Source of the DNA: a virus
Taxonomy: Duplodnaviria; Caudoviricetes
Virus record (IMG/VR): IMGVR_UViG_3300007974_000007
Coordinates: 1-32,176 of that record
DNA: 32,176 bases
Strand: one strand, 5' to 3'
Shown: positions 1 to 32,176 of the stretch, piece by piece
How the letters are laid out: each line of letters opens with the position of its first letter
How positions within the stretch are numbered: the first letter of the stretch is position 1
Translations under genes and position numbers: made by a program
The notes under the pieces: model-generated
Database searches by the model: none
The model's input: only the letters and a program-made list of their open reading frames with translations
What the model was told of the DNA's origin: nothing

Positions 1-313
1 CAGAAAACTTTAAATCTGTCTCAGCCATTCTAGCAGCTTGATTCTGCATGACTAGCACTAGATTTTCTACTCCGGCTTCATCTCTTACTACAGACCAACA
101 GCCAGTCCACTTCTCTGCCCATTCTTCCTGTAGTAAGTTTTGTTTCCCTTTGGGTTGCTTAACCTCCACCAACCACGTGACACCTTGCTTTGCCACTAGT
201 AAGTCAGGCACACCCTTGCCCATCGCTGCTAGGGATAACACCGAACAACCCCGCGCCCGAAAATGCTCGACCATTAGGGCATGGTTACTATCAACTTTCG
301 CGGCTCTACGCAT
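1..313 (-). CDS. VRR-NUC / PD-(D/E)XK nuclease (Holliday-junction resolvase-like), runs off the window start
   Basis: Not in the ORF track. Manual translation from ATG at 313: MRRAAKVDSNHALMVEHFRARGCSVLSLAAMGKGVPDLLVAKQGVTWLVEVKQPKGKQNLLQEEW... with GVPDL...EVK...Q..W motif and no stop before position 1. Confidence 0.85.
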   Translation of the reverse strand, partial: MRRAAKVDSNHALMVEHFRARGCSVLSLAAMGKGVPDLLVAKQGVTWLVEVKQPKGKQNLLQEEWAEKWTGCWSVVRDEAGVENLVLVMQNQAARMAETDLKFS

Positions 314-590
314 TCAACAAATCTTTCGTCTGTTGTAACAACTGTTGCTCTGTCCCATAACGCTTCTCAAAAGCCTTGCGCCAAGGGTGTCGGCTCACAT
401 ATTCCGGCGTATTGCGTCCACTTCTGTGATGAGTCGGACACAGGCATATCACAAACATTTCACCCGCCCGTTTGCTGCCACTCAAAACGTGGTGGATATC
501 GCCGTCGGAATGTTCCCCGTGAAACAATCGGCAAACAATACAACCCAAATCCCTGACCTTGGCGTGCCACTCTTGCTCAAGTTTTGTCAA
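306..590 (-). CDS. Ref-like / DUF968-like Zn-binding HNH nuclease
   Basis: GCIVC...DIHHV...ICLCPTHHR motif; lies between NinB and the resolvase as in lambdoid nin regions. Confidence 0.75.
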   Translation of the reverse strand: MTKLEQEWHAKVRDLGCIVCRLFHGEHSDGDIHHVLSGSKRAGEMFVICLCPTHHRSGRNTPEYVSRHPWRKAFEKRYGTEQQLLQQTKDLLNA

Positions 591-879
591 CGTCTACCCC
601 TAGCGCAACCGAAGCATGATTCAGCCAGTCTAGCCATTCACTAAACTTTTCTCGTTCATATTCGCTGGTTCGTCTACCTAGCATCACAATGCCCCCATAA
701 AGCCCCGGAGCGAGTCTAGGAGCGACTTCGCCCTCGTAGGTAGCTGTGAGTATGTCCTTCCAGTCGTTTTCGTGCAGGAACGTCTTTTGACCGTTTATCA
801 GCCATTCTTTCTGTTTTGACCAAGCCTTGAGGATTCGCCATTGCGCCGCGTTTTGTTCAACGGTGCGCTTAGTATTCAT
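577..879 (-). CDS. ninB: NinB (lambda Orf)-family recombination protein
   Basis: RT.EQNA..W, E.WKD.LTA, APGL.GG.V.LG..TS, FSE.L motifs. Confidence 0.85.
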   Translation of the reverse strand: MNTKRTVEQNAAQWRILKAWSKQKEWLINGQKTFLHENDWKDILTATYEGEVAPRLAPGLYGGIVMLGRRTSEYEREKFSEWLDWLNHASVALGVDVDKT

Positions 880-1279
880 AGTTAATTGTTGTTCTGTTGA
901 CTTGCAGCACCTTTGCGCCGTTGCGTAGATGAAAGTCTCGCGCCATGTCAGTCTTGGGTGACATCGTGATCACTCTATCTTCCCGATACCTTGCAAGAAC
1001 GGATCGCACAAGTTTCTGCCCACAACCTTTTTCGTAACTCCAAATGGAATACAAGATAACTTTCATACCATCTTGGTTGTAGTTTTCAACTTGCAATAAT
1101 TCACGCTCAGTTTTTGGGATGTTGTGCCTGTACGAACAGCAAACGACCGCGCCTATGCGTTGTTCCTCAAGCCACATATAAACACGACTAAACGGGCTAA
1201 CTTTGCGCTGCGGGCTGATCTTTGGGCGCACAGGATCATCGCGCAGGATTGGGTCAGGTTCTAGTAGTCGGACTAGCAT
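869..1279 (-). CDS. Hypothetical protein, possible GNAT-like fold
   Basis: Overlaps both neighbours. YSIWSYEKGCGQKLV and TMSPKTDMARDFHLRNGA resemble GNAT motifs A and B. Confidence 0.5.
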   Translation of the reverse strand: MLVRLLEPDPILRDDPVRPKISPQRKVSPFSRVYMWLEEQRIGAVVCCSYRHNIPKTERELLQVENYNQDGMKVILYSIWSYEKGCGQKLVRSVLARYREDRVITMSPKTDMARDFHLRNGAKVLQVNRTTINYEY

Positions 1280-1758
1280 CCGTTCTTCTCCCGCAGCTTG
1301 GCTTCTATAGATTGGGCAAATTCTTCAACGTTATCGACATAACCAAAGCTGCACTGACAACCTTCAACCAATAGGAAATTTAGTCGGTCAATTTCCTCCT
1401 CCGTCAGCCCAACCCATTTGCGCTGTGGTGTGTTTTTACCGTCATGAAATCCACTCATGTAAGCAATAGTCAAATCATCAGGTTCTTGCTCCGGCTTGGG
1501 ATGTGGTGCAGTAATTTCGACCGGAACAATTTTGTATATAAATTTTTCAGGCCATTTACTATTTTGTGCAGTAGCCGCCAACAATGTTTCTTTCAACGCT
1601 TGTTCAGTTTCTTCATAGCTTTCAAACAAAGTTGCTCTGCCGCGCCGCAGTAACATTTCTGAATCTGTCTCATTTGGATAACCGTAAGACATGGTCTCCG
1701 AAGTCTTGTCCTGCGTTGCCTTTGCTTCAATCAGGATGATGTAGCCGATGGTTTTCAT
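1273..1758 (-). CDS. Hypothetical modular nin-region protein
   Basis: Start moved to 1758 (MKTIGY) for ATGA overlap with the upstream stop. C-terminal PQRKWVGLTEEEI...FAQSIEAKLREKN segment is typical of modular phage accessory proteins. Confidence 0.6.
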   Translation of the reverse strand: MKTIGYIILIEAKATQDKTSETMSYGYPNETDSEMLLRRGRATLFESYEETEQALKETLLAATAQNSKWPEKFIYKIVPVEITAPHPKPEQEPDDLTIAYMSGFHDGKNTPQRKWVGLTEEEIDRLNFLLVEGCQCSFGYVDNVEEFAQSIEAKLREKNGC

Positions 1759-2051
1759 TTCCGCACCCATACGCGGCACATACGACCGCTCGCGCCTTTC
1801 TTTTTGCCATCGGTGTAAACCAAGTCCATACGTTCCAACTCGCTCATGCGCCTCGCTACGGCGTTGTGGTCGAGATCAGTACGGTCGGCGATGTCATAGA
1901 TCGTGCCGGGTGTCTCCAACGCCATCCAAATAATCAGGTGGTGCTTTGCGGCCATATCTTTAGCCTGATCCGCAGCCGCATGGCTGGTATCGGGATCGGT
2001 GGCACGCACACGGGGAAATTGCAAGTTTGGAAAGAATCTATCTAGCATCAT
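1755..2051 (-). CDS. Winged-helix DNA-binding protein
   Basis: RATDPDTSHAAA followed by TIYDIADRTDLDHNAVARRMSELERMDLV (HTH) and a wing ending in RVW. Start 2051 gives an ATGA overlap. Confidence 0.7.
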   Translation of the reverse strand: MMLDRFFPNLQFPRVRATDPDTSHAAADQAKDMAAKHHLIIWMALETPGTIYDIADRTDLDHNAVARRMSELERMDLVYTDGKKKGASGRMCRVWVRK

Positions 2052-2224
2052 TTTTTTGTCCATTCATAGAAAAGGTTGTTTTCATGTGCCCTCACTTCTA
2101 CTACTTGAAACTCAGCAGAAAAAGCCCTCACGATCGCTGCTGACTCAGGCATAGCTGCTGCCCGTTCTTCTCGCGTCATACCTTGCACGCGCACTGCCTT
2201 TGCTACCCTATCCTGCCACTTCAT
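2048..2224 (-). CDS. Small hypothetical protein (58 aa)
   Basis: Manual translation MKWQDRVAKAVRVQGMTREERAAAMPESAAIVRAFSAEFQVVEVRAHENNLFYEWTKK; fills the operon gap with overlaps on both sides. Confidence 0.6.
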   Translation of the reverse strand: MKWQDRVAKAVRVQGMTREERAAAMPESAAIVRAFSAEFQVVEVRAHENNLFYEWTKK

Positions 2225-2351
2225 TTTGTTTCTCTACATCTTTCCGGGCTTCCATCTCCCGAATATCCATCGCTGCATCTGCCACGCCATGCCAATCGCC
2301 TTGACGAACTTTCAGCAGGAGGTACGCCTGCATAATTTCAAGATCGGTCAT
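2208..2351 (-). CDS. Small hypothetical protein (47 aa)
   Basis: Manual translation MTDLEIMQAYLLLKVRQGDWHGVADAAMDIREMEARKDVEKQNEVAG; ATGA overlap with the P-like gene stop. Confidence 0.65.
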   Translation of the reverse strand: MTDLEIMQAYLLLKVRQGDWHGVADAAMDIREMEARKDVEKQNEVAG

Positions 2352-2716
2352 TGTTCTGCCTGTTTGTTTTTCATGCCATCAAGAATCGCTTTGATTTTAG
2401 CTTTGTTGCGAACAATCTCCTCCGGCGTAATCTTGGCCTCCAACATAATCGGCGGTGTCCAATGTGACCGGCACAATTCCACAAACTGAGGCAGCGTCGG
2501 CGGTTCAAGTGGCAGGCTGTCCAAAGCCCGCTTGATGGTGTCAGGGCGCTGATTTGCCAGCTTCTCAGCCCATATTTGCATAGCGTTGACTATCCCCACG
2601 TCCTCGCCATCAACTACCTGTCCCGCCATCCACATCCGTAGCCACTTCGATCCGTAATTGGCGTGCATTACCTGAAATATTTTCTTGATCCACGCATCCG
2701 GTAACTTCTCTTTCAT
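2348..2716 (-). CDS. Replication protein P-like helicase loader
   Basis: Directly follows the initiator. IF..M...YG..W, W...LA and PPTLPQFVELCR motifs; GGAGGGG RBS upstream. Confidence 0.7.
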   Translation of the reverse strand: MKEKLPDAWIKKIFQVMHANYGSKWLRMWMAGQVVDGEDVGIVNAMQIWAEKLANQRPDTIKRALDSLPLEPPTLPQFVELCRSHWTPPIMLEAKITPEEIVRNKAKIKAILDGMKNKQAEQ

Positions 2717-3395
2717 GTCTTACCCCTCCAAAAATTGATGATCCAGTGGTCGTTAAAGAATCGTGGTAATTGCCTTTTTTAGTTAGCCACTCAGCTTTAA
2801 ACCCAGTCCAGCCCCTTGCACACATTTCTTGCAAAGCTGCCTGTAGTGTTAAGCCAGCTTTCTGTGCCTCACGCTGTATCCCTTGCATAGCCGTCTTTGT
2901 GACTGTCGCCCGCTTAGTCTTTCTAAGCGAGAGAAAATCTTTCCATACGGATTCTGATACGCCTTCAGGCGGTGTATTTATTACTGGTGACTGGTGTTTG
3001 GTGACTGGTGACTGGTGAGCATTGCCTTCGCTATGCGTTCGCATTGCGTTTGCATTGCCATCGGACTGCGTTGGCACTTTGCTCCAACGTGCGTTTGCAC
3101 TATGACGGGCCTTGTCTTGCTTCTCACGAAACCGAGCAATTTCCTGATCGCACCTTTTGTTGTGCCAATGCCCATCTTCCAAGAAAAAAAACTCCGCGAG
3201 CACCACATCAACCGCTTTTCGTTCCTCGCGGGTGCGGCAACCTATCAACCTTTGTATAGCTGAAACGTCACCCGGCAACGGGCTTTCCTCGGCATAGTAT
3301 TTTCGGATCATCCGCAGATATGCGGTATCCTCAAGAAAAGTAAGGTGCGCGGTTGCTTGCGCGTAGTCGCCTAAGTGGTGCTCGTAGTAGTTCAT
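2610..3395 (-). CDS. DUF1376/YdaU-family replication initiator (lambda O-like)
   Basis: Likely start MNYYEHHLGDY..ATAHLTFLE..AYLR....YY..E..LP at 3395. Repeat-rich linker, then C-terminal W.DF...RK.K....T..A...RGWTGFKAEW domain. Confidence 0.85.
   Translation of the reverse strand: MNYYEHHLGDYAQATAHLTFLEDTAYLRMIRKYYAEESPLPGDVSAIQRLIGCRTREERKAVDVVLAEFFFLEDGHWHNKRCDQEIARFREKQDKARHSANARWSKVPTQSDGNANAMRTHSEGNAHQSPVTKHQSPVINTPPEGVSESVWKDFLSLRKTKRATVTKTAMQGIQREAQKAGLTLQAALQEMCARGWTGFKAEWLTKKGNYHDSLTTTGSSIFGGVRHEREVTGCVDQENISGNARQLRIEVATDVDGGTGS
2983..3073. repeat. Two tandem-repeat tiers in the initiator linker (putative replication origin)
   Basis: Five 7-mers ACTGGTG (third is TTTGGTG) at 2983-3017. 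Five 11-mers GCATTGCCTTC, GCTATGCGTTC, GCATTGCGTTT, GCATTGCCATC, GGACTGCGTTG at 3019-3073. Adjacent AT patch TATTTATTA near 2975-2983. Confidence 0.75.
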
Positions 3396-3404
3396 AGCAT
3401 CCCT

Positions 3405-3528
3405 AAAAACAAAAACCCTCAAGTGGGGAGGCGGTTGGAAGCCTGCACAAACACAGGTTGCCATCCCCACTAGAGGATTCTTGTGCTTGTGTTCGCGCTT
3501 CCAACGCGGCCCGATATTTCTCTCGGAC
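3405..3528 (-). ncRNA. Structured cis-regulatory leader of the initiator gene (interleaved helices)
   Basis: Helix A pairs 3482-3505 with 3434-3455; helix B pairs 3464-3479 with 3414-3429. One mismatch in each helix becomes a G-U pair on the - strand. A U-rich tract follows helix B. Confidence 0.6.
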
Positions 3529-3534
3529 AAACAC

Positions 3535-3563
3535 ACAGTAAACGACTATTTTCTGTTTGTCAA
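3535..3563 (-). promoter_or_regulatory. Sigma70-type promoter for the replication operon
   Basis: On the - strand, TTGACA (3563-3558) - 17 nt - TACTGT (3540-3535), immediately after the cro stop. Confidence 0.65.
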
Positions 3564-3785
3564 CTACTGCTGCGGAACAATCTCTGCGACCAGTTCCTCA
3601 ATGGGCACGTAGTCCGCAGGATTGACCTTCAGAGAGCCGCCGGTAATGACCTCCAACTTGTATGCCATGCCCTCAGGGATTTGCCCACGCTTCGCCCACT
3701 GGCTTACTGCTTGGCTCGTAATGCCCAACGCCTCGGCTAATTTGCGACGGTTGCCAAAATGTGCTTCTGCTTGTGCGATTTTCAT
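3564..3785 (-). CDS. cro: Cro-like (YdaS/Cro family) HTH regulator
   Basis: MKIAQAEAHFGNRRKLAEALGITSQAVSQW...IPEGMAYKLEVITGGSLKV; GAGGA RBS before ATG at 3785. Confidence 0.85.
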   Translation of the reverse strand: MKIAQAEAHFGNRRKLAEALGITSQAVSQWAKRGQIPEGMAYKLEVITGGSLKVNPADYVPIEELVAEIVPQQ

Positions 3786-3804
3786 GTCGTTCCTCATAGG
3801 GTTA

Positions 3805-3851
3805 AAGATAACTTGCAAAGCATCCTAACCTGTGCAAAGCTATCTTGTCAA
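3805..3851 (-). promoter_or_regulatory. Leftward early promoter with overlapping operator-like repeats
   Basis: TTGACA (3851-3846) - 18 nt - TAGGAT (3827-3822). Imperfect inverted repeat AAGATAACTTGCA...TGCAAAGCTATCTT, and direct repeat TGCAAAGC at 3814 and 3833, flank the -10. Confidence 0.6.
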
Positions 3852-3902
3852 GCGGCATTGATTTACTTAAGAATACTTTACAATTTTCCTTTGCAACAAG
3901 TG

Positions 3903-3931
3903 TTGACTTATGCCAATTAGGTGTGTAAAGT
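3903..3931 (+). promoter_or_regulatory. Rightward early sigma70-type promoter
   Basis: TTGACT (3903-3908) - 17 nt - TAAAGT (3926-3931), upstream of the first + strand ORF. Confidence 0.65.
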
Positions 3932-3974
3932 TCGTCTTGTGGTAACCGATTGACAACAACAAAGGAGCAAACAA

Positions 3975-4166
3975 ATGAACCAAATCACTCACATTACCGA
4001 ACAATGCGGCGCACGTTGGAACGTGTTTGCAACTGATGCAAATGGAGATCGTGCAATTTGGGTGCAACTAGCACTTGGCTATAACGGCAAATCAGTAGCC
4101 AAACCAAACACTCTCGGCTTCTATGTAACAGACGTAAATGCTGCTTGCAAAGCGTTGGCTAACTAA
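3975..4166 (+). CDS. Small early hypothetical protein, cassette 1 (63 aa)
   Basis: AGGAG RBS inside repeat copy 1; stop lies just before the hairpin of copy 2. Confidence 0.7.
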   Translation: MNQITHITEQCGARWNVFATDANGDRAIWVQLALGYNGKSVAKPNTLGFYVTDVNAACKALAN

Positions 4167-4221
4167 CTAACCACAAGGGGGCGCAAGCCCCCACTAATTG
4201 ACAACAACAAAGGAGACACAA

Positions 4222-4437
4222 ATGAAAACTTATTCAAACAAATTTGCAAGCATGGAACAACAAGCAAATGGTAAATGGTTGGTTTTCAATGAAGTAACTG
4301 GTTTACCGGATTCTGAACGCGATGCAGACGACCTGCAAGATACCAGTAGGCCAATTTTCTATTCGGATTATCAGTCTGCTAGAAACCGCATGGTGGAACT
4401 CACCACCCGTTATAAATATCAAATCGCAAAATACTAA
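4222..4437 (+). CDS. Small early hypothetical protein, cassette 2 (71 aa)
   Basis: Start corrected to ATG at 4222 (MKTYSNKF), after the RBS in repeat copy 2. Confidence 0.72.
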   Translation: MKTYSNKFASMEQQANGKWLVFNEVTGLPDSERDADDLQDTSRPIFYSDYQSARNRMVELTTRYKYQIAKY

Positions 4438-4490
4438 TTAAACAGGGGGGCGCAAGCCCCCGCTAATTGACAACAACAAGGAGCAACAAC

Positions 4491-4760
4491 ATGACTACTA
4501 CTCAAGAGCTTGTAAAGATCAAATATCAATCTAGCGTCAAGACACCCGCCGGATGGCGCAGCGTGCAGATCGTAGCTGCTGCTGAACGAGTATCGGATGC
4601 AATGGCGCAGGTCAAAGAAGTGCTGCTTATTGACGGTGAAACCCCCAATTATCAACAGTCACGCACTGGCGCAAAACGCCAAGAATTCAACGGCAAGTAT
4701 TTTGCAACTCAGCAGATCGGCGCAAAAAAACGCATCGCTACTTGCGAACTGCTTGCGTAA
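4491..4760 (+). CDS. Small early hypothetical protein, cassette 3 (89 aa)
   Basis: Start corrected to ATG at 4491 (MTTTQELVKIKY), after the RBS in repeat copy 3. Confidence 0.75.
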   Translation: MTTTQELVKIKYQSSVKTPAGWRSVQIVAAAERVSDAMAQVKEVLLIDGETPNYQQSRTGAKRQEFNGKYFATQQIGAKKRIATCELLA

Positions 4761-4788
4761 CAATAATTGACAACAACAGGAGACATCT

Positions 4789-5076
4789 ATGAACCTCTGC
4801 AAAAATTGCGCTCACTACAAGAAAAACGCCGACAACGTTGAAGCAAGCGAATGCACCCGCAAGCCGCAGTTCTCACCCATCAGCGGGCACGTGCTGCCGA
4901 CGTTCTGCAACCTTGAGCGTGCAGCTTGGGGAACGTGCAAGCCCGAGGGCGCTCACTTCAAGCCACGCGAACTTACGATGACTGAGTCAGAACTAGATCA
5001 CGAGTGGGCGCGACGCATGAGCCGTGGCGAATACGACTACGACATTTTCTGCCGTCGATTGGTGGCTGGATCATGA
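4789..5076 (+). CDS. Cys-rich (putative Zn-binding) early protein
   Basis: CKNCAHY...C...C..ER.....C.PEG..F pattern; RBS in repeat copy 4. Confidence 0.75.
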   Translation: MNLCKNCAHYKKNADNVEASECTRKPQFSPISGHVLPTFCNLERAAWGTCKPEGAHFKPRELTMTESELDHEWARRMSRGEYDYDIFCRRLVAGS

Positions 5077-5147
5077 ACGGCGACCGCGCAGTAGCAATCG
5101 GCTTCACCTTACTTTTTTTACTTATTATCACGGGGGTAATAGCATGA
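5073..5147 (+). CDS. 24-aa hydrophobic micropeptide
   Basis: MNGDRAVAIGFTLLFLLIITGVIA; ATGA overlap at both ends. Confidence 0.6.
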   Translation: MNGDRAVAIGFTLLFLLIITGVIA

Positions 5148-5731
5148 ACAAATCAGAAAGCATCACCAACCTAGCCACCGCGCTTGCAATGGCGCAGATG
5201 AACATCAAGGGCGCAATCAAAGACAGCGCCAATCCTTTCTTCAAATCCAAATACGCCGACCTGTCCTCGGTGGTCGAAGCCATCCGTCCTGCATTCGGTC
5301 AATGCGGACTAAGCTACATTCAGCGGGTTGAGCCGTCCGATAGGGACGAAGTGCGCGTCGAGACGATCTTGCTCCATGCATCCGGTGAGTGGCTCTCTTG
5401 TGGGGTGCTTAACTTGCCGGTCAGCAAGGTTGATGCCCAAGGCTACGGTAGTGCTTTGACGTATGCCCGCAGGTATAGCCTTGCCGCTGCCTGCGGTGTC
5501 GCCCCCGAGGACGACGACGGCAATGCGGCAAGCGGTAAGAATGCCCCTCAGAAACGCTTAGATTCGCTCAACACGCACTTGGACGCTATCGCCGCAGTTA
5601 CCACACAGGACGCGCTAAAAACGGCTTATACGCTTGCCTACAAAGCCGCCAAGGAAGTCAACGACACCGAGGCCATGACAGCAATCGTCGCTGCCAAAAA
5701 TTCCCGCAAGGCAGAACTGGAGGAAGCATGA
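5144..5731 (+). CDS. erf: ERF-family single-strand annealing protein
   Basis: KDSANPFFKSKYADL...GSALTYARRYSL.A..GVAPEDDDG signature; start MNKSESI at 5144. Confidence 0.93.
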   Translation: MNKSESITNLATALAMAQMNIKGAIKDSANPFFKSKYADLSSVVEAIRPAFGQCGLSYIQRVEPSDRDEVRVETILLHASGEWLSCGVLNLPVSKVDAQGYGSALTYARRYSLAAACGVAPEDDDGNAASGKNAPQKRLDSLNTHLDAIAAVTTQDALKTAYTLAYKAAKEVNDTEAMTAIVAAKNSRKAELEEA

Positions 5732-6342
5732 AAGTTTTGTCAATGCCGCAGGGCAGTCCTGAGTGGCTTGCAGCCCGCGCCGGTAAGGTTACGGCCTCAA
5801 GGATCAACGATGTGATGGCGGCTAAGACCACCGCAGCCTATCGGGACTACCGGGCGCAGATCGTGGCTGAGATTCTTACAGGTCAGCCGCAGGAGTCCGG
5901 TTTCACAAATGCGGCTATGCAATGGGGGACTGAGCAAGAAAAATTCGCCCGCGCTGAATACGAAATGTTTTGCGCTTGGACGGTCGACGAAGTGGGGCTA
6001 GTCATACATCCAACGATTGAACAGGGCGCGGCTAGTCCCGACGGCTTAGTGTCTACCGATGGGCTGGTGGAAATCAAGTGTCCCAAGACTTCCACGCACC
6101 TGCAAACGTTGGTGGACAAGAAACAGCCTCGTCAGTATGAAAATCAGATGCTGTGGCAGATGGCTTGCACAGGTCGGGAATGGTGCGACTTTGTGTCATA
6201 CGATCCGCGACTGCCCGAAGATTTGCAGTTGTTTGTGCATAGATTCGACCGCGATCAAGAACGTATTGACGCGATTGAAGAGGCAGTAAAGCAGTTTTTG
6301 ATTGAAGTAAATGAAATGATTGACAACATCAAAGGAAAATGA
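5728..6342 (+). CDS. YqaJ / lambda-exonuclease family recombination nuclease
   Basis: QGSPEWLAARAGKVTAS, MQWGTEQE, ASPDGL, VEIKCP and Y..QM.WQM motifs. Confidence 0.93.
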   Translation: MKVLSMPQGSPEWLAARAGKVTASRINDVMAAKTTAAYRDYRAQIVAEILTGQPQESGFTNAAMQWGTEQEKFARAEYEMFCAWTVDEVGLVIHPTIEQGAASPDGLVSTDGLVEIKCPKTSTHLQTLVDKKQPRQYENQMLWQMACTGREWCDFVSYDPRLPEDLQLFVHRFDRDQERIDAIEEAVKQFLIEVNEMIDNIKGK

Positions 6343-6343
6343 A

Positions 6344-6592
6344 ATGGCTTACATACCGAAACCCGGTTCTTTCACTCTGTTCAAGAACGACAAAAAGCAA
6401 ACCGAAACGCACCCTGATTACAGGGGTGATGGAATGGACATGAACGGCGAACCTGTGTGGGTTAGCGCGTGGATTCGTGAGGGCGCAAAAGGCAAATTTA
6501 TGTCTTGCTCTATGCAGCATAAAAATCAAGATCAGCCGGTAAAGAAAAAGGCTGGCGATATGTCGGATTTGGATAACGACATTCCGTTCTGA
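6344..6592 (+). CDS. Small phage single-stranded DNA-binding protein
   Basis: LFKND.K....HPDYRG...VSAW pattern with acidic DLDNDIPF tail; follows ERF and exonuclease; start MAYIPK at 6344. Confidence 0.75.
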   Translation: MAYIPKPGSFTLFKNDKKQTETHPDYRGDGMDMNGEPVWVSAWIREGAKGKFMSCSMQHKNQDQPVKKKAGDMSDLDNDIPF

Positions 6593-6636
6593 TTTAACGG
6601 GGGAAAGCTGCGGTGAGTACCCTACAAAGGCACACT

Positions 6637-7005
6637 ATGGACGAAGAAGCCCAAACGGTAGCTTGCACTCAACTCATTGCAAATGTTGTTTCGCTTGCAG
6701 TCATTGATGCTTGCCTCAAGCCGGTCAAACGTAAAGATTCATCTAGGCACAAAGTTTTCGTATCACAAGACAAAGCCATCGACGCAATCATGTTTCTAAT
6801 GGAACGCGCTGAACATTTTGTCGAACTGATTGGTATGGAAGGATCGCGCTTCAAAAAAGAACTGATAAAAACAACGCGGAAAGATTCAACCAACGACATT
6901 ACTAAACATCTTACCGATGAGCAACGCAGATACTTTCGTTTTAATCTTGATTATTGGACAAAAAATCCCGCACGACGCAGATTTTTACCGGAGGAAGAAG
7001 AATGA
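6637..7005 (+). CDS. Hypothetical protein
   Basis: ATG at 6637 after AAAGG; ATGA overlap with the next gene. Confidence 0.65.
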   Translation: MDEEAQTVACTQLIANVVSLAVIDACLKPVKRKDSSRHKVFVSQDKAIDAIMFLMERAEHFVELIGMEGSRFKKELIKTTRKDSTNDITKHLTDEQRRYFRFNLDYWTKNPARRRFLPEEEE

Positions 7006-7265
7006 GATTAGCCGACGCAATCAATTGGATGATGAATTACGACGCACTACAGCCTGATTTGATACCCGTCGATAACTGGAGGCCACAAGACCCACGACGC
7101 TATGACGAAAAACGCAAAGAGTGCATTAAGTACCTGCGAGAACGTAACCTCTACATTCTCGATGGTCACTTTACCCCCACGAAATCAAGTCACACAGACA
7201 TAACCGTGATCTTCAATCGTGAGAAAAGCAAAAACGGCGACACACTCATACAGGTGGCTAAATGA
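7002..7265 (+). CDS. Hypothetical protein
   Basis: Start MRLADAINW at 7002 with GGAGG upstream; overlaps both neighbours. Confidence 0.65.
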   Translation: MRLADAINWMMNYDALQPDLIPVDNWRPQDPRRYDEKRKECIKYLRERNLYILDGHFTPTKSSHTDITVIFNREKSKNGDTLIQVAK

Positions 7266-7504
7266 AAATGCTTTGTCTTGTCTTACTGCTTACAGGCTGT
7301 GCAGCGGATGGCACGTCAATGCTGCTAGTCGATAAGGAAGTGTCTCCCATGTCGCGGATGCAGGTCATTGCAGCTATCAATGAATGCGAAGGATCAGGCA
7401 CTAGGGCGATGGTCATCACTACAAACCGCAAGGTTAACGGTCACATGATCCCGTCAGTCGTGGAAGTGACCTGCATACCTAAGTTCACCTCACATCTGAA
7501 ATGA
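7262..7504 (+). CDS. Small lipoprotein
   Basis: MKMLCLVLLLTG/C signal peptide with an LTGC lipobox and two further Cys. Confidence 0.75.
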   Translation: MKMLCLVLLLTGCAADGTSMLLVDKEVSPMSRMQVIAAINECEGSGTRAMVITTNRKVNGHMIPSVVEVTCIPKFTSHLK

Positions 7505-7896
7505 AACCCCGCGCCCGTCAAATCATTGAAGGTATGCAGGAAGTTCTGCGCCTAAATATGGAACTGACCGCCACCAACATCGCCATAATCCTCAACGACG
7601 ATGCCGGGAATATCACTCGCTATATGACAGGCATGGTGCGTGATGGTTTAATTTTGCGAATGGGGTTGCGCTTGCAATACAACGGCAAAACCCGCACCAA
7701 GCACATGATGTGGCGCATCAACTACAAAAAAATAAAGGAACTAGAAAATGCGGAAGCAACGACGATGGAGGCTGAAGGATCATCCAGCGCAATGCACGAA
7801 ATGCCAAGAGATCAAGCAACCGACAGAATACAGTTTGACGAAATTCAAAACGCTCTCGTCTTGGTGCAAAGAGTGCCACCGAACCCTGTGCCGTAA
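7501..7896 (+). CDS. Hypothetical protein, possible winged helix
   Basis: LTATNIAIIL......ITRYMTGMVRDGLILR...MWRI resembles a wHTH; the tail overlaps the next ORF. Confidence 0.55.
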   Translation: MKPRARQIIEGMQEVLRLNMELTATNIAIILNDDAGNITRYMTGMVRDGLILRMGLRLQYNGKTRTKHMMWRINYKKIKELENAEATTMEAEGSSSAMHEMPRDQATDRIQFDEIQNALVLVQRVPPNPVP

Positions 7897-7927
7897 TTTG
7901 TATAGGAAAAAACATGATCTTTTTTAG
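7748..7927 (+). CDS. 59-aa Zn-finger protein (CxxC...CxxC)
   Basis: Not in the track. MRKQRRWRLKDHPAQCTKCQEIKQPTEYSLTKFKTLSSWCKECHRTLCRNLYRKKHDLF; AAGGA RBS. Confidence 0.7.
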   Translation: MRKQRRWRLKDHPAQCTKCQEIKQPTEYSLTKFKTLSSWCKECHRTLCRNLYRKKHDLF

Positions 7928-8090
7928 TGGCTTGATAATGGCAGCGCTTGGCTTTTGCGGCTTTATGTTTGTCTGCAATCCCAAAACAAAACAAACAACG
8001 TTTGCAGAGGATGTTTGTGCGTTTGTTCTGTTTGCTGGTCTTTGCATTGCCTTGATCGGCGCTATTCTTTGGGTGGTGCGTCATGTTTGA
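7914..8090 (+). CDS. 58-aa two-helix membrane protein
   Basis: MIFFSGLIMAALGFCGFMFVCNPKTKQTTFAEDVCAFVLFAGLCIALIGAILWVVRHV; AGGA RBS. Confidence 0.6.
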   Translation: MIFFSGLIMAALGFCGFMFVCNPKTKQTTFAEDVCAFVLFAGLCIALIGAILWVVRHV

Positions 8091-8232
8091 CCGCGAATAC
8101 ATCAAGACGCTACAGCCTAAAGCGCTTGAGCAGCTTGTCGAGCGTCACCGAAAAAGCGCCATTCAGCAAGGCTTGGTGACCGGCATTTTGTCAGGATTCT
8201 TACTCGGACTTTTATTTGGGAAATTACTATGA
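8083..8232 (+). CDS. 49-aa protein with C-terminal membrane anchor
   Basis: MFDREYIKTLQPKALEQLVERHRKSAIQQGLVTGILSGFLLGLLFGKLL; ATGA overlap with the next ORF. Confidence 0.6.
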   Translation: MFDREYIKTLQPKALEQLVERHRKSAIQQGLVTGILSGFLLGLLFGKLL

Positions 8233-8408
8233 TGGACTACGCTGAAGGCATTATCGAAATTGCGCGACTGCGCCAAAACGCGCACTATGCGCTGCTGGCA
8301 AAAGATTGGGCAAAGGCGTGTGATCTAGCGGATGAGATCGTCAAGACCGCCTCATCGCTGAAACTTTTTTGTATCTATCAGATGAAAGACGATGATGGAA
8401 AACTATGA
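8229..8408 (+). CDS. 59-aa helical hypothetical protein
   Basis: MMDYAEGIIEIARLRQNAHYALLAKDWAKACDLADEIVKTASSLKLFCIYQMKDDDGKL. Confidence 0.6.
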   Translation: MMDYAEGIIEIARLRQNAHYALLAKDWAKACDLADEIVKTASSLKLFCIYQMKDDDGKL

Positions 8409-8556
8409 ACGGTGCAAGGTTTGTGACGTTGCTTTCCGAAAAGGCGATAAGGTCATGTGGTGCAAAGTCCGGTCATGCCCTGATACCCAGCAGCGCGAAC
8501 CTACCGAACAGCAGTTGCGGTGGATATTCGGCAAAAAGGTTACGCCAGCATCCTAG
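8392..8556 (+). CDS. 54-aa Cys-rich hypothetical protein
   Basis: MMENYERCKVCDVAFRKGDKVMWCKVRSCPDTQQREPTEQQLRWIFGKKVTPAS; ends where it meets the convergent endolysin gene. Confidence 0.5.
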   Translation: MMENYERCKVCDVAFRKGDKVMWCKVRSCPDTQQREPTEQQLRWIFGKKVTPAS

Positions 8557-8980
8557 TCCCTGTTTTGTCGATGATCATCTTAGAACCCCTGATGGCATAG
8601 GTCGGGCCATTAGGGACGCTGATATGAGTCCACGCATCAAACTCTAGGATGATTTGATCGAATGGCACAGAGGCCGCTATACACGCCTCTACAACCTGCT
8701 TGGGAGTCATGCCGGGTACGCGCAAGTCTGCCGCGCAGCCTAGACGGTGCTGACTGCTGTCTTTGCTGCCTACCGCATCGTTGACCTGTTTGCTGCGAAA
8801 CCCGCTGTTAATCATCACCGGCTTGCCGCCTACCGCTTTTTTGACCTGCTCCAACAGTTGCGCCAGTCGGGTCAGGTTAGCCACCTCGTCGCCGTTGGGC
8901 GTATTGTCCCAACCATTCCTAGCCGCCGCCTCTGAATGCGTTAATTCTTCTAAGGTGAAATGCTCTGTTAGATGCGTCAT
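8540..8980 (-). CDS. Endolysin, peptidase M15 family
   Basis: HFTLEEL...INSGFRS...N.AVG....SQH..G.AAD...W.HIS zinc-peptidase motifs. Confidence 0.92.
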   Translation of the reverse strand: MTHLTEHFTLEELTHSEAAARNGWDNTPNGDEVANLTRLAQLLEQVKKAVGGKPVMINSGFRSKQVNDAVGSKDSSQHRLGCAADLRVPGMTPKQVVEACIAASVPFDQIILEFDAWTHISVPNGPTYAIRGSKMIIDKTGTRMLA

Positions 8981-9201
8981 TTTTCAATATGCTCCGTGAC
9001 TTTGACTGCCGCTAGGATGCCTATAAACCCGCCCACAATGGTTTGGAACGATGGGCCGATAATCTTGAACACATCGTCGTTATTGATGATGCTGTTAGGC
9101 ATGAACAGACCAATTAGAAACACGCCTACCATCGAAATCATTACTAGCGACAGCGTGATACTGACAAGGATCGTCACAAAACAGATGGTTTTCTCTCTCA
9201 T
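8977..9201 (-). CDS. Two-TM membrane protein of the lysis cassette (holin/antiholin-like)
   Basis: Two hydrophobic segments; lies between holin and endolysin with ATGA overlaps. Confidence 0.6.
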   Translation of the reverse strand: MREKTICFVTILVSITLSLVMISMVGVFLIGLFMPNSIINNDDVFKIIGPSFQTIVGGFIGILAAVKVTEHIEK

Positions 9202-9590
9202 TTCTTAACACCCATGATTTTCTCAAGCGTCCTGCCGCCAAAGTAAAAGGACATGATAAGCATTCCCCATTGCCCTAGCAGTTGCACGTATTCCTTGTTT
9301 ACCTCGATATCCCATGCCGACATCATGCCGAACACGGTATAGGTAACAAGAATGAAAATCAGCGTGGTCGGACGGATGTTTTTCGACAGCCATGAATCCG
9401 AAGCCATGTCTGCTTTAAGCCGGTCTGTCAGTTCGTGCTGTTCCGACACATCCGCATTTAGTTGCGCTAGTTCGCCGTTCTGCTGCATCTCTAACAGCTT
9501 TAGCTTGGCAGCTTCAGCCTGTGCAGGATCAGGAAATACCTTGTCGAGTATTTTGCTGCCTATGTCTAAGACCGCGCCTAGTGGAAACAT
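9198..9590 (-). CDS. Holin, 3TM GTA-type family
   Basis: ILDKVFPDP....AKL.L, D..SDSWLSKNIRP and FYFGGRTLEK motifs; start MFPLGAV at 9590. Confidence 0.8.
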   Translation of the reverse strand: MFPLGAVLDIGSKILDKVFPDPAQAEAAKLKLLEMQQNGELAQLNADVSEQHELTDRLKADMASDSWLSKNIRPTTLIFILVTYTVFGMMSAWDIEVNKEYVQLLGQWGMLIMSFYFGGRTLEKIMGVKK

Positions 9591-9591
9591 A

Positions 9592-10125
9592 TCAACCCCT
9601 GTAGTAAATGGCGACAAAGATGATGATGCCGCCGATGCCTAGAAACACGAAGATGCCCGCAGTCATCAGCAGTTCTTCCTGTTCCTGTTTCTTCCTTGCT
9701 GCTCGGTCTTTAGCCAACCTTGCCTTGCGGATTGCTTCTCGATTCTCTGCGTCTTGCTCACCGCTGATCCTATCGCGCTCGGCACACAGTTCGGCGTACA
9801 AATCCATCTCGCCCTTAAGTGCAAACATATCGCGCAGTTCACGTTCAAACTCGCGCATTTGCTTGCGCTGCATCACAATTGTAAATGCTTGCGACAGGAC
9901 GCTTTCTTGCTGTGCTGCTTGTTTTGGATCGTTCGACTTAGGCTGAGTCTTTAATACCTCAACCTCTTTAGCAGCTTTCTCAATCTGCCCTTGAGCCTTG
10001 AAAAACTTGCTGAGATCGTCGTAACAATCTTTGATCTCATGCCCAAGATTGATTGCTTCCTTAACGAAGCCAACGCTAGTCTTAGCTATTGCAAATGCTG
10101 CTCCAATAGTTACGGGATCGAGCAT
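9592..10125 (-). CDS. Coiled-coil protein with C-terminal TM segment
   Basis: MLDPVTI..AFA N-terminus, charged helical body, hydrophobic C-terminus; sits in the lysis region. Confidence 0.65.
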   Translation of the reverse strand: MLDPVTIGAAFAIAKTSVGFVKEAINLGHEIKDCYDDLSKFFKAQGQIEKAAKEVEVLKTQPKSNDPKQAAQQESVLSQAFTIVMQRKQMREFERELRDMFALKGEMDLYAELCAERDRISGEQDAENREAIRKARLAKDRAARKKQEQEELLMTAGIFVFLGIGGIIIFVAIYYRG

Positions 10126-10129
10126 TCAT

Positions 10130-10291
10130 TTAGCCCCCTGTTTTTGTCACTAGATGCAGCAACAAAAGAATAATTGAACCAGCACAGGCAATGCCGATAG
10201 TTTCGATCCGCTTGATGCGGAGGATGGTTTCTTTCCAACGCTCCGCGCAGACCGCCTCATGCACAGACAACCGGGTATCCATATCTTCCAT
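10130..10291 (-). CDS. 53-aa coiled-coil plus TM protein (XhlA-like, lysis-associated)
   Basis: Not in the track. MEDMDTRLSVHEAVCAERWKETILRIKRIETIGIACAGSIILLLLHLVTKTGG. Confidence 0.65.
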   Translation of the reverse strand: MEDMDTRLSVHEAVCAERWKETILRIKRIETIGIACAGSIILLLLHLVTKTGG

Positions 10292-10293
10292 GA

Positions 10294-11016
10294 CTACGAC
10301 TTCATAATGTACGCAAGTGCGTAGTACGGAGGCAGGTTAGCGTTCGTTCCGCTAACACCCGTTGATGCGTTGGTTACTGATACGTTTGCATAGCCGGTCG
10401 CGGTTGTGTAGGTAGACGCATTGCCTGACTGCACACCGGGAGAACCAGCAGCGTTAATGTTGCCGTTGTTGGCAGTGTAAGTGTGCGTATGCCCGGAATC
10501 CGTTGCAGTTGCCGTGTGCGTATGGCTTACCACGACAGCATCAGCAGAACCACCAGTAGCTGCAACCGCATAGGTAGAGCCTGCGCCAACAATGAACCGA
10601 TTGCGAAGGTCGGGAGTACCGTTAGAACCATCGCACAGATAGTAACCAGTAGGGATTGATCCAGTCGCACCCGACCACAACACAATCACGCCCGAAGGAA
10701 GGCTAGGCGACGTTGCTGGAATCGTTCCTAGAATTCCGTAAAGGTTGTCGTAGGTTTGAATCAATACGCCCGCAGAATCCTTTAGAACAAACTTGTAGTT
10801 GTAACCATAGGTGAGCCATATTTCATTTGCAGGGCGACCATCGCTACCAAGGACAATCGGGTTCGCGTTAGCCACGTTGCCGCTGTTGTCGGTATACGTT
10901 GCTAGAGGCGTGCTAGAACCTGCTTGATAGGTGTAAATCAAGCCACCGGATAGGGGAGTTCCTGCATTAGTGAGGAACTGAAACCCGTTGCCGATAGGGG
11001 ATAGGTTGACTGCCAT
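10294..11016 (-). CDS. Short tail fibre: virion-binding N-domain plus tail-collar-like domain
   Basis: QF...G.PL.GG.IYTY.AG..TP..TY...NANPIVL..GR N-domain; GVIVLWSG...IPTGY.LCDG.NGTPDLR.RFIVGAG collar; HTH repeats; NLPPYYALAYIMK end. Confidence 0.8.
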   Translation of the reverse strand: MAVNLSPIGNGFQFLTNAGTPLSGGLIYTYQAGSSTPLATYTDNSGNVANANPIVLGSDGRPANEIWLTYGYNYKFVLKDSAGVLIQTYDNLYGILGTIPATSPSLPSGVIVLWSGATGSIPTGYYLCDGSNGTPDLRNRFIVGAGSTYAVAATGGSADAVVVSHTHTATATDSGHTHTYTANNGNINAAGSPGVQSGNASTYTTATGYANVSVTNASTGVSGTNANLPPYYALAYIMKS

Positions 11017-11025
11017 GATTAGTCC

Positions 11026-13221
11026 TTATTGGTTTTTGCCGTACTCAATAAACTCGTTAATCTTGTTTAGCTTTTTGGTGGTCTGACGGTTGTCATAAGC
11101 CATTTTCCCTAGCGTTGCAATGGGCGCTGGTATACCGCCAAGTGCAAACTGTGCGCCTGTTTCTGCAAGCATTACGCCAATTTGTGCGGCAGTACCCGAA
11201 GGATTAGTTGTGCCTTTAGGAACTGTTTGCAGGTCTTTGGTTACGTCGTTCAATGTACGGTAATGCGCTGCACCTTCCTTGCCAAACAACAACTCCAATT
11301 TGCCGCTTTTGTCTAGCTGACGAATTGTGTTATCTAGTTTTGCAGTAGACACGTACGGCTTGCCATTAATGTCTTTGTCTACGCCTTTGGTGGCTTCATT
11401 CTTGATGTGTTCCGCAACATAGCCGCGCAGTTCATTAGCCATACGAACGCCGTCCGGCCCTGACTTTTCAAGCGTTGCAAACAACTTTTGCACATCTGAT
11501 GCAGGGCCACGCAAAATAGACTTATCAACAAGGCTTTCAATCGCCACGGCTCTATCAGTCGTGCCTTTCTTGATGGCCGTCAGATTCTTAATGACAGGTG
11601 TATCTTCAAATTCGCTCATGTAACGGGCGTTAAGTTGTCGCGCTTGCTTGTAAAGATCGCCACCGGCTTTTTCGGTTGCAACATCAATGGCTTTTTTCAG
11701 CTTGTTGCCGTGATACATACTACCGCGCTGCGTCGGATCAATCTCGTTAACAATGACTTGCCGAATGTCCTCAAGTTGTCGCAGGCTGATCTGCCCCGTT
11801 TTGCTTGGATCATTGGCTTTTATTTCGTCTTGAATAATGCCAAGGATTGGATTGTTTGATTTAAGCGTAGGGCGATCTTTTGTGACCTTGTTCAAGTAAT
11901 TTACTAGCGGCGCATAGGACACAAGTTGAGACATTTCGCCAGCAGCATCTGCCGCTTTGTATGCTGTCCTAACTTCGCCTTTTCGCGCTTGTCGATACGG
12001 TTCAACAACGTTAACCAATGCTTCGCCTAACTGTGCAGAAGCAACGCCAGTCATTTCTGCGCCAGTACGCTCAATTAACGCCTGCATATTTTGCTGAATC
12101 AAATCATTGTCGCGGGCGTATTTTTCCTGTAACGCTTGACCTAAAACTGGGTCTTTTGCTGTCTCGCGGGCAAACCGTACATCCGCAGGGTTGCGTGTCG
12201 CTTGATCTTTTGACAGTTCAATCGGCACAGGCAACGACCTTGCGTTTTCAATACGCAGTTTTTCAGGCGAGACAGCCGCAGCGCCAACGCTTTGCACTCC
12301 GACAGGCGCAGCACCGCCAACAGGGGCAGCAACAGGCGCAGCAGTACCGGCAGCAGGTGCGGCAGCTTGAGCCTGTGCAGCTTGTTGTGCTTGCCTAGCT
12401 TCTAGTTGCTGACGCAGTTGCGTAGGCACATCAAGGTTAATCACGCCCTCACCCGGCGGCACTACGCGGGCAGGCGAAACCTCAACAGTCGGACGTTTTG
12501 GGCCACCACGCAAACCTAAAACCATTGGCGCAGCAGTTAACGCGCCCTTAGTGATAGCACCCGCAGCAGGAGAAACTTGCGCCACAGCCGATCCTGCTGG
12601 CTCTGTAATGTATCTCTCTGCATATTCTCCGGGAACAGCCAAAGCCTCGGTAACATTTTTTGCTTGCTGGCTTTTTGGTTCATAGCTTAATGCGCCGGTG
12701 ACACGTTCAACCCAATTTGCCCCCTGACCCGCAGGGCCGGGAAGAATCGTTCCTACAAGACCTGCAAGACCACCCGCAACCGTAGCCGCAGGGTTTTGCA
12801 CTAACGTGCGTAAAATTTCACTATTTGAAGTAATACCTTCATTAATGTTACGTTGAATTTGACTCAAACGACCGGACATTGCTCGCACAGTTTTCGGCGC
12901 TTCTCCAGTGCTTTCAGTAACAAACTTATCAATGGATTCGGACGAATAATCGCTCGGCACTTCGCCGCCAGTTACACCTAGTTTTGCCCGCAGTCCTTGT
13001 ATCTGCGTGCGTAAGGTTGCATCGTCAGGGTTAAGTTTTTGCTCGTCTTGCAGAATCCGCAAACGCACGCGGTCGCGGTCTTGTTGTTGCGATGGCGATA
13101 CAACCGTATCCGGTCTGACTGGCGCTTGTCTTGCAGGCGCTTGCCTTGCCGGAGATTTGCCTACCGATTGATTGACAAAATCATCAATCGCGGCAGAAGA
13201 ATACTCATCTCTCGCGCCCAT
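11026..13221 (-). CDS. Large DNA ejection (internal virion) protein, P22 gp16 position
   Basis: 731 aa, Ala/Gln-rich helical; third of three genes after the tail nozzle. Assigned by synteny. Confidence 0.65.
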   Translation of the reverse strand: MGARDEYSSAAIDDFVNQSVGKSPARQAPARQAPVRPDTVVSPSQQQDRDRVRLRILQDEQKLNPDDATLRTQIQGLRAKLGVTGGEVPSDYSSESIDKFVTESTGEAPKTVRAMSGRLSQIQRNINEGITSNSEILRTLVQNPAATVAGGLAGLVGTILPGPAGQGANWVERVTGALSYEPKSQQAKNVTEALAVPGEYAERYITEPAGSAVAQVSPAAGAITKGALTAAPMVLGLRGGPKRPTVEVSPARVVPPGEGVINLDVPTQLRQQLEARQAQQAAQAQAAAPAAGTAAPVAAPVGGAAPVGVQSVGAAAVSPEKLRIENARSLPVPIELSKDQATRNPADVRFARETAKDPVLGQALQEKYARDNDLIQQNMQALIERTGAEMTGVASAQLGEALVNVVEPYRQARKGEVRTAYKAADAAGEMSQLVSYAPLVNYLNKVTKDRPTLKSNNPILGIIQDEIKANDPSKTGQISLRQLEDIRQVIVNEIDPTQRGSMYHGNKLKKAIDVATEKAGGDLYKQARQLNARYMSEFEDTPVIKNLTAIKKGTTDRAVAIESLVDKSILRGPASDVQKLFATLEKSGPDGVRMANELRGYVAEHIKNEATKGVDKDINGKPYVSTAKLDNTIRQLDKSGKLELLFGKEGAAHYRTLNDVTKDLQTVPKGTTNPSGTAAQIGVMLAETGAQFALGGIPAPIATLGKMAYDNRQTTKKLNKINEFIEYGKNQ

Positions 13222-14840
13222 TATTGACCGCCGATCATGTTGTTAATGGTACTAACCTTCAACTTAAGCTGTTTTAGTTTTGGAGAATTAGGGCCACCAA
13301 GTTCTTTTATCAATTCTTGTCCAGCAACTGTGTCGTTATTTTTTATTGCATCCATCAACCGGAATGCGTTTACCTCTGCAACTTGTGACCACATATTTTG
13401 GAATTCTCGTGCTGCGATTGGGCTATTGTTTGCTTTCGCTACTGCATTGTTTACGCCTTGATTAAACAAGTCAATGCCTGTAGACATAGCACGATTGATG
13501 CGGGCTGTGCTTTTGATAGCGTCAGCAGTCCATGACGTTGTGCCCGTCATCCTTTCAGCAATGCCGCGTGCCGCATCCGTTCCAAGTCCTGACGCGGAAG
13601 CAAGGTTAGCAGTCTCTAGCGCCATGTAATGACCTAGCTTGTTCAAAGCATCAGCCATATTTGTGCTTCCAACAAGACCAAGACCTGCATATCCACCAGT
13701 TAATCCTTGCAGCAAATCTGCGCCTCTACCTGTTGCAGCTTCATCTGCCAATTTAATGATTTGGTTTGCATTGAATTGGCTTTGCGGCACACTTGTTGCG
13801 GCTTTGTTTGCTGTTAATTGTATGTTTCTTGCTGCCGTCATTGTTGCTTCAGTTTCATTTGCTGGCATTCTTACTACACCCATTGAAGGCGCAGCAGGTG
13901 CGGCAGCTTGAGGCACAACAGGACGCGGTGCAGTTGGTGTAGCACCCGGCAATGACGATTCCGGTGCATTTGTAGGAACTGTTACTTGTCCAATTGCCCT
14001 GCCGGTTGCATCAAACACGTTGAAAATTGGATTGTTGTGTACGTCAACGCGACCAGTGTCAACCATGCGAGAGCCGGGCGGCAATTCTATTGGTGCTATT
14101 GCTTGTCTACCAACTTGAATGCTAGGCGGCATACCACCAACAGACGGCGTAGTAATTGTCGGAAATACCTGTGCGCCTGTGCTAAGTGTTCCAACAGTCG
14201 GTGCAAGTGCTTGCTGCTCAGACGGCTTAAGCAACGTTTGTGCGCCAGCAATCGCAATTCCCGGCAAATTCGGCCCTGATTGAATGTCTGCCCACGTTGT
14301 TTTATATGCGTCAATCAGTCGATGCAAATCAGGATTTTCGGGATTTTCTTGTTTCAGCAGTTCCATTTCTCGCAAATATGCGTTTTTGTCCTGCACCCCA
14401 CTTCTGCCTAAAATTGCAAACCTACTAGCCACTATACTGCGTTGTTCTTGCGTTAGCTTTTGCTTTGCATCAATAGCTTGCGTTTGTGCTTGTCCCAGCG
14501 TAGTAAATCTGCTTATCACATCGCCATGAGTTAGCGGCGCAATGGCAGGGAGAGACTTGTTCATCTTGTCAATGTCGATGCGTCCATTTGTCTGATAGTT
14601 TTCAGGGTTGGACATAAACTGCATGACATTGTTGCGCTCGGTGTTTTTCTGTTCTTCAACCCCTAACGCAATCTGCCCTGTGCGCGTTGTTTGTTGTGCT
14701 TGTTGCAACAACAACGGATTAACTTCCCGCGCTTGCTGATAGCTTTGCAATCCCGCTGCGGTGTTAACCATGTCAGCAAGATTTGTCCTTAGAGGTTGCA
14801 CACCTTGGGGAATGTTTGTATTAAATCCAAAATCTGCCAT
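13221..14840 (-). CDS. DNA ejection protein, P22 gp20 position
   Basis: 539 aa, Gln/Ala-rich. Assigned by synteny. Confidence 0.65.
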   Translation of the reverse strand: MADFGFNTNIPQGVQPLRTNLADMVNTAAGLQSYQQAREVNPLLLQQAQQTTRTGQIALGVEEQKNTERNNVMQFMSNPENYQTNGRIDIDKMNKSLPAIAPLTHGDVISRFTTLGQAQTQAIDAKQKLTQEQRSIVASRFAILGRSGVQDKNAYLREMELLKQENPENPDLHRLIDAYKTTWADIQSGPNLPGIAIAGAQTLLKPSEQQALAPTVGTLSTGAQVFPTITTPSVGGMPPSIQVGRQAIAPIELPPGSRMVDTGRVDVHNNPIFNVFDATGRAIGQVTVPTNAPESSLPGATPTAPRPVVPQAAAPAAPSMGVVRMPANETEATMTAARNIQLTANKAATSVPQSQFNANQIIKLADEAATGRGADLLQGLTGGYAGLGLVGSTNMADALNKLGHYMALETANLASASGLGTDAARGIAERMTGTTSWTADAIKSTARINRAMSTGIDLFNQGVNNAVAKANNSPIAAREFQNMWSQVAEVNAFRLMDAIKNNDTVAGQELIKELGGPNSPKLKQLKLKVSTINNMIGGQ

Positions 14841-14849
14841 GATTCATCC

Positions 14850-15584
14850 TTAAGCTATCGGAAATTCAAATCCACCGCCTGCTGATGTTGGTGTCATGTT
14901 AACGCCTCCTGCTGGCGCGGGCGTTGGCTTATACATAAGCGCGGCTAACATTGCATTGTTACCGATGTTGCTTGCAGCGCCGCCGTAAGCATTGGCAGCA
15001 CCTACCAATCCTGCGCCTGTAGCTGCTGCTCCACCTACGCCAAGACTTGACACATTATTTGCAAGGTTTCCGCTTGCGGTATTGACTGCATTTTGTGCTG
15101 TCTGACCTATACCTGCAATCCCAGCAAGACGGTTGTAAATGTTTGTCTGCTGATTTTGAAAGTTGGTAAACGCATTTTGATAGGCATTTCCTGCATAGTC
15201 TTGCGTGAACTGGTTAAGACCTTGCAAAGCATTGCCGCCAATCATCCCACCGGCTTGATTTGCCTTTGCTGCATTGATGCCTTGACCTTGACTAAGCATG
15301 AAGTCATAGTTAGGTGCTAGTCCTGCTTGCAAATCTTGAGCACCAAACTGTTTCGTCAGATACGGAATCATGCCCGAAATCTGACTAATACCTTTGTAGC
15401 CTAATTCGCGTTGCGGGCGTTGCTGCTCATTGATTAACTTGAACTGTTCATTCTGAATATCAATTCCACGGTTTGCAGCATCCGCTTGCAGTTGCGCGGC
15501 TTTTTTTGCAGCGTCTGCTTGATTTTGCCCTGATATGTAATTAAGAACGGCGCTTCCACCAACCGCTGCGGCTACCCATGTCAT
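14850..15584 (-). CDS. DNA ejection/pilot protein, P22 gp7-like
   Basis: Gly/Ala-rich hydrophobic N-terminus, AAKKAAQLQADAA, P.Y.F...QG, GG..GGN.L, YNRLAGIAGIGQ.A motifs. Confidence 0.8.
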   Translation of the reverse strand: MTWVAAAVGGSAVLNYISGQNQADAAKKAAQLQADAANRGIDIQNEQFKLINEQQRPQRELGYKGISQISGMIPYLTKQFGAQDLQAGLAPNYDFMLSQGQGINAAKANQAGGMIGGNALQGLNQFTQDYAGNAYQNAFTNFQNQQTNIYNRLAGIAGIGQTAQNAVNTASGNLANNVSSLGVGGAAATGAGLVGAANAYGGAASNIGNNAMLAALMYKPTPAPAGGVNMTPTSAGGGFEFPIA

Positions 15585-16015
15585 GATAGTAATCCTTGTG
15601 TTATCTGATTTCGTGCGTCATACAACGCCATTACATCCGGCTCAATAATTTCGGCTTCGATCTCATCCAAATCGGTCTTATCGGTTTGATGAATTGTGAT
15701 GCCGATTGAATCTTTGACTGCATACGTCACGCGCTTAGTGCCGGGCTGTGATTCCACTACATCGCCCGCCTTCAATGTGACCATGCCTTTTTCTGACCAA
15801 GCAATGATCTCTCCAGCAGCACAAAGAAAGATATGCGCCTTCTTATGCACCTTGCCGACAATCGTCGTGCCAGCCGGACGGAATACGCGACGGCAATACA
15901 TCCCGCCCGCAAAGTAATGATCCGTTTGCAGTTCAACCTGTGGCATCTTGACCATCTCTGCTTGCAGACGATCTATCTGCTCACGGCTCGGCGTTTCGCT
16001 GATGATTAGGTTCAT
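15581..16015 (-). CDS. Cupin-like (double-stranded beta-helix) protein
   Basis: HYFAGGMYCRRVFRPAGTTIVGKVHKKAH...G.I.......L.AG.V..S.PG.KR pattern. Confidence 0.6.
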   Translation of the reverse strand: MNLIISETPSREQIDRLQAEMVKMPQVELQTDHYFAGGMYCRRVFRPAGTTIVGKVHKKAHIFLCAAGEIIAWSEKGMVTLKAGDVVESQPGTKRVTYAVKDSIGITIHQTDKTDLDEIEAEIIEPDVMALYDARNQITQGLLS

Positions 16016-16236
16016 TGGTTGTAATACGGCACTTTGAACTGTTGACCGTTAACCGTGACGTTCATAAAGCCCGCAGGCTTGCTAGGCAATACGTAGTTAC
16101 CCGCTGTCGCACTCGTCGAACTAGAAAAGTTCAGCAGGTTGATAAAGAATTGTTGCCATGTCCGTGTCGGGCGATTCGTCGTTTTATCAAGGAATTCCGA
16201 CTGCGGGTAAGGCTGTGTTTGTGAGGTTGGAAGCAT
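16012..16236 (-). CDS. Small virion-module protein
   Basis: FLD..T.RPTR.W..FF motif; coupled to the nozzle gene by overlap. Confidence 0.65.
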   Translation of the reverse strand: MLPTSQTQPYPQSEFLDKTTNRPTRTWQQFFINLLNFSSSTSATAGNYVLPSKPAGFMNVTVNGQQFKVPYYNQ

Positions 16237-18335
16237 TAGCTGTCCCCTGATGACGCTTTAAGGTTTGCCGACACAATCACGCATTTGACGGGATCGGTTA
16301 CCACGACTTCATAGATACGATCTCGCGCAGTACCAAGTCGCCGCCATATCGCACGATTCTTGTATTTGCCGATCTGACCTATGCTCGTCCAGTGTTCGTT
16401 TGACCAAGTAGAACCACCGTCGTTAGACCATCTCAGCATCGCTTGCGGATTGTCGCCTTGACCTGTAGATGCACCGACACCGGGTTGGAATTGAATCTGC
16501 AACTCGTCAAAAAACTGGCGCTGGAAGTCTGAGACTAGATGCGGGCATCGTCGTAAGCGACGCACCTGCTGACCGTCATCAGTAAAAATGTCATTCTTCA
16601 ATGCGTAAATTTTGCCGTTGTCATAGTCACCGACAAGCGTAAAGCCTTGAAAGAATGCAGAGCAATTCCCTCGGTGTCTTTGGTATTGGTTCTCATTCGT
16701 GCAATACAACCACTTGAACCATAGTCCGGTTGTTAGATCGTAAGCCCATGTAAGTTGCAAAGTCGGGAACGAAATTACATAGACTTCGTGACCTTCTAGT
16801 TGATATGACCACGCAATAGCATCAGTGATGACTTGACCTTCTAGCGAATTCTCAACTGCGTGCGTGCTGATCCGCTGCGGAACGTAACCATTCATCTGCA
16901 CAATGACCGCATCGCCACGGTTATTTTTTGAGATGTACGCGAACGAATTGCCAAGCCTAGCAATAGAGAATTTAGCTGCTATGCCGTGTTGCGTAGACGT
17001 TCCCGGTATACGTTGAAACGGGAACGGAAAAGTTCCAGCATCAATCCACACTTCGCTAGAGACTTCACCAAGCAAATAGACTTCTCTACGATCCACCATG
17101 ATCGCCATCAAGTTGTCAGGCGATCCGTCTTTGCTTGCAAAAGATAAAGCTGGCGAAAATGGCGATAGTGCAGACGTAGAACCAAACTGCTGCGTGTTCG
17201 GTCTGTTGTAAATAATGTAGTTGTCCACTACGTCCACCGACGTTGCGCCTGAGAATGCGCCATCCGTTGCAGGCAGAACCGTAAAGTTCAAAGCGTACAT
17301 AGTCTGACTAGAGATCGTCTGCGATGGGCTGACGCTGTATGTACCCGTTCCACCCGTACCCGTACCGAGGGCGGTAATGATGGTGTTTGCAGTAATGCCT
17401 GCGCCTTGGACTGTCTGACCGGGGTACAACGTTCCCGAAGTCGCTGTCACATTCAGCGAGTAGTTAGCCATTGTGACCGTTCCGGTCGCGGATGCACCAG
17501 TACCGCCTAGCGTATCGGCAATCGTAAACGTTGCGGTCGTGCTGTAGCCAGTGCCGGGGTTAGTGATTGTCACCGCAGTGACAACGCCTGCCACCTGCGT
17601 TACTGTTCCCGTTGCTGCAACGCCGCCCGATGGCGTGTTAAAAGTAATGATCGGGCTGATGTAGTTAGCCCCGCCATTAGTGACGGCAAACGACTGAACA
17701 CCGCTTCCAATCGAGGCAGTCATCACCGAGGCCACAGCCGCCGAGTTCATGGTGCTGGATGCGACAGTCTGCGAGATATTGATGGTGTACGTACCCACCC
17801 CGCCCGAACCTGTGCCTAGCGCTGTAATTACGGTTTCCGCAGTTACACCTACCCCGAACAGTTGCTGACCAGTTGTGATCGTTCCGCTGTTCATTAGGGT
17901 GACGGTTAAGGTCGTTCCTGAGACTGATCCTACAAACTGTGCGCTTAATGGCGTGGAAATTCTCCACGTGTAGCGATACGTTCCATCTACGATGTACGCA
18001 TTCAGCCCGTTGTCAGTAATGCCAACGCGACCGGAGGACGAATTAAGCTGTCCGATAATTGTCGGGACGTAAGTCGAATCCATTGAGTAGACATAAGGCC
18101 CGCACACCGCCAACAGGATTGATCCACCTGACAGGGTACGCATCCCCCTAACTTCTTGTTGGTTTCGCAGCACAATCTGCGAGACTAGCCCCGGCGTAGG
18201 GTATAAAGCGACTACACCGCGCTCACCCGGCTGTTTAGTTGGGTCTACTTCGGGATACCAGTTAATGCACTCCTGTGCATCCTGATAGATGCTAGGTGCT
18301 TCGTAACTAGCCCCTACAAATCCGAAATCCGGCAT
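16236..18335 (-). CDS. Tail nozzle / packaged-DNA stabilisation protein (P22 gp10-like) with inserted beta-rich domains
   Basis: CINWYPE...LYPTPGL start; PD.L......REVYL.GE.S.EVW, RISTHAVE, Y...GH..YV..FP...TW.YD, MLRWSNDGG.TW and WRRLG.ARDR motifs. Confidence 0.88.
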   Translation of the reverse strand: MPDFGFVGASYEAPSIYQDAQECINWYPEVDPTKQPGERGVVALYPTPGLVSQIVLRNQQEVRGMRTLSGGSILLAVCGPYVYSMDSTYVPTIIGQLNSSSGRVGITDNGLNAYIVDGTYRYTWRISTPLSAQFVGSVSGTTLTVTLMNSGTITTGQQLFGVGVTAETVITALGTGSGGVGTYTINISQTVASSTMNSAAVASVMTASIGSGVQSFAVTNGGANYISPIITFNTPSGGVAATGTVTQVAGVVTAVTITNPGTGYSTTATFTIADTLGGTGASATGTVTMANYSLNVTATSGTLYPGQTVQGAGITANTIITALGTGTGGTGTYSVSPSQTISSQTMYALNFTVLPATDGAFSGATSVDVVDNYIIYNRPNTQQFGSTSALSPFSPALSFASKDGSPDNLMAIMVDRREVYLLGEVSSEVWIDAGTFPFPFQRIPGTSTQHGIAAKFSIARLGNSFAYISKNNRGDAVIVQMNGYVPQRISTHAVENSLEGQVITDAIAWSYQLEGHEVYVISFPTLQLTWAYDLTTGLWFKWLYCTNENQYQRHRGNCSAFFQGFTLVGDYDNGKIYALKNDIFTDDGQQVRRLRRCPHLVSDFQRQFFDELQIQFQPGVGASTGQGDNPQAMLRWSNDGGSTWSNEHWTSIGQIGKYKNRAIWRRLGTARDRIYEVVVTDPVKCVIVSANLKASSGDS

Positions 18336-18338
18336 TTC

Positions 18339-19310
18339 TTACCTCATAAACCCGCCGCTAAGAATCCAGCCCGCATCCTTCATCTTGCCAACTAGGAGGG
18401 AATCGGGATATCTAGCAGCTTGGGTCGGTCGCATATTCGTGCGTTTGATCGTTGCCTTGCCTTGCGCGGCATAAGCGTTAATCATCGTGATTTGAGTCGT
18501 TGAGGCTTTGCCGTACATTGGCATAAGACGCTCGGCAAGATTCCACCGCAGCGCCATGCTGTAGCCTTGCGGCAACGCTATCGTGTCGTACATCGTCTGA
18601 TAGCGGGCAAACACCGTATCCGCAAACAGGTGCATTTCGCCCTGTGCAGGGTTAGGCCATACGTAAATCGTGCCTAGCTGTTCACCCGGCATATAGTAAA
18701 GACCTTTAGGCCACGGCCCGTTAAGGCTTTTCAGTCCAATTTGCTCATATTCTTCGACGTTCAAAACGCCCACAGGGTAATCCAAACCACCGTTATAGAT
18801 GGGCACACCGTTGCTGGTTGTAGTGACGCGAACGAAAGCAGAATTGATTGCTAGAGGGCGCTGATAGTAAGCCGATAGCGTGGTGCTAGAGACAGTCTGC
18901 GAGACATTGACTGTATACGTACCAGCCTCGTTGATGTTGCCGCCTGCGCCCGAATTAAAGCCTGTGATGGTCGTTCCCGCAGTGACTCCTGTACCACTCA
19001 GAGTCTGCCCAATAGCCACCGCACCGGCAGATATAGATGTGATCGTCAGAGTAGTCCCTGAGATTGAGCCAATGAACGTCGCGCCAATCTGACCACCCGG
19101 CCCGATTGTGTATTGGATTTGGTTCTGCACTACAGGGAAGATAATCTCGGTCTTGTAAAAGACCATCATCTGCTCATTCGACCATTGATCCACTAGGTCA
19201 TTGAGCATATCGAATGCGTCCTGCGCGGCATCCGCTGTTGGCGTTTCGCCCGCTTCTAGCGCACCTATGTCCTTCAAGGCGCGGCTAATAATGTCAATCG
19301 GTTGAGCCAT
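18339..19310 (-). CDS. Head-to-tail adaptor (P22 gp4-like) with inserted beta-rich domain
   Basis: DII.RAL..IG....GETPT....QDA...LND....W start and LP.GY..AL..NLA.RL.P.YG end. Confidence 0.8.
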   Translation of the reverse strand: MAQPIDIISRALKDIGALEAGETPTADAAQDAFDMLNDLVDQWSNEQMMVFYKTEIIFPVVQNQIQYTIGPGGQIGATFIGSISGTTLTITSISAGAVAIGQTLSGTGVTAGTTITGFNSGAGGNINEAGTYTVNVSQTVSSTTLSAYYQRPLAINSAFVRVTTTSNGVPIYNGGLDYPVGVLNVEEYEQIGLKSLNGPWPKGLYYMPGEQLGTIYVWPNPAQGEMHLFADTVFARYQTMYDTIALPQGYSMALRWNLAERLMPMYGKASTTQITMINAYAAQGKATIKRTNMRPTQAARYPDSLLVGKMKDAGWILSGGFMR

Positions 19311-19312
19311 TT

Positions 19313-19615
19313 TCAGTCCTTAAACGGCGTGAAAGCAGTCTTTAACCACGGCAGCACAGGTTTTTCCTTGTTCAGCGCTAAAAGCTGGCTTTCTAGGTTG
19401 CTGCTGATTGCGCCTTTTGAGCCTTGTTCGATCCACGAAATGATATCTGTTTGCCGCACTTTATGATAGGGAAGAATTGCCACCGGATCGGGAAACTTCC
19501 AGTGTCCTTCGCTTTGCACTACCTGCTCATAGCCCCTAGCCGTCACTTTGTAATGGGCGCTGGTGATAACGCCGTCGGTTTCCTCGACACTAAGAATCTG
19601 CCATTGCAAATTCAT
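19313..19615 (-). CDS. Tail-associated hypothetical protein (possible fibre chaperone)
   Basis: W.I...E..DG.I..AHY...PY..V....II.W pattern; start MNLQWQ gives an ATGA overlap. Confidence 0.55.
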   Translation of the reverse strand: MNLQWQILSVEETDGVITSAHYKVTARGYEQVVQSEGHWKFPDPVAILPYHKVRQTDIISWIEQGSKGAISSNLESQLLALNKEKPVLPWLKTAFTPFKD

Positions 19616-19965
19616 TGCCTTACCCACGTAAGACGTGTTTCATCCCATTCGTATTTGCCGTCTGTTGGCATTGCTACAGGCGCACCCCACAAACAACTAT
19701 TTTCATTCAGCACCCAAGACGGATAAGGTTTTGGAGGAATGAAAGCATCCCGCCCTGCGTCGTAGGTATAGCCGATGCCCGCGTAATTCTTGCGGAATGG
19801 CGTACCACCTAAAGAATGAACCCCGCCGCTTGTGTTGTATGAAGTCTGTTTGTAAACGTCACCAGTACGCGCCGACAGTTCAGCTTCTTTGCCGTTATCC
19901 TCGTCCCGTCCTACTGTGACAAAATCAACGATGTTGTTTTTCGTTAAACGAGCAAAATGCGCCAT
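19612..19965 (-). CDS. Tail-associated protein (MAHFA... type)
   Basis: MAHFA...KQTSYN...RKNYAGIGYTYD..RDAFIPPKPYPSW...W.APV.MP motif, which I recall following glycine-rich fibre genes in aquatic phages. Confidence 0.65.
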   Translation of the reverse strand: MAHFARLTKNNIVDFVTVGRDEDNGKEAELSARTGDVYKQTSYNTSGGVHSLGGTPFRKNYAGIGYTYDAGRDAFIPPKPYPSWVLNENSCLWGAPVAMPTDGKYEWDETRLTWVRQ

Positions 19966-19973
19966 GATTTTTC

Positions 19974-20846
19974 CTATGCGAACGATACGGTTTCGCTAGT
20001 TGTTGATGTTGCAGTCACAGTATAAATATTGTAGCCGCCGCTAGTCGTGGAAGTCTGCGTCACCCCACCGGAGAAGGTTGCGGTGTAGCTGCTAGGTATT
20101 TTGATGATGACAACACCAGAACCGCCATTGCCGCCAGCAAATTCTGCGCCGCCTGCTCCACCCCCGCCGCCACCGCCAAAGTTTGCGATTGCGTTGCTAC
20201 CTACGGTAGTGCTTGATCCATCGCCAGCGTTCGTGCCACCTGTGCCACCCGTTCCTGTCGGACTACCCGTATTAGTACCCCCGCCACCACCGCCTGAATA
20301 CGATTGCGATGTGCCAGATAGCGAAGAAGTCGATGCCGAGCCACCTGCCCCACCCGTTGAACTTGCGCCGTTTGCACCGGCACTACCAGCACCGCCACCG
20401 CCACCACCGGGATAAGGTGCAGAGTTAAGGCCATCACCGCCGTTGTTTCCGTAATTTGCGCCTGTGCCGCCAGTCCCTGCATAACCACCGGCATTAACTG
20501 CGCCGCCACCGCCAGATGCATTTGCAGACGAAGTGCCGTTTGCCGTTCCACCGGCAGTTACCGACCCACCACCGCCACCGCCAGCAGATGTGATGCTGCT
20601 AAATACAGACGAACTACCATCCGCGCCGTTTACGGTTCTAACTGTCGATCCAGCACCGCCAGCGCCTACCGTGACTGTGTAGCTAGTGCTTGGCGTTAAT
20701 GAAAAATTTGCCGCAGTTCTGAATCCACCTCCACCGCCACCACCAGCATAGGCTTTGCCGCCTCCTGCGCCACCGCCAACAACAAGGTATTCGGCAGTAA
20801 GCGGAACAGAACCACCGGCAAGGAAGAAATTTTTGGCTGCAAACAT
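19974..20846 (-). CDS. Glycine-rich tail fibre / receptor-binding protein
   Basis: YLVVGGGAGGG...GGGGGGG...GGNGGSGVVII domain; start MFAAKNFF at 20846 (TAATG overlap). Confidence 0.8.
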   Translation of the reverse strand: MFAAKNFFLAGGSVPLTAEYLVVGGGAGGGKAYAGGGGGGGFRTAANFSLTPSTSYTVTVGAGGAGSTVRTVNGADGSSSVFSSITSAGGGGGGSVTAGGTANGTSSANASGGGGAVNAGGYAGTGGTGANYGNNGGDGLNSAPYPGGGGGGAGSAGANGASSTGGAGGSASTSSLSGTSQSYSGGGGGGTNTGSPTGTGGTGGTNAGDGSSTTVGSNAIANFGGGGGGGAGGAEFAGGNGGSGVVIIKIPSSYTATFSGGVTQTSTTSGGYNIYTVTATSTTSETVSFA

Positions 20847-22213
20847 TACGGTGTATATCCCTGTGCAATCGAACCGTACCAGTTCGTTCCATCGCTGATA
20901 AACGTCAGAATATCCATCTTGCCTGCGGTAGCGGTAATCGTAGGCGCACCGCTTGTGCCCCACTTCACGCTAGTAAACGTTGCAGTGCCGTTGCCTGTAG
21001 ATGCAGCTTGTTTCAGCAACAGTAAAAAAGATTTGCCAGCAGTCGCAGTCGGCATCGTGAACGTGCAAGCCGTCGAAGCCGTCAGGGTTGCAGTTTGAAC
21101 CGTACCGTTAGTCAGTGACAGCGTGTTCGTAGTCGTTACCGTACCGATGGCGACAACGCTTTCGACGTAGTTCGTTACTGTCGGGTTGTTGATGATCGGG
21201 CTAGTCAGTCCTGTAACCGTCAAATAGCCGGTCGAAGGATTGAAACTTAACCGCGTGGAACTGGTGTTTTCAGCCGAGATCGTGCCGCTAGTGGCGCTCG
21301 TAAATAGCAGATAGCGCGAAGCATTGGTCGTTGTATCGTCGGTGATCGTGATCGCAGAAGTTGGTGTATCCCATACTGGCGTGCCAGCACCGGCAGATTT
21401 TAGGAATTGTCCCGAAGTACCCGCAGCGGTAAACGCATAAGCCGTACCGCTACCGTAAGCCACCGCACCTGCTGTCGGGGTAGCAGTTCCCGCCGTACCA
21501 CCAAGGTTCACAGCAACAGGGTTAGCAAGAGTAAAAGCTGAACCGACAAGCGTAAGGCCAGTCCCTGCGGTATACGACGCACCGCCTGAGAACTGCGACC
21601 AGTTCATCGCGGTGACACCAATCGTTCCACCCGCGTTAGCCGTACACACCCACCCCGTATCGCCTTGGCTGCTGCCCTGCTCCAAGAACGTAAACGCGCC
21701 GGGAACTTCCGACCACGTATCCATATCGGTCGAACGTGTCCATGCACCACTTGCCACAACATAGATGCCGTTTTCTGACGCAGTGCTTTGGTTCTTAACT
21801 AGACACCTATCGCCAGCAATCAGCGCGATGCCATCAACCGTTTGCGTGCCTGATAGCGTGATGTTGACAGTCGTTCCAGCAATACACGAACCTTTAACGT
21901 CAAGACCCGTCACTAACGCATCGACATAGCTTTTATTTACTATGTCATTCCCCGTTGAGGGCGTAGTTGAGATCGTTCCCGTCGTGGTAGCGATGTTTGT
22001 AAATACGCCGGTTGAGGGAACTGTAGCGCCAATCGTTGCACCGTTAATCGTGCCGCTAGTAATAGATGCAGCGCCACTAGCACCAACGGTGAAGTACGTG
22101 CCAGCAGGCCCGACAAACGTCACAAACCCTTGCGTGTCTGTGAATATCCCCTGCACTGGGACGATGTTTATCGTCTGCGTGCTTGCTGTTTCGTTTTGCA
22201 GTATTTGAGACAT
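20846..22213 (-). CDS. Tail fibre protein
   Basis: Thr/Gly-rich; NKSYVD, NITLSG.QTVDG....GDR.LVKNQ....ENGIY module; C-terminal TSVKW..GAPTIT......DIL.F..DGTNWYG. Confidence 0.8.
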   Translation of the reverse strand: MSQILQNETASTQTINIVPVQGIFTDTQGFVTFVGPAGTYFTVGASGAASITSGTINGATIGATVPSTGVFTNIATTTGTISTTPSTGNDIVNKSYVDALVTGLDVKGSCIAGTTVNITLSGTQTVDGIALIAGDRCLVKNQSTASENGIYVVASGAWTRSTDMDTWSEVPGAFTFLEQGSSQGDTGWVCTANAGGTIGVTAMNWSQFSGGASYTAGTGLTLVGSAFTLANPVAVNLGGTAGTATPTAGAVAYGSGTAYAFTAAGTSGQFLKSAGAGTPVWDTPTSAITITDDTTTNASRYLLFTSATSGTISAENTSSTRLSFNPSTGYLTVTGLTSPIINNPTVTNYVESVVAIGTVTTTNTLSLTNGTVQTATLTASTACTFTMPTATAGKSFLLLLKQAASTGNGTATFTSVKWGTSGAPTITATAGKMDILTFISDGTNWYGSIAQGYTP

Positions 22214-22222
22214 GACAGCCCC

Positions 22223-22564
22223 TTAGTCGGCTTGGGCGGCGGCAATGTAGAGCGTATTTGTGCCGGAACTAATAGCCTTGAGATAAAACGGCGCTTTCGG
22301 TGCTGCGATAATGACCGGATAATTCATAGCTGCGGGCAGAATGTAGCTGGTGCTGCCATTGCCGGTCGAAGGAATCGCCGGAGTCGCTACGGTGCTGCTG
22401 TTCGACAGTTCAACAGCCGCGATACCAGTTCCGGTATTGAGCAGTTGAACATAGTTTGTTTGATCGTTCGTCGTTGCGCTGACTAGCAAGGCTGAACTAG
22501 CCGAGGTGGTAAGGTCTAGCGCAAACGTTTTGCCGCTGACCCGAATAACTGAGGTGTTAACCAT
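22223..22564 (-). CDS. Small beta-rich virion protein
   Basis: 113 aa, Ser/Thr/Ala-rich, in the morphogenesis cluster. Confidence 0.6.
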   Translation of the reverse strand: MVNTSVIRVSGKTFALDLTTSASSALLVSATTNDQTNYVQLLNTGTGIAAVELSNSSTVATPAIPSTGNGSTSYILPAAMNYPVIIAAPKAPFYLKAISSGTNTLYIAAAQAD

Positions 22565-22579
22565 TTTTCGACCTTTCTA

Positions 22580-22613
22580 AAGAAGAAAAGCCGCCCCTAA
22601 TGGAAGCGGCTTT
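22580..22613 (-). terminator. Rho-independent terminator after the capsid/decoration genes
   Basis: - strand AAAGCCGCTTC-CATTA-GGGGCGGC-TTTTCTTCTT. Confidence 0.75.
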
Positions 22614-22632
22614 CCCTTTTCTTCGTTACTGA

Positions 22633-23064
22633 TTAGAACTCACCGAAGTCGAAACCGTAGACAAACACATCGACAGTTCCACCTGCAACTGCCGTACCAA
22701 CTCGGACATACAGAGTCTGTGCAGACAGTTGGGTAGCTTTAGTGCCAGCCACCACGGTTGAGTTAGTTACATACGAAGCGCTGGTATTGCTGGTTAGCGT
22801 AGCGTTAGTAACGATTTCAGTACCCGTACCTGCCGGTGCAGTCCAAATTGCCAGTGCGCCGCTGCTAACGTCTTTGTTAGCGTTGGTAATGGCAACGTTC
22901 TGCACGCAGTAGGAGGTCGTGTTATTCAGCGGCAGGGTGACGCTTGCATCGCCGGTTTGCGAGATCGGTACTGCACTCGCAAAGGCAAGCAGACGAATCG
23001 CCTGATTGGTCGCCAAATTCGACGGGTGAATAGTAGTTGCTGATGCTGGGCCGGGATTAGACAT
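22633..23064 (-). CDS. Putative capsid decoration/cement protein
   Basis: Beta-rich, 143 aa, directly after the coat gene and inside the same terminator-bounded unit. Confidence 0.6.
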   Translation of the reverse strand: MSNPGPASATTIHPSNLATNQAIRLLAFASAVPISQTGDASVTLPLNNTTSYCVQNVAITNANKDVSSGALAIWTAPAGTGTEIVTNATLTSNTSASYVTNSTVVAGTKATQLSAQTLYVRVGTAVAGGTVDVFVYGFDFGEF

Positions 23065-23091
23065 TTGTCGTTTCCTTTTCTGTGTGAGTTA

Positions 23092-24339
23092 TTAAGCTGC
23101 GACGCGGCAGGCGAGTTCCGGGTAAAGCGGCGCCCAGCCATACAGCACATCAAGGCGAGTCGGGATCGAGTCGTTGTTGATGGTGTATTGACGGACAACG
23201 CGGATGCTCATGCCCAGTTCTTTGTCGCTTGCACGACCAGCGAAATGCACGCCCTCGGGCAGTTCAAGATCAGCCATCGCAACCGTGAAGGCATTGCGGT
23301 GCATGATGATGTTCTGCGGCGAGACTACGCCGGTATTGTTGAACGGAGTAACGACAGCGGTCGCCGAGGTAGCAGCAAGGTTCACGTTTTGGAACTGACC
23401 AGCAGTAATCACAGCCGGGGAAACAGTCACAGAGGTCGTGCCGCTGGTAGAGACAGTCACATCGGCAGTCACTACGAAATTACGCAGCTTGTTCGAGCCG
23501 TAGGCTTGACGGTTCTGCGGGTTCACAGCAAAGACGTTAGCGATCTGAATCACGTCGCCTTGCTTAAGACCAGCAGTCGCGGTCGTAGCAGTCAGGGCGA
23601 TGGTCGAGGTCGAAGCCCAGCCACTCGTCAGGAAGCCCGTAGCGGTCGTGGTAGCGCAAGCCAAGGTAGCGGTCGAGTACGAACCAAACGTCTGATTGAC
23701 CACGTTCTGATCCATCTTCCACTTCATACCGGCAGAGTCAGTACCCATCAGGCCTTTCTCGTATTGCGACGAGATTTTAGCCGACGGCATGAACAGACCT
23801 TTCAGGCTGTCAACGATGGTCGCAGAGGTGAACGGCTCAACGATGCACGAACGACGACCATCACGCGGTGCGCCTTCGCTGTCGAGGTACGCAGCGCCAG
23901 TCAGGTAAGTAATCAGGCCAGTCGGAGGAGTTCCGGCAGTACCGACGATGTTCGCGGTATTGTTCTTCGCCATGACCAAACCATCGCGGTCAATCTTGTT
24001 GGCAATCGCAGCAATCGCGGGCTTGAGCACACGATCCGAGAACATATCCAACGACAGCGCCAAATCTTGCGTGGTGAACTGGGTATCGACGTGGAACTGG
24101 GTCGACAGGGTGACAGGCACGCTGGTTTCGTTGAAATCTTCAACGTTCAGCGCAGGGCCGGTCGTACCAATGAAGCGCCCCGGACGGCGAACGTTAACGG
24201 TGTTACCGATCTTCGCGCCAACAACGGCGAACTGATCGTCATAGTTGCGGTCAACTTCACCAGTAAAGGTGAGTTCGTTTTCCAAGACCATCAAGGCCTC
24301 GTTAGTGATCTTACTAATAGTCAACAGATTGTTTGACAT
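23092..24339 (-). CDS. Major capsid protein (P22 gp5 coat family)
   Basis: N.LLT...IT.EAL..LEN.L, KIG.TV.VRRP, FS.R.LKPA...IAN.ID and RLDVLYGW motifs; AAGGA RBS. Confidence 0.95.
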   Translation of the reverse strand: MSNNLLTISKITNEALMVLENELTFTGEVDRNYDDQFAVVGAKIGNTVNVRRPGRFIGTTGPALNVEDFNETSVPVTLSTQFHVDTQFTTQDLALSLDMFSDRVLKPAIAAIANKIDRDGLVMAKNNTANIVGTAGTPPTGLITYLTGAAYLDSEGAPRDGRRSCIVEPFTSATIVDSLKGLFMPSAKISSQYEKGLMGTDSAGMKWKMDQNVVNQTFGSYSTATLACATTTATGFLTSGWASTSTIALTATTATAGLKQGDVIQIANVFAVNPQNRQAYGSNKLRNFVVTADVTVSTSGTTSVTVSPAVITAGQFQNVNLAATSATAVVTPFNNTGVVSPQNIIMHRNAFTVAMADLELPEGVHFAGRASDKELGMSIRVVRQYTINNDSIPTRLDVLYGWAPLYPELACRVAA

Positions 24340-24366
24340 GATTTGTCCTTAAAAATGAGAATGGAA

Positions 24367-25260
24367 TCAGCGGATTTTTCCGGCCTTGCGTGCGGCTCGC
24401 CATTGGGCATAAGTACCGTGAAATTCCCCGTTACTGTCTAGCTTGTTGTCCAATGTTGATCCCATCGCCTTGATCGGTTTAATCGGTGCAGGTGCTTTAG
24501 ACACCGACACAGGTTTAGCTGCCCCGGTAGGCGTTTCCAACTTCGCCTCCAGTCTCCCAATCTCGCGCAGCGCGTTAATCGTTGACAACTTCGCCAACTT
24601 CTCCCCAATTTCGGGATTCTCAGCAAGGTGATATAGGATTTTTGGCCCTATGTCACTTTCAAGGATGGCATCTCGCACCTGATCGCTTACCGCGACTTCG
24701 CTGCTTGCTACCATGTCCTCAAAATCAGGCATTTCAGCTTTCGCTGTTTCCAGTCGTTCGTTCCAAGTCGTAATGACTTTTTGACGTTCTTCCTGTACGC
24801 GGCGCTCGGCTTCTTGCTGATCTCGCTTTCTCAACGCATTTTCTGCTGAGTAATCTGCCAATGCTTTTGCATACTCAAACGCATCGGTAAATTGCTCCGG
24901 CTTCGGTTCTTCGTCAATCGGATCAGCCTTTGGCGTGACCTTATCTTCGAGTTCCCTTAACCGCGCTTCTAGTGCTGTCCTTGCTTCACGTTCCTTTGCG
25001 GCTTCTTGCCGGGCTAGTTCGCGTTGCTTGGTCAGTTCTGAGAAACGTTTTTCGAGTTTCGGATTCTGTTTCTTTTCCGGTTCAGTTGCCTCGTTAACTG
25101 CTTCCTGTCCACTCTCATCCTCGGATTCGGTCGGCTCGACTTCTTCAGTCGCCTCAACAGGTTCGTCGGGAGCTAGACGTAGGTGCGTTTGGTTAAATTC
25201 GGCTAAATTTTCACTTGTTACAACATTTTGAGCCTGTTTAGACTCTTGCACTTCAGACAT
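24367..25260 (-). CDS. Scaffolding protein
   Basis: Acidic coiled-coil between portal and coat; KRFSELT, GP.I.YHLA.NPE, EIGRLEAKL, basic C-terminus; start MSEVQ after GAGGA. Confidence 0.85.
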   Translation of the reverse strand: MSEVQESKQAQNVVTSENLAEFNQTHLRLAPDEPVEATEEVEPTESEDESGQEAVNEATEPEKKQNPKLEKRFSELTKQRELARQEAAKEREARTALEARLRELEDKVTPKADPIDEEPKPEQFTDAFEYAKALADYSAENALRKRDQQEAERRVQEERQKVITTWNERLETAKAEMPDFEDMVASSEVAVSDQVRDAILESDIGPKILYHLAENPEIGEKLAKLSTINALREIGRLEAKLETPTGAAKPVSVSKAPAPIKPIKAMGSTLDNKLDSNGEFHGTYAQWRAARKAGKIR

Positions 25261-25323
25261 GAGTTTCCTCAAGATTTTGACCCGTTGAATCCAACGGTAG
25301 ATTAAAAATATACTCCTAGAAAA

Positions 25324-27429
25324 TCATTGCTGCAAGAATGGGCTGCCTTGATGCGAAATGTCTTGCGCCGCCATTGCAGCGTATTGGTTCTGTTCCATAT
25401 TCCGACGATCAATCTCTGCCGTCAGCCTGCTTGTATCCATGTGATGTAACAACAGTTGCACAATGGCATCAATCTCTGTTTTGTTCTGACTGGTAATGGA
25501 TCGGGTGTTTTGATCGTTTACCTTCACTTCAGCCATCGTTTCGGTGTTATGCGCCTTGCTAGTCACTTCCATCAACTTGCGTTTGTTAGCGCCTTCCTCG
25601 CGGATTTGAGCGACTTGACCACGGTTGTTGATCTCAAGCTGCATCGCTTGCATCTGCTGCTGCATCTGCTCAATGACCTGTTTGCTCTGCGCCAGTTGCA
25701 TCTGCACCTGCGGCGGGATCGGGCTTTTATCGTCAAGCTGCGCCAACGGGTTCGATGCTGCCAGTCGGTCGGCAATAATGTCTGCGCCCGGGAAATCCAT
25801 ATTGCGGAACACTAAGTCGCCAGCAATCTTGAACAGTTCATCTTTTGCCATAAGAGGCATCATCGCCTCGACTGCTTGGATGCGCTTAGACTGATATCCC
25901 GGCCCTGTATCCATCACGATATCGTATTCGCCCACGGTCACATCGTTGAGGATTGCGCCCACAGCGTCACGCTGGTTGATCGTCACCATGTCCGGCTGAC
26001 CATCATCGCCAATGATCCGCATGACGCGCTCTGCATCGTAAATCTTCGGGATCAAGTCTAGAATGATCTTGCCGGTATGCTTAATCGAACGAGTCAGGTT
26101 GTCGTAGAAATGATAGTTCGACAGATCGATCTGCTGCTGCTGACCGTTCAACGCCTTGCCGGAAATGTTGCCCGACGGCATTTGATTCGGATCGAAGATG
26201 CCTAACACCGCTTGCAGGTCGTTGTTGATTGACGATGCTGCTTCCATAATGCCTTGCGGCGGCGCTTCGGGTTGCAGTCGGGTCGGTTGCGGTGCTACGC
26301 GACCTTCAATGTCTGTCTGCTTGTACCGCAAGACTGGTGCTGACTTGATGTTAGCCTGCGCCCATTCGTTTTCGTGGCCTTCGTCTTGACCTTCAGCCAA
26401 CAACCACTTAGCTTTGGGTGCAAGGGCGATGCTTTCAGTCTGACTGGTGCGCCAAAAGTTATACATCCGCTGCGGGTCTTTAGCATGACGCACTAGACCA
26501 AACTTTTTGCGCTTGTCCTCGACGGTCAGTTGTGCGCCGTAGACAGGAATAACGGGGATGTAACTACCAATCCACTCGCCTTCCTCAAGCACTTGCATCG
26601 AAGTGACTTTGCACCACTTGATGACCTTCTTATAGGTCTTGCGCTCACTGATGATCGTCACGCCCGCAGCCAACATCATGTCGGCATCGGGCAAGTCCTC
26701 TTTGTATAGCTTCGTGCCATCAGAGAGTAGGACTAGCGTCGTTGCCTTGCGCTCAGTGTGGAAGTATTCCGCGATGCGGATATCTTCCTTCATCACCCAT
26801 TCAGCACTCGAATCGCCCGTAGCACGCAAAGTAAAGCCCGATCCGTCATCGGCATCAGGATACATTTCGCGGAACGTTGCTTTAGGAATGACCTCAGTTA
26901 CCAAGCATTGCTCGGCATCCGAACCATCCGGCTCTACAGAGTTCGGATCGAAGTAAACCGTAAACGGGTTATGGATCGGACGAATATAGATTTCCTGATC
27001 AAACGAATCTTCTCGCACGTAATCAGTCTCTACTCGCCAGTACCCCCATCCCATCCTGACCGCGTAATCGAAAGCGTTGTCATAGGCAGTATCAGCATTC
27101 GAGTTGACCTCGATATGCCGCGTGATGCCTTCTAACGTCTTGGCTATCTTTAGGTCAGCTTCGTTGTTGACAGGGTGAACCTTGATGCGTGGGCGTTGCT
27201 GCCGCTGCTGGTTTGTAACCTGCCGCACATAGCTGTCGACTTTGTTAATCGTCAGGCAAGGTCGCGCCTCAAGGTTGCGACTGTTCTGAATTTCAACAGG
27301 CCATTGATCGCCTGCTGCAAACTTCAAATCTTCAAGCGCCTCCATCCGATTGTTTGAATCGGCATCAGAGGCCAGCCGCAAAAACTTCATTGCGGCATCT
27401 ATTCTTGGGTCATCTTCTTGATAAGGCAT
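25324..27429 (-). CDS. Portal protein (P22 gp1-like)
   Basis: EDL.F..G.QW, RPCLTINK, G.GYWRV, GLVR.AKDPQR.YN, SGKA and G.YD....GP.Y..KR motifs; Gln-rich C-terminal barrel. Confidence 0.95.
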   Translation of the reverse strand: MPYQEDDPRIDAAMKFLRLASDADSNNRMEALEDLKFAAGDQWPVEIQNSRNLEARPCLTINKVDSYVRQVTNQQRQQRPRIKVHPVNNEADLKIAKTLEGITRHIEVNSNADTAYDNAFDYAVRMGWGYWRVETDYVREDSFDQEIYIRPIHNPFTVYFDPNSVEPDGSDAEQCLVTEVIPKATFREMYPDADDGSGFTLRATGDSSAEWVMKEDIRIAEYFHTERKATTLVLLSDGTKLYKEDLPDADMMLAAGVTIISERKTYKKVIKWCKVTSMQVLEEGEWIGSYIPVIPVYGAQLTVEDKRKKFGLVRHAKDPQRMYNFWRTSQTESIALAPKAKWLLAEGQDEGHENEWAQANIKSAPVLRYKQTDIEGRVAPQPTRLQPEAPPQGIMEAASSINNDLQAVLGIFDPNQMPSGNISGKALNGQQQQIDLSNYHFYDNLTRSIKHTGKIILDLIPKIYDAERVMRIIGDDGQPDMVTINQRDAVGAILNDVTVGEYDIVMDTGPGYQSKRIQAVEAMMPLMAKDELFKIAGDLVFRNMDFPGADIIADRLAASNPLAQLDDKSPIPPQVQMQLAQSKQVIEQMQQQMQAMQLEINNRGQVAQIREEGANKRKLMEVTSKAHNTETMAEVKVNDQNTRSITSQNKTEIDAIVQLLLHHMDTSRLTAEIDRRNMEQNQYAAMAAQDISHQGSPFLQQ

Positions 27430-27437
27430 GGCTTAGT

Positions 27438-28721
27438 CTATCCCATCCAGTTCGCGCCTACAACAAAGGTATTTTGCTGCGGCTTTGCGCGGCGTGGCTC
27501 TTTGACCATCAACGCGATGTATCTAAAGGCATCCGCGCCGTGTGAGTAATGATCGTGTAACGGTTGTTTACTAAACTGCCCAGTGTTCGGATCGACTTCG
27601 TAGCGGTAGTGCCGCAAGCAGTCGATGCCTTCCTTGGTGTTCTCGCGGTCAAACCAACAGGCAGGGAAGATCGTCCGGGCAGCGTTGATGCTGTCCACAA
27701 TCGGGACACGCGGTAAGATTTGTGTCTTGTACCCTGCGCCTCGGACTATCTCCTCGATGCTCTTACCGTTAGCGGCTAAAGTTTTGTTTTCAGCGTCATG
27801 CGGTAGCCACAGCGTGTCGTAAACATAACCGAAGGTTTGCATCTTGGACAGGTAGTAGCTAATGGTTTGCTGACTATCTTCAAAATAACGCAGCAGACGA
27901 GTTTCCATTCCCACGTACTGCAAGAACCATATCGCCGTGCTATCCGACCAGCCAAGGTCAAACACCGCATGAACAGGCTTGGCGGGATCGTAGACAACAT
28001 TTGTGATGCGCTGCTGGAGTTCAGCCATTTGCATCTCACGGGCAAAGATCGCCCCGTCTACCGTCTGCCTACAGACACCTTCCCACACCGTGTTATAGGA
28101 ATCCATGTCCCGATTCTTAAGGGATTCGCGCTCAAGGTTTAGGGTTTCGGGAAACCACGGGTTGTCTGACCAGTTGATCTTGGTGACTATCGAGTCGTTC
28201 GGCGGCTTGACCACAAACCGCTGATAGGTTTCGTCTGTCTCTAACTCAGGGTTAAAGCTGATCCATATTTCAGAACCTTCCTTGCGGATGGTCGGGATCA
28301 AGACGTTCCAAGAAAGTTTGCTTACGTTCGCAGCTTCCTCAACCCAGCAGATATCTATGCCTTCGAACGACTTAATGTTTGTTACATTGTTCTTTAAGCC
28401 GGAGAAGAAGAACTCTGTCCCGTTCTGCGCCCGAATACTGGCTTGGGTGATCTCGTAGAACCCCATGAGGCCAAGGCTCTCAATTTGGTCACACAGCAGC
28501 TTGTGGACTGAATCCTTAAGGCTGGTCTGAAACTCGCGGGCACACAAGATACGCAGCGGCTTCCTAGCGCCAAGGATCAGCAGCGCCCTAGCAATTCCCC
28601 AAGACTTAGCACCGCCTCGCCCGCCCCACAGGATGCGGTAGCGAGACTTTTCAGGCTTAAACAGGCATTCCAGCTTCGCGGGAAACTGAGCATTCGCTAT
28701 TGCTGCTGCAACGTCAGTCAT
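27438..28721 (-). CDS. terL: Terminase large subunit (PBSX / Terminase_3-like)
   Basis: Walker A GGRGGAKS, CAREFQ.S, Walker B WVEEA, SFNP coupling motif, nuclease DLG..D and SHGADAFRY. Confidence 0.96.
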   Translation of the reverse strand: MTDVAAAIANAQFPAKLECLFKPEKSRYRILWGGRGGAKSWGIARALLILGARKPLRILCAREFQTSLKDSVHKLLCDQIESLGLMGFYEITQASIRAQNGTEFFFSGLKNNVTNIKSFEGIDICWVEEAANVSKLSWNVLIPTIRKEGSEIWISFNPELETDETYQRFVVKPPNDSIVTKINWSDNPWFPETLNLERESLKNRDMDSYNTVWEGVCRQTVDGAIFAREMQMAELQQRITNVVYDPAKPVHAVFDLGWSDSTAIWFLQYVGMETRLLRYFEDSQQTISYYLSKMQTFGYVYDTLWLPHDAENKTLAANGKSIEEIVRGAGYKTQILPRVPIVDSINAARTIFPACWFDRENTKEGIDCLRHYRYEVDPNTGQFSKQPLHDHYSHGADAFRYIALMVKEPRRAKPQQNTFVVGANWMG

Positions 28722-28996
28722 TCGGGCTTGACGAACGAAACCACGATGCCGGACAGCAAAGGCGAGCCGTCTGAGTTCTCAAGCGCTTGCAGAGCCTTGC
28801 CGTCAACCCGGTCGATGATCTCCTTAATCGCCCAAGCCTCGCCGTTTTCAGCCTCGGAAATCAGCTTCTCAGCGATAGAATGAAGCCTATGCGGCTCTTG
28901 AATGAGGATTTTGCGTAGCTTGTCATAGAACAACCTCTGCCTTGCAGCATTCTGATTGCCTACTGGCGCTCCGCGTCCTTTTGTTTCAATTTCCAT
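28718..28996 (-). CDS. terS: Terminase small subunit (putative)
   Basis: Immediately upstream of TerL with ATGA overlap; GAP.GNQNA...A..GE.WAIKEI.DR.DGKA pattern. Confidence 0.75.
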   Translation of the reverse strand: MEIETKGRGAPVGNQNAARQRLFYDKLRKILIQEPHRLHSIAEKLISEAENGEAWAIKEIIDRVDGKALQALENSDGSPLLSGIVVSFVKPE

Positions 28997-29032
28997 AGTC
29001 TTGATTTAATTAATGTTTATTAACAATAGTTG

Positions 29033-30316
29033 TTACTTCGTTTTGGCTAAGTCTTTGATCTTTGTGCGTTCTTGAGCCAGTAGATCAGGTGCTGCCACGC
29101 CCATTGCTGCGGCTATTGCGGCGTTTCTACGGAATGGGTCAAAGGCGGCAAAGCGGGAGCGAATGTTGTCGGGGTCTTTTACTATAAAAGATTTGGATTG
29201 AAATTCTTTATCGTTTATTACTTTTGGATTTGCTAATTTGACCGGATAAGAAACATCCCCAAACATATATCCTCTTGGGTCTTTGTTTGTTAAATCTCTG
29301 TCGGAAAACCAATGCCCTCGCATTGCTGATTTAATTGCATCTTCATCGCCGCCAGTTAAGTAAGCTGTATTCGTACCAAGTTTCGCATTGTTAAAAGCCG
29401 ATATGTCAGCATCGGTTGCATGATAGGCAGGCGTATCAAACCCCATCGCCGCTGCTCGTTGCTCTGACGTGTTGTTTGGCGGCAATCCTAAACCACCACG
29501 CTCTACAGGCAATGCAGCCCGTTCTTGGGCTAGGCGCAATGCTTCGTCCTGCGGTGCAGCAAACGTGCGCCCTGCTTGACGTTCGATCATTGCGACGACT
29601 TCTTTTTCGCTGTTGGTTAGCAACTTACCTTTAGCTATTTTTTTCTGTGCGCTTTCATAACGCATTTGCATAGCGGCCTTTTCCGCTTCGCCTTGTTTTT
29701 GCATCAATTCTGTCGGCCCTTTAGCCCGCATTTCCATTGCAAGATCAACAAATCTTTGCGTTGATTGCGGGTCATCCGAAATTTCATGCACGAATTGGCT
29801 TTGATACGCGCCTTTAGAATGTCCCGAAATCCTTGCAGGGGACGTAATAAATCGACCTGTTTGCGGGTCAAATACATTGACATAGGCCGATGGCCCTGCG
29901 GCGCTGCCTGAGTATTCCGCAGTTGCTTGAAAGCCTTGTTTATTCAATAAATTGGCTAATTCATCGGCTTTGCTACGAATCAACTCTCTGCCCTTATTTG
30001 GCAAACCCGTTGTATTTATCGGCGCAGCTATTGATGCGGCTTCCATTGCCCTATCAACATTTCTTTGCTGCACATCTTCCGGCACGCCAAAGACCGACCC
30101 ACGCCCTAACCTAACTCGGGCTAAGTCTGAGATTGAATTCGTCGGCTCGGCAGTGCCGTAAGTCTGCCCTGCTCCCAACGCCCGAAGCGCATCCATGACG
30201 CGCCCGGGTATCCTTGCTGCCTGCTGTGCATAAGTCGGCGGCGCTGCCGTTGCCATCTCTGACACCGGCGTGCCTTCGTACTGTCTCGGGCTTAAGGCAT
30301 CAGCAATTCTTGGCAT
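29033..30316 (-). CDS. Mosaic protein with C-terminal ADP-ribosyltransferase-like (ART-PolyVal-like) segment
   Basis: RA.AMGFDTPAYHAT..DI.AF...GHWFSD...YPVKL...IV.DPDNIRSRFAAFDP motif order. Confidence 0.55.
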   Translation of the reverse strand: MPRIADALSPRQYEGTPVSEMATAAPPTYAQQAARIPGRVMDALRALGAGQTYGTAEPTNSISDLARVRLGRGSVFGVPEDVQQRNVDRAMEAASIAAPINTTGLPNKGRELIRSKADELANLLNKQGFQATAEYSGSAAGPSAYVNVFDPQTGRFITSPARISGHSKGAYQSQFVHEISDDPQSTQRFVDLAMEMRAKGPTELMQKQGEAEKAAMQMRYESAQKKIAKGKLLTNSEKEVVAMIERQAGRTFAAPQDEALRLAQERAALPVERGGLGLPPNNTSEQRAAAMGFDTPAYHATDADISAFNNAKLGTNTAYLTGGDEDAIKSAMRGHWFSDRDLTNKDPRGYMFGDVSYPVKLANPKVINDKEFQSKSFIVKDPDNIRSRFAAFDPFRRNAAIAAAMGVAAPDLLAQERTKIKDLAKTK

Positions 30317-30318
30317 GA

Positions 30319-30609
30319 TTAAGTTTTATTACGTTTCGAGATGGCTTTAGCTTTTGCTTTTGCATCTTCCTTGCTGCTTGCGCCCCATGCAGTCAGAGCC
30401 AGCGCCAATCGTGTCGGCTTGCCCTGCTTTTCCATCGGGCCGGGCATATTGCCCATCCTTGCAAGGAAAGACGCTCTGCGCGGGTTATCGCCAGCTTTGA
30501 CGGGAGGCTTTAGCGTCCCCCCAGTCTCAGCATGATAACTAGCCCGTCCTTTTGCGTTCAAACCGCCAGCAGGGTTTTTGCCAGCTTTCTTAGTCCACGC
30601 CGCAGTCAT
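30319..30609 (-). CDS. DUF6321-like basic phage protein
   Basis: [19 protein letters not shown]...[19 protein letters not shown] motif. Confidence 0.7.
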
Positions 30610-30734
30610 TTTTTCTTCGCCGCCTTCTTGACGGAGTAAGCAATCGCTACCGCCTGCTTGGGCGGCTTGCCAGCGGCAATCTCCGTCTTGATGTTTTTCT
30701 GCAAAGCAGCTTTGCTGGTGGACTTTTTTAGCAT
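30606..30734 (-). CDS. 42-aa basic protein
   Basis: Not in the track. [42 protein letters not shown]; overlaps at both ends. Confidence 0.7.
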
Positions 30735-31150
30735 TAGCTTGCGCCGTGAATGATCGAATAATTGATGATGACTGCTTCGCTGTACGAAGTCGAGGCAGTC
30801 AGGTTACGCAGCGTAATCAGAGCCGAACCAGCAGCTAGATACGAAACGTAAGTAGTGTAAGCACCCAAAGCGCTGCCAGTGGTGTTACTAGAAACGCACA
30901 CGACGATGGTGTCATTGATGGAAATGGTGCTGTTCGTCAGAATGAACGACACAGCCGTAGAACCAGCCAGCGCAGCGTTGTTCATCGTGATGCGACCGGC
31001 AGACTTGTTCAAAGTCACGCCAGTCGATTTGTCGGTCAGTTGAGTAACCGCGCCCTGTGCGGAAGCAGCATAGCCAAACTCTTGCGAAACATAACAAGTC
31101 GTGAATTCGGGATCGGAGTAAGCCACACCAGTAGCAACAGAATTGCTCAT
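30734..31150 (-). CDS. Beta-rich putative virion protein
   Basis: [23 protein letters not shown]...VSF.LTNS.I motif; start MSNSVATG after AAGGA. Confidence 0.6.
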
Positions 31151-31164
31151 GTTAAATCCTTTCG

Positions 31165-31470
31165 TTAAGTTTCTTCTACAAACGCAACATCTTTCCAAGA
31201 CATGAGAAGATATCGCACGTCATCTTCAAAATACTCTGTGTAACGAAGATAATCATCGGCACTAGACTTCCCATACGTGCCGAAAAACACCTTGTCGCCC
31301 ACCTTTAACGGCATCGGGTCTTGCTTGCCGTTATCGTACTTTTGCCCATCACCTACAGCCACTACAGTTCCACGGCTGTCGGCTTCGTTATCCATCACCT
31401 GAATCACGTCTGACTTAATGCGTGCTTCAGGTAATACTAGAATTTTGTCTTGCAGTGGTCGGAATTTCAT
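31165..31470 (-). CDS. groES: Co-chaperonin GroES (Cpn10) family
   Basis: MKFRPLQDKILV...GTVVAVGDG...PLKVGDKVFF..Y...YLLM...DV. Confidence 0.9.
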   Translation of the reverse strand: MKFRPLQDKILVLPEARIKSDVIQVMDNEADSRGTVVAVGDGQKYDNGKQDPMPLKVGDKVFFGTYGKSSADDYLRYTEYFEDDVRYLLMSWKDVAFVEET

Positions 31471-31658
31471 ACAACCACCTCTAACGTCGGTTCGACCTTA
31501 CGCGGGCGACCCGGCTTGCGCTTTTCCTCTTGCCCCCACCATTCGCCACACCACTCGACGCGGTGCTTGTTGTAGCTTTGAGGATAACGGCGGCATTGCC
31601 CCATCACCTCATTGCCTGACAAAAAGTACGTGCAAGTGCTACAGTTGTATACAGCCAT
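31467..31658 (-). CDS. Small Cys-rich protein with AT-hook-like tail
   Basis: CSTCTYF...GQCRRYP...WCGEW followed by KRKPGRPRK; AAGGAG RBS. Confidence 0.7.
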   Translation of the reverse strand: MAVYNCSTCTYFLSGNEVMGQCRRYPQSYNKHRVEWCGEWWGQEEKRKPGRPRKVEPTLEVVV

Positions 31659-31683
31659 TCAATGCTCCTTCATTGCGTGGTTA

Positions 31684-31717
31684 GAATCTCTGAGACTGTC
31701 GAGAGTCTCAGGGATTC
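31684..31717. other. Intergenic inverted repeat (14-bp arms, 6-nt loop)
   Basis: GAATCTCTGAGACT-GTCGAG-AGTCTCAGGGATTC with one mismatch. Confidence 0.7.
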
Positions 31718-31719
31718 GC

Positions 31720-31917
31720 TTACTTCTGCTTGTATTCGGTACGCGAATGCGTATAGCAAACGCCAGCAGTGCGACCCGTATCAAACTTCTTATCTGCGCC
31801 GATAGCATCTTGCTTGCCCATCGCTACGCCACCGCGCATCGCTTCTTTGCGTTCGCCACTTGCATCAGCTTTAGCTGCACCAGCGGGGGCTTTTGCGGAA
31901 GTTCCGTATTTCATCAT
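31720..31917 (-). CDS. Small basic hypothetical protein
   Basis: Likely start MMKYGTSAKAP at 31917 after AGGGA; ends G.CYTH.R..Y. Confidence 0.6.
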   Translation of the reverse strand: MMKYGTSAKAPAGAAKADASGERKEAMRGGVAMGKQDAIGADKKFDTGRTAGVCYTHSRTEYKQK

Positions 31918-31927
31918 GATAATTTCC

Positions 31928-32176
31928 CTATGACAGAGTGAGTTTGTACAACGTGGTATTGATGAGATCAGCGATTTCGTCAACGATGTTTTGCAGTTCA
32001 GAATCTTGCGGCAACAACTCTCGGGCTTCGCCCACAAAGTCTTTCATAGCAGTCAAATACTGCATAGCGTCTGTCGCTACGTGATAGTCCTCGCCGTAGC
32101 CTTTGATGCGACCATACTTGCCCTGATACGCCTCGGCAAACTGATCGGTTGTTTCGATGATTTCTTTGTAGTATTC
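31928..32176 (-). CDS. DUF5856-like ferritin/Dps-fold protein, 5' end outside the window
   Basis: Not in the track. ...EYYKEIIETTDQFAEAYQGKYGRI...DSELQNIVDEIADLINTTLYKLTLS*. Confidence 0.75.
   Translation of the reverse strand, partial: EYYKEIIETTDQFAEAYQGKYGRIKGYGEDYHVATDAMQYLTAMKDFVGEARELLPQDSELQNIVDEIADLINTTLYKLTLS

Follow-up and report, generated by a model that had tools for sequence, protein, structure and literature searches.

What is the run of very small genes that lies between the cro-like gene and erf of this phage, and are its genes exchanged at the repeats that separate them? The DNA analyzed, here called the window, is a 32,176-bp virus record that is 98% complete. It encodes a P22-type capsid, portal, and terminase together with ejection genes. 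A cro-like HTH gene and replication genes are read leftward, and erf, a YqaJ-type exonuclease gene, and ssb are read rightward (Table 1). The nearest matches of the capsid were uncultured spring-water phages (84–87%), and neither a DNA search nor a capsid protein search found a close cultured relative. The phage also has a gene for a GroES co-chaperonin (31165–31470).

A first-pass annotation of the sequence had remarked that a CI repressor would normally sit at this place and had called the gene array integrase-free. Pfam families of integrase, resolvase, and S24 (cI-type) proteins were absent from all five genomes searched, namely the window and four relatives that are 99–100% complete, and the controls were positive. 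For the tyrosine integrase family PF00589 among them, the result was 0/5 genomes (98–100% complete), with a positive control in 14/14. Both remarks were thus supported. Because integrase, resolvase, and S24-type cI were not found in the five genomes, the lineage looks lytic, without a cI between the divergent promoters. Two further features were noticed on the leftward side. Long nested inverted repeats with arms of 21 and 16 nt occupy the interval between cro and the replication gene (3409–3505) and suggest a structured leader RNA; an Rfam search of them gave no match. Tandem repeats of 11 nt inside the O-like replication gene (3019–3076) are possibly origin iterons.

Table 1. Features of the array locus and its flanks in the window
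Feature	Position	Strand	Basis or remark
cro-like HTH gene, left anchor of the locus	3564..3785	-	phrog_409 E 1e-18, phrog_35 E 3e-10
Predicted leftward sigma70 promoter, TTGACA-18-TAGGAT, before the cro-like gene	3822..3851	-	Consensus scan
Predicted rightward early sigma70-like promoter, TTGACT-17-TAAAGT, ahead of the array	3903..3931	+	Consensus scan
Core copy 1 (ATTGACAACAACA), then RBS; the sole copy remaining in empty alleles	3949..3961	+	
Cargo ORF J, 63 aa, first slot	3975..4166	+	One homolog cluster at 71%
Junction unit 1, with a GC hairpin at 4177-4192 (GCAA loop) and core copy 2 at 4197-4209	4173..4210	+	
Cargo ORF H, 71 aa, middle slot	4222..4437	+	pN/pS 0.16 (one pair)
Junction unit 2, with a hairpin at 4446-4461 and core copy 3 at 4466-4478	4442..4479	+	
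Cargo ORF B (orf3), 89 aa, in the rear slot; family widespread in phages; model rich in beta structure	4491..4760	+	pN/pS 0.07
Core copy 4, without hairpin	4766..4778	+	
orf4, Cys-rich 95-aa protein, constant right anchor; five Cys and one His invariant	4789..5076	+	
erf, YqaJ-type exonuclease gene, and ssb, candidate recombination machinery on the array strand	5144..6592	+	PHROG matches

The element ATTGACAACAACA occurs in exactly four exact copies in the window, starting at 3949, 4197, 4466, and 4766 and all on the plus strand, and it did not occur in 100 shuffles of the window. At all four copies GGAG stands 6–7 nt ahead of an ATG. The first-pass annotation had described four ORFs of 63, 71, 89, and 95 aa that start 6–7 nt behind a repeated element, in an array placed directly behind the rightward promoter and opposite cro. 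Coordinates, lengths, A runs before GGAG (3, 3, 2, and 1 along the array), and placement were all confirmed. The two 38-nt junction units are 95% identical, and each carries a GGGGGC-GCAA-GCCCCC hairpin. They do occupy two internal junctions, as had been written, but the junctions between ORFs number three. The view of the array as four genes also needed correction. Four ORFs stand behind the core, but the fourth, orf4, was present at all complete loci of the lineage and is therefore an anchor outside the variable array, not a cassette. The array formula of the window is J-H-B, followed by orf4.

Several other readings of these signals were rejected. The TTGACA within the core had no −10 partner at 16–18 nt and was rejected as a promoter −35 box; a consensus scan of 3300–5300 found no promoter inside 3949–4791. 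The boxA consensus includes a 5′ GCUC half, which is missing here, and the bases left of the core are variable, so a Nus boxA reading was dropped. Rfam at gathering threshold gave no match in the whole window. The hairpin was rejected as an intrinsic terminator, with no U-tract on the plus strand and a terminator scan at chance (3 vs 2.8). The A run is not a positional rule, since it follows the downstream gene and differs among relatives. A degenerate fifth copy of core and leader was seen in the last yqaJ codons, ahead of ssb (6319–6346); most relatives have a similar stretch, but it is coding.

Relatives were sampled in three ways. A pattern search for hairpin plus core returned 30 loci from viral and 10 from metagenome sequences, and every one of them lay at the cro/orf4 locus. 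Because this search favours filled arrays, loci were also sampled by cro and by orf4. The cro sample, which was chosen without the motif, comprised 63 IMG/VR loci at ≥74% identity, and 17 hits at ≤59% were left out. Nineteen of these loci were empty, 33 had one gene, 6 had two, 2 had three, and 3 were incomplete. Pooled over all retrievals there were 131 complete loci, many of which were contigs retrieved more than once, and 48 distinct cro–orf4 sequences. The latter represented 19 states (empty plus 18 filled) and 16 unrelated cargo families, designated A, B, C, D, E, F, G, H, I, J, K, L, M, O, P, and Q; family Q (L143) and family F in L104 were included in the tallies. A further family, N, proved to be a spurious ORF over the promoter, and the two loci concerned (L136/L188) were counted as empty. 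A promoter-like pair was present at the site of the rightward promoter in 45 of the 48 distinct alleles. Three relatives with empty arrays (L121, L122, and L144) carry an inserted leftward gene, AlpA/HTH_17 excisionase-like, in the interval from the divergent promoter to cro (for example, L144:3061-3312, minus strand). The supposition that gene number and content change in relatives was supported, with 0–3 genes from 16 families, as was conservation of the repeat beyond this genome, across relatives of the lineage.

Content varied on closely similar backbones. Loci that were empty (L191), held C (L196/L199), or held A-C (L103) shared cro at 99% and orf4 at 96–98%. The same cargo was also found on divergent backbones; for family A, cro identity was 74–100% and orf4 identity 63–100%. 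Alignment of L103 with L196 indicated that gene A is inserted core to core. The indel that separates C-bearing from empty alleles stops at a plain RBS; there is no second core at its end.

The core, TTGACAACAAC in the lineage, was found ahead of 83 of 92 gene starts and was exact in 80 of the 83 copies. Among distinct first-copy contexts, 11 of its 13 columns were invariant (32/32), while the −35 box and the pre-core spacer varied. Exact copies were restricted to this locus in the window and five complete relatives. Outside the lineage there were 43 of 103 matches to core plus GGAG; each was a single copy, most were not followed by a start codon, and the idea of the same core system in other lineages was discarded. 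The nine junctions without a core lie after C, Q, L, and some B.

To locate breakpoints, we used 33 pairs that have different first genes behind near-identical promoter sides; these pairs are not phylogenetically independent. In 31 of them exact identity stopped 12–21 nt past the core start; the other two involve the single mutated core. On the left of the core, six pairs shared 90, 55, 36, 34, 32, and 31 exact bases; they diverged 13–19 nt after the core start, so their crossovers are pinned to the core-to-ATG stretch. For 17 of the 33 pairs only 1 base left of the core was identical, and their crossovers may lie further left, in the promoter. Nine of 16 pre-core spacer variants were joined to at least two different first genes. 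The proposal that cassettes are gained, lost, or swapped at the repeats therefore held for the varying content and for junctions at the repeat; it did not hold for the 9/92 coreless junctions or for the fixed orf4.

Gene order was polar. Seven multi-gene types were observed: A-B, A-C, D-C, I-B, L-M, D-H-B, and J-H-B. In this small sample no gene pair occurred in both orders. Family C alone took both first and later positions, compared with a permutation mean of 3.8 (P = 0.014); it sat in slot 1 or 2, and B stood behind A, I, or H. The array is an ordered set of slots and not an integron-style shuffle. Since no reordering was seen, the earlier term integron-like overstates the case. Homology length could be a reason for the order, as inner junctions share ~38 bp with each other and 13–21 bp with the first copy.

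The cargo ORFs are real genes under purifying selection: pN/pS was 0.05–0.16 in 8 of 9 families with at least two alleles and 0.52 in family F. Searches of PHROG, Pfam, NCBIfam, PADLOC, and the Atlas and fold searches gave no function for any cargo gene. In PHROG, families K, E, L, and C matched only families of unknown function. A single Pfam match was above cut-off, Glyoxalase_8 (E 1e-5) in family I, which is absent from the window; other matches were weak. The orf3 protein (family B) gave a beta-rich model with a pLDDT of 88. It had no match in the PDB at E ≤ 0.001. One uncharacterised viral homolog was found, and the best Z in a fold search, 3.9, was to various small beta-barrels. Homologs of family B form 35 clusters, and the family is found in many unrelated phages that lack the core. 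Its N-terminus in the window (4491–4515) has an extension of 7–8 residues that most outside homologs lack, possibly a relic of capture. The orf4 model was poor (pLDDT 59). In the Atlas, orf4 matched only hypothetical proteins and orf1 matched nothing. The suggestion of host-takeover or anti-defence cargo found no support in any of these searches, and the term anti-defence is unsupported because no cargo function was found.

The 6-bp GC hairpin is present at two of three internal junctions in the window. Across the lineage it is missing after B, C, O, P, Q, and some D, and hairpin plus core was not found in GTDB genomes. Homologs of family A were found at 44 loci in distant phages (erf 44–77%), mostly behind a promoter-like sequence as judged by eye, with the leader TTTT-GGAGGT kept. 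A hairpin followed the stop codon in 31 of 36 distinct contexts. Its loop switched among GCAA (19), TTCG (13), and TACG (5), all of which are stable tetraloop types. From these leaders, hairpins, and loop switches it follows that the travelling unit is leader-ORF-hairpin and that the hairpin is selected as a structure. The part special to this lineage is the 13-bp core alone, and the hairpin is a gene tail held in common with distant phages and is not specific to the repeat unit. Other distant Erf-bearing phages (L011, L016, L018, L056, L061, L070, and L423-L459) have the same layout of cro, small genes, and erf. Their leader differs: a small hairpin is followed by GGGTCTTTT(T)AGGA, repeated and often with duplicated promoters, and has the look of boxB-boxA.

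The lineage is mosaic at other places as well. Two allele classes of erf, 34–52% and 83–97% identical to the window (5144–5731), lie between near-identical neighbours, and insertions of genes were seen between erf and yqaJ as well as after ssb. The locus after ssb (window 6590–6615; L127, L133, L136, and L147) is a second variable locus of 26–1419 bp, and some insertions there are flanked by duplicates of a short ACGGGGGAAAGC-type repeat. Mosaicism is a general habit, of which the array is not the sole example but the richest and most regular one.

We consider it probable that a block of 0–3 genes is turned over at the 13-bp core and the hairpin, with leader and hairpin doubling as Erf/YqaJ crossover points between co-infecting relatives. 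Variation, junction positions, purifying selection on the cargo, core invariance, and conserved relative order were seen directly, and the crossovers are read from allele comparison of metagenomic assemblies. The core, CA-rich tract, and RBS would be primarily an expression signal, an unstructured translation leader, and the core may be invariant even in empty alleles because of this role. The hairpin would serve at the RNA level as the tail of the preceding gene, in mRNA 3′ protection or attenuation. Exchange would likely proceed through the phage's own Erf/YqaJ single-strand annealing between co-infecting relatives. Hairpin-plus-core junctions (~38 bp; ~50 bp to the ATG) would recombine readily and mix front with rear genes. 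Crossovers between the first core and an inner core (13–21 bp) would be rarer and would create or remove slots, and this rarity might explain why front genes do not stack. New genes would arrive from distant phages as leader-ORF-hairpin modules by way of look-alike leaders and hairpins, and the cargo would likely act early on the host.

Published recombination data bear on this mechanism in part. According to one report, Erf/Exo of phage D3 recombined 78%-identical sequences as well as Red did, and a minimal pairing segment of 23–27 bp is quoted there for Red-beta (PMC3945230). The exact shared stretch at the first core, 12–21 bp, is under that quoted minimum, so bare-core events should be rare. 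Mosaicism at places without this repeat, namely the erf alleles and the erf/yqaJ and post-ssb insertions, counts against the mechanism proposed here, as do the nine coreless junctions.

The core could instead be an expression signal and nothing more, such as an SAS-like translation leader (see below), a processing site, or a protein-binding site. Selection would then place it before captured genes, turnover would occur by allelic recombination in the long conserved flanks with rare microhomology events, and the repeats would not raise the exchange rate. Such an account fits the invariant core of empty alleles, in which no partner copy exists, the fixed relative gene order, the variation of other boundaries in the same phages, the degenerate copy ahead of ssb, and the occurrence of family B in many phages without the core. 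However, the core-to-core change of gene number (L103 vs L196) needs non-allelic crossovers, as do the placement of C in slot 1 or 2 and of B behind A, I, or H, and the core is absent before genes elsewhere in five complete relatives. We therefore regard it as rather unlikely.

Less plausible still is that the 13-bp core is a dedicated recombination site at which an unrecognised phage or host protein inserts modules by the promoter, in the manner of an integron attI. In favour of this reading are the near-total invariance of a core too short to reach the usual pairing minimum, the polarity (one family both first and later vs 3.8 expected, permutation P = 0.014), the weak inverted repeat TTG-N4-CAA in the core, and the constant linkage of one gene, orf4, to the core. 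On the other side, neither a tyrosine integrase nor a serine resolvase was found in the window or the four 99–100% complete relatives, breakpoints are spread over 12–21 nt and not fixed at one base, cassettes are not reordered, and the orf4 model (pLDDT 59) is too poor to suggest an enzyme. It is equally improbable that the core is an attI-like capture slot whose protein is possibly the Cys-rich orf4, into which a lytic lineage loads leader-ORF-hairpin modules from the gene pool of distant freshwater phages. If so, immediate-early counter-defence genes would have a polar cassette system that works without an integrase.

Chimeric or collapsed assembly at the 38-bp repeat in mixed-strain metagenomes is very unlikely: all alleles are metagenomic assemblies, but empty alleles came from 16 dataset identifiers (a hand count from contig names) with 15 distinct sequences, D-H-B, L-M, and J-H-B recurred in separate datasets, and the 13-bp repeat is shorter than usual assembly k-mers.

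Turnover at the core and hairpin, the reading we prefer, has a close parallel in T4-type phages. There the promoter-early stem-loop (PeSL) is an intergenic unit with a stem-loop, RBS, and start codon before small ORFans; where one phage has an ORF with a unit on each side, a relative has one unit only, crossovers are located between leader elements and ATG, and a dedicated recombinase is not known (Arbiol et al. 2010, PMC2839356; Comeau et al. 2014, PMC4122927). The array resembles PeSL in the stem-loop within the unit (at two of three internal window junctions), in the Shine-Dalgarno and start codon at its 3′ end (GGAG 6–7 nt before ATG at four copies), and in having an ORFan between two units where a close relative has one (L103 vs L196; 19/60 complete loci empty). 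As those sources describe it, PeSL has a sigma70 promoter in each unit, ~100 bp of conserved sequence, and ~50 copies in hyperplastic regions, whereas here one predicted promoter lies upstream, the conserved part is 13–38 bp, and 1–4 copies stand at one locus. The phage here is also a 32–34-kb P22-like phage with Erf/YqaJ, and the site is empty in about a third of its lineage. PeSL is further marked by excised mini-circles and by terminator activity of its stem-loop; the hairpin here has no U-tract on the plus strand, and the terminator scan was at chance. Among array units, only cassette M in L086 (2655-2990) brings its own promoter, a copy of the early promoter, with no core; it looks like a PeSL-like unit within the array. 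The array works alike but is not a PeSL, because it lacks a promoter in each unit.

The start-associated sequence (SAS) of cluster K mycobacteriophages is a 13-bp asymmetric, single-orientation, lineage-specific repeat (consensus GGGATAGGAGCCC) just upstream of the ATG of non-structural genes; a role in translation initiation is proposed for it, and its copies are spread over the right arm and stay with gene families (Pope et al. 2011, PMC3203893). The core is likewise a short, asymmetric, one-orientation repeat just upstream of non-structural gene starts. The two sequences are unrelated, however, and by that description SAS contains the Shine-Dalgarno and is spread over the arm, whereas the core stands on the 5′ side of the Shine-Dalgarno, occurs only at a single tandem locus, and marks indel junctions there.

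Integron cassette arrays consist of promoterless single-gene units behind one promoter, with an empty state and positional polarity. The array shares the empty state and the polarity, and a sequence scan that predicts one promoter upstream and none inside the array would fit promoterless units. It differs in that no IntI integrase was found in the five genomes, no reordering was seen among the seven multi-gene types, and no attC-type site was seen by eye, the hairpin being a perfect short stem unlike attC. The array is not an integron. Salmonella 9NA-like phages reportedly exchange small genes by homologous recombination at intergenic direct repeats, which are longer than those here. Literature searches, whose coverage left out most subscription papers, found no published description of the element or the lineage.

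The principle itself has thus been published for T4-type phages, and the finding is the less surprising for it. The locus offers a clean natural data set for swaps of first-expressed genes, with empty, single, and stacked alleles on near-identical backbones and junctions at 13–38 bp. With so little homology, less than the usual pairing minimum, the old idea of linker sequences is put directly to the test. The first-expressed position is one where counter-defence genes are often found in phages, and 16 small genes under selection, most without a known family, are ready for screening.
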